Positions 1 to 64,000 of a stretch of 64,000 bases of DNA are shown here, one piece after another; positions within the stretch are counted from its first letter, which is position 1; every line of letters starts with the position of its first letter. Source of the DNA: Octopus vulgaris (lineage: Eukaryota); contig OX597815.1 in NCBI GenBank assembly GCA_951406725.2, forward strand, positions 1,860,001 through 1,924,000, read 5' to 3'. The notes below the pieces were generated by a model, which ran no database searches, was not told the origin of the DNA, and worked only from the letters and a program-made list of their open reading frames with translations. The translations under genes were made by a program, and so were the position numbers.

Positions 1-144
1 AACGGTTAAGAAAGAAGAAGTCGTTTGCCCGATTCTTTGTTTCCAGAATCAAAAGAGGAAGCATCTTCCCAAACGTGCATTTGGTTGCAGACAGTAACTG
101 CATTGACTGGCACTGGTTGTCCTTAAAGACCTGCGTGCACACAC

Positions 145-432
145 ATCATCATCATCATCATCATTTAACGTCCGCTTTCCATGTTAGCATGGGTTGGACG
201 ATTTTGACTGAGGGCTGGCGAACCAAACTCCAATCTTGATCTGGCAGAGTTTCTACAGCTGGATGCCCTTCCTAACGCCAACCACTCTGAGAGTGTAGTG
301 GGTGCTTTTAAGTGTCACCGGCACGAGGGCCAGTTTGGTGGAACTAGAAACGGCCACACCCAAATGGTGCTTTTTATGTGCCACCTGCACAGGAGCCAGT
401 CCAGTGGCACCGGTGACGACCTCGCTCGAATC
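145..432 (-). mobile_element. Family A retroposon (RTE-LINE 3' end / SINE with (GAT)n tail)
   Basis: (CAT)n followed by TTAACGTCCGCTTTCCATG...GTTTCTACAGCTGGATGCCCTTCCTAACGCCAACCAC; more than 20 copies in the window. Confidence 0.85.
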
Positions 433-703
433 CACACACACACAAACAAAAAACAAAACAAACTCGAAGCTATCAGTCAATGCTGTTTCCATATGTAAAG
501 AGGCACCCGGGTAGCAGCAGACAGTCGGAATTTCTTGCTCTTAATTTGCCACTGGATGTCTGACCCTACCTCAAGTACTGATCGTATCATTTTCATTTGC
601 CATCATTTCTACAGCACTTCAAGCACTTGCTCACTGGAGATTGGTGCCAATCTAACTTTGCAAATATAACGACTGCACATGTACTTGAAGTCATTTCTTC
701 CTT

Positions 704-770
704 GCCAGCCTGCCTGCCTGCCAGCCTGCCTGCCAGCCAGCCTGCCTGCCAGCCTGCCTGCCTGCCTGCC
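704..770. repeat. (GCCT/GCCA)n microsatellite
   Basis: Tandem tetranucleotide run. Confidence 0.9.
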
Positions 771-1249
771 AGGGTATCTGATATTCAACTATCTTCTTCT
801 AGATTTAATGGCTGTCATGTTTATTCAGTGTTGAATAAATGGCTATGACCAACAGAGAAATAACTAAATAAAAAGAGACAAAAACAGTGCAAAATTTTAT
901 AAAGTTCTTGAAAAACAGAAACGTCCATGTGTAACTACTTCAGTACATGAGAGGCAATAAATCTCAGGTATTAGCTTTGATAAATATATTTTGACACTCT
1001 ACCTTAAGTATTGAGTTCTCTTGGTTTTTCCTTCTGTTATTCTTTTACACCAAAGACATTATATTCAAACTGCTTACGTCTGTTATTAGCAAGGTACAGG
1101 AAAAAGAAAAAAAAAAGGCAGGCATCGTAGCTTTTACAGGCTTTCTGATGAGGGTGACGTCAGTGAACAGTCATTTGGACTTGTTGCAAACTGACAATAG
1201 CAAGAAAGATGTGAGCAATGGCGGGGGTTTCCAAAGAACTAATGTTTAT

Positions 1250-1474
1250 GAGATTCGAGCGAGGTCATTGCCGGTACCGCCTGACTGGCCCCGTGCCGGT
1301 GGCACGTAAAAGCACACACTACACTCTCGGAGTCGTTGGTGTTAGGGAGGGCATCCAGCTGTAGAAACACTGCCAGATCAGATTGGATCCTGGCGCAGCC
1401 ACCTGGTTCGCCAGTCCTCAGTCAATCGTTCAACCCATGCCAGCATGGAAAACAGACGTTAAACGATGATGATG
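1250..1474 (+). mobile_element. Family A retroposon copy
   Basis: Ends CCAACCCATGCCAGCATGGAAAACAGACGTTAAAC(GAT)n. Confidence 0.85.
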
Positions 1475-1749
1475 AGAGGAAGGACTGGGAATAGTGGTGA
1501 GGGTGAGGGCAGATGTGGCACCAGGTGGAGTTGGATACAACCTGAGTAATGGGAAGAGGAGACATGACTGAGCCAGGGGCACCTGAGCAGAAGTGGCACA
1601 AGAGCTTCAAGATTTGAAAAGATGGAACTATTGTAATAGAAAAGATAGATGGAGAGAGAGAGAGGACACACAGCATGGTTGTGATGCAGAGGCTGGAGCA
1701 GATCAGTCTATCTGCTATGTATCTATATCTTGGTATTGACCCTACTATT

Positions 1750-2234
1750 CATCATCATCATCGTTTAACGTCCGCTTTCAATGCTAGCATGGGTTGGATG
1801 GTTTGACTGAGGGCTGGTGAACCAGATGGCTGCACCAGGCTCCAATCTTGATCTGGCAGAGTTTCTACAGCTGGATGCCCTTCCTAACGCCAACCTCTCC
1901 AAGAGTGTAGTGGGTGCTTTTTATGTGCCAGTCAGGCGGTTCTGGCAACGACCTCATTCGAATCTTTTACAGATGCCAGTAAGGCAATGCTGGTAAGGAT
2001 CACGCTCGAATGGTGTCTTTTACATGCCACCTGCGCGGAGGCCAGATAGCCGCTCTGGCAACGATCACGCTCGGATGGTGCTCTTAATACCCTACTAGCA
2101 CGGGGCTCGAGTGCCAGTAAGGCAACCGATGCTGGTAACGATCATGCTCGAATTGTGCCTTTTAAGTGCCACTGGCACGGGAGCCGGCTAGCCACTCTGT
2201 CAATGATCACACTCGTATGGTGTTCTTTGCACCA
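1750..2234 (-). mobile_element. Family A retroposon, long copy with ~65-bp internal minisatellite
   Basis: Family A tail plus repeated GGTGCTTTT..TGCCAC..GGCAACGATCACGCTCG units. Confidence 0.85.
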
Positions 2235-2597
2235 ACTGGTCACAATGTGCTTCACTTTGCATTATTTTAGCTCTTGAATGATGCCAGCCTGCAGGTTAGG
2301 AGAGCAGACCAACATTGTCCCCCATCAGAAGGCTAGTCTGTCCCAGGGTGACCCATTTGAAGCTGAGTGGACTGGGGCAGGGTGAGATGAAGTGTTTTGC
2401 TCGAGAACACAATATGTCATCTGGTCTGGCAGTCAAACCTACAATCTGGCAACTGTGAGTGCTGCACACTAACCACCGGGCCATATAGCTACATAGATAC
2501 ACACATAGATACATGAAAGATAATAATTGCTATCTCTGATTGCCCTTCTGTAAATCTAATTACGGTCCTCAGTAAGAATTCTCAATATACACAAACA

Positions 2598-2983
2598 GGC
2601 GCAGGAGTGACTGTGTGGTAAGTAGCTTGCTTACCAGCCACATGGTTCCAGGTTCAGTCCCACTGCTTGGCACCTTGGGCAAGTGTCTTCTACTATAGCC
2701 TCGGGCCAACCGAAGCCTTGTGAGTGGATTTGGTAGACGGAAACAGAAAGAAGCCCGTTGTATATATGTATGTATATGTGTTTGTTTGTGTGTCTGTGTT
2801 TGTCCCCCCAACATCGCTTGACAACCGATGCTGGTGTGTTTACGTCCCCGTCAAATAGCGGTTCGGCAAAAGAGACCGATAGAATAAGTACTAAGCTTAC
2901 AAAGAATAAGTCCTGGGGTCGATTTATTCGACTAAAGGCAGTGCTCCAGCATGGCCACAGTCAAATGATTGAAACAAGTAAAA
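2598..2983 (+). mobile_element. Family B tRNA-derived SINE, full length
   Basis: tRNA-like head (TGTGTGGTAAG...GGTTCAGTCCC), central (TA/TG)n, tail CAGCATGGCCACAGTCAAATGA..GAAACAAGTAAAA; more than 12 copies. Confidence 0.85.
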
Positions 2984-3545
2984 CTTGGTATAGTTTTACA
3001 CACACACACACACACACACACATAGCTGTGCTGGTGCCACATAAAAATCCCCCAGTACACTCCGCCACAGGCAGAATTTTGTAACCTCTTAAGCAACCAT
3101 TACACTTTCAATTCTGCTTTCACCTGAATATTTGCTTCAGGAAAACAATTCCACTGCAGCAGCCGAAGCTGTGATCTTATTAATGTAAACAGAAGAATCG
3201 GAATAAACTGGCAGCCGCTACTAAATCTGACAAATTAAAGAAAGTATCAGAACTTTGTGTAGGCGTTTGGGAGCGGGGAAGAAGTGTGTGTGGGGTGGCG
3301 GAGGCTAATGCAGAAAAACTTTCTTGGTATAGTTTTACACACACACACACACACACACACAATAGCTGTGCTGGTGCCACATAAAAATCCCCCAGTACAC
3401 TCCGTTAAGTGGTTGGCATTAGAAAGGGCATCAAGTAACCATGTCAAAACAAACAACTGAAGCCTAGCGCAGCCCTCCAGCTGGCCACCTCTTGTTATAC
3501 CATCCAACTCATGTCCAGCATGGAAAACAGATATCTGATAATGAT

Positions 3546-3962
3546 CATTCATTCATTGTTCGACCGTGGTTGAGACAATGGAATTTACTATGTTATGCAA
3601 GACCTCACGGTCCATCATAGCATTACGGAGGTCCTGTTGCTGGATGCCTGTATCCCTGGAGATTACATCAGGGTAGCAGAGTGTGCGCCCTCTGGTATCG
3701 CGAGCAGATGGCTTCCAGAAGAGAAGAGTAGAAAATATTTTGTTTTCAGCTCTACAACAATGTCCAGCAAACTGGACTCTTCTACATTTCACAAGAGATG
3801 ACACAGGTGGTAATTTCCCATATATTTGTACTTTGGTTGGATGACGCTTCCACGAGAGATTTTGAGCTCTCATAAAGAGGCGAGTGTAAGTTCCATCCAA
3901 CCGCATCTCAAGCTTCTTTGAATACATCCAGGTTTCTGAGCCATATAGTAGAATTGGTTCGA
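3546..3962 (-). mobile_element. 5'-truncated RTE-clade LINE (ORF2 C-terminus), (GAAT)n tail, 11-bp TSD
   Basis: ORF 3553..3981 has LLYGSETW, RRVQFAGHCCR, LLFWKP, AMMDRE; TSD CTGATAATGAT at 3535-3545 and 3963-3973. Confidence 0.85.
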
Positions 3963-4512
3963 CTGATAATGATGGTGACAATGGTGCTCATACGAGAACT
4001 GTCCATAAAAGACCAAACCTTTTGAAAGACAAACTCATTGTTTTACTTACATTGCATGGTGCCTTGGGCAAGTGTCTACTACAATAGCCCCAGGCTGACC
4101 AAAGCCTGAGAGAAGCTGAGGGAAGCCCATCAAATATGTGTATATATGTGTGTGTGTGTTAGTGTCTCTTTGCCTTGACGTTGTGTGATAATTGTAAGAG
4201 AGTGTGATTGTCACACAATGTGGTGCTCTTCATTTCCAATGTTTTGTGTAAACATATCTGGTCATGGGGAAATTATCCCCTTACTTGAAAACGGGTGAAG
4301 GTTGGTACCAGGAAAGGCATCTAACCATAGAAAACCTGCCTCAAGAGATTCTGTGTGACTCATGCAAGCATGGGAAAGTGGACATTAAATGATGAAGGCT
4401 TAGAATTTCATCAGACATGACCCCTTTCAATCATAATACATCCCTGCCGGTGTTACTTTGCCCCTTATTTTGGAATGCATTTTCAGGAGCAGTGCACGAT
4501 TCTTGGAGTGAA

Positions 4513-4638
4513 ATCATCATCATCATCATCATCATTTAATGTCTGTTTTCCATGCTAGCAGGAGTTGGATGGTTCAACTGGGGTCTGGGAAGCCAGGAGG
4601 TTGCACCAGGCTCCAGTCTGATCTGGCAGTGTTTCTAC
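4513..4638 (-). mobile_element. Family A copy, truncated
   Basis: (CAT)n tail and family A 3' motif. Confidence 0.75.
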
Positions 4639-4695
4639 AAAAATTCCAATTCTAAAGGGTCGAAACAAATCCGAGCAACGCCGGGCGATACTGCT
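4639..4695 (+). mobile_element. Helitron 3'-end fragment
   Basis: Matches 3' end of 36868-37244, including the hairpin CCGAGCAACGCCGGG. Confidence 0.7.
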
Positions 4696-5920
4696 TAATA
4701 TGTTTGAGTTGATTTGAGTGTGAATATGGGGGTCACAGTTGTATTGCCTCAGTGGAGAATTTGTCCGGCCTTTAAGTGTGTCCATGACACACAGGATTCT
4801 AGCAAGAATGCTGGATCTTGGTTATTGACACCAGCAGACATCAGTAAATAATTTGTTGGCTGCTTTCTATAAACAAGGGCCTGTACTCTTGTTAGATTCC
4901 TTGATCCAGGCATAGATTTGACTGAGGAGGCATACAATAAAGTTGAAATACCACATATCTCAAAACCCCGTTACATCAATGTACTACCTGTGTTATAAGC
5001 ACACATTGTCTAAAGGGAGGAGATGTTCTCCAACAAAGAAACACAACAGTAATCAGATGTTCTGCAAGAACATCTTGGATACACTGATTACGATGATAAT
5101 TAGAGCAAAAATCTTCTGATTAACGATTATCGTTTATGAAGAAATTTTGCCATAAAACATTTATTCTGTTGGAGAATTTAACCAAATAAAAAAATGAAAA
5201 AAATTGCAACAAAAAAATAAAAAGAAGATAGCACTTTTCTTAAAATGGCAACTTCATTGATTAACGCACCAATTAGAGACAGGTAGTTTCTTTAAAATTA
5301 GTTATCTAGTTTACAGTGTGCAGGTGTGCCTCCTTCACAGTGAAATTTCCGATGGCAAATTTTCTCAGGACAAAAATGTTTCTGGTGAGTTTTCCAGACT
5401 TGTTTTTCCTGCACTAACCACACTATGCTAATCCTTCATCACCAGAACTGCATCCCACTGGAAACTCCTCTCCACTTTTGTCTCTCCTTCCTGCAGGTGT
5501 TGATTTGTGACAATTTAAGTAGAACATTAATGGTATGAAGCTCACCATGCCAGAGAACATAAGGGATCACCAAGTAAAAGAACAAAACAAAAAAAAAAAC
5601 TAGAAAGTAAGCAAAAATGTAAACTGAAACAACTGACAACCGAATGGGGGGGGGGATGGAATCTGTGTTGTGATATGAAATTTATGCAAATTAAGGAGTT
5701 GGATATAGAATAGTGAAAGGAAACCAAAAACTTTGTTTAATTGACACAGAGGTCACGAGTGAAAAAAAAAAGATCCTGGCAACTAACATTTAACAACATG
5801 AAGGGTTGACCTAGTTTCCTATCATTTATCCCAGAAAATGTCAGCACCACTTGTGTAAGGGGTTGGGCAAGAAGATTTGAACTTTGGGTCATTAACTCAT
5901 TAAATAGTGTGTGTGTGTGT

Positions 5921-5956
<36 letters not shown>

Positions 5957-6692
5957 GAAGAGGGGTTGTCAGCCCCCAGCTGCAGATCTGACAGCCATCA
6001 ATTCAATTGTCACTCTTCCAGATGGAACTACTGCTATGACATGGGTTGGATGGTTGAACAGGAATTGGTGGTTCCAAGGAGTGCATTGAGCTCCAGTGTC
6101 TACTTTGGCATGGTTTCTATGGCCCGGAAGCCTATCCTCACGCCAACCACTTTTCAAAGTCATGTGGCACAAGTGCATTTAGAATTACTACATAGCTCCC
6201 CAATAATTCGAAACCCTCATCATTTTACATGCGCACAAACACACACACATATATAAAGAACCATCTATGTAGTGAAACTGAATCTAAATACATGGTGAAA
6301 GGCAAATTTGCAGCAGTATTGATCCAGAGATAACATCTCTTATTGATGTGCTGTGTTTAAAAACAATATCTATCAGAGGCTGATGAAAATTGCCCCAGCA
6401 GTGGCAGCTGCAGTTGCTAGTGAAGATGCTAATTGCATTTCTGCGTGATTGGGCTTTGTCAGTAGTGTGTACTCACAGGTCAACCACATGCTCGGATGAA
6501 ATCTGTTGCCACTGAAATAGGGAAATGGATTAAACAATCACTGGTGTTGTGGATAGTCATCTGGTTGAATAAAATCTATTATTTGTAACAGAAGCAGTAT
6601 TTGATCCAAAGAGCCATCTGTGTTATCCCACTCAATATAAATACATCATGAAAGGCAAATATACTGCAGTTGTTTTCTGGAGATAACATCTC

Positions 6693-6920
6693 TTAACCCT
6701 TTAGCGTTCAGATTACTCTGTTAAACGCAATGCTTATTTATTCAAATTGTTTTCAATTAATCATGCATTATCTGATAGCTTCAAGATTTCTACGATGTGA
6801 TTATTTATTTTTAAAATGACATTTTAAAGCAGGTGTCAGAGGTCAGGTATGGTTAGTTTGAGCATAAAACATGGAGAATATCTGGACCTAATATGGCCTG
6901 CTTAAATGCTAACCGGTTAA
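6693..6920. mobile_element. piggyBac-like TTAA MITE (family P1)
   Basis: TTAA|CCCTTTAGC ... GCTAACCGG|TTAA; homologues at 19683, 23501, 61999. Confidence 0.7.
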
Positions 6921-7400
6921 GGGCATATTGTGATTAAAAACACTCTTTCATTGTCCTCTCTCTCTGGGAGGCTTTTTTCTATTTTTTCTCCCCCTCCTCC
7001 GCTCACATTTATCCATTTCTTATCTCATTGTTCTCTCGGCATTCATCCATTCTTCTCTCCCATCTTTTCTTTCTCTCACTGCCCCACCCCAACCCCTATT
7101 CACTCTGCCTACCCCCCTCCCTGGTCCTATGTTATTCTCCATCACCTCTTTCCTTGCTGTTACTCTCCCTCCCCCTCCTCCACCTCAACATCCTCTTTTT
7201 TCTCGTCCACAACCCTCACAGCTCTTCCTTCCTTTAGCGATCCTTTCAAGATCCTCTCCCTTTTCCATTCCTACTTGCCTTTACAATACGATGGAGGTGG
7301 GGCTTAACCTTGAAACCCTCAACACAGTCTATCCCACATCATCCTTTCCTTTATCACCAATCCCTTCCATATTACCCATCCTCTCTACTCCCCGCTTCCT

Positions 7401-7836
7401 AAAATTTGGTTTCAAATTTTGGCACAAGGCCAGCAATTTCAAGGTGTAGTGGTTAAGAGCGCGGGCTACTAACCCCAAGATTCCGAGTTCAATTCCAGGC
7501 AGTGACCTCAAAATAATAATAATAATAATATTGAAAAATACCTTAGGAATGAGAACCCAGGTTTGAAATTTCCCCAAGACACCTGATGATGGTTGGAAGG
7601 TATATCAGGTGAAATGTGTTAACAACAAACAAGATGAGGACAAATATCCGTCAAATGGAAATAATGTAAATAAAGTTGATTAGACTTTCTCTAGTGTTCA
7701 ACTGGTACTTATTTTATAGACCCCCCCACAAGGATGAAAGGCAAAGTCAACCTCGATGGAATCTGAACTCGGAACGTAAACACACGAAATACTGTGAAGC
7801 ATTTTGCCCAGTAAGCATTAAAGAATCTGCCAGCTT
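7401..7836 (-). mobile_element. Family C-variant SINE interrupted by a family E insertion
   Basis: 3' part 7401-7442 and head 7674-7836 (GGATGAAAGGCAAAGTCAACCTC...GAACTC). Confidence 0.65.
7443..7673 (+). mobile_element. Family E SINE: tRNA head, (AAT)n linker, hammerhead-like tail
   Basis: GTAGTGGTTAAG (A box), GGG-CTACTAA-CCC anticodon-like arm, GAGTTCAATTCC (B box); tail GACAC-CTGATGA...GAAA-TGTGTT; second copy at 29494-31686. Confidence 0.8.
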
Positions 7837-7844
7837 CTAATATT

Positions 7845-8021
7845 ACTCTTTTACTTGTTTCAGTCATTTGACTGCGGCCATGCTGGAGCACCGACTGTAA
7901 TCGAGCAACTCGACCCCGGGACTTATTCTTTTGTAAGCCCAGTACTTATTCTATCGGTCTCTTTTGCCGAACCGCTAAGCAACGGGGACATAAACACTAG
8001 GAGACAAACACAGACACACAA

Positions 8022-8078
<57 letters not shown>

Positions 8079-8260
8079 CATACATATACATATATACGAC
8101 AGGCTTCTTTCAGTTTCCGTCTACCAAATCCACTCACAAGGGTTTGGTCGGCCCGAGGCTATAGTAGAAGACACTTACCCAAGGTGCTACACAGTGGGAC
8201 TGAACCCGGAACCATGTGGTTGGTAGACAAGCTACTTACCACACACCCACTCCTGCGCCT
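7845..8260 (-). mobile_element. Family B SINE
   Basis: Reverse-complement match to 2598-2983. Confidence 0.85.
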
Positions 8261-8646
8261 ATTGTCTGTTTCGTTACTTTCCTCACTCTCTTACCATTAT
8301 CAATTGGTCCCTCTCTTTATACTTTACCAACTTTCTTTAAGCCACATAGAATCCTTACATCCTCCATCAACCATTTTCCTTCAGTTTATAGGGGTACCAA
8401 GGCCAGTAGTGTCGTAAATTTGTAACAACATCCCACCACTGCTGTTGCCACAGAAAAATGCATCTGGTCCACCCTGTAATGTGGATGACATTAGGAAGAG
8501 TATCCAGCCATAGAAATCATAGCAAAGAAGACACTGGATGATGGTGCAGTCCTCTGACTCATTGGAGATGATGACCACATATTTATGGACCCTCTCACAT
8601 GCACACACACATCTCCAATTAAGGTCATGTTTCATGCGGGCATATA

Positions 8647-8806
8647 TCATCATCATCACCTTTTAATATCCACTTTCCATGCTGGCATGGGTTGGATGAT
8701 TTGACTGAGGTCTGGTGAACCAGATGGCTGCACCAGACTCCAATCTGATGTGGCAGAGTTTCTACAGCTGGATGCCCTTCCTAACGCCAACCACTCCGAG
8801 AGTGTA
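8647..8806 (-). mobile_element. Family A copy
   Basis: Family A 3' motif. Confidence 0.8.
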
Positions 8807-8849
8807 GGCTGGCATATATATATATGCACACACAGACACATGCTTATGC

Positions 8850-9050
8850 ATGTTGCTTGATAAACCAGCGTTGGCATGTTTATGTCCCTGTAACTTAGCG
8901 GTTCAGCAAAAGAGACCAATAGAATAAGTACCAAGCTTTAAAAAATAAATAAGTATGGGTTTCCATTCACTCGGTTAAAACTTCTTAAAGGAAGTGCTCC
9001 AGCAAGGCCACAGTCTAATGACTGAAACAAATAAAAGATAAAAAAAAGAT
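8850..9050 (+). mobile_element. Family B SINE, 3' half
   Basis: GTAACTTAGCGGTTCAGCAAAAGAGACCAATAGAATAAGTAC. Confidence 0.75.
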
Positions 9051-9075
9051 ATGTACACACATAAATATAAGTGTA

Positions 9076-10369
9076 GGAGGTGATGTTCATTAAAGATTTC
9101 CCTTGACCCACTTCTTGTAATTGCAGGAAACGGAACTTGTACAGGTATAACCATACATGTCTCTACATGTCACATTGTAAATTGCAGCTTTCCACCAGTA
9201 TTCGTTTGTTTTTTACGGCTGCTGAAGTGGACTTAGGTGTTATAATGGAGGCAGGTGAATGCAGATCAGTGACCAGGTTCTTATACTTGAAAGGTCATTC
9301 GCCAAAAGAAACTTTTGATAAGATGAAAGAAGTTTATGGTGATGATGCACCATCATAGAATGTAGTCAAGCACTGGCATCGCCAGTTCAAATGTGGTCGG
9401 ACATTGGTGGAAACTGCTCCTGTTCCTGGACGACCACATTCTTCCATTGATGATGACACCATCCATAAAGTGGAAGCTGCCATTTTGGAGGATCACCACA
9501 TTCAGCAACTAGCCCAAGAAGTGAAGACAAGCCTAGGGTCCATGGAAAAAAATCATTCACGACCATTTGCACATGCGGAAGTTGCCAGCACAATAGATTC
9601 CCCGGATGCTCCCACCTTTTCCGAAGCAGGAATGAGTCCATTGCCCCCAAGCTCTTTTGGCAATGTGCCAAGAAAATGAGGAGGACTTTTTTTGGCAGAT
9701 TTATCACACAGGATGAAGCATGGGTCCATCACTATGATCCTGAGACTAAAGTCCAGTTGAAGCAATGGAAGTATGATAACTCACCACCTCCAAAGAAGGT
9801 TTGTGTTCAACCCTCAGCAGGCAAGGTGATGCTCACAGTCTTTTGGGACCAGAGCGGAGTAGCGATGAAGGATTTTCTGGCAAAGGGTACCATAATTAAC
9901 AGGGAATATTATGCTTCTATGTTGCAGAAATTGCAGAGAACCATCAAAGCAGAGAGGCATGGCATGCTGACAAAAGGAGTCCACCTCCTCCAAGACAACA
10001 CCCCAGTTCTCAATGAGCATGTTGCCCAGATGAAAGCACCCTCCTGCAGCTAAGAAATCCTTCCTCATTTCCCCTTTACTCTCCCGACCTTGCACCATCT
10101 GCTTTCCACCTCTTTTTAGCCATGATGTCCTTTTTTGAAGAGGAAGCACTTTTTGGATGATGATGGACTTATTTGTGAGGTAAAGTCTTGGTGCCAGATG
10201 CAACCTACCGACTTCTACAGGTGAGGTCTTTACACCTGCATAAAGTGATGGGAGAAGTGTGTCACCATTGGTGGTGGCCATGTAGAGAAGGAATAATAAT
10301 TATGCCAGGTTTTGTTTATCCCAGTCCTTGGGAAGTGGGTCAGGGGAAATCTTTAATGAACACCCCTTG
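9076..10369 (+). mobile_element. mariner (Tc1/mariner) DNA transposon, ~1.3 kb, decayed
   Basis: TIRs TGTTCATTAAAGATTTCCC(T/C)TGACCCACTTC at ~9084-9114 and inverted at ~10332-10362; TA flanks. Confidence 0.9.
9245..10296 (+). pseudogene. mariner transposase pseudogene (stops and frameshifts)
   Basis: HTH region MEAGECRSVTRFLYLKG...PGRP, then ITQDEAWVHHYDPETK, KVMLTVFWD, LLQDN and YSPDLAPS(A)FHLF across several frames. Confidence 0.9.
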
Positions 10370-10659
10370 TATATACATGCATATATTTACACACACACAC
10401 ACACAAACATCGTATGTATGTTTGTTTGTGTAGCCCTGGTGTATTATCAGAAGAAAGCCGTCCCAATGTCATCAGCCACTTGAGGCCTCACTCTATCTCT
10501 CTCCCCCTCTAACAACCAACCCTCAAACTGCACTCATCACTAACCTCATTTTTGATATAACACTTGAATCAAACTGCACCAACAAACACCAGCCACACAC
10601 ACACACACACACAAAAGAACACTACTGAACCACTTCTAACAATCAGATCGAGTCTCTCT

Positions 10660-11048
10660 TTCCTTTTATCTCTCACAATTGTTTCAGTCATTAGACTGTG
10701 GCCATGCTGGGGCACCACCTTCAAAAATTTTTAGTTGAATGAATTGATTCCAGTACTTAGTTTTTTTAAAAACCGGTCCTTATTCTATCAGTCTATTTTG
10801 CCAAACAGCTAAGTTATGGGGACAAAAACACAACAACACCAGTTGCCAAGCAGCAGCAGAAGACAAACAGACACAAAGGCACACACACACATACACACGA
10901 TGGGCCTTTTTCAGTTTCCATCTACAAAATCTACTCACAAAGCTTTGGTTGCCCAGAAGCCATAATAGAAAACTCTTGCCAAAGGGACTGAACCCAGAAC
11001 CACATGGTTGAGAAGCAAGCTTCTTACCACACAGCCATGCCTGTACCT
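10660..11048 (-). mobile_element. Family B SINE, diverged
   Basis: Reverse match to the family B consensus. Confidence 0.75.
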
Positions 11049-11130
11049 ATAATTTCCATCTATTTCTATATTTTTTTTTAAAAGGATTCAACACATTTCT
11101 ATACTGTTTTTGTTTTCTTTTATAAGTCTA

Positions 11131-11686
11131 AAATCAAAATCAAAATCAAATTCGATGACTGGCATCTGCGCTAGCGGGGTGCAAAGAGTACCATACGAGT
11201 GTGATCATTTGACAGAACGGCTAACTGGCTTCTGTGTCTGTGGCACATAAAAGGGCACCATTCGAGTGTGATCGTTACCAGAGTCTCCTTACTGTCATTT
11301 GTGCCCGTGCTAGTAGGGTGCCAAGCGCACCATCCGAGCGTGATCGTTGCCAGAGCAGCCAACTGGCTTCCATGCCGGTGGCACGTAAAAGGGCACCATT
11401 CGAGCGTGATCATTACCAACGTCGCCTTACTGGCACCTGTGCCGGTGGCATGTGTAAAAAGATTCGAGGGAGGTCATTGCCAGAACCGCCTGACTGGCCC
11501 CCGTGCCGTTGGCATGTAAAAAGCACTCACGGAGTGGTTGGCATTAGGAAGGGCATCCAGCTGTAGAAACTCTGCCAGATCAAGATTGGAGCCTGGCACA
11601 GCCATCTGGTTCGCCAGCCCTCAGTCAAAATCGTCCAACCCATGCTAGCATGGAAGGTGGATATTAAACGATGATGATGATGATGA
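11131..11686 (+). mobile_element. Family A long copy with minisatellite
   Basis: About 6 internal units, (GAT)n tail. Confidence 0.85.
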
Positions 11687-12769
11687 AGTCAGTATTTCAT
11701 TTACTTCTTTGTGTTTGTATCTGGCAGTGATGATAGTGAAAAGATGAAGTTAACAAAGTTTGGTCATCATCACCATTCAACGTCTGCTTTCCATGCTGTC
11801 ATGGGTTGAATGGTTTGACAGGATTGGGGAGTTGCAGGGCTGCATTGAGCCCCTGTGTCAACTCTGGCAGAAGTTTCTATGGCTGAGTTCCTTTCCCTAA
11901 TGCCAACTACTTTACAGACTGACACCCGGTGCTTTTTTGATTTTCTTTGGGGGGAGTGCACCAGCACTAGTGGGGTCACCAAATAACTTGCAAGAGAGAG
12001 AAAGAACAGGAGAAAAAAGGGGGGAAAAACCCCTGACATCTAAGTGTGTGTGTGTGGGGGGGGAGGGGGTTGAGACTAGGGGAGGTGGCTTTATGCCAGA
12101 TGTTGAGTGCTTAAAGTATGATACAGGGACCAGCATAGGCAGACTTGGAAGCACAATCAGGCCCCCGTGTCTATGGTCTTCATCAGTGAAACCAGGAGTG
12201 AGTGTCCATTACAGCCTCGATGGCGGCTGATTGGTCAGCATTCATGAGGGACATGGTAAACTCAGTCAGAGCTGGCCCAACACACCCTGGGTAAATGCTG
12301 CTACAAGTATGAGTACAGGTGTCCTGCTATAGAGGAGATAGTTGGGTAGCCTACATCACATGAAGCTGGGTGGAAGTGGTTGGGAGGGAGAGAAGAGGGT
12401 AGTTGATAGGGTGCCAGAGAAGACCCTCAAAGAACAAGGAGGGGAAGATAAGAAAGGATAAGGACAGAGGATTGGCAGAAAAGGTGGGGTGGAGAGAGTG
12501 ACATGATTAGAGGTGGGGGTAGAAGGTTGAAGATGGATGGGGATGCTGAGAAAAAAAGAAGTGGCTTAGGGATAATAGATCAGAGAGTAGGGGGGATGAT
12601 AAGGTGTGGGCGAGATGGGGAGAGAGATATATATGTACATAAAGTTGGCTATAGTGAGTGGGGAGGGCATGGAAGGAATTCCTCAAAACACCAACCAGTC
12701 AGACATAAAGAAATGGGAATGAAGGAAAAGAGAGTTATGATAATAATGAAATTATTGTATACAGTGCTC

Positions 12770-13110
12770 AGGTGCTCAGGTGCTCAGGGTATTCTCTTGG
12801 TTGCACGTCGTGAATGGATACCAGACGATTAATATCCTAGGCAAGATAGGGGTTCCAGACCGGTGACCTAAATTCCAGGTGAAGTCGCACCATAGCTATA
12901 TAAAGTCGCAGATAGATAGCCGGAGAGCGGCTCACAAAGGACTTGGTGAGTGATGCCAAGACACCCTCAGCCTTCTTGGCAATTTTAGCAATGTGTTTTG
13001 TCCAACGCAAATCGCTGTCGAAAATAATGCCCAGGTCACATTCACACGAAGACTTTTTGAGATTAGTGTTGTGGAGGGAGTAGGTGGACGCTGGGTTTTT
13101 TCCTCCCAAA
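12770..13110 (-). mobile_element. CR1-clade LINE ORF2 fragment
   Basis: ECDLGIIFDSDLRWTKHI...LYIAMVRLHLEFRSPVWNPYL resembles the post-RT DLG / VRPHLEY..VW.P region of CR1/L2 elements. Confidence 0.8.
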
Positions 13111-13750
13111 ATGGAGTTAAATAACACCAGAAGTTTTTCAGGTGATTTCATCGTTTCATGTAAAGACCTGGATTTTTTATTTTAGGGGGGGAGGCACCAA
13201 AAAAGTGAAATACAAATCAATTACAGAAAAAGTTCTTACATTTACAGAGAAAAGAGATCTGAAGGTTGCTGGAAGGATGCTTGGGGATTGCTTGTGACTT
13301 TGTGAGCTGCGGTCGAGAACTGTTATGAAAAGCAAATTCTTCAGGTTGATTAACTGTAATTCACAGGACTGAAAGATCTAATCCACTGAAATGCAGTTCC
13401 ATTGAGACAACAGCTTTAGAGATAGAGGAAGAATTTAGAACGTTTAGCTTTGAGACAGAATTTCAAATCTGGATCCTGAAAAGCAACATTCCAGAGAATC
13501 ATGAGAAGGCAGTGGTTGGTACCAGATATGAACAGCTATAAGAACATGGAACAAGGGAGAGTTTTTGTAAAAAGGTAAGAGACAAGAGATAATAAAGCAG
13601 CAACTTGGAAGAAGGAGAACTAAAAACAATAGCAGAGAATATAAGGATTAGGGTAAAAAATAAAACTCCAGGTTGCTGGCAGAAGAACAAAAAGGAAAAA
13701 GGACCTCAAAAGCAATAAATACAGAAAGAAATGCAAGAAAGAATTCAAAC

Positions 13751-13920
13751 GAGAGAGAGAGAGAGAAGGGAGAGAGGGAGGGAGGGAGGGAGAGAGAGGG
13801 AGAAAGAGAGGAGGAGAGAGAGAGGAGGGAGAGAAAGAGAGAGAGTGAGTGAGAGAGAGGGGGAGAGAGAAGGAGGGAGAGGGAGGGAGAGAGAGAGAGA
13901 GAGAGGAGGGAGAGAGAGAA
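13751..13920. repeat. (GA)-rich polypurine tract
   Basis: Low-complexity GA/GGA run. Confidence 0.9.
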
Positions 13921-14748
13921 TAGTGTGTTAAGATGTCTACTAGCAGAAATAAGATGCCGAAAAATGGAAAAAAGGTCTGGAGATTAATTTGAAAAAAACA
14001 AAATCTGAAAATAAAGAACAAGATGTAAAAGAGACAGAATGAGGAAAGAAAGAATGAAAGAATATGGATAAAGAGTATATTTTGTGGAAAATGGGGCCAA
14101 GGACGGAAGGAATGGTTAAATAGAAAAAGGAAACTTCCTGGAGGCAAAGATTAGAGAATAAAACCCAAGAGATGGGGGTGGTGGGGGGTGGGGGGTAGAA
14201 TGGAGAGAAATCTGCTGGAGATAAACAGGGCAGATCTTATTAAGAAAGCTATTTAAGTCTTATCTCAGCACATTACCAAATCATTGTGTTTGACTCAGTT
14301 TAAAACTAGACAAGAATTAAGTAGGATTTAGGGGGAGGTAGGGGTGGGGCGGGGTGGGGGAGAGAACCCGAAACAAAACTTTGAAGGTTTTTAATTAAAA
14401 TAAGAAAGTTTTCATTCAACTGGTTCTTGCATTGGATTTCCGATCTTTAGTTCCCCTCTTCATATATGTTAAACCATCTTTCTCTACTGTGGCCCCACTA
14501 AGTCAAAGGGCATCTTGATCTTGTGAGCTAAATGGTGACCTCACTCGAGTTGATGCCCTGGAAAAAAGCATTCGTCAAACTGTAAAATGGTTGGTTAGAA
14601 AATGTAACCAGGTGTAGAAACCAATCAGACAATCAGAGGGGCCTGGTGCAGTTCCTGAGCTTGTCAGACCCTGTGAAACTGTCCAACCCATGCCAGCAAG
14701 GAAAACAGACTTTAAATGATGATGATGATGATGACATATATATATACA

Positions 14749-14980
14749 AGGCGGCGAGCTGGCAGAAACGTTAGTGTGCCGGGCGAAATGCGTAGCCGTA
14801 TTTCATCTGTCGTTACGTTCCGAGTTCAAATTCCGCCTAAGTCGACTTTCCCTTTCATCCTTTCGGGCTCGATAAATTAAGTACCAGTTACGCACTGGGG
14901 TCAATATAATCGACTTAATCCGTTTGTCTGTCCTTGTTTGTCCCCTCTGTGTTTAGCTCCTTGTGGGTAGTAAAGAAATA
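14749..14980 (+). mobile_element. Family C tRNA-derived SINE
   Basis: GGCGGCGAGCTGGCAGAAACGTTAG head, GAGTTCAAATTCC B box, central GTCGACTTT.CCTTTCATCCTTTCGGG.TCGATAAATTAAGTACCAG (resembles, from memory, the Meta/MESC SINE domain). Confidence 0.85.
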
Positions 14981-15000
14981 TATATATATATATATATATA

Positions 15001-15345
15001 TAGTAAATAAGAAAAGGAAGAAGCACAATAGTTGGTTCATCAACTTTAGGATGTTAACTTATTTATTTATTAAAATGATAATTATCATTATAATAAATAA
15101 ATAAGTTAACATTTTAATGTCCTAAAGCTGATGAACCAACTATTGTGCTTCTTCCTTTTCTTATTTGCTATATAAATTAATGGTAAAATATCTCTTTACC
15201 TTCACCCATTTAGTACACTCGGTAATGTAATTGCAATGCAATAAAAAACACTTGTGTATTAATAATTGGGTATTCTACCAATAGTATATTGCATAGATAT
15301 TATCCCTTAGTGGGTTGGACCGACAATCCCTAACTTTCTTGGAGT
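15001..15345. mobile_element. (TA)n-embedded fold-back element (170-bp palindrome plus ~175-bp unique tail)
   Basis: 15001-15081 pairs with 15082-15170; TA tracts on both sides. Confidence 0.75.
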
Positions 15346-15387
15346 TATATATATATATATATATCATCGTGTACAGTGCAATTAAAA

Positions 15388-15755
15388 TCTCTATATATAT
15401 AAACGGCAAAATGTCTGTCTGTGTGTGTATCCTTTATACAAATCCACAATTTTTCAGTTAGAGGGCTCGCACTTTCTATGGTCATTCAAAACCATCCAAG
15501 GGTGGTCGTGCACATCTTTACATTTCCCCAGTCACCCCGCAAAGCCATTAAAAAAATCAATAGAAGTGACTTTTTTGTGAATTTTCTATCCAAAACCAAT
15601 CAAAATGAACGAAACTTGATAGGCCAATTGAATGCCAGCTAACTGTATGTGATTGGTCGGAGATTTGGACAGTACTCGCGTGTATGTGCGCATGCATGCA
15701 GCTGTATATGCATGCTCTAGCACTATGACCCGGCGTTGCCAGGTCATAGTGCTAG
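15388..15755 (+). mobile_element. Non-autonomous Helitron (family H2)
   Basis: A|TC start, CTAG|T end, terminal hairpin, no TSD. Confidence 0.75.
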
Positions 15756-15845
15756 TTTAACATTAAATTGTATGACAAATAACCATTTTTAAGAACTTGA
15801 GGTGCATTTCCATTCATGTTTTGTAATTTTATTCCTTGTTATTCC

Positions 15846-16027
15846 CAGACCCCGATTGAACCGTCCAACCCGTGCTAGCACGGAAAACGGACGTTAAACG
15901 ATGATGATGATGATGATATGTGTGTGTATATATATATATGTGTGTATATACATATATGTATATATATATCATCATCATCATCATCGTCGTTTAGCGTCCG
16001 TTTTCCATGCTAGCATGGGTTGGACGG

Positions 16028-16028
<1 letters not shown>
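15846..16028. mobile_element. Two short family A 3' ends, tail-to-tail inverted
   Basis: + copy 15846-15916 and - copy 15968-16028 around a TA/TG spacer. Confidence 0.75.
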
Positions 16029-16072
<44 letters not shown>

Positions 16073-16095
16073 AGTGTATATATATATATATATAA

Positions 16096-16261
16096 ATACA
16101 AAATGGGACAAGAACGCAAAACATCCGGACAACTAGGTGATACAAAAAGGGACAACAAAACATCCAGATAGACGATACAAAGAAAAGAAGAACAGGTCAT
16201 TTGAAGTTTTCTTTCCTCAGTCAAGCACCAGATCATCCTCGCAATTTAGGCTGATTATTCT

Positions 16262-16263
<2 letters not shown>
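16096..16263. mobile_element. Family F (TA)n-embedded repeat
   Basis: ATACAAAATGGGACAAGAACGCAAAACATCC shared with copies at 24114 and 42564. Confidence 0.75.
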
Positions 16264-16305
<42 letters not shown>

Positions 16306-17218
16306 GAAAAAGATTGGAGATCTATACAAATCAAATTTTTTATATATAAAAAGATGGAGGTGGGAATAGCACAGAAGTCCAAGACATTTCAATGTTTCTC
16401 ATCAAATACCAGTAAAAATTTATAAAAATTTGAAGTAAAAACAGCTTCTCTTCTGTCTGGGTGGTTACAATATATAAAAATATATATATAAATATATATA
16501 TATAAGCAACAACATAGACACACAAGCATAGTTGCCTACAGGCACACACATGCACAGACACTCAGATACACACACACACACATTTTTTATTGGTATTTCT
16601 GGAAATCCTTCAGCTGGATTCATCGTATGATGGAAATAATGTATTGAATCAATAGTCATTCTTTTACTTTTGCTCTTCTCAACCAACTTCTTGGCTTCAA
16701 CTGAAGTTTACAGAACAGATTCTTTGGACAGCATCAGGAAGTGTGTAACGTTGTGTGTTTTTGTTACATTCCAGTGTTGTGTTGCAAGACACAAAGAATA
16801 CAACAGAAAATTCTTAAGATTTGAATATTCTTGCATTAACTTATTTCCTTTCATATTTTAATCTAATCATTGGCCAAAGAGATGTGTTTATTTCTCGCTA
16901 ATTGAATGCAGTGATTTCAAATACAAACTAAAACACCTTTGATACAGATTGCATAAATATGGAAAAAAAAGCAAGCAAATACAAAACAAAAACAAAGCAA
17001 AGAAAGTGAAGAGGAAGAGGAAGAGATGAGTACTGAAAGAAAGCCTAGATTTCTTGTGAACACTTCAGCTAAGTGGAATCTTGATGGCTTCTTCATTATC
17101 TTTAATCTTCCGTGGAGATTAAAGTCTTCTCAATCAAGTCTGCAGCACAAAGGAAACGATGCCAGAGCAGCAGAAACAAGAACAGCACAAGAAATCCGAT
17201 TCCAAAGAATCAAACCTT

Positions 17219-17251
<33 letters not shown>

Positions 17252-17261
17252 GTATATTTAT

Positions 17262-17580
17262 ATCAGTCATCAGAGGGTGGCCATGCTGGGGCACCACATT
17301 CAAGAATTTTCACTCAAATGAATTAACCCAAGGGCTTAGTTTTCTTTTTTTTTTTTTTAAATCCTGGTCCTCATTCTATCAATCTCTTTTGCTGAACTGC
17401 TAAACACTCAAAAAGACACACACACACGATGGGTTTCTTTCAGTTTCTGTCAACCAAATCCACTCACAAGGCTTTGGTTGGCCTGAGAAGACACTTGCCC
17501 AGGGTGCCACACGGTGGGACAGAATCAGGAACCATGTGGTTGGGAAGCAAGCTTCTTGCCACACAGCCACACCTCTGCCT
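17262..17580 (-). mobile_element. Family B SINE, internally deleted
   Basis: Reverse match to family B. Confidence 0.7.
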
Positions 17581-17940
17581 ATCATCATCATCATCATTTA
17601 ACGTCCTTTTTCCATGCTAGCATGGGTTGGATGGTCCGACTGGGGTCTGGGAAGCCATGGAGGCTGCACCAGGCTCCAGTCTGATCTGGTAGTGTTTCTA
17701 CAGCTGGATGCCCTTCCTAATACCAACCACTCCAAGAGTGTAGTGGGTGTTTTTTATGTGCCACCCGCACAGGGGCCAAAGGAGACTGGCAAACGGCCAC
17801 GATCGGTTGGTGCTTTTACGTGTCACCGACACAGATGCCAGTTAGGTGGCGCTGGCATCTTCTACGTTCGGACAGTGCGTTTTACGTGTCACCGGCACGG
17901 GTGTCTTAACTACAATTTCCATTTGATTTTTATTTTGATG
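17581..17940 (-). mobile_element. Family A copy
   Basis: (CAT)n, family A motif and minisatellite units. Confidence 0.85.
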
Positions 17941-18077
17941 TTACATGAAAGGAAAAAAATCAATGAATTCAAAAGGCAAACACTGTGTTCCTGTGTTTCT
18001 GTTGGAATAAATTGCTTTGGTTTCGATTATTTTGAAAACAATGAATAATTTGGTGATAGCTGAGTTATTATTGAGCC

Positions 18078-18960
18078 ATCATCAGCATCGTTTAATGTCC
18101 ATTTTCCATCCTAACATGGACTGGATGGTTTGACAGGAGCTGGCCAGCTAGGGAGCTGTCGAGACTCCACCAGTCTGTTTTGACAAGGTTTCTATGGATG
18201 CCCTTCGTAACGCCAACCATTTTATAGTTTACTGGGTACTTTCTATGTGCCACTGGCATGAGCACATTCGTACACCACTGGCACGAGTACATTTTAGGTG
18301 ACACTGGCACCTGTATGGATGGATGGATGGATGCCAGTGATTTTACTTGGCTTGATGCTTCTTCTCAAGAACAGCAAATAATCACAACTCCCGGTCCTTT
18401 GTCATTTTCTCAGCGAGGCCCAGCATCTGAAGTTCCTTTCTCACCACTTCATTCCACATCTTCCTGGGTCTGCCTCTTCCTCAGGTTCCCTCCACAATTA
18501 GAGATTGGCACTTCTTTAAGCAGCTGTCCTCATCCATATGCATCACATGACCAAACCAGTGCCATTTTCCCTCTTGCACAACATCCGATGCCTTTTATAC
18601 CCAGTTTTTCTCTCAACTCATTTACACTCTGTCGTGCATTCACACTGACATTACCGATCCAAGTGGAACATGCTGGCTTCATTTCTTTAAAGCCTTCACA
18701 AGTCCTCTGTAGCCAAAGCCCATGTTTTACTGCCATGCAACATAGCTGTACGCAGACAGGCATCATACAATCTGCTTTTCACTCTGGAGGAGAGAAGCCC
18801 TTAGTTACCAACAGAGGTAGAAGCTCTCTGAACTTTGCCCAGCCTGTTCTTATTCGAACAACGATGTGTTCAGAACTTCCTCCTCTACTGATGCCAACTT
18901 GGTCACCAAGGTAACAGAAGCTATCTGCTACTTCTAATGCCCCACCCTCACCCCTCGGGC
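18078..18960 (-). mobile_element. RTE-clade LINE remnant: ORF2 C-terminus contiguous with a family A-type 3'UTR
   Basis: Minus-strand frames give FCYLGDQVG, GWAKFRELLPLLVT, GRLYDACLRTAMLHGSKTWA, ELREKLGI, WFGHVMRM, RGRPRKMW; followed by family A sequence and a (GAT)n-like tail. Confidence 0.85.
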
Positions 18961-18984
18961 TTTTGAGGGAGTCTCCTGTCTCTT

Positions 18985-19384
18985 TGACTTGTTTCAGTCA
19001 TGTGACTGTGGCCATGCTGGAGCACCGCCTTTAGTCGAGCAAATCAACCCCAGGACTTATTCTTTGTAAGCCTGGTACTTATTCTATCAGTCTCTTTTGC
19101 CAAACCACTAAGTTACAGGGACGTAAACACACCAGCATCGGTTGTCAAGTGATGGTGGGGGGACAAACACAGATACACAAACATATACACACACATACAT
19201 ATATGTATATACATATATACGACGGGCTTCTTTCAGTTTCCGTCTACCAAATCCACTCACAAGGCTTTGGTTGGCCCGAGGCTATAGTAGAAGACACTTG
19301 CCCAAGGTGCCATGCAGTGGGACTGAACCCGGACCCATGTGGTTGGTAAGCAAGCTACTTACCACACAGCCACTCCTATGCCTG
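18985..19384 (-). mobile_element. Family B SINE, full length
   Basis: Reverse match to family B. Confidence 0.85.
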
Positions 19385-19682
19385 TGCATTTTTAGTGCTT
19401 ATTGTACCTTCACATCTGCCACACACAAAGACTATATTTTCCGTTAACCTTCCTGTGATACCACTGCACCTCTTACATGTCCAAAGCTTGCACTGGATCC
19501 AATGTATGGGGTTTCTGCTAAACCCTTCTTACATATCGAGCAGAGCCATTACTCTGAAGAGACTTGGGTTTGGAGAATAAATTAGTAGAGAATTCAAATG
19601 GAAGACTTTTACTTTTAAGCAAGAAGTTTGTATCATACAACCAGGTGTGGTGGTCTCATGTGGGTTGGTATCTGAAGAGCTT

Positions 19683-19886
19683 TTAAGTGTTTAGCATTCA
19701 GATTTCTCTGGCAAATGCAAGCCCCATTTATTTATATTGTTTTGAATAATCATTCATTATCTTATAGATTTGAGATTTTGAATGACATTGTAGCATAGGT
19801 GTGAGAGGTTTGATCTGCTCAGTTTGACCATAAAACAGGTGAAATATCAGGGTTTGATTTGGCCAGTTTAAATGTTAAATGGTTAA
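19683..19886. mobile_element. TTAA MITE family P1
   Basis: Homologous to 6693-6920, TTAA ends. Confidence 0.65.
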
Positions 19887-19899
19887 ACCTTTCAGGCAG

Positions 19900-20458
19900 A
19901 TCATCATCATCATCATCATCGTTTAACATCCGCTTTCCATGCTAGCATGGGTTCGACGATTTTGACTGAGGTCTGGCGAACCAGATGGCTGCACCAGGCT
20001 CCAGTCTTGATCTTGCAGAGTTTCTATAGCTGGATGCCCTTCCTAATGCCAACCACTTCGTGAGTGTAGTGGGTGCTTTTTACGTGCCACCGGCACGGGG
20101 GCCAGTCAGGCGGTACTGGCAATGACCTCGCTCGAATCTTTTTACACATGCCACCGGCACAGGTGCCAGTAAGGCGAAGCTGGTAACGATCACGCTTGAA
20201 TGGTGCCCTTTTACGTGCCGCCGGCACGGAAGCCAGTTATCCGCTCTGGCAACGATCACAATCGGATGGTGCTCTCGGCACCCTACTAGCATGGGCACAA
20301 GTGCCAGGAAGGCGACACTGATGACGATCACACTTGAATGGTGCCTTTTATGTGCCACTGGCACGGAAGCCGGTTAGCCGCTCTGTCAACGATCACACTT
20401 GTATGGTGCTCTTTGCACCCTGCTAGCATGGATGCCTGTCATCAAATTTGATTTTGAT
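19900..20458 (-). mobile_element. Family A long copy with ~6 minisatellite units
   Basis: Units start near 20072, 20137, 20201, 20267, 20339, 20404. Confidence 0.85.
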
Positions 20459-21715
20459 ATATAGAAACTTGATTCTGGGGTTCTTTGTAGACCCTTTATT
20501 AAATTAGCCATTCTTTTTGTTGCAGCATCTTCTAAAAGATGCCACAACAAATATTTCAAAGATAATAAACCAAACAATGAACAGCCTTCTATGAATTAAA
20601 ATTTCAACATTGCATTTTTTGCTGTCTGAGATTTTATATTATTGAGAAGAAAATAATCAGGAGACAGACAGACAGACATACTCACTCTCTCCCCCTCTCT
20701 CACACACACACATACGCTTACATAAACATGCATCCACACACACACACATACACATTTTTATAGTTATAGCGTGGGAGGCAGAAATGGTGATGTAATGAAA
20801 AGTATATAAATATTTTTCTTTCCACTTTTTTCTTTTTTTACAACTTTACAACCAAATTTCTTTGATAATTACATTGATTTCAGTCTCATTACAATACCAG
20901 TTCTATGAAAGCCATTTTATATAGTCTATATCTAACTTTAATAATGGCTTCAATGATTAGGTTTGTTTTAGGAGATAATCAATGGTTTTCAATATTATTG
21001 GATTTTTAAAAAAAAGTCACAGATAATCAGATATGCTGTCTACCCTATGATTAAATAAGTACACACCCACCCAAACAGACACTCCACGCACAGACACACT
21101 GCATGCACACACACACACACACACATGATGATGGTGGATGTCCATCACTTGGTGATGAGAAATCAGTTGTTAAACCAACAGAGTTATCTGCTCCTGAACT
21201 GGCTGAATATCTCACAGATGCATGTAGCTTTACAATCACCATTACACAGTAAACAAGATTGCTCCTGTTGAATTACTGGTACAATCCACATGACGGGCTT
21301 CTGTACAGTTTCTGTCAACCTAGTGTCACTCACTGGACCTGAAGCCACAGAAAACAATCACCTAACACGAAATTGTCCTTACCTGGAAGTTTCCCTTACC
21401 TGCAGATATTGTAATTATTTTCAGACCCTAATGCATAGAACTTCATTTTATTAAACCCTTTTTTCTCTTGTAATTAAAGTTGATTTTGTTTTTTGTCAAC
21501 AGTCAGTCATGGTTGGCAAACAGAATCCTCTGCCCAATCAGCTTTAAATATCTCTGTCATAGTTTGTTCCATAATCTTCATTGCTGCACCATTCAAAACT
21601 ATTGAATTCCAACAGAAGGTTCACTTCTGTCGGTCTGATCAACAGAAGTGCGGAAATCTGACATACACTTCACAGAGTTTTTCTGCTTCAGTAAAACACT
21701 AAATTTTATTCTAAA

Positions 21716-22064
21716 GTAGCAGTATCGCCCGGCATTGCTTGGGTTTGTTTCGACCCTTAAGAATTGGAATTTTTGAAAAGTAAAAATTTTGCATTATGCA
21801 GCTTGTTATTCTCTTTAAGTGAACATTTTTCTGGTTGAAATACACTGAAAAATGGCAACACAGCAGTAAAAAAATTGTCAAAAATAGGGATTTTCATAGA
21901 AAAAAAAGCATCTATTTGATATAAATAATTTTTGGTTTTCACCTTCTTCTATCATACTCTCAATTTTGGTCAACTTGCGCCGCAGGGTCTTGGAGGAGAT
22001 AGTGTTAGTTGAAGGCTACCAAACCTGCCATACACAGACAACTTCAGCTTTATATAGAGAGAGA
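21716..22064 (-). mobile_element. Non-autonomous Helitron (family H1)
   Basis: Reverse complement of 36868-37244. Confidence 0.8.
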
Positions 22065-22270
22065 TTTGGCAGCCAAATGATATTTTCTCCACTTTGTTTC
22101 GTACCTATGTTCCCATGTGAATCTTTCTCTCATATATAAAAAGTATGTTCCACCCCAAAATCTCATTCCAATTTCTTAACTTCCTTTACTACATCGGTAG
22201 ATGCTGACTACCAATGCTGTTCCAAGTATTGTGCTATAATACCAACACATAATAAATAACAAATACTCAC

Positions 22271-22327
22271 GGTACCTTTATAGAGATAGTTTGCTGCCAT
22301 AAGGATTAGTGTGGAAAGACAACTCAC
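22271..22327 (-). other. Candidate 57-nt exon / recursive splice site of an unidentified minus-strand gene
   Basis: Minus strand: TTTTCATTTTCTTTTCTCTTTCAG|GTGAGTTG...GGTACC|GTGAGTA; phase-0 frame open (VSCLSTLILMAANYLYKGT). Confidence 0.45.
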
Positions 22328-22606
22328 CTGAAAGAGAAAAGAAAATGAAAACTTGAGTAAACATTTTATGTATTAAAAAGCTAGATCAGGTAAAAAAAAT
22401 TATAATGAAATTCAATAAGTGTCGTGTGGTAAGAAGTTTACTTCACAATTACATGGTTACAGGTTCAGTCCTACTGTGTAGCAACTTGGGTAAGTGTTTT
22501 CTACTATAGACTTGGGCTGACCAAAGCCTTGTGATTGGATTTTGTAGATGGAAACAGAATCTTGTCATGTGTATATGTGTATGCATGCATGTGTGTGTTC
22601 CACACC

Positions 22607-22838
22607 TATTTCTTTACTACCCACAGGGGGCTAAACACAGAGAGGACAAACAAGGACAGACATAGGTATTAAGTCGATTATATCGACCCCAGTGAGTAAC
22701 TGGTACTTAATTTATCAACCCCGAAAGGATGAAAGGCAAAGTCGACCTCGGCAGAATTTGAACTCAGAATGTAACGGCAGACGAAACACTGCTAAGGATT
22801 TCGCCAGACGTGCTAACGTTTCTGCCAGCTCGCCGCCT
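22607..22838 (-). mobile_element. Family C SINE nested in a family B copy (22420-22970)
   Basis: Reverse match to 14749-14980; B head on the left, B tail on the right. Confidence 0.85.
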
Positions 22839-23500
22839 TTGTGTGTTCCATACCACTGTTTCACAACCAATGCTAGTGTGTTTATATCCCTGTAACTTAG
22901 CAGTTCGGCAAAAGAGACCAATAGAATAATTCAAGGCAGTGCCACAACACTGAAACGATTAAAGAAAAAAAATATACAAGTCTTTGTTTTGATTCTTGTT
23001 GCTCACCATTCCTGTTTGCAGATTAACTGAAAGAGACACACATCATTTGGAAAATGATGGGGAAAAGGTTGAAAAGACAGTGATTGATGACTAATGAGTG
23101 ACCAACAAACAGCCAGTTCTTGAAGAATGCTAACGATATAAATACCCTGGTGTTAAGGGCAGAGGAAATAGCACAGGTGAACCTAATGAAGGAGTGAGAT
23201 GAAACTGCTTAATTGCAGAGCTATTTCCAAGTTGGACAGTCACAAAGGGATTCATTTCGATGCGGCCTTTCAATTACAAAACATTCTTGTTGGTAAGGTA
23301 AGAAAAAAAAAAAAAAAAATTAAGAGAAAGAGAAAAACTAAAATATCTTTGATATTAAGGCAAAAATTTGAATATTCACAATCACAACTAATTGTTATTA
23401 TCACAAATAATTAATGGTGCGATGCAATACATTTTATAATTCAAGTCAAGGTCAAGGTCAAGGTCGTCGTCGTCGTCGTCATCGTCATCATCATCATCAT

Positions 23501-23723
23501 TTAACTTTTCTGCATTCAGATTACTCTGTTCAACACAATGCTTATTTATTAATATTGCTTTGAGTTAATCCTGGATTATCTCATAGCTTGAGATTTTGAG
23601 GATGTAATTGTTTATGTTTAGAATGACACGGTAGGGTAGGTGTGAGAAGACAGATGTGGCCAGTTTGTGCATAAAACAGGTGGAATATTTGGGCCAGATA
23701 CGGTCAGTTTAAATGCCAAAGGG
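23501..23723. mobile_element. TTAA MITE family P1
   Basis: Homologous to 6693-6920. Confidence 0.65.
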
Positions 23724-24054
23724 GGGGGGTTGATGCTTGCTTTCCATGCTTGGAAATTTCGACAGCCAGAAGCTCTTCCTGTTGCCAACCCTTATCTGTC
23801 TCCAGAATAATATTTCCCCAGGGGTCAGATATATTTTTCACAAAAGATTGCAAAGGAACAACATCCCCTGCCCGATGCCCCCGCCCCAGCAGCAGCAGCG
23901 GTCAATAATACAGTAATTTCTCTTTGTATAATGGTCATTTTTCATAGCGTTTTTCCGATGGTCATATAACTGAAGAGATGGTGGCGTGGATTTCCACCTC
24001 AGTATCCGAGTTTTATCTTGGCTATCGAATAATTGTCACATATTACTTTTACTG

Positions 24055-24096
<42 letters not shown>

Positions 24097-24113
24097 AAAA
24101 AATTTATATAAAA

Positions 24114-24590
24114 ATACAAAATGGGACAAGAACGCAAAACATCCAAATAGACGACACAAAAAACGGACGGGTCATTCGAAGCCTCTAATCTTCAGTCAAG
24201 AAACGGATCATCCTCGCAATTTCGGCTGATTAATCTTGAGATCGCTCAGATCCGGCCAGCCCCAAGGAAAAACTAAGCTGCAAGCATTAGATTTCTTGGA
24301 AAAAGGATCGAATGTATACGAAACAAGGACAGAAAAACGGACGATGCCACACAAATATAAATACAAAAAACAAAAATAATAATAACAGGACAAAAACAAG
24401 AGGTGTCTTTCGACTTTAGACAGTTTAACTTAGCTTAGCTGGCATATTTGGAAAGGCTAGTTGACCGGCGGTCACGTGAGAAGAGAAGAGAGAGAAAAAA
24501 AGGGGCAAAGGAATCAAAGAAAGAGAGAAAAAGAGGGACAAAGGCACCAAAGAGGGGGAGAAGAGAGAGAAAGAAGGAATTAGAGACAGA
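24114..24590. mobile_element. Family F (TA)n-embedded repeat, longest copy
   Basis: Same terminus as 16096 and 42564, extends further. Confidence 0.7.
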
Positions 24591-24601
24591 AATATATACA
24601 T

Positions 24602-24636
<35 letters not shown>

Positions 24637-24715
24637 CATATATATTTATATACATATATATATATACATATACATACCCATGCCAGCATGGAAAGCGGAC
24701 GTTAAATGATGATGA

Positions 24716-24760
<45 letters not shown>

Positions 24761-24761
<1 letters not shown>

Positions 24762-25155
24762 TGTTTTTTCTGGCACTCCGTCGGTTACAACGAAGACGGT
24801 TCCAGTTGATCCAATCAACGGAACAGCCAGCTTCGTGAAATTAACATGCAAGTGGCTGAGCACTCCACAGACACGTGTACCCTTAACATAGTTCCCGGGA
24901 AGATTAAGCGTGACACAGAGTGTGACAAGGCTGGTCCCTTTGAAATACAGGTACAACAGAAACAGGAAGAAGGAGTGAGAGAAAGCTGTGGTGAAAGAGT
25001 ACAGCAGGGTTCGCCACCCCCACCCCCCTGCTGGAGCCTCATGGAGCTTTAGGTGTCTCTGCTCAATAAACACTCGCAACGGCTGGTCTGGGAATCGAAA
25101 CCGCGATCCAACGACCATGAGTCCGCTGCCTTAACCACTGGGCTATTGCGCCTCC
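24761..25155 (-). mobile_element. Family D tRNA-derived SINE
   Basis: Reverse match to 60489-60860. Confidence 0.85.
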
Positions 25156-25217
25156 GCACACACACACACACACATATATATATAATGTGCATTGTCCGTT
25201 TGATTGGAAAATTTCTA

Positions 25218-25264
25218 TAAGTGGCTGAAGATTGCTTGACATTTTGAAACTGGTGTAATACTTA
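25218..25264 (+). ncRNA. Hammerhead-like motif (degenerate) in TA-flanked element 25184-25342
   Basis: TAAGTG-g-CTGAAGA-(weak stem II)-GAAA-C-TGGT-G-TA-a-TACTTA. Confidence 0.45.
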
Positions 25265-25692
25265 CAGTGTTTAATAAAATGAAGTAGCATGAAACGATCA
25301 TACCACATTACCTCGGATATACTTGTTGCTTATTTTGATTATATATATATATACACACACACGTATACACACAGTGATGGATTTTGAATGAAAATGGAAG
25401 TACAAAGAAGTATTATTTTCCAAAGTGCCTGCAGACTGCTTCTTCGTTGAAATAAAGACTAAAATATTTGACTCCATTGTGTTTATGAAGCCACAACAGA
25501 TTTAAAACAAAAGACTGTGTCTGTAAAGTCAGCTTGATAATTCTCCAGATGGAAAACACTTACAGTCAACATTTGTAATGTTTCAACTATGGAATGAAAT
25601 CAAGCACATAATTTATTACACAGACAACGTTTATATTATTTCGGAAGACAAGTGACTGATAAACCATGGAACACAACTGAAGCCATATATTC

Positions 25693-25924
25693 TTATTTCT
25701 TTATTGCCCACAAGGGGCTAAACACAGAGGGGACAAACAAGGACAGACAAATGGATTAAGTCGATTATATCGAACCAGTGCATAACTGGTACTTATTTAA
25801 TCGACCCCGAAAGGATGAAAGGCAAAGTTGACCCTGGCGGAATTTGAACTCAGAACGTAGCGGCAGACAAAATGCCGCTAAGCATTTCGCCCGGCGTGCC
25901 AACAATTCTGCCAGCTTGCCGCCT
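25693..25924 (-). mobile_element. Family C SINE
   Basis: Reverse match to family C. Confidence 0.85.
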
Positions 25925-27209
25925 TTGAAGACATATATTCTACGAGAGAGAGAATATTTATTTGATTTGTGAGACAACTGACTGACAAATAGAAATTTTA
26001 AAGTATGACAAACACAGATTCATCGTCATCATCATTTAACATCTGTTTTCCATGATGGCATGGCCGGATTGTTTGACAGGATCTAACCTGTGCTGTTGTC
26101 ACATAAGAAGCACCCAGTACACTCTGTAGTGTGGCTGATGTTGGGAAAGTTATCTAGCTGTAGAGCTTGTCAGTTCCTGTCAAACCATCCAACCCATGCC
26201 AGCATAGACAACGGATGCTAAATGATGATGACAATATCTTGCTGGTGTACTTTGCTGAACTAAGGGGTCAACTGAGGGTTGAAGTACAGCCATCATGCAC
26301 TTCACTCTGCCGTGGAGTGCACCAAGAGATGTTCAAACATTACCAAGGTAGTTGCACCACAGCACGGGGCATAGATGTTAAATGTTGATGAAAGGTATAC
26401 TCAACCAGCCACAGCAGGACAAAAGTGGGGGTGAGGAGGTTCTTTAGTCCTGCTGCAGACTTCTCCAGGGCTGGATGTATGATGTAATGCTATCCAGTCT
26501 ATACTGGTTCCTGGAAGGTGCGGGGGGGGGGGGGCGCGGCATCCAGCAGTTAGACAAAAAAAAAAAGAAGAAAAAAAATTGACTTGTACCACAAGGATGG
26601 GTAGTTTTCTCTGCTGGGGTATGCACTGGCTGATGGAAGTTCATGTGATGCTGGGATGTAAAAGGATGATGATGATGATGATGGTGGTGGTGGTAGTGAT
26701 GAACATTTTTTCTTTATTTACTCCTCTCACCCACCCCACCCATTCTCTCTCTCCCCTCTCTCTTTCTCTCTCTCCCCACCTCCCTGGCTGCTTAAGTCTG
26801 AAATATTTACATAAAACAAAAAAAAACTACATGTGAATTCTAACCCCTGTTTTAATAGAAACCAGAATTTTTTTATCAAATATTAAAACAACTAGACATT
26901 ATTTGGTAATCTTTTAATAGTTTATTAATGGAAAAAGCAGAAGATGAAGCTGGGGGGAGGGTGGGGGGATGGAGAAAAAAAGAAAAACAAATAAAGAAAC
27001 AATAAAGCAGTTGAGAACTGTGACTCTTGGTTTGATTCTCAAAAGACTAAGATATTAAAAAAACCACCAACACAAACACTGTTTGTAGCGGAAAAAAACT
27101 AAATGATTGAAAGACCTGTCCGACTGTGGCCTGATTAGAAAACAAGACAATAACTATTTAAGTCGAAAGATTAAAAACAATAAAAGATTTAAAAGACAAC
27201 TATTTTAGA

Positions 27210-27665
27210 ATCATCATCATCATCATCATTTAATGTCCGCTTTCCATGCTAGCATGGGTTGGACGATATGACTGAAGTCTGGCAAACCAGACTCCAATCT
27301 GATCTGGCAGAGTTTCTACAGCTGGATGCCCTTCCTAACGCCAACCACTCCGAGAGTGTAGTGGGTGCTTTTATGTGCCACCGGCATGAGGGCCAGTTAG
27401 GTGGTACTGGCAACGGCCACGCTCAAATGGTGCTTTTTATGTGCCACCTGCACAGGAGCCAGTCCAGCGGCACCGGCGACGACCTCACTCGAATGTTTCA
27501 CATGCCACCAGCACAAGTGCTAGTAAGGTGACGCAGGTAACGATCACCCTCGAATGGTGTGTTTAACGTGCCATCGGCATGGAGGCCAGCTTGTTGCTCT
27601 GGTAACGATCTCACTCGTATGGTACTCTTAGCGCTCCACTAGCAGCGGATGCCAGTCACCGAGTC
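27210..27665 (-). mobile_element. Family A long copy
   Basis: Very similar to 145-432, with extra units. Confidence 0.85.
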
Positions 27666-28109
27666 AGAATGTAACACATTTGTTGGCCATTATATGGAAA
27701 ATGCATGGAGAAAATTGCTGAAGGTGGAAAAATATTGATGGTGAAGCTGCAAATGTTGAGAGGGTCTTCAAATGAAATGGAAGGCTTTCCGTTCCTTGTA
27801 ACAGCAACAAGTCAGACACGAAAGGTTAAAAATTAGTTGAGTCAACTGGGCGTGAATGGAAGAGAAGAAAATTCTAGATAAATCAAGGAATTTGTGAGTG
27901 TGTTTATGTAACATGGCCAGTGACAAGCTTATCTTTGCATGCTGGTCGGGAATATATATATATATATATGGGCTGAATGACTACTACTACTAATACTACT
28001 ACTAATAACAATGAATGGTGTACCCTTATCAGACGAGTAGTCATGGTGGGTATATTAAACTTTGTATATTTGTACTCCAGCGCCACTTTGATGGCATGCA
28101 CTGCTCTCT

Positions 28110-28137
28110 CACTCACTCACTCACTCACTCACTCACT

Positions 28138-28181
<44 letters not shown>

Positions 28182-28247
28182 ACAATAATAATAATAATAA
28201 TAATAATAATGAAAACAACAACAGCAATAATAATAAAAACAATAATA
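28110..28247. repeat. Compound (CACT)n(ACT)n(AAT)n microsatellite
   Basis: Tandem runs. Confidence 0.9.
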
Positions 28248-28637
28248 AGTGCTGAATGTTGTTGACTCGAAGCCAGCTGAGCAGAAGGAAGGCAACTTGC
28301 TTGGAAGTGAGGTTTCAGATGTCAGTAAAGATCCAGTCTGCTGGAATGGATGTGGAACACAAAGATCTCCTTCACTATTTATATTGGAAATAAAACCTGG
28401 CATTTGGGTTGTGGGAAGAGGATTTCTCTTTTTATTTTTTTTATACCTAATTATGTGATTTAGGGTTATAAAAACTAATATCTACCTACCTACAGAAATG
28501 AATAACCAAAAGGTTTCCTTTCAGGTAATGGAATATTGGCATAAAGCAACCATCAATTCAGTGAATGGTTGGAAGGAAGTGTTCAGTTACAAATTCAAAC
28601 CAACAGTATGGAGCAGTGATGATGGTCTTGGAATATA

Positions 28638-28866
28638 TATTTCTTTATTACCCACAAAGGGGCTAAACACAGAGGGGACAAATAAGGACAAAGGGATTAA
28701 GTTGATTACATCGACCCCAGTGCGAAACTGGTACTTTATTTATCGACCCCGAGAGGATGAAAGGCAAAGTTGACCTTGGTGGAATTTGAACTCAGAACGT
28801 AACGACAGACGAAATACTGCTAAGCACTTCGCCCGGCGCACTAACGTTTCTGCTAGCTTGCTGCCC
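28638..28866 (-). mobile_element. Family C SINE
   Basis: Reverse match to family C. Confidence 0.85.
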
Positions 28867-28904
28867 TTGGTCTTAGAATATAAAATAGCCTGTGGGTTTA
28901 TATA

Positions 28905-29115
28905 ATCAGAGCTGGCAAAATCATTTGCATGCTGGGTAAAATGCTTTGTGGCACCACCTCCGGTTTTACATTCCGAGTTGAAATTCAGCCAAAACCTACT
29001 TTGCCTTTATTCTTTTGGGGTCAATAAGATAAGTAGTAGTTGAGTACTGAGGTTGATGTAAGACTCAGCTTCTCTCCTGAAATTGCTGGCCTTGTGCCAA
29101 AATTTGAAATCAATA
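28905..29115 (+). mobile_element. Family C-variant SINE, diverged
   Basis: GAGCTGGCAAAA head and tail GCTGGCCTTGTGCCAAAATTTGAAA. Confidence 0.65.
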
Positions 29116-29574
29116 TGTAACAGCTTGGTGATAACATTCTCTAATATAGGGGAGCAACAACTGGTTGTTCACTGCAGAACAGTGTAGAGCTAACAGTGAA
29201 TATAAAGAACAGTTTTGCATACAAAAAGTACAGAGTAAAAGTATTGGCTTACTCAATATGCCTGTGCTTAACTATACAAGCTTCATGCAGATGGCGGACT
29301 GAGAAAATTTCCAGAACTATATAAGAGATACTGATATTTTTGTCTATATGTCACAGACCCTCCCAAAACCAGACACCAATATCTAAGTAATGATTGTCCA
29401 AGCATAATTGATTGGTTACTTATGAAGAAAACCAGACAAAGGAACTGATCCCCACAAACTATGAAGCAACAAACACTTTCCAGTTTGGGGATATGGTTAA
29501 GAGTGCGGGCTACTAACCCCAAAGTTCCGAGTTTGATTCCAGGCAGTGACCTGTATAATAATAATAATAATAAT

Positions 29575-31400
29575 GTCGAAACACTAGCCATTAACAAAGT
29601 AGCACCAACAATTATAAAATACATAGGACACTCTTTGAATAAATGGCAGACAGTGCTACAGCTCCAAACAAAAGAGGGACTCGTGAAAACCAAAACCATC
29701 CCCATTAGAAGAGGAATATTCCAGGGAGACACACTCTCTCCACTCCTTTTCTGCTTGGCACTGTCACCTCTATCTGATATGCTAAATAGAACTGGATGCG
29801 GATATAAATGTTACGGTAAAACGATCAGCCACCTTTTATATATGGATGACCTAAAACTATACGCTACAAATGACAAACAGCTGGAAACACTACTAAAGAC
29901 AGTTCATGGATTTACCAAAGAAATAGATATGAAATTTGGATTAGAAAAATGTGTCAAAGTAACCCTGAAAATAGGAAAACTAGTTAAGAGTAGCAACATC
30001 ACACTAGATAAAGGCAATGAAATAAGAGAATTAGACCAAAGCCAAACTTACAAATATTTAGGAATCCATGAACTAGATAAGACACAACACACACAAATGA
30101 AAGAAAAAATAAAAAAAGAATATTATAGACGAGTTAGATCAATACTAAACACAGAGCTCAATGCTAAAAACAAGATAATAGGTATTAACACTTTAGCAGT
30201 CCCAGTTATAAGTTACAGCTACAATATCCTTAACTGGACACGAAATGAACTAACCAAAATAGGCAGGAAAACAAGAAAAATACTGACAGGATCTAGGATG
30301 CATCACCCAAAATCTGACATAGAAAGACTATATATACAACGTATAGAAAGTGGTAGAGGCCTTATAAAGTTGGAAAACTACTATAAAATAACCACCATAG
30401 GACTGCAAAAATACCTACTTCAGAAGCAAGGAAAACTGATACAAATAGCGGCAAAACACGAGCAAAACAAAAAACTGTTCTCAGTATTTAAGGAAGCTGA
30501 CAAATACAAATAATAAATCATACCACCTAATAAACACAAAGAAGAAGAAGAAGAAGATGAAGAAACAACAAAAGTTATAAAACAAATGAAATCCAAACTA
30601 AAACTAGAACAGCAACGGACCATGATAAAACGATGGCAAGAAAAGCCCCTTCATGGTAAATACTAGACTAAACTAAATGCAAAAGAAATAGACAAAGAAA
30701 AATCCCAGCAATGGTTGAGAAGCTCAGGACTCAAAGCAGAGATAGAGGGATTTTTAATTGCAGCACAAGACCAAAGCCTCCCCACCAGAAATTACCAAAA
30801 ACATGTAATGAAAAGAAATATAACAAGTAACTGCAGAATATGTGGAGATGGACAAGAAACAATAAATCATATTATCTCTGGCTGCCCAGTCCTGACTAAG
30901 AAGGAATATATTCACAGACATGACAGAGTTGGGACCTACATACACAGGAAGCTATGCCAACATTATGGAATAACTACAGAAAAAAGATGGTATAGGCACA
31001 CACCAGAAAAGGTCACAGAAAACGAGAAAGCAACCATACTCTGGGATATTCCAATACACACAGAGGAGAAATTAAGGCCAACAGACCAGATATAGTTGTC
31101 AGAAATCACGAAGAAAAAAAATGCTTTCTAATTGATGTATCAATACCAGCAGATGACAACATGTCTCTAAAAGAAATGGAGAAACTTTCAAAATACAAAG
31201 ACCTGGAAATAGAGGTAACCAGAATGTGGAATCTAAAAACAGAAACAATCCCTATCATAGTAGGTGCATTAGGCATGATAAAAAAATATTCAGACAAATA
31301 CATAACAAAAACACCAGGACTTACAAACACATATAACATGCAGAAAATTGCACTACTAGGCACTGCACACATCCTACGCAGAACACTTTCCATACAATAA
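29575..31400 (+). pseudogene. RT-RLE ORF pseudogene (in-frame stops near 30511 and 30663, frameshift near 31065)
   Basis: ORF track pieces 29461..30513, 30715..31095 and 31161..31400. Confidence 0.85.
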
Positions 31401-31497
31401 CCATCAGAGCATCACAACAAATCACAGCACATACCCAAGGCATTCAGAGCTGCGCTCGGTAGTGAAGTGAAAGCACGATATAAAAATAAAACTACTG
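29575..31497 (+). mobile_element. 5'-truncated R4/Dong-clade non-LTR retrotransposon (RT, CCHC, restriction-like endonuclease) in (TAA)n
   Basis: GIFQGDTLSPLLF, YMDD (29839-29850), KYLG, CRICG..ETINHIISGC, RHD, RPDIVV..LIDV..K..KY; (AAT)n on both sides. Confidence 0.9.
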
Positions 31498-31501
31498 AAT
31501 G

Positions 31502-31541
<40 letters not shown>

Positions 31542-32596
31542 CATCGAAAAATGCCTTAGGAATGAGAACCCAGGATCCAAATTTCCCCAAGACACCTGAT
31601 GAAGGCTGGAGGGTAAATCAAACGAAATATTGTGTTAACAACAAACAAGATGAGGACAAATATCCGTCAAATGCAAATAATGTAAACACTTTCCATTTTA
31701 TAAGAATGAAGGACAACCCCAAATTATGAGACCAAAATTCACAATCAAGCACGGCATTTGCATTATCAGCTGCCCATTTGGCCATCACTATGGTGTGGGA
31801 CAAGGCCTGCAATTTTGGGGAAGAAGGGGACGTTGGTCATATTTCCAGTTCAGGGTTTATCAATCACTCATCATCATTGTCACCATCATCACAATCAACA
31901 CCACCACCTGGACGCATGCGGTTGAGATGCATGTTTCTTACCACACAGCCACACCTGTGCCTACTGGTGTTTGGACCCTCAATTGACATGAAATTTGTCT
32001 GGTCACTTGGAAACAAGTGAAGGTTGGTGATAGGAAGGGCATCCAGCCATAGAAAATCTGCAATGTGAAATAAAACGCCTTGCTCAAGGGCACAACAGGC
32101 CACCAGGAACTGAACTCATGATCTTACAATTGTGAACTGAATACCTTACCCATTAAACCACGCTAAGCTGGGACTTAAAACCCTGAGAAACTTGACATAA
32201 GAGGACTAAAATGACATCATAATTAAAACTGTGTTACGCAAAATACACTTTGGAGGCTGGATTTTAGATGAGGGTGGGTGGAGGTGGACTGACTAATTGA
32301 GAGGGGTGGGCATTGTTTTGTTAAGTAGTATTGTCTATGGTATATCCAATACTACTTAAACGTAATGCTTAAGACTCATCCAATCCATCCACCCCCTCGT
32401 TGCTGGCAGGAGCGCTATGTTTACAGTTTAAGTACAATATCTGAGAAAGCCAGCTATCTCCATTCATTTCCTGTTAAATAATTACTTCCTCCTATTAGCT
32501 GACTTCACCAGCAGAAGCATTATTATTATTCACTGGTACCAACCTCGTATATACAATCTTTTTCACACACTCTTCTGTGTATATATATATATATAT

Positions 32597-32785
32597 ACGG
32601 GAGTAAGCACATAATTGTGAAACAAGGTGGAAAAAAGAGTACTCAAATACCAGAGGTAGAGTAATATGCGTTATTTAAAAGCAGCAGAAATAAAACAAAA
32701 GCTGTTACTCAGAGCTTCACGTTCCCGTTCGTCAGAAACTCTGAGTAACAGCTTTTGTTATATTTCTGCTGCTTTTAAATAAAGT
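32597..32785 (-). mobile_element. (TA)n-embedded fold-back element with hammerhead
   Basis: Arms 32671-32718 and 32735-32782. Confidence 0.75.
32701..32735 (-). ncRNA. Type I hammerhead core (5' stem I strand lost at the inversion)
   Basis: CTGACGA-ACG(GGAA)CGT-GAAG-CTC(T)GAG-TA; the inverted arm retains GAAA-CTCTGAG-TA. Confidence 0.65.
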
Positions 32786-32788
32786 ATA

Positions 32789-32842
<54 letters not shown>

Positions 32843-33157
32843 GTGTGTGTGAGTGAGTATGTGAGCGTGAGTGCATGTGTGTGCACCAGTGCACGCGTAT
32901 GTATGTGTACTAATGTAAATCAGTTCTGAGTTATATCCCTTTACATAGAAAAAGAAGAATATAAAAAAAACGGTAGAAAACTTAATAATCCCATGAAAAT
33001 ATACAGAGTTAAAGTAGGTACAGGGTTCCACAGGCATAACCCCAACAATGTCAAACCATTCAACCCATGCCAGCATGGAACATGGACATAAAATGGTGGT
33101 GATAATGATTATAAGAGACAATATATTGGAAATGGAATGTAGGTGACATAATTATTG

Positions 33158-33330
33158 GTAAACGAGAAAATTACTATTTGTAAATCTCACAACGAGAGAT
33201 ATTCAGCAAGAGTACTTTGGAGTAAAGATTGTTTGCCAACATAACATGGCAGTCCTGGTTGAGGACTCCAAAGTACTGTTGCTGAATATATCTCGTTATG
33301 GGATTTACAAATAGTAATTTTCTAATTTAC
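33158..33330. repeat. Inverted repeat, ~65-bp arms
   Basis: 33158-33223 pairs with 33265-33330. Confidence 0.85.
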
Positions 33331-33400
33331 AGATCAGTAACAAGTTGTCACTTTGAAAACTATATTTCAAATGGGAATTTGGCAGCGCCACCTCTAATCA

Positions 33401-33461
33401 AACAATTATTCTGTGCTGATGAAGGGAAATAACCTGGAAATCGTGATACACAGATATTGTT
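33401..33461 (+). ncRNA. Type I hammerhead ribozyme motif
   Basis: Stem I TCTGTG/CACAGA (extended by AACAAT/ATTGTT); CTGATGA; stem II AGG(GAAATAA)CCT plus extra G; GAAA; stem III TC(GT)GA; AUA site. Confidence 0.65.
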
Positions 33462-33842
33462 TTGAGCTGAGTTGGGGTGCTAGATTCCCTTGTTCGAATA
33501 TATAAGGACACAGATCGTGTCGTATGGCCAGGTGGAGACGATGTCTCCTGGGGCTAAATTACAGCAGCATTCGTCCTAAACCAGGACTGCAATGTTATGT
33601 TGGCAATAAATCTTTTCTCCATAACTGGTAAACGTTGAAATGCAAGTTTTGGGAACTTGCCTCTAGCAGACCTCTTTGGATAAGAAGAATGCATTGAGGC
33701 TGGGGGTGGGCAAAGTCGTACTTTTGATGTAAATATAAAATATATTTGAAGTGGATTAGTGTACAAAGAACAGGAATCATTAAAATAGACTTACTAATTG
33801 CTAGGCACCAAAATAATTCCTAACAGATGTTGATCCATTGAA

Positions 33843-34077
33843 GGTGGTGAGCTGGCAGAGTGGTTAGCACGCCGGGCGAAATGCTTATTGGCATTTCATC
33901 TGATGCTACATTCTGAGTTCAAATTCCACCGAGGTCGACTTTGCCTTTTATCCTTTCGGGGTCGATAAATTAAGTACCAGTTACGCACTGGGGGTCAATA
34001 TAATCGACTTAACCCGTTTGTCTGTCCTTGTTTGTCCCCTCTATGTTTAGCCCCCCCTGGTGGGGAGTAAAGAAATA
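33843..34077 (+). mobile_element. Family C SINE
   Basis: Match to family C. Confidence 0.85.
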
Positions 34078-34381
34078 AGATGCTGATCCACTGATGTATG
34101 GCAATGATGATGCTGTAAATGGCACTCATTTGTTATGTTTAGTCTGTTTCTATGGAAACGGAGGGAAGAAGATGACAAAGGAGTCTGCCAGAGGAGCTCA
34201 AAGAATGAAGGTGTAATATGGAATCTAATATATAGAGAGACACTTAAAAGATAGTCAAAAGGTAGAACTATAATTTCACCTGAAGAGATCTGCTCAATCC
34301 ACTGATGTGGCAAACATATCAAAGAAGTTGATTAGATGAATGGTCCTTAAAACTTGGTTAAAGTTTCATCTATTCTTTGAT

Positions 34382-34790
34382 TTACTCTTTTACTCTTTTA
34401 TTTGTTTCAGTCATTTGACTGTGGCCATGCTGGAGCACCGCCTTTAGTCGAGCAAATCGACCCCGGGACTTATTCTTTGTAAGCCCAGTACTTATCCTAT
34501 CGGTCTCTTTTGCCGAACTGCAAAGTGACGGGAACGTAAACACACCAGCATCGGTTGTCAAGCAATGCTAGGGGGACAAATACAGACACACAAACACATA
34601 CACACACACTTATATATATATATATACGACGGGCTTCTTTCAGTTTCCGTCTACCAAATCCACTCACAAGGCATTGGTCGGCCCGGGGCTATAGCAGAAG
34701 ACACTTGCCCAAGGTGCCATGCAGTGGGACTGAACCTGGAACCATGTGGTTGGTACACAAGCTACTTACCACACAGCCACTCCTGCGCCT
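34382..34790 (-). mobile_element. Family B SINE, full length
   Basis: Reverse match to family B. Confidence 0.85.
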
Positions 34791-34974
34791 TTCATTCTTT
34801 TACCTGTTTCAGTCATTTGACTGCAGCCATGCTGGAGCACCAGAATACACTTGTGATCTAAATGGATACACTGAGTAAGTGCTATACTATAGTTGGTCAT
34901 CCATTAGGTTCCGAGTTCACAGCCGAGGCTGGACCTACAGATCCGTATTAGAGTTCCATGTTAGCACATATATA

Positions 34975-35368
34975 TTATGTTAGAGGAAAAAAGAAACAAA
35001 ACCAAGGCAGAATGAGTATCTCAAGTCATTTAGGATAGTTTAATTAGGATAAGGTCAATCAGAAGTCTTACAGCCGTTTCTGCGATAACCCGACTGGTTG
35101 GTTAGCATGTCCACCTGACCCTTTAATTTGTCTATTTACTCCTTTATTCTTCTGTTTCATACCTTATGAACTGTGAATTTTCCCTGTCTAAAATATTCAT
35201 ACCTTGTCTCTGATGATGGAAGATCCAGTTTGTGGACATGCTAACCAACCACTTGGGTTGTCCCAGAAACAGCTGTAAGACTTCAAATTCACCTTTCCCT
35301 AATTAAATTATTCTAAATGACTTGAGATACTCGTTTGGCCTTGGTTTTGATTCTTCGTCTAATATAAT
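34975..35368 (+). mobile_element. Fold-back element with hammerhead
   Basis: Arms ~34997-35114 and 35232-35349, diverged. Confidence 0.75.
35206..35281 (+). ncRNA. Type I hammerhead motif with long stem II
   Basis: GTCT-CTGATGA-TGG...CCA-GAAA-CAGCTG-TA-AGAC; stem III is the palindrome ACAGCTGT; GUA site. Confidence 0.65.
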
Positions 35369-35577
35369 AAATATCATCATTATTTATATACATATAAGTT
35401 ATCTTTTACTTGTTTCAGTCATTAGTGTTTGGCCATGCTGGAGCACTACCTTGAAGAATTCTTTTCGAAGTTACAGGAACATAAATATACCAACCCTGAT
35501 TGTCAAACAGTAGTGGGGGACAAACATGGACACAAAGACACACATACACACTTATATACAATGGGCTTCTTTCAATT

Positions 35578-35918
35578 TCATCATCATCATCATCATTTAA
35601 CGTCCGTTTTCCATGCTGGCATGGGTTGGACGGTTCGACCGGGGTCTGGGAAGCCAGGAAGCTGCACCAGGTTCCAGTCTGATCTGGCAATGTGTCTATA
35701 GCTGGATTCCCTTCTTATTGCCAACCACTCCGTGAGTGTAGTGGGTGCTTTTTACGTGCCATCGGCACATGTGCCAGAGGAGGCTGGCAGTGGCCACAAT
35801 TGGCTGGTGCTTTTTACGTGCCACCGGCACGGAAGCCAGTGAAGGCGGTGCTGGCATCGACCACGTATGGAGGGTGCTTTTTATGTGCCACCGGCACAGG
35901 TGCCAGGGGAGGCTGGGA
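35578..35918 (-). mobile_element. Family A copy nested in family B (35400-36035)
   Basis: Family B halves on both sides. Confidence 0.8.
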
Positions 35919-36867
35919 ATCCACTCACAAGGTTTTGGTGGGCCTCAGGTAATAGTAGAAGACACTTACCCAGTGAGATTGAACCTAGAATCAAATGGTT
36001 GGGAAGCAAACGTTTTACCACACAGCCACACCCATGCATACACACACACATTTTATGAGAATTTTATTGTAATTTGATTGGTTGGGATGAAAATTTACAG
36101 GACAGAGGTGTCATTTTCCATTTACTAAAAGATATTTTTTTTTTGTTTTATTTTATTCAAACATTTATTTATTTTTGCAAAGTGCAGAATCATTAGCTGC
36201 AGTTTTTGGTAATTGTGTTATGGCAACAGATTCCATTATGAGTCAACCGCTTTGATGAATATTTAAATCCCTCCATTCATCAACAATAATGTTTGGTGAC
36301 TTTAATGAGACAGAAATTGGTTTCGGACAAAGTTTTCTTTCCAAGCCATCATCATCATTTAACATCCATCTTCCATACTGGCATTGGTTGGGTAGTGTGA
36401 AAGGAACTGGTCAACCAGAGGACGGTGCCAAGTTACACTGTCTGATTTAGCATGGTTTTATGGCTGGATGTCCTTCCTATTGTCAGCCACTTTACAGAGC
36501 AGACTGGGTGCTTTTAGTATGGTACCAACACTGGTGAGGTCTGCTTTGGCATGGTTTCTATGGCTAGATCCCCTTTCAAATGCCAACCACTTTACAGAGT
36601 GGACTGAATGCTTTTTATATAGTGCCAGCATTTGCATTGTCACCAAAAAGCTTCCAAGACAATGACCTTTTGAGTGGGGAGGTATCGAGGGGGAGGGTAT
36701 TGAAGAAGGTGGCTGTAAGCCAGGTAATGAGCATCACTGTCAAAATATTTTTAATTTCATCGTTATGACTAGACATATTTTTAAAATTAGAGCTGTGGTT
36801 GTAAATTCTTTTATAAATTCAGATAATTTTCAGATTAAAGGAACAATGGGGTATTCTTTTCTGCTAA

Positions 36868-37244
36868 TCTCTCTCTATACAAAGCTGAAGTTGTCTGTGT
36901 ATGGCAGGTTTGGTAGCCTTCAACTAACACTATCTCCTCCGAGACCCTGCGGCACAAGTTGACCAAAATTGAAAGTATGATAGAAGAAGGCTTGCTCTTC
37001 CTTCCGTAGAAGAAAAAATTCAAATCGGACCATGTTAACACCAAAAATTATTTACATCAAACACGTGCTTTTTTTTCTATGAAAATCCCTATTTTTTACG
37101 ATTATTTCACTGCTGTGTCGCCATTTTTCGGTGTATTTCACTTAAAGAGAATAACAAGCTACATAATGCAAAATTTTTACTTTTCAAAAATTCCAATTCT
37201 AAAGGGTCGAAAGAAACCCGAGCAACGCTGGGCGATACTGCTAG
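36868..37244 (+). mobile_element. Non-autonomous Helitron (family H1), intact ends
   Basis: A|TCTCTCTCTATAC ... CCCGAGCAACGCTGGG hairpin ... CTAG|T; no TSD. Confidence 0.8.
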
Positions 37245-37682
37245 TGAAAATAACAAGACACTTATAATCCACAATCCTTATCTATGTAAATCAAATTGAT
37301 TGTTTATTGATGACTATTGTACAACCATTTCTGGTGAGAATTTTTAGAACAAATTTGTTTTGATAGAGAATTCACAGTTTTGTGCGAGATCCATTCTATG
37401 TATCCCAAAATCTAGATTGTAGCCAAATGACAACCACACAGGAAGCAGAAGTGTTTGATGCATCCATTGTACTTGGAAAATTAAAATGTTATAATTTTAA
37501 AACGTGTAACGCATACCATAAATTCTCAAATTATAGTGAACCTTCGTTAAATTATAACAAAAACAGAAAAATACCTGCTCTACCTCCTAATGGTGATCAA
37601 TTAATTACTAATTATTTAATTACAACAACAGTGTTTAATCAGGTTCTAAACTCTGCTTTGAGTTTAGATGATAAAACATCCA

Positions 37683-37913
37683 TTAGTCTTTTGGCGACAT
37701 TATTTCTCTTGAAATCTTCTGGGTTTGTTTCAATTAGTTATAAAAATAATGAAGAATTTAGTCAAAATACCATTGTCATTAGTAATCTGTTGTTTGGAAA
37801 GTAAATGAAGATGGAATTTTGGTGAAAGACTGTTATTTAGATTGCTTGAAAACAGGGAGCTTATACTGCAGAACCAGGGGCAGGATCAAGGGGGTTGTTG
37901 TCAAAAAGGTTAA
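37683..37913. mobile_element. TTAA MITE family P2, diverged
   Basis: Homologous to 42078-42301. Confidence 0.55.
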
Positions 37914-37921
37914 TACTAATT

Positions 37922-38148
37922 CTTATTTCTTTACTACCCACAAGGGGCTAAATACAGAGGGGACAAACAAGGACAGACAAACGGATTAAGTCGATTATAC
38001 CGACCCCAGTACGTAACTGGTACTTATTTAATTGACCCCGAAAGGATGAAAGGCAAGGTTGACCTCGGCAGAATTTGAACTCAGAACGTAGTAGCAGACG
38101 AGATACCGCTAAGCATTTCATCCGGTGTGCTAACGTTTCTGCCAGCTC
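37922..38148 (-). mobile_element. Family C SINE
   Basis: Reverse match to family C. Confidence 0.85.
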
Positions 38149-39614
38149 TAATTCTATTAAGGTTTTCATGTAAACTTTACATCACGTAAAGGTTCATTTT
38201 GTTATCAGAAAAACCTTTCATTCTGCAAGTTGTTCACGTAGGGAATCATTCATAAAAGGGCACCCCACTGTATATAGATCATCAACATCATCATTTGATG
38301 CCTGTTTTCCACGCTGGTCTGGGTTGGATGACTTCACAGGAGCTGTATGAGGCTCCGTTGTCAGTTCTGGTATGACTTCTATGGCTGGATGCCCTTCCTA
38401 ATGCCAAAGTGGTTGGTGTTAGGAAAGTAGATGCTGTGTCAGTGTTTGTCCCCTCCACCACTGTCTGACAATTGGTGTTGGCTTATTTATGTCCCTGTAA
38501 CTAAGCAGTTCAGCAAAAATGACTGATAGAACAAGTACCAGGCTTTAAAAAAAGTGTTGGGGCTGATTTATTCAACTAAAGGCTCTTCAAAGTGGTGCCC
38601 CAGCATGGCCATTATCTCATGACTGAAACAAGTAAAAGATAAAAGATAGATAGCAAAATAACCAAATCCAACTATCTCTTTCTCTCTCTCTCACACACAC
38701 ACACACATCTCCAGAGATTCCCAGAGTTCACTTTTATGTTCTGTCAGATAATAGCATATGTTGGAATGACAAAAGCTGTTTTTCTCCAACTTCACACACA
38801 CACACACACACACACACGTGTGAGTGTGTAGAAAAATACCAAATAACTGTAAATTGCTTTTTTGAACATATAGCTATTTATTTTATGACTCTATTTTTAT
38901 GTAATTTCTAAACATATATAATGAAATAAATAAATAAAAAAAAAGATGCACAAAAACAAAAAAAAGCTGGTATTAAACTCACTAAGAGAGAAACAGGTGA
39001 AGTATTCAGATGGAAGCGAGATAAAATTTTGTAGTTTTAAAAACTTTAATGAGGAGATGACATCAAGAAGGTATTCCACATTAAAGCCATGATCTAACCA
39101 TAATTGAAAGCCAGGGAACACACAAAGCTATTTACTACGCAGAGAGAAGAAAGAATCAATTGATGTGCAACACGGCTCATTTTTTGGAAACGGAATATCT
39201 TTCATTTGACAAATTAAAACCGTGACTAGTTTTCATTACCCAGTTACAAAGCAGCCCACTTTCTCTCTGTACACAACAGCTTGTGTTGGATCTTTGCTTT
39301 ATGGGTTTGCCAGGCTGTATATATATCAATCCATACACACACGTGCATGCAACACGCACACAACATGCACACACATACAAAGAGGTTAGTGAAGGAGCAT
39401 AGCTTAGTGTATTCAGATAATGATTTTAAGGTCCTGATCTCAATTCCCAGTGGCACAGTGTGTCCTTGAGCAAGACACACTACGTGTTAATTTCAAGAGC
39501 ATGCTGTTCCACTGATTGGATCAACTGGAACACTCATCAGCTTAACTAATGAAGTGCCCGTTTACACACAGATTAATTATACATAGATACCTACACACAC
39601 TTATATCTATCCCC

Positions 39615-39762
39615 AGGTAAAATGCTTTGCGGTATTTTGTCCGCCGCTGCGTTCTGAGTTCAAATTCCGCCGAGGTCGACTTCACTTTTTATCTTTTCGG
39701 GGTCGATAAAATAAGTACCAGTTACGCACTAGGGTCGATGTAATCGACTTAATCCGTTTGTC
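39615..39762 (+). mobile_element. Family C SINE, partial, fused to a family A fragment
   Basis: Family C central domain present. Confidence 0.7.
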
Positions 39763-39843
39763 TGATGCCAGTCAATCGGCACTGGCATCAGCCACGTTCG
39801 GATGGTGCTTTTTACTTGCCACCGGCACAGGTATCACAGCTAC

Positions 39844-39880
<37 letters not shown>

Positions 39881-39883
39881 TAT

Positions 39884-40241
39884 ATAATAGAAATATTAAA
39901 ATTACTAAGTCTCTCTAAAAGAGAACACGGCAGCGTTCCTGGAAATTAATAGTTATCGCCATACTAATATGGCATTCTTATAAAAATAAGAATAAAGCTG
40001 TCCGCTTATTAGCTCCATGAGGCCATCGCCTTAAGTTAGCTATTTGATACACAAACTGTATCCATATAACCTTCGAACAAGGTTATATGGATACAGTTTG
40101 TGTATCAAATAGCTAACTTAAAGGCGATGGCCCTCATGGAGCTATAAGCGGCAGCTTTATATCTTATTTTTATATTAATAAGCTAACGGACAGCTTTATT
40201 CTTATTTTTATAAGAATGCCATATTAGTATGGCGATAACTA

Positions 40242-40246
<5 letters not shown>
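39884..40246. mobile_element. (TA)n-embedded fold-back element, ~300-bp palindrome
   Basis: 39945-40073 pairs with 40079-40246; loop CGAAC. Confidence 0.8.
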
Positions 40247-40276
<30 letters not shown>

Positions 40277-42077
40277 CTGTCCCACCCATGCCAGCTTGGA
40301 AGGTAGACATTAAATGATGATGATGTACATTTTAGTATTAATAAACCTATACAAACACACAATTATAGATGTATAGTGATGGAAAATGATATTATTCTAT
40401 TCTTCCTCATACCAACTACGATAACACAAGCAGTGGTTGCAGCAAAGGAAGTGACTGTCAGCAATATATAACCAATTCCACGTTCTAGTCATCCATAGAA
40501 GAGAATGAGAAGACAAAGAGGGAATTCCATTTTGTGGGGAATTAAAGTTGGTTTTCCATAACTGAACTTATTAATAAAAAAAAGCTGACATCTTGATAAA
40601 AATATATAAAAATTACAATCTTTAAGAATTTTCTAGACAGTGTAGTCTTTAATAATTGTTTTCTTTTAGTAAAAGTTACATGCTCCAAACTAATTAATAA
40701 GCAGCTTTATATATGGGGGAGGGGGGAGTGTGTGTGTGTGTGTGTGTAGATGTTAGAGAGATTGTGAATGAATGTAATTCGGTAAAAGCATGTTTGCCTG
40801 ACTAACTGACCTTCCACCCCACTCTTTCCGCTAGCTACTTACTCTTATTTCTAGCATCATCTATCTCTAAACTAATACTCACACGCATTGTGTTTGAATA
40901 ATTTCTTCCATCTTGAAATAATCGCCCCCCACCCCGCCCCACCTCCACCCCCTGCTCAGCTTGTTGTATCAATAAATATATAATGAATGGTGTCTCCTCC
41001 ATCAACACAAGATTATGAATTCCATTTTACCAAATTGCCACAAGAAAACCCAAGAACTGACTTGATAATCCATTTTGAAAAGCTCAAAGCCAAATCTGCC
41101 TTTGTGAATGAGGAGAGCTTTAGGGGAAAGTTAATTTACAAAATATTTAATGAGACGGGTGGGGGAGGGGATAGAGAGAGGGTTGGGGTTATGAGGGGGC
41201 ATACTGAAGGTGCAGGGAGAGGTTCTTGTAGAAATGAAGGGAAAGAGGGGGAGGAAAAGGGAAAGGTGGTGGTGGTGATGATACAGATGAGGATGAGAAT
41301 AAAGAGATATAGTGACAGGTGGGGAGGGGGGGACAGTATAGAAAAGAAGGAGGAAAGGTGAATTGGAGAAAGTTTTTTTTTCATATTCTTAAAGAAAAAC
41401 AGAAAAATTCTCCTTAACTTGCAACAACAACAACTGTCGTAAATAGAAACTAGAAACAGTTGTGAGTGAGAAGTTACAGGTGTGATTAATAATCTCTGAT
41501 GAAATTAGGGCTGTTAACGAGGTCATTTAATATTTATGTTTGTTTAAAGTTGATTTTTTTTTTTTTTTATCTCAATATGTTGAAGAATGGTGAAGAGGCA
41601 GCATTCAAGAGGCTGTCACCTGTTATTTGTGAAAGACTGAGAGAGAAAGAAAGAAAATGGTTTTCCACTCGATGCCGAGGAATACGAATTACTTGGAAGC
41701 ATTTTAATCAATAATGAAGAGATGAAGCAAAACTGTAGAGTCTGTGAAAGTTGATGGAAATAAAATGAATTGGTAATTGTCGGCAATGAAGTAAGCCTCA
41801 AGAGAATCATTGATTTTAAGTAGGGAACATAGTAATTATTTAACTGCCAAAGTTCGTTAGAGTGGCGCTAAAAGGGAGAGGGTAGGTTTAAAGCATTACA
41901 TGTGTCAGAAGAGACACAAGAGTTCATTTATAAAGGGAATGTCTTTCTATATTCCAGAACACCATACCCCCCCCCCCAACACTTGCCATGAAAATTAAAT
42001 TAAACTGAAGCAGCAGATATTATCTGCTTAGGTACACAGACAGAACAATTGAGACACAAAGGCTTGAAATCAAGTGA

Positions 42078-42301
42078 TTAACCCTTTTGTTACCATTATT
42101 TCTGTAGAAATACACTGCATCTGTTTTGAGTTTGAAAATAATGAAGAATTTAACAAAATTAATGTTATTTGGTTGGTGTTTGGGACAATAGTTAACATGA
42201 AGTTTTGATTGAAGGTTTCAATTGAAATCAATTTAAAACAGACAGTTTGATTCTTAGAACCAGAGGTGGTGGTCTTTGGCAAGTTAGTATCAAAAGGCTA
42301 A
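42078..42301. mobile_element. piggyBac-like TTAA MITE (family P2)
   Basis: TTAA|CCCTTTTGTTACC ... GTATCAAAAGGCTAA. Confidence 0.6.
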
Positions 42302-42334
<33 letters not shown>

Positions 42335-42335
<1 letters not shown>

Positions 42336-42538
42336 TCAAAATAAGCAACAAGTATATCTTGGGTAATTTGGTACAATCGTTTCATTCTACTTCATTTTGT
42401 ACCAAATTACCTAAGATATACTTGTTGCTTATTCAGATTATAATCACCCCTATGGATTGATATGGATAATACCATACAAAATTCTGGTGCTTGTGACTTA
42501 AGTACCATATTCATCTGAATCTAAATTTTGCTGAACTT
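42335..42538. mobile_element. (TA)n-embedded fold-back element, same family as 25184-25342
   Basis: Arms ~42340-42377 and 42397-42433, then a ~100-bp tail. Confidence 0.75.
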
Positions 42539-42563
42539 ATATATATATATATATATAATAAGA

Positions 42564-42716
42564 TACAAACTGGGGCAAGAACGCAAAACATCTGGACAAC
42601 TAGGTGATACAAAAAGGGACAACAAAACATCCAAATAGACGATACAAAAAAACTAGGACGGGTCATTCGAAGCCTTTTATCTTCAGTCAAGAACCGGATT
42701 ATCTTCGCAATTTCAG
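42564..42716. mobile_element. Family F (TA)n-embedded repeat
   Basis: Homologous to 16096-16263. Confidence 0.75.
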
Positions 42717-42906
42717 ATATATATATATATATATATATAATTTTATTTGTTAGGGAATAAAGATTCCAGCATAACAGGGGTTCAAATTATTCTCAATGAG
42801 GAAATATATATTTTCATTTAGAGATAGTAGGCCCTTCATCTCACCATATAAAAGAAATTTAATTTAAATACTTACTACTTTATAACTTGGCTACACACAC
42901 ACACAC

Positions 42907-42945
<39 letters not shown>

Positions 42946-42953
42946 AGGGTAAG

Positions 42954-42989
<36 letters not shown>

Positions 42990-43831
42990 AATACTTATAA
43001 TAGTATTTTAGTGTTTGTCGTCAGACAATAGTGTGCATCTGACACCAACAATAACCGAAAAACACAGAGCAACTGAAATGGTACGAAAATGTCCCACACT
43101 TATTTCTCTTTCTTTCAGGAGATTGATAAAGAAACAAAAACAAAACAGAAGAAAAACCTCCTTACTTGTAACTAAATCCAATAAATATTTACCTCTGCCT
43201 GGAATAGTTGAAAGGAAATGTTTGAAGTTTATTGGAAGCAGTCTGCTGTTGTCAGATCAAACGACAATTATGACTGGTTAAGATAAAATGTTTGACACCA
43301 ATGTTGAAGAAGAAGTTTTCAACTTTGGAAAATAACATTAGCCACAAAAAGAAATCAATATCTCTCCATTAAAGAAGAGACCTGCTCAAAAGATAAGATC
43401 ATTTTGTCATTTAAACCATTAGAGAAACTCTCAACAATAGCTTTCTGGGTTTTTTTTTGCCTTTTTCCTGGTAAATAAATATTTTTATTCTTTACTTTTA
43501 CTGGTTTCAGTCAGCAGGCTGTGGCCATGCTGGGATGCAATAAAAATAACATTTTCGCGAATCAAAACTTCTAAACCAAACTCTGAATATATAAGTCGCA
43601 GTTCCGGTCTTTTATTTGTTTCTGTCATTAAACTGCAGCCATGTTGGGACACGACCCCTTGAAGGATTTTTGCTGGGTGAATTGACTCCAGAACTTCTTT
43701 TTAAAACCTGGTACTTACTGTATCAGTCTCATTTGCTGAGCCACGAAGTTATGGCGACATGAACACACCAATACCAGATGCCAAGCGGAGGCAGGAGACA
43801 AACACACACACACGCACACACACACACGCAC

Positions 43832-43865
<34 letters not shown>

Positions 43866-43867
<2 letters not shown>

Positions 43868-44342
43868 AAAATTATAAATTAGGGTATCTACGAGATACCA
43901 CCATGCTGAAAATAGCAGCCATGATCTGACTCTAAAACCACCTTAATTGTCCATATATATGTATGTATACATTCGTATATGTAAGTATTCGTATGTTGTA
44001 TTTATATATATATATATATATATATGTATTTATGTTTCTCTTCTGTGTGTATTCTACTGACGAGGCAAAGCATTCCTAAATGCAAAGTCAGAAATCCGGG
44101 ATCTAGAATTATCCAGTAATTTTTTACTAGTTTCATCTTGTCTCTTTGTTATCTCTCCGTGTTCATATATGGACAATTAAGGTGGTTTTAGAGTCAGATC
44201 ATGGCTGCTATTTTCAGCATGGTGGTATCTCGTAGATACCCTAATTTATAATTTTAATAATTATTACCTTTGAAGGTTACTTTTTCCATGCAGGCTACTT
44301 GATAAAATCGTTATTTTATTTTAAATTAACGATCTTATCCTT
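43866..44342 (+). mobile_element. Fold-back element with intact hammerhead, inside the central microsatellite of a family B SINE
   Basis: Identical 93-bp inverted arms 43866-43958 and 44165-44257; family B halves at ~43610-43810 and 44360-44520. Confidence 0.85.
44051..44109 (+). ncRNA. Type I hammerhead ribozyme
   Basis: Stem I ATTCTA/TAGAAT; CTGACGA; stem II GGC-aaa-GCATT(CCTA)AATGC-aaa-GTC plus extra A; GAAA; stem III TCC(G)GGA; AUC cleavage after 44103. Confidence 0.8.
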
Positions 44343-44715
44343 ATATATATACACACATATACAAAGGGCTTCTTTCAGTTTCCGTTGACCAAATCCACTC
44401 ACAAGGTTTTGATCAACCTGAGATTATTGTAGAGGACACTTTCCCAATGTGCCATGCAGTGGGACTGAACTTGGAACCATGTGGTTGGGAAGCAAACTTC
44501 TTACCACACAGCCATGCCTGGGTGTATGCAGTCACGCCTGTCGTTTAAGTTCATAAAAAATCAAATCCTCATTGATGTTTTCGAGTGTCTTTTCCTGAAT
44601 GGTAACACTCAGATGGATCATCAAAGTCCACCTCGGTTCTTAACTGAAGTTCTCCTCTCTTTGGTGTGTTGCTAAAAGTTAGCAAAGTGGGGAGAGTTTT
44701 GGCTGTTACACTGTC

Positions 44716-45155
44716 ACCATCATCATTTAGCATCCATTGTCCATGCTGGCATGGGTTGGACAGTTTGAACAGGACTGGTAAGCTGGAAGGTTGCACCAGA
44801 CTCCAATCTGATTTGGTATGGTTTCTACAGCTGGATGCCAACCACTCCGTAATGGGTGCTTCTACATGCCAGTGGCACAGGTGCCATTTGCGTGACACCG
44901 GTATTTGTCACAACTGAAATTTTACTTGGTTGGACGGTTTGACCGGGGTCTGGGAAGCCAGGAGGCTGCACCAGGCTCCAATCTGATCTGGCAGTGAACG
45001 CCAAAAACTCCGTGAGTGTAGTGAGTGCTTTTTACGTGCCAGGGGAGGCTGGCCACAGCCACAATCAGTTGATGCTTTTTACGTGCCACCAGCACAGAAG
45101 CCAGTCAAGGCGGAGCTGGCATCGGCCACGTTCGGATGGTGCTTTTTACGTGCAC
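44716..45155 (-). mobile_element. Two adjacent family A copies
   Basis: Family A motifs twice in tandem. Confidence 0.75.
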
Positions 45156-46002
45156 CAGACTTTGTAAAATAAAAAGTACCGGGCTCCATTCCTTTGACTA
45201 AAAATTCTTCAAGGTGGTGCCCCAGCATGGTCGCTGTCTAATGACTGAAACAAGTAAAAGATAAAAGAGACAAATTGAACATCCCCCTTTTATGGTAATA
45301 ATAAATTCCTATTTACTGAACCAGCGAACCTTTCAGGAAGCCGTAAATGAAAGGAAATTCTGCTGAGTGTTTCTACAATAAATCTGCCCCAACACCATTC
45401 CGTATATTATTTGCTGCTCCTTCTAAAAACCCAAACACTCATTATTCAAAGAGCAAAAAACTGTCAGCAAGTGGTTTTCTTTCTAGCATGAGGAAATATT
45501 TCCCACAGAGCAACCCAGGCATGACATGAAAACATTTCCATAATCTACATTTTATATGCAATCCACAGTAAATAAAACCTTGTGTTGTTTATTACGATTC
45601 ATGTAAATTTTAGGGAAATGTTATCCAAGGGTTAGAGATTAAAGAGAGACACAAACAAACATGAAAGACCTTTCAATAAACATGCAACTTCTCTATGTTA
45701 TTTGTTTATCAAGTTTGTTCCTTGTATTTCTGTTACAGCAGCATCCATCTAAATACTATTGCAGTTGTTGGCTACGGTATTTAGCAACCTGACATTATGG
45801 TTCTTGTGAATGTTTGGCTGTTTTTGTGTTGGCTTTCCAGATGACATTCACTTAGACTACACACTGCCAGGAATTCTACAGTAATGGCTTGTGAAGGATT
45901 TGCATGGAGAATGAATGTAGAGGCATCAAATAAAAGCGGTTCCACAATTTGATATACACCAAATATAATCACAAACACTTTGATAATCCGACAAATGTGT
46001 GT

Positions 46003-46545
46003 AGGTATGGTGGCTGTGTGGTAAGAAGCTTGCTTCCCAACCACAAGGTTCCAGGTTCAGTCCCAATGCATGGCAACTTGGGCAAGAGTCTTCTACTATA
46101 GCCTTGGACTGACCAAAGTCTTGTGAGTGGATTTGGTAGATGGAAACTGAAAGAAGCCTGTCATATATATATGTGTGTATATATATATATCATCATCATC
46201 CTCGTTTAACATCCACTTTCCATGCTGGCATGTGTTGGACAGTTTGAGTGAGGGCTGGTGAGCCAGAAGGCTGCACCAGTCTCAATCTGATCTGGCAGTG
46301 TTTCTACAGCTGGATGCCCTTCCTAACGCCAACCACTCCGTGAGGGTAGTGGGTGCTTTTACGTGCCAGTCAGGTACTGGCAACGACCTCGCTCGAATCT
46401 TTTTCCAGATGCCACTGGCACAGGTGCCAGTAAGGCGATCTGGCTTTAAAAAAAAATGCATAAGGTGGGTGTTAGTTCATGTGATTAAAAATTCAAGATG
46501 GTGCCCCAGCATGGCCACGGTCTAACAAGTAAAACAAACAAAAGG
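46003..46545 (+). mobile_element. Family B SINE with nested minus-strand family A copy (46191-46440)
   Basis: B head 46003-46175, B tail 46440-46545. Confidence 0.75.
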
Positions 46546-46859
46546 TGAAATATAATCATATACCCATTTTATAATCCAGTAAATAAACGTAGAAAAGAGA
46601 AAGGAACGTAGAAGAAAAGAGACAATGAGACGTAAAATGTGAAACGGACATGAACGACGAGAAGAGAAAGAAGAGTGGGAAAGACTGCAGCGTTTTTCCC
46701 ACCGTTTCTTTGGTGTTTGTTTGGTTTTGCGATCGTCGATTGAATGAAAGGAAAGAAGGAAAGAAGGAGAACATGTTGAACAAATTAATGACAGAACGGA
46801 GTGAATAGAAAAAGCCTGGGAATTTAACGAGATTTACCACAATAAAACAGAACAGTACT

Positions 46860-47262
46860 GTAGTAGTAGTAGCAGCAGCAGCAGTGATGGTGGCAGTGGT
46901 AGTAGTAGTAGTAGTAGTAGTAATAGTGTTGGTGGCAGCAGTAGTTGTAGTAGTAGTAGTGATGGTGGTTGTAGTAGTAATAGTAGTAGCAGCAGCAGTG
47001 ATGGTGGCAGTGGTTGTAGTAGTAGTAGTAGTAGTAGTAGTAATAGTGTTGGTGGTAGTAGTAGTTGTAGTAGTAGTAGTGATGGTTGTGGTGATAGAAG
47101 TAGTAGTAGTGATGGTGGTTATAGTAGTAACAGTAGTGATGGTGGTGGTGGTGGTAGTAGAAGTAATAGTAGTGATGGTGGTGGTGTTGATAGAAGTAGT
47201 AGTAGTAGTGATGGTGGTTAGTAGTAGAGGTAGTAGTACCAGCAGTAGTAGAAGTAGTAGTA
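46860..47262. repeat. Degenerate (GTA/GTG/GCA)n trinucleotide array
   Basis: Produces the poly-V and poly-T ORFs. Confidence 0.9.
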
Positions 47263-47684
47263 GCTTAGGGTATAAGCAGAGTGGAGGGGAGTTGGAGTTG
47301 TAGTAAGAAGTGCAATGAACAGAATGCAGACGTTTCTTTTTACTCTTTTCATTTTTTTTTTTTTTCATTTTTTTCAGCTGAAGAAGAAACCTGCAAAAGA
47401 AGTTGATAGAATTTCGAAGATCTCCAGAACAGAAATTTATTCACATCATCATCATCATCGTCATCATCGTTTAGCGTCCGTTTTCCATGCTAGCATGGGT
47501 CGTTTTAACTATTTGTTTTCATTGCACCAATAATAGAAAAGCAGAGTAAAAGAACCGCCACAGAATGTAAGAGGAAAAGAAAATTTGGATGATGGTGAGT
47601 GTCGTTGAAAGAAAAGATACGGAACCATGAATAAATGGAGGAAATCTGTGAGATGAAAGACTGCCAAAAATGTTAATTGAGTTA

Positions 47685-47689
<5 letters not shown>

Positions 47690-47749
<60 letters not shown>
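47690..47749. repeat. (GA)n microsatellite
   Basis: Tandem run. Confidence 0.95.
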
Positions 47750-47754
<5 letters not shown>

Positions 47755-48373
47755 GGCACCAATGGAGGGATGAGGGAGAAGAGGATCTTGTTCCAAATAT
47801 TTGTTATTGTCAGTGAAGAGAATTGGTAAAGGAACTTTGGAGATTTAAATAGAATCCTCCAGAGGAATTTGGGGAAACCTTGATACTTTTTCTGAGCAAA
47901 AGGTGGATTAAGTAATGTGAATGACAACAACAACAACAACATTACCTTGAACAAGTTGAGTTCAGAACTAGCAGAGGGCTTTATGAAGAGAATACTTTAA
48001 TAAACAAAACTCTGAAACTGTATAATTCTCCATTCTTCGTTATGATGTCTTAATTACATATTCTGTATGAAATCTAATGAAGTGAACTCTAGGTTCACCT
48101 GTCAAGTGAAATCCCATTTAATTGTTTATCTTTAACGGTTTTGAATGTTCCCTGACATTACATATGGTTAGCCAGATCTGGATTGTATCAGAGGGCTCAT
48201 AAGATACCTGCCCGGATTTCAAATCCTTATTCCTTTATGTTTTATACATCATCATCATCATCCTCTTTTAATGTCTGTTCTCTGGTTTTCCATGCTGGCA
48301 TGAGTTGGATTGTTTGGCAGTAAGTGACAGGGATACATTGTATACCATATATATACATATATATATTGTGTGT

Positions 48374-48612
48374 GTGGCATGTAAAAAACACCATTTGAGC
48401 GTGGTCATTGCCGGTACTGCCAGATTGGCCTGCATGCTGGTGGCATGTAAAAGCATCCACTACACTCTCGGAGTGGTTGGCGTTAGGAAGGGCATCCAGC
48501 TGTAGAAACTCTGCCAGATCAGAATGGAGCCTGGTGCAGCCTCTGGCTTGCCAGCCCTCAGTCAAACCGTCCAACCCATGCCAGCATGGAAAGCAGACGT
48601 TAAACGTTGATG
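48374..48612 (+). mobile_element. Family A copy
   Basis: Family A motif and tail. Confidence 0.85.
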
Positions 48613-48747
48613 AAATATATGGATTGCTCTCCTCTCCGGCTCTTTTTCTTCTTTCTCCTAACTGGGGGTAGCCATGAAGCTCCTTTATTACAAAACATCA
48701 GTTTCTGTCTCATATTCTAACTTCTCATCCCCTGGCATGAAGCTACA

Positions 48748-48940
48748 TCAGCAAAGCTAATTCAGTGTCAACTTGTCTCACCTAACGATGTTATTTTCTG
48801 CCAGCATGTTATGACTTTCAAGTCATTTCTTTTTTTGTTTTTCTTTTTGAGAAGACCAAAAATGGCTTGAAAGTCCTAACATGCTGGCGGGAAATAACAT
48901 CATTAGGTGAGACAAGCTGACACTGAATTAGCTTTGCTGA
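48748..48940. repeat. Inverted repeat, ~81-bp arms
   Basis: 48748-48828 pairs with 48860-48940. Confidence 0.85.
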
Positions 48941-50443
48941 CTGACAGGTATCATTTAGAGAATGCGTGGGCTGAGACTACGTGCCTTCATTGGTCAGTTA
49001 AAGTTGAGACAGTATCATGTGACAACTTGCTGGGGCTGCCTGCTGGAGCCTAGCGGCAGGTATTTAAAGGGAAAAAATTTGACAAGTCAGTCAGTCACCG
49101 GCTGACACTCCTTGATGCTACATCAAAGAGGCCAGGGAACAGAAGAAAGAATAAGAAACAAGACATGCACCAAACAGCAGAGCTGAAGACACCTCTGAAA
49201 GGGGGGGCCCCACCATGTCAAAACGGTAACAGAGTAGGGGCCGAAACTGGACGTGGTTCCTCCTGATGATGTCTTGAGCTAACTGGATCCTATAAAGGAG
49301 CTGTTGCAATAGCAGACCACGAAATACAGTTGAAATTCCTCCCTAACTTCTCATCCCTCAATTCCCCACTCTCCTCCCCACTCAATTAAGGTCTTCTCTT
49401 GCAAGGTACTTGGTGAGCTTGACGGTGACAAAAAAACACCTGACACACTCTGTAAAATGGTTGGTGTTAGAAAGGGCAGACATTAAAAAGCCTGATACAG
49501 TCTCATGGCTTGCCAGTTTCTGTCAAAGCATCCAATCCATGCCAGCATGGAAAGCCTTCGTTAAATGATGATAATGATGATTGCTATTGAGTAGCAAGGA
49601 ACCCATGCCCACCACTAAAATTTCAACTCAGAACATTAAGAGAAACAACGAAATAGCAATCGTCATACAATGACCTCATTCTAATAACAGCAGAAGAATT
49701 CCATCCTAGAAACTGCCTTTCCTTGCTTAATTGCTCCATGAGTTTCATTTAAGAGCTAAACCATGGAGCACTTCATTCTAAACACAGGATTTTATTATAG
49801 AAACACATACTTTTATTATTATCATTGTTTTTTCTTTTTTTTTTTCACAGTTTCAATCTTATCTGAAAGTCTACCAGACTCCGAACAGAAGAACGTCTGT
49901 GACAGTAATTGCTCACATTTTTGGATTTATTCCATCTGCTGAATTCGCTATGGTTAACATATTCTATTTTATTTAATTTAGACTTGTTTTTTTTTTTTTC
50001 TTTCTGAATCAATAATAAATAAATAAATAAAAATGCAATGGTTAGGATTAAACTATAAAAATAACCCCAAATATCTTTTCACATAACTTTAAGATAAAAT
50101 AACTGGAAATAATTTTGGATTACAAGATAAAATAAATTGAGTGGGAACACCAGAAACTTGGTAATTATAATAACGAGAAAGATTTGGTTTTAAACTGCAA
50201 CTTGTTAATACAGATAAATAAAGCACTTTTTGGGTTTGTTTTCTTAAATAAGAGCTGAGGAGAGTGAACGAAATGGGGAAAGCAGGATATCACGGTGATA
50301 AAGAGCTGTGATTGTGAAAGAAGACGTATTCAGTAAGGATGCAGAAAAGGAACCGAGTGAAACAATAGCATCAGTGTTGTTAACGAGATTTCCGAGTTAA
50401 TCAGTATCCGAAGTGTTTCAGCTAGAATGATAAGACTTGTGAA

Positions 50444-50818
50444 ACATCATCATCATCGTTTAACATCCGTTTTCCATGCCAATATGGGTTGGACGGTTCG
50501 ACCGGGGTCTGGGAAGCCAGGAGGCTGCACCAGGCTTCAGTCTGATCTGGCAGTATTTCTACAGCTGGATGCCCTTCCTAACGCCAACCACTCCGTGAGT
50601 GTAGTGGGTGCTTTTTACGTGCCACCAGTACAGGTGCCAGGGGAGGCTGGCAACGACCACGATCAGTTGGTGCTTTCTACGTGCCACCGGCTCAGATGCC
50701 AGGGGAGGCTGGCAATGGCCATGATCAGTTGGTGGTTTTTACATGCCACCGACACGGAAGCTAGTCACGGCAGCACTGGCATCGGCCACATACGAATGGT
50801 GTTTTTTAGGTGCCAGGG
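50444..50818 (-). mobile_element. Family A copy
   Basis: Family A motif and units. Confidence 0.85.
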
Positions 50819-50915
50819 TAGGAACGAGGTTACTTATTCTCAAACAGCCAGGATGTCAGGATGTGCAGCAAATTCGAAATTTGAAATGGAGTAATTTTTC
50901 AAAGCAATTTTTCAC

Positions 50916-51300
50916 AGGAGGAGCTGTGTGGTTAGAAGTTTGCTTCCCAACCAAATAGTTCTGGGATAAGCCCCACTGCATGGCACCTTGGGCAGGTGTC
51001 TTTCTTACTATAGCCTCAGGCCAATCAAAGCTTTGTGAGTGGATTTGATGGAAATTGAAAAGAAGCCTGTTGTATAAATGTGTGTGATTGTCCCCCACCA
51101 TCATCACTTGGCAATGACAGTTGATGTGTTTATGTCCCCATAACTTAGTGGCTCAGCAAAAGAGACTGATAGAAAAAGTATCAGGCTTAAAAAGGTAAAA
51201 ATAAGTACAGGGGTTGATTCATTTAACTAAAAATTCTTCAAAGTAGCGCTCCAGCATGGTCACAGTCTCGTGACTGAAACAAGTAAAAGAATAAAAGATA
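50916..51300 (+). mobile_element. Family B SINE
   Basis: Match to family B. Confidence 0.8.
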
Positions 51301-52454
51301 TTCCGGGTGCTTGAATTTTTTCTGTTCTTTGTTTTAGATGACACTTAACATTTATTGGTAACGTAAAAATAAAGTATGAATATAAAGCAACAATTAAAAT
51401 ATATTAGGATGGTGTTGAATAATGGTTAAAATTAATTAGGCATTGAACCTTAAGCAGGCAGGGTTAAGTTCTTTGGTTGGGGATGATCTCCAGTGTTGCT
51501 AGTGAAATATGACCCTGTAACTGAGAGACAAGAGCTTGGTTCCTTCTCCACTCAATCATTAAACCTTTAACAATTCTAATAATGATGTAAAACAGTTGTG
51601 AAAGATGAGGTGTGGTGCTTATGGTGGAAGTGTTTTAACAGATCAACAGAGAAAGTTGCAAAGGAGAGAAAAAGAAGTTTCGAAACTCTGGTAATAAAGG
51701 ATAAATTCCAGCTCTAGACGATGAGGGGGGAAAAACTGGGAAACAGAAATTCTAGATGAACAAAGAATCCCTCAGCAGACATTAAGTCATTACAAAGAGA
51801 TTGAGAAAGTGTAAGGAATGGATTTTACTGATAAGAAGAAGAAGAATAAGAAGATGACGATGACGACCACCACCCACCACCACCACCACCATCATCATCA
51901 GTGTCCACTTTTCCATGCTGACAAATGGAATAGGTGAAGAGAGATTTCCTATGGTTGGATGCTCTTCCCGTCACCAACCCCAACATCCCCCTAAAGCCCG
52001 GACATTTTTCATGGAAGACTGGAAGAAAAGATCACTTGTTTGATGGTGATGCTCATTTACACCATCACATGATGTCAAGGCAAGGGGACACAGATGCACA
52101 TGATACCTCTCCCACCACATACCATGTGATCACGTGATCGACCAGACTATGGGATGCTGTTATGCATCACTGGTCACAATGCACTTTGCATTGTTCTAGC
52201 CTTCTAATGATGTGATCCCACTGGCTGGGTGAACAGGCCAACATCTGCCCCCCGACTTGAGTGCTAGCCCATTGGAGGGATACACATTTACAGCTGAGCA
52301 GACTGGGCCAACATAAAATGAAGTGTTTTACTCAAGAACATTAAACACAGCTTGGTCCAGGAATCAAACTCATGATCACTATATTGTGAGCACAACACCC
52401 TAACCAATGGGCCATATATATTCACACACACACACACACATGTATGTATGTATG

Positions 52455-53175
52455 TCATCATCATCATCGTTTAACGTCTGTTTTCCATGCTAGCACGGGG
52501 TGGACGATTTTGACTGAGGGCTGGTGAACCAGATGGCTGCACCAGGCTTCAATCTTGATCTGGCAGAGTTTCTACAGCTTGATGCTCTTCCTAACGCCAA
52601 CCACTCCGAGAGTGTAGTGGATGCTTTTATGTGCCACCGGCACGGGGCCAGTCAGGCGGTACTGGCAACGACCTCGCTCGAATCTTTTACACGTGCCACC
52701 GGCACAGATGCCAGTAAGGTGATGCTAGTAACAATCATGCTCGAATAGTGCTTTTTACATGCCTGAAATGAAATTTCCATAAAGATAAACTCTAGAAATA
52801 AACATTTAACTGAGCTGCTCTGTCAATGATCACACTCGTATGGTGCTCTTTGCACCCCGCTAGCATGGACGCCAGTCATCGAATTTGATTTTTGATTTCA
52901 CTTGCCTCAACAGGTCTTTGCAAGCAGATAGCACGTAAAAACACCTGTTGAACGTGGTCATTGCCAGAACCGCATGACTGGCCCTCATGCCAGTGGTACA
53001 TAAAAGCACCCACTACATTCTTGGAGTGGTTGGCGTTAGGAAGAGCATCCAGCTGTAGAAACCTTGCCAGATCAGATTGAGCCTGGTGCAGCCTCTGGCT
53101 CACTAGTCCTCAGTCAAACCGTCCAACCCATACCAGCATGGAAAGCTGATGTTAAACAATGATGATGATGATGAT
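52455..53175. mobile_element. Family A copies in opposite orientation (- 52455-52925; + 52930-53175)
   Basis: (CAT)n at the left end, (GAT)n at the right end. Confidence 0.8.
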
Positions 53176-53194
53176 ATATACACATATATAAAAT

Positions 53195-53428
53195 GGTGGT
53201 GAGCTGGCAAAAATGTTAGCGCTCTGGGCGAAATGCTTAGCAGTATTTCGTCTGCCGCTACGTTATGAGTTCAAATTCCGCTGAGGTCGACTTTGCCTTT
53301 CATTCTTTCGGGGTCGGTTAAATAAGTACCAGTTACACACTGGGGTCGATATAATCGACTTATTTCATTTGTCTGTCCTTGTTTGTCCCCTCTGTGTGTT
53401 TAGTCCCTTGCGGGTAATAAAGAAATAG
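53195..53428 (+). mobile_element. Family C SINE
   Basis: Match to family C. Confidence 0.85.
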
Positions 53429-53794
53429 ATAGATATACACACACACATATATAGTAGTTTTCTTTCAGTTTTTGCTTGCCAAATTCAATCCAAGGCTACA
53501 GTAGACAACATTTGCCCAAGATGCCATGTAGGGGGACTGAACCCAGAACCATACGGTTTGGAAGCCAAACTTCTTAACCACACAGCCACACTTAAAGCTA
53601 CGAGGATGAAAAATCGAAACAAGGAATTCTAAATGAGAAACTAATCTACCCAGACACCAAGTCATTAGCAGAAGATTGACGAAGTGTTAGGAATAGATCT
53701 ACTGATAAGAATTTACCGATAACAGAAGCAGAAAGCAATAATGGAAGAGAAGAGAGAGAGAAAAGGAAATTTAAAGACAAAGATCAATATGTTT

Positions 53795-54165
53795 TTATCT
53801 TTTACTTGTTTCAGTTATTAGACGGTGGCCATGCCGGAGCAGCACCTTGAAGAATTTTTGGTTGAAAAAACTGACCCCAGGATTTATTTATTTTTTGAGC
53901 CAGGTACTTGTTTTATTGGTCCCCTTTGCCAAACTGCTAGGTTATGGGGATGGAAACAAACCAACAATGGTTGTCAAGCAGTGGTGGAAGACAAATACAG
54001 GCACAAAGACACACACACAACGGGCTTCTTTCAGTTTCCATTTACCACATCTACTCAGAAGCCTTTGGTTGGCCCAAAGCTATAGAAGAAGACACTTGGC
54101 CAAGGTGAAAGGTAGTGGGACTGAACCTGGAACAATGTGGTTGGAAAGCAAACGTCTTGCCACGC
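53795..54165 (-). mobile_element. Family B SINE, diverged
   Basis: Reverse match to family B. Confidence 0.75.
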
Positions 54166-54744
54166 AACAATATTCTGCAGAATGGTTTCTTTCCTTTTTT
54201 TTTTGTTTTTCAAAGACTGATTCTACTTTGTAAGGTATTTTCCAAACAAAATATTTTTTGCTTTGGTTCCATTGGAGATATTTTTAGCTCATCTGAACTT
54301 CCTTGCCAATTCTAAACAAACAATTACAATGAAAGTTCAAAGAGTGCTAATACAAGTTAGGTGCAAGGATCCGGAACATTCAGTAAAAAACCAAATAATG
54401 AAACTGACATTATGTAGGTCTCTTAAATATACCAAAGAACTAATTTAGATGGCTTCTCTTCTATTTATAGTGGAACCAAGATGTCTACAGGCTTCTTCTA
54501 GTCTTTGGAATTTTACAGTTCTGTTTTAATATAGTCGGGGTCACTGAACATATCTAAGGTTTGGCACCAAAGTACCACCACCATCACCACCACCACTACA
54601 ACAGGAGAAAAAATATAATTTCCCAGAAATTCTGGAGGCTTAAACAAAATTCTTGGAGGAATATCCTGGTAACATCCTGGTTCTGTTGGAATAGTGTTAA
54701 TGAGGCATTGTGAAAAGAGCATCCACACACACTTGGAGCTACAT

Positions 54745-54780
<36 letters not shown>

Positions 54781-55168
54781 GTAGACAGACAGACAGACAA
54801 AGATGAACAAACAGATAGATGGACAGACAAACAAAGATAAAACAGGAGACAGTTCTTCAGAGATCTGGCCCAGTAGGGTTCTACTCATGGGCAGGTCCTG
54901 TGCATGTTAACCTTCTCCAGCACTCCTTATATAACCTGCGAGGGCCCATATCCACCCCTGCTGCCATTAAGTAGACTACCGGAGTGGTTTCCAGGTGCCT
55001 TCTCCAGCCGGGTGGGATTTGAACCCAGAATGTAGAGAGCTGAAAATACATTGGTCAGCCTGAGGCTATAGAAGACACTTGCTGCCCAAGGTAGGACATT
55101 GTGGAACCAAACTGGAAACCCTGATGTTGAAAAACAAACTTCATAACCATACAGCCATGCCTGAACCT

Positions 55169-55203
<35 letters not shown>

Positions 55204-55505
55204 CTGTTCCCAAACAAAATCAACTCTCAGCAAATGAGTGAAGTTGGACGCTCCATTGAGTAGCATTCAGTTAAATTATCTGCAATCCTTTCTCACAGCC
55301 AACTCAAAGTTCTGGTGGCCCACCACTGTCCATGCCTGTGTCCCTGTGTTATACTCTTTGCTCTTCCACTCTTGCTGAAGCATCAAACACACACACACAC
55401 TGATGTATCGCACACTCGACATACAATGCAACAGGATAATAAATTTCTTGGGGTTTCCTACTGCAGTTAACTATATTTTGAATGTAGTGAACAAAAAAGA
55501 ACTTA

Positions 55506-56020
55506 CTGTAAATCCCCAAGTATAATCCGCATTTCTTCCCCAAAATTTAAAGGTCAAAATCCCTAGTGTGCATTATATACGAGGTTAAAGATCAAAAAAT
55601 ATTTTCTAAGCAATGTCCGAGTCTTTATTTGCTGTCCGGCAATGTTTATTCAGACACGTTTTGTGATGTCGGGTGTGAAAATACCTTAAGCTAAGCCTGA
55701 AAGCAATGAAGTCATAAAAGAATCATCCATAACTTGCAGTAAGCAACATTTATTAAACGTTATTACTGTTATTTCTTTATTTTCTGCAAACAAAATGCAC
55801 AAAAAAGCTACACGTTTGCATTATGTTATATATACAATTATAATAATAAAGGAAGTTACCCTATACATTTTTACAAACCAAAGATGTTATGTAGACCTCT
55901 TTGACTCAAGTTACAGATGGGTGCGTATTATACACAAGGTTTAGGTTTTTCAGAGATACAGCCCCCTAAAAATCCCCTGCGTATTATACTCAAGGGCGGA
56001 TTATACTCGAGGATTTATGG
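55506..56020. mobile_element. Tc2/pogo-like MITE with TA TSD
   Basis: TA|CTGTAAATCCCCAAGTATAATCCGC ... GCGGATTATACTCGAGGATTTATGG|TA; subterminal GCGTATTATA repeats. Confidence 0.8.
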
Positions 56021-56904
56021 TAATTAAAATTAGATCTGTGATGAGATGAAGAGTCATTGCTGTTAATGAATATTTTTGCCAAAGGGAAAAGGGAGAGATC
56101 CCAGAAATTTGAATTAATTAAAAATTAAATGGAGAAGACATGTAGCAGTATCTCTCAATTTAGGTAAGAAGGGTGATAATTGTGTACATGTTTCAATCTT
56201 ATCAGTCCTCATCAGTGGACTAGCTTGATGTGTACTTACCAGATCTTAGAACTATTGACAGGGTGTAGCCTCTGTATATGAAAATAATAATTTAAAATAA
56301 CATTAGAAACTTTCCCAGAGGTATGTTATTTCACTGAGTTGTTAAGAATACAACTGGAATTACTAGGAAATGGTTAGTTTCAAGAGACTGGCATCATCTT
56401 CAAGAAGGAAATCTGTTTTCTTGATGCCATTAATACTGAGATTAAATGCCTTGGTTCTGTTGAAGCTACGGATTTCACTTCCCATTACTGCAAACCAAAT
56501 TAATTTAATTAGTTGAAGTACATTAACGAGTGCCTACTTCACTGCTAATTCTTTAATCACTATCATTACATAAAGGAAGATTTTAGAGAATATATTACAA
56601 CATTTAGATGCTTGTTGGCATGACAACCATTCCAAATGTTCAGTTTTCTAAATAGAGGTAAGAAAAAACATCTGTGACCCAATAGAGAAATCAAACAGAA
56701 TTTCAAATTGTAATCACACACAAAAAGTTTTATGCTCTCCTCCCTCTCCTCCAATTCCTCCACTGAGGAGGACAAATAAGACTGAACCATGTACAGTTAT
56801 CACGCTTCATACCAAAGATGAGGCATACCGTGAGATGTGTGTCTTCCATTTAATTTTTCATTAAATCAAATTTCTGGGTTTTCTCCCTTCCCTCTTTAAA
56901 AAAA

Positions 56905-56990
56905 AATGCAAAATTTTTACTTTTCAAAAATTCCAATTCTAAAGGGTCGAAAAGAAAACAAACCCGAGCAATGCTGGGCTATACTGCTAG
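56905..56990 (+). mobile_element. Helitron H1 3'-end fragment
   Basis: Hairpin plus CTAG|T, matches 37165-37244. Confidence 0.7.
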
Positions 56991-57809
56991 TATTCTTAAA
57001 ATATACAATTCCATTGTAGTTGATCTCAAGAAGAGAATCCATCTGTAGAAACCTAGAGCTCAATGCAGTCACTTGGCTCACTGGATCCTCTCAAACCATC
57101 TGATCCATGGAAGACAGACATGTGATAATGGTAATGCTTCCATAAGAGTTGTTCTGCTGTACATTTTATAGGAAACACACACTTCAAGACATGAAAACAG
57201 AATCAGAATTATTGGAGTTCTACATGAAGATTTTCCTAAACTTAAGACTTCAGTTGAATACAACCAAAAAAAGTTCTTTTAGAGAGGAAACGGAAGATAC
57301 AAAGACTAAAATAAAAAAGTTTGAAGGAAATTATGCTCTAAAATGGTAAATAAAATTCTACTACATACTAATTTAAATCTCCGTTATCTAATAGAAGCAG
57401 CCTTAATTGGCTAAAAGCAACGATTTTATTCAGAATACAGGAAATAAACAAGAGGAGAGCGAAATCTTAATGGAACTTGTTTAACTGTTGCCCTTGAAGG
57501 CAAATTCTGATCAAAAGACTTGGTTTGTGAACAGCCATTAGAACCAGAGCAGAAATGGTGCCAGAGGGTTACCAATGCAGTTAGAATTTAGTAATTATCG
57601 TTCAAAAATAAATAATAAACCAATGGAGGACCAATTCCACTTACTAGAAATACGTTACAATTTCTCTGATTTCATTAAAATAGAAAATAAAATTGTACTT
57701 TTTAAGATTTTCTTAGTTTAATTTCGGTTTTCTATTTTATCCTTATGAAATTACTTGTTTAATAGAAATTAAAAATAGACAAAACACAAAGTACCATCAA
57801 GTTTGTATA

Positions 57810-57844
<35 letters not shown>

Positions 57845-58613
57845 AGTATCTATTCTACATGTGTATTTTCATTAAAAATTAATTGCTTTCCTTAATATAC
57901 AGATATAATAAAAGAAAACAAAATATAAAAAAAACTCCAACCATTCTGTTTGTTAATCTGTTTCATTTATAATCCAAAGAGAAAATGGCAAAAACTTTAC
58001 TGGCATCATCCACACTTTCTCATAGAGTTCTTTCTTCAAAGGTAACACCATCATCCTAATTTGATATCAGAAACTTCAAGTGTGAAAACGAATCTACCTG
58101 TTAAGCACTGATATTCTATTTGTCTGTGTTGTGGGCAGCAACTCCCAGGTTTCTAACCAAAGTGACAAGATTGACACAGAAGAATTTATCCCAACAAGTG
58201 ACTGCCCTCACCCATGCTCCAAATTGCAAATGTTAAATACTGAGGAAAGACAATAGGTTCTCACTGCCTTTGAGAAAGCAGCAACGTCCAAACTCATTTA
58301 CGCAGCCATATTGAAGTTTATATCCTTCGGATGTTGATGAGGTTTACAATGGTGCAGTGAGGAATTCTGGTTTCTAACCAAACTTTAAGCAACTGAATAT
58401 GCCCCCCCCTCACTCTACTGACTTTATTAATCCTGGCACTGGTGTAGTGGTGTGGGCAAGAAGTTTCCTTCCCAACCACATGGCTTCAGGTTCAATACCA
58501 ATGCCAAACAACTAGTGTCGTCTACTATAGCTACAAGTATACTAAGGCCTCGTGAGTAGATTTGGTAGGTGATATATAAAAGGCAGCAAGCTGGCAGAAA
58601 GCTAGCACGCTTT

Positions 58614-59125
58614 AAATGCAAATTTAAAGATGTTTATTCACTTGACCGGTTTCATGTTTGTTTGGTAATATATATATATATACACAGGAGATATATTTAA
58701 GAGTTTACAAAGAATTCGAGAGGAACCAACCTGTCTTTCTGGCCAGAAATGCCAGGTCGGTTCCACTCAAATTCTTTGTAAACTATTAAATATATCTCCT
58801 TCTGTATATATATATACTACAAACATGATTTTTTTTATTGAACTCCTAAAACTTTTTGTTGAATATTTTCTTAAATACTTTCTTGTAAACTGTTTTTAAC
58901 ATTTTCTTATTATTATCAAAGAATATATATATGTATTGTAATATTTTGTGACAACCAGTACTTAACGCAACAAAGCTTTTACAAAGCTTTACATTTTACT
59001 TTTGACAATCTTTTTATAAAAAAGTGAAACCAGTCAAGTGAATAAACATCTTTAAAATTGCATTTTCAAACCTTCTTTCATATATATTTCCACTCGTGTG
59101 GTACCTTACAACTTCACTTTGTTAG
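58614..59125 (+). mobile_element. Nested double fold-back element with decayed hammerhead
   Basis: Outer arms 58614-58654 and 59025-59065; inner palindrome centred on GGCC 58741-58744. Confidence 0.75.
58995..59042 (+). ncRNA. Decayed type I hammerhead
   Basis: TTTACTT-TTGACAA (from CTGACGA)-tCTTTTT(ATA)AAAAAGt-GAAA-CCAG-TC-AAGTGAA; the inverted arm keeps GAAACCGGTC. Confidence 0.55.
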
Positions 59126-59329
59126 ATATATATACACACACTATTTATAGTCCACACTGTAAAGCTGTTGGCATTAGGAAGGGCATCCAAAGTAAACAAC
59201 AGAGTCAATGTATTCCTTGGACACATTGGTTCCTGTCAAACTGTCCAACCCAGGCCAGCATGGGACATGAACGCTAAATGATATTTATATATATATACAT
59301 ATATATACATGTGTGTGTGTGTGTGTATA

Positions 59330-59610
59330 TGGCAGGTCCACCTGACTGGCTCTTGTGGTGGTGGCACACAAAAAGTATTATCCAAACATGATCCATGCCA
59401 GGCCTGCCTGACTGGCTCCTGTGCCGGTGGCATGTAAACACGCACCCACTACACTCTCGGAGTGGTTGGCATTAGGAAGGGCATCCAGCTGTAGACACTC
59501 TGCCAGATCAAGATTGGAGCCTGGTGCAGCCATCTGGTTTGCCAGTCCTCAGTCAAACCGTCCAACCCATGGCAGCGTGGAAAACGGACAATAAACGATG
59601 ATGATGATGA
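59330..59610 (+). mobile_element. Family A copy
   Basis: Family A motif and tail. Confidence 0.8.
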
Positions 59611-59620
59611 ATACATGCAC

Positions 59621-59776
59621 GTGTGGTAAGTAGCTTGCTTCCCAACCACATGGTTCCGGGTTCAGTCCCACTGCGTGGCATCTTGGGCAAGTGTCTTCTA
59701 CTATAGCCCCGGGCCGACCAATGCCTTGTGAGTGGATTTGGTAGACAGAAACTGAAAGAAGCCTGTCGTATATATG

Positions 59777-59807
<31 letters not shown>

Positions 59808-59990
59808 TTGTGAGTCTGTGTTTGTCCCCCTAGCATTGCTTGACAACTGATGCGGTTCAGCAAAAGAGACCGATAGAATAAGTACTGGGCTTACAAAGAA
59901 TAAGTCCCGGGGTCGATTTGCTCGACTAAAAGGCGGTGCTCCAGCATGGCCGCAGTCAAATGACTGAAACAGGTAAAAGAGTAAAAGAGT
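59621..59990 (+). mobile_element. Family B SINE
   Basis: Match to family B. Confidence 0.85.
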
Positions 59991-60259
59991 TATGCACACA
60001 AACACACACACACAAACACACACAATACAGTAATTTTCTTTTAAAAAATGAAAATTAAAAAAACTAAAAAAAACTTGAGAACGTTCCAGTCATGTTTTGT
60101 TTATACATCAAACAGCATTTAGTCTATTGAAGAACACCTGAAGGAAAATACTGTTCTGAGTTGTAAGACAAGAAGGTGAGAAACAGGCTGAGTGAACTGA
60201 GTGACTCCTTAACAGGAAGAGGAGGAGGAAAAGGAGAAGCAGGGTGGTGGTGGTGGTGG

Positions 60260-60307
<48 letters not shown>

Positions 60308-60488
60308 GGCTTGTTCAGTGAGTAACAAAAACACTCAAGAAAATGAAGTTACAAACCAACGATGGGTGAACGTTATTGAGTTTGCTGCATGAGCGATTAC
60401 AAAATGAAGACTGCTGCTGCTGCTGCTGTTGAATTCAGGTTGACCTCATTCATAATGGTCTTTCATCTCAGATATATATATCAGTCCT

Positions 60489-60860
60489 GTGGAGGCGCAA
60501 TGGCCCAGTGGTTAGGGCAGCGGACTCGCGGTCATAGGATCGCGGTTTTGATTCCCAGACCGGGCGTTGTGAGTGTTTATTGAGCGAAAACACCTAAAAG
60601 CTCCACGAGGCTCCGGCAGGGGATGGTGGTGATCCCTACTGTACTCTTTCACCACAACTTTCTCTCACTGTTGTACCTGTATTTCAAAGGGCCAGCCTTG
60701 TCACTCTCTGTGTCACGCTGAATATCCCTGAGAACTGCGTTAAGGGTACACGTGTCTGTGGATGCTCAGCCACTTACACGTTAATTTCACGAGCAGGCTG
60801 TTCCGTTGATTCGGATCAACCGGAACCCTCATCGTTGTAACCGACAGAGTGCTTCCATCC
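60489..60860 (+). mobile_element. Family D tRNA-derived SINE with 13-bp TSD
   Basis: A box TGGCCCAGTGG, B-box-like GGTTTTGATTCCC; TSD ATATATCAGTCCT at 60476-60488 and 60861-60873. Confidence 0.88.
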
Positions 60861-61256
60861 ATATATCAGTCCTACCCAGGAATCTTTTATTCAAGGAGTA
60901 TCTAGGACTACATTTATTCAATGTGACCTTTCTTTTGAATGAGTGGGGTGTGATTTGAAGGAGATTTGGTTGTTAGAATGACTGCAACATAGGGGCCTCT
61001 TTGTGCTGGTGGTAGAAGAATTAGTTGGGATTAAGGCGCCAAGCTGGCAGAATCGTTAACCTACTGGTCAAAATGCTTACCGGCATTTTGTCTATCTTTA
61101 CATTCTGAGTTCAAATTCCCCTGAGGTCAACATGGTTTTTCAACCTTTTGAGGGTCAATAAAATAAAATTGTTACTCTAGATGATAACAGAGTCAATGGT
61201 ATCTTTGCAAATTATCTTTTCACAAATTATTTACTCGATATATATATATATATATA

Positions 61257-61587
61257 GCCTCGCCTGGCCCCCGTGCCGGTGGCACGCAAAAAGCACCATC
61301 CGATCGTGGCCATTGCCAGCCTCGCCTGGCCCGTGCCGGTGGCACGTAAAAAGCACCATCCGTCCGTGGCCATTTGCCAGCTCCGTCAGGCACCTGTGCG
61401 GTTGGCATGTAAAAAGCACCCACTACACTCACTGAGTGGTTGGCGTTAGGAAGGGCATCCAGCCGTAGAAACACTGCCAGATCAGACTGGAGCCTGGTGC
61501 AGCCTTCTGGCTTCACAGACCCCATCTGAACTGTCCAACCCATGCTAGCATGGAAAGCGGACGCTAAACGATGATGATGATGATGAT
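61257..61587 (+). mobile_element. Family A copy (young, CpG-rich units)
   Basis: ~62-bp units, (GAT)n tail. Confidence 0.85.
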
Positions 61588-61998
61588 ATGTATACACACA
61601 CACAAACGTGTCAGAGAGAGTGAAAGATGCAGGCTCAGTTTCTGTTCACAAAGTACCAGTTGAGCAGTGGTGGTGGTGGTTGGGGGGTGGGGTTTGATGT
61701 AATAGGCTTAACCACCACCCGCTACACTCACAAAATTACTGGCATTGTGCCAAACTTTGAAACCGATAAATTAGTTGTGATTCAAATATATTGGAGTAGA
61801 AATGTGGAAATTGTTGTTTGTCTTGGTACCAAAAGGCAGACATCAGTCTGTTGCCATGTGGCAGTGAACCACATGTAGTGAGTGCATATGACTTATAGCC
61901 ATTGGAGAGGAAAGAATTGGTTTTGTGGCAGTGCCAAAGGGAACAAACACAGAAAAACAGACAACTAATTGATTGAATAATTAATGGGTTTGTATTAA

Positions 61999-62203
61999 TT
62001 AACCTTTTAGCATTAAAATTTCTTTATCAAAAATATTGCTTATTCACATTGTTTAGAATAAATCACACAATATTTTGTAGCTTCAAGATTTCAATGGTAC
62101 ACTTTAGAATGGCATTGTAGGGTAGGTGTGAGAGGCTGGATCTGGTCACTTTTAACATAAAACTGGTGGAATATTTGGGCTGGTTTAAACGTTAAATGGT
62201 TAA
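61999..62203. mobile_element. TTAA MITE family P1
   Basis: TTAA ends, homologous to 6693-6920. Confidence 0.65.
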
Positions 62204-63257
62204 AGTAAATGGCCTAAAGACCTAAAATAAGTATCAGTTGAGCACTGGAGTTGATGTAATCAACTTACCTCCTCCCCCGATATTGCTGGCCTTGTGCCAA
62301 AATTTGAGACCAATATTTAGCTTCAATGGTGATGGTACCACATAAAAATGGTGCTGGTGCCACCTGATAAGCACCCAGTGGTTGGCATTAAGTAGGGAAC
62401 CCAGTCATAGAGACCATGCCAAAACAGACAATGGAAGCTAATGTGGCTCCTGGCCTTGCCAGGTCCTGTCAAACCGTCCAACCCTTGTCAGCATGGACAA
62501 CAGATGTTAAGTGATGATGATAATGATGATGAGTCTAAATTTTAAAAGTAAACTGTATGGAACCATTAGGATTTTCCCACACCTGGTATTCATAAAGTAG
62601 CTACCAGTAATATATTTGGGGTCACTTAGTTGATTAAGCAGCTTCCACGTCAAAACTGGGTCTTGTGCCTGATCTACAGAAAATTAATACTGTTTCCTGA
62701 TGGAAGGTCAAATATTTTGGAGGAAGGAAAGGTATGAACACATTGACCCAATTACATGACTGGTATTCTATTTTATCAACCTTGTGAAGATGAAAAAAGT
62801 TAAAGTTGACTCCCACCATGGGGCTGGAACTCATAACATAAAAATTCAAGTCCATGCACTACAACATCAATGATGACCTTCACTTTATTATTTCCTGTCT
62901 CTGTAAAGATGAAATTTGGTAAACAGCGGAAAGAATGGGAAGATTAAAATTCTGTATTTTCCAGGAATTATTTTACAAAATGAATTCAAATTCTTTCTTG
63001 CAAAAATTTAAAAAAAAAAAACAGAGAGAGAGAAAACAATGGTAAAAAAAAATAAAAATAAAACTGCCATTCACCAGAGACTAATTAGTCATTAACTGAA
63101 GCTGTTTCTTCATGCATTCTGAGATTCTGCCAATTGTTTCTTTAATAACCTTTATACATCTTCCAGGTGATTGGTCAACACAACCTCCCACTAATTTTAA
63201 TGGCTGCATTATTGGAAAATAGTCTCTTTAATTATTCTACAACCATTAAATACATAC

Positions 63258-63633
63258 ACATGAACATCGAAATAAATATCAATGGAAATAGTAGTTGTGA
63301 TACCTGTGCCGGTGGCACGTAAAAAGCACCATCCGAACGTGGCCGATGCCAGCGCCGCCTTGGCTGGCTTCCGTGCAGGTGGCACGTTAAAAGCACCAAC
63401 TGATCGTGGCCGATGCCAGACTCCCCTGGCACCTGTGCCAGTGGCACGTAAAAAGCACCCACTACACTCATGGAGTGGTTGGCATTAGGAAGGACATCCA
63501 GCTGTAGAAACACTGCCAGATCAGACTGGAGCCTGGTGCAGCCCCTGGCTTCCCAGACCCCGGTAGAACCGTCCAACCCATGCTAGCATGGAAAGCAGAC
63601 GTTAAACGATGATGATGATGATGATGATGATGA
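63258..63633 (+). mobile_element. Family A copy
   Basis: Units and (GAT)n tail. Confidence 0.85.
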
Positions 63634-63869
63634 CAGCAGAATAACATAACTTTTGGTTGTGTAGCAAAAGATGTTGATTAACAGTCACATGAGGCCAGAA
63701 TTGGTGCCACTGCACAAGATTTTGGATGAATGTCCTCTGCCATGACTAGAAACCAATATGTTGTGAGTGGAATTTAGTAAACTGAAACTGAACCTACATC
63801 TTTCACTCTCTATCGAACGTGTGTGTGTGTATGTATGTATGCAGGTGGCAAGTAAAGAAACACCTTTTC

Positions 63870-64000
63870 GACCCTGTGCTTGAGGAGACCTATTGAGTCA
63901 AGTACATCAACATCAAAAAATCAATGGAAATTGCAGTTGTGGCACGTAAAAAGCACTATCCGAAAGTGGCCAATGCCAGCGCCGCCTTGACTGGCTTCCA
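63870..64000 (+). mobile_element. Family A 5' part with putative RTE ORF end, runs off the window
   Basis: GTGCTTGAGGAGACC, then ATCAATGGAAAT and minisatellite units. Confidence 0.65.

Follow-up and report, generated by a model that had tools for sequence, protein, structure and literature searches.

Does a hammerhead motif framed by two perfect inverted arms within an octopus SINE mark an active ribozyme, and by what route did it come to lie there? The locus belongs to a 64,000-nt stretch of the Octopus vulgaris genome (contig OX597815.1), which is called the window here and whose own numbering is used throughout. The initial annotation regarded the motif as the best candidate for an active ribozyme in this DNA. 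Our analysis points to a different answer. With a probability of roughly 78%, we conclude that the insertion is a 5′-truncated, 5′-inverted copy of a dispersed non-coding hammerhead repeat of ~490 nt, that it was copied into the microsatellite of the SINE, likely by a Penelope-like reverse transcriptase-endonuclease, and that it is likely a dead end, its single hammerhead being predicted to misfold.

The insertion had been placed in the central (CA)n/(TA)n tract of a SINE, and this location is confirmed by its flanks, which match the left and right halves of a SINE present in further copies in the window. Both halves lie adjacent to each other at positions 19060-19372 and 50923-51290. The minus orientation of the host SINE was judged by eye from the tRNA-like head at its right end; ARAGORN found no tRNA gene in the 64-kb window. 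A Pfam search for a host gene, covering 68 of the 290 open stretches of the window, placed only a transposase and a LINE fragment above the cut-offs.

Several other features were observed in the window. A Mariner-type transposase fragment (PF01359) occupies positions 9469-10050, and a broken non-LTR retrotransposon (RVT_1, zf-RVT) with (AAT)n runs occupies 29449-31730 and carries a hammerhead-like core near 31597 in its 3′ region. Two further hammerhead-like motifs of unrelated sequence are present at 4922 and 33416. Near-perfect short inverted repeats at 40017-40137, 42336-42437 and 48779-48909 give sub-threshold matches to Rfam miRNA models.

The two arms of the insertion (43866-43958 and 44165-44257) are each 93 nt long and 100% complementary, with 0 mismatches in 93 nt, as had been claimed. 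They are not the ends of the insertion. The element extends for 87 nt beyond the right arm to a 3′ end at ~44344, and the left arm falls outside the unit, most family copies matching the window only from ~43950 to 44344. The arms arise because part of the element’s own body is present a second time in inverted form: the insertion consists of a 393-bp direct piece (43952-44344) and, at its 5′ end, an inverted 93-bp piece of the same unit. Each piece stops at one of two recurrent 3′-end positions of the family, the direct piece at site B and the inverted piece at site A (Table 1).

Perfect inverted arms around a short non-coding core could also be expected of a DNA transposon, for example a MITE, whose terminal inverted repeats are 93 bp long and in which the hammerhead would be present by chance. 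We regard this explanation as scarcely credible. In addition to the 87-nt extension past the right arm, copies of the element are 5′-truncated and partly tandem, and the arms vary in length and position between loci and are absent from 36 of 55. The fixed terminal inverted repeats of a MITE or DNA transposon are ruled out by this copy anatomy.

Table 1. Features of the insertion and its host SINE, in window coordinates.
Feature	Position	Strand	Basis
Host SINE body, left half	43471..43797	- (orientation by eye)	3 other window copies at 72-80%
(CA)n microsatellite of host SINE, left target flank	43798..43865		TRF match 43798-43863
Inverted, 5′-truncated unit piece	43866..43958	-	Complementary to 44165-44257; outer end is the family’s 3′-end site A
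7-nt microhomology at the inverted/direct join	43952..43958		Sequence compared with the unit in loci L024 and L093
Direct, 5′-truncated piece of the ~480-505-nt unit, 3′ end at site B	43952..44344	+	Alignment with family loci
Outer extension of stem I, 44043-45 with 44114-16	44043..44116	+	93.5% of cells paired, 56 distinct rows, no two-sided change
Type I hammerhead, predicted cut after C44103	44051..44109	+	Rfam match, structure parsing, covariation
Predicted OFF helix, core 44057-61 with 44087-91	44057..44091	+	Pair probabilities 0.97-0.98; also in fold of whole insertion
7-bp hairpin, then AT-rich site A (likely reverse transcription start)	44224..44257	+	Fold z -2.0; end pile-up
Hairpin and site B (second likely reverse transcription start)	44301..44344	+	Fold z -5.2; 33/77 true ends
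(TA/CA) remainder and head half of host SINE	44345..44513	- (orientation by eye)	14 other window places at 71-86%

The unit from which the insertion derives is circularly permuted, non-coding, 478-505 nt long and 29% GC. In tandem loci L024, L061 and L093 it continues from 44344 through a linker of ~100 nt back to 43952. No ORF is present in the unit, its longest open frame being 66 codons, and in circular form the unit is predicted to pair with itself (z -4.5 relative to 40 shuffles). Two hammerheads are arranged head-to-tail in a few loci (L061, L161, L165 and L151) and not in the window copy; no locus was seen with more than two hammerheads in tandem or with three or more units in an array. 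Subfamilies that are 93%, 84% and 80% identical to the window copy were distinguished, together with a still older subfamily that has the same layout.

The exact head of the hammerhead from the youngest subfamily has 215 matches in the 2.8-Gb genome versus 15 for a reversed control, which argues that the hammerhead occurs beyond chance. A 3′ word of older copies has 605 exact matches, and a variant with an extra purine after the core has 273, versus 0 in both controls, although the two sets share some loci and exact motifs fail to detect diverged copies. Because of these missed copies, and with 4027 candidate loci in the genome (40 of which were scored), a total of more than 1,000 hammerhead copies is a fair floor. 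A comparison of the window insertion with contigs of four sequencing runs was dominated by other copies of the SINE and of the family, and none of the contigs listed bridged a junction of this insertion; the comparison did reveal the family in runs under four organism codes, three of them DNA-like and one guessed to be RNA. In a separate set of four runs that we guess to be RNA, contigs cover parts of the unit, without indicating start, end, strand or level. Among the papers listed in literature searches, none deals with this repeat family.

The hammerhead at 44051-44109 has the parts that were first described: a stem I of six base pairs (44051-56 with 44104-09), the core segments CTGACGA (44057-44063) and GAAA (44091-44094), a stem III formed by UCC and GGA, and an AUC site ending at C44103. 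Stem II is in two parts that are separated by a 3x3 purine loop. A feature that had escaped mention is an extra A at 44090, between stem II and GAAA, owing to which the G10.1-C11.1 pair does not lie directly before G12 in the window copy. The extra A precedes GAAA in 124 of 127 parsed family copies, and no such variant between stem II and G12 appears in the accessible portions of PMC3088659 and PMC4209133. Stem III of the window copy is palindromic with a loop of 1 nt, and throughout the family it is a palindrome whose loop has one nucleotide or none. The proposal that this stem is of dimer type is thus sustained, since a palindromic stem III with a tiny loop characterizes dimer-type hammerheads in the available text of PMC4209133.

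In a 141-nt search the motif matches Rfam model RF00163 at 23 bits (E 0.001), compared with a gathering score of 34, and the hammerhead is absent from the 40 Rfam matches of the whole-window search. The window hammerhead is identical to the majority sequence of the youngest subfamily. In an alignment of 56 distinct rows, pairing holds for 96.4% of cells in stem I, its outer extension and stem III, and a two-sided change is seen at one pair of stem I; these rows were chosen with stem I motifs, and their cells are not independent events. A count over 129 copies, made with anchors that left the tested stem I pair free, yielded U-A 71 times, C-G 29, A-U 23, U-G 3 and unpaired nucleotides 3. A distal pair of stem II switches between A-U and U-A (77 versus 13). 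Position 7 varies freely among C, U and A, and 0 of 11 core positions differ between subfamily majorities, a depletion that is not significant (Fisher p 0.16-0.19). The covariations represent about three events, not many. This covariation across subfamilies, with the Watson-Crick pairs U-A, C-G and A-U all present at a single position of stem I, supports a genuine type I hammerhead fold and indicates that selection maintained this fold in the source lineage.

How family copies end was surveyed in 55 loci taken in positional order (60 were drawn from two motif sets and 5 overlapping loci were dropped). These loci comprise 95 pieces, of which 18 run on into the linker and 77 have true 3′ ends: 35 at site A (~44257), 33 at site B (~44344) and 9 elsewhere. 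A hairpin precedes each of the two sites, and the one at 44224-44257 differs between subfamilies at 0 of its 14 stem positions. Dinucleotide repeats abut 60 of the 68 ends at sites A and B, and pieces on both strands are present in 19 of the 55 loci. Partly tandem copies, inverted pieces at the 5′ side, two fixed 3′-end sites and targets in microsatellites are together the marks of Penelope-like insertion. In the accessible part of 10.1101/2021.04.23.441226, the hallmarks of Penelope-like elements (PLEs) include truncated copies, partial tandems, inversion at the 5′ end and insertion into microsatellites. Moreover, an anole PLE is described in the available portion of PMC11167929 as using two internal start sites in vitro, with nicking and extension of both target strands.

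We infer by analogy that the partner enzyme is encoded by a PLE. The genome carries a young family of Penelope-like elements whose RT plus GIY-YIG ORFs are intact (765-781 aa), and this family shares no DNA similarity with the repeat unit. A search for an autonomous partner with a related terminal repeat found real DNA similarity in 0 of 30 GIY-YIG loci, 27 of which belong to one family and all of which come from the 150 loci scored among 6136 candidates. The RT/GIY-YIG ORF of an autonomous PLE was not found in family copies, and 3 of 164 family loci have an endonuclease fragment nearby. At one locus (L188:3317-3565) a GIY-YIG fragment directly follows the site B end of a family copy, and is probably an independent insertion into the same microsatellite.

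The young autonomous family, represented by L125:1293-3590 (G000:C16), has a CxxC pair before the endonuclease, and we take it to be Neptune-like on this ground. Its copies are 91-98% alike and end in (AT)n, and a simple scan revealed no canonical hammerhead in them. PLEs are known to retain a 5′ intron, and a canonical splice-donor hexamer at window positions 43979-43984, upstream of the hammerhead, recurs in all subfamilies. A second inverted-arm element in the window (32612-32784), located by (TA)n at 32785 and carrying CTGACGA on the minus strand, may be another PLE-type repeat.

The RNA that was copied into these sites may have been circular or linear. In 101 of 101 copies no inserted base interrupts the sequence at the cut-site bond, and two one-base insertions were found there by a genome-wide search that had no control pattern of equal form. 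Because 101 of 101 copies are unscarred, we conclude that the template was continuous at the cut site, either uncut or re-ligated. Template jumping across cut RNA is not supported, as no scar is seen in these copies. The cut site is not a common starting point of genomic copies: a pile-up of 5′ ends at this position, tested in three ways, amounts at most to a weak excess. Three of ten long copies begin within about 4 nt of the cut site, and in a search for cut-site junctions five of seven matches (one of them ambiguous) were without the upstream motif versus two of three at a control position.

The same element and enzyme could have operated without any circle: a tandem master locus, or the terminal repeat of an autonomous PLE, would be transcribed into linear RNA that serves as template uncut, with a hammerhead that acts slowly or only occasionally. 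This is a serious possibility, albeit one that we judge to be less probable than a circle. It accommodates the fact that every copy was read through an uncut hammerhead, that seven of the ten long copies continue beyond the upstream cut site for 45-170 nt, and that no array longer than two hammerheads was seen; unprocessed RNA was also the main substrate of the anole element in vitro, according to the part of PMC11167929 available. Against it stand the 18 run-on pieces, all 18 of which enter the same non-coding linker and none an ORF. A fixed linear master would be expected to produce recurring differences between the halves of tandems and drift over a lineage depth of ~20%, neither of which is seen.

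In 38 tandem pairs (L024, L075 and L015 being counted twice), the two halves differ at 336 of 4547 sites (7.4%), versus a median of 13.3% to other copies, and no directional difference is seen more than three times. Because the halves are alike and lack a recurring directional difference, we conclude that each lineage remakes its tandems from one unit. A circular RNA template would be the simplest account of this likeness. A linear template transcribed from a homogenized satellite array that is missing from the assembly would fit as well.

The insertion had been called young on the strength of its arms. In relative terms this assessment holds, in that the window copy is 2.3% from the column majority and ranks third of 79 loci (median 4.7%), making it fair to describe the copy as relatively young. 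It does not extend to a very recent origin: the copy has five private substitutions, all outside the arms and confirmed as rare in the contigs of four runs, and its best match among 29 other loci reaches 96% identity. The lack of a private change in the arms has a p value of about 0.04, before allowing for the locus having been picked by its arms, and the mismatch-free arms possibly reflect luck or arm homogenization. Arm-arm mismatches in simple inverted loci are roughly 2-12%, in line with decay. Arm identity would thus serve as a rough clock, which alone can mislead because the long near-perfect palindromes of L024 and L075 share private changes. These palindromes (L024:1481-2982, with 1 mismatch in 387 sites, and L075:908-2695, with 0 in 319) could represent later inverted duplication, gene conversion or an assembly artefact.

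That the locus was inserted very recently and produces an active ribozyme, either as a monomer or as a dimer in trans, would be in keeping with the complete core equal to the subfamily majority, the 6-bp stem I, the rank of the copy and its clean arms. We consider this very improbable, given the private substitutions and the 96% identity of the best other locus. Also, no second hammerhead is present in tandem and no sense promoter was identified. The predicted fold argues in the same direction. The active monomer fold is predicted at -4.8 kcal/mol versus a minimum of -9.3 kcal/mol, i.e. 4.5 kcal/mol above it, and the active double fold at -24.3 versus -30.5 kcal/mol, 6.2 above; these energies represent secondary structure only and ignore tertiary contacts and help from proteins. 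A competing helix between the core and the 3′ strand of stem II, which we term the OFF helix, is kept in the predicted dimer. Its probability is highest in the youngest subfamily, where the median is 0.96 over 69 copies versus 0.67-0.70 in older subfamilies.

This prediction is compatible with activity, because cutting by the hammerhead of the anole PLE required its protein in the experiments described in the accessible text of PMC11167929. One of nine predicted dimers cleaved in the work of Li et al. (bioRxiv 10.64898/2026.07.22.740005), as far as the available part of that preprint reports. Nevertheless, with one hammerhead, no tandem partner, a core predicted to be trapped and a host SINE in the opposite orientation (by eye), the case for the best candidate is weak, and modelling suggests that the window copy is a poor candidate for ribozyme activity.

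For the reading that we prefer, a truncated and inverted copy made by a Penelope-like enzyme, the following cycle is proposed. Rare tandem loci with two hammerheads would be transcribed, and a double hammerhead formed by both motifs would set free a unit-length RNA. This RNA would then be ligated to a circle, a step to which we assign slightly better than even odds. A Penelope-like enzyme would nick AT-rich DNA, and cDNA would be primed from both target strands at RNA sites A and B, where ends are observed and priming is presumed. The two cDNAs would meet at a microhomology to yield a direct piece and an inverted piece. In the resulting monomer, the 1-nt loop III and the OFF helix are predicted to prevent renewed cutting.

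A more speculative version of this cycle, which we think unlikely, would make the element a retrozyme that passes through circular RNA and whose hammerhead can be switched. Owing to the extra A, the core could bind the 3′ strand of stem II, the resulting lock would be strongest in the youngest subfamily, and only a Penelope-like protein or a tandem partner would open it. If true, the insertions would preserve, like fossils, the past activity of a PLE enzyme that copied a single RNA circle from the two strands of a nick.

Among known systems, the octopus family most resembles animal non-LTR retrozymes, as they are described in the accessible portions of PMC7229834 and 10.64898/2026.07.22.740005. 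Like these, it has a non-coding, low-GC unit with one type I hammerhead each, partial tandems, many solo copies, coexisting autonomous PLEs and a unit predicted to be self-paired as a circle. Its unit of 478-505 nt is above the usual 150-450 bp given in these sources, yet within the 51-972 bp of Li et al. Unlike typical retrozymes in the same texts, it has at most two hammerheads in tandem, with no array of three or more, almost all of its copies are truncated and a third have inverted pieces. By the definition of Li et al. in the available part of 10.64898/2026.07.22.740005, by which an active retrozyme has two hammerheads, the window copy is not one.

Endonuclease-positive PLEs, as presented in the available portions of PMC4209133, 10.1101/2021.04.23.441226 and PMC11167929, differ in that the octopus repeat is without an RT-GIY-YIG ORF or detected homology to PLE terminal repeats. 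The two 3′ ends of the family are ~87 nt apart, versus 30-40 in the PLEs of these sources, and the extra A between stem II and G12 sets its hammerhead apart from the PLE hammerheads in the accessible text of PMC4209133. From its unit and its rare two-hammerhead loci, the repeat appears to be a new family of the animal non-LTR retrozyme type, of which the window copy itself is an ordinary member, one of more than 1,000. Mobilization of animal retrozymes by Penelope-like enzymes that copy circular RNA has been proposed, not demonstrated, in the available portions of the retrozyme and PLE papers cited here, and the octopus family supplies natural two-hammerhead loci, two mapped start sites and graded hammerhead variants with which this proposal can be tested.
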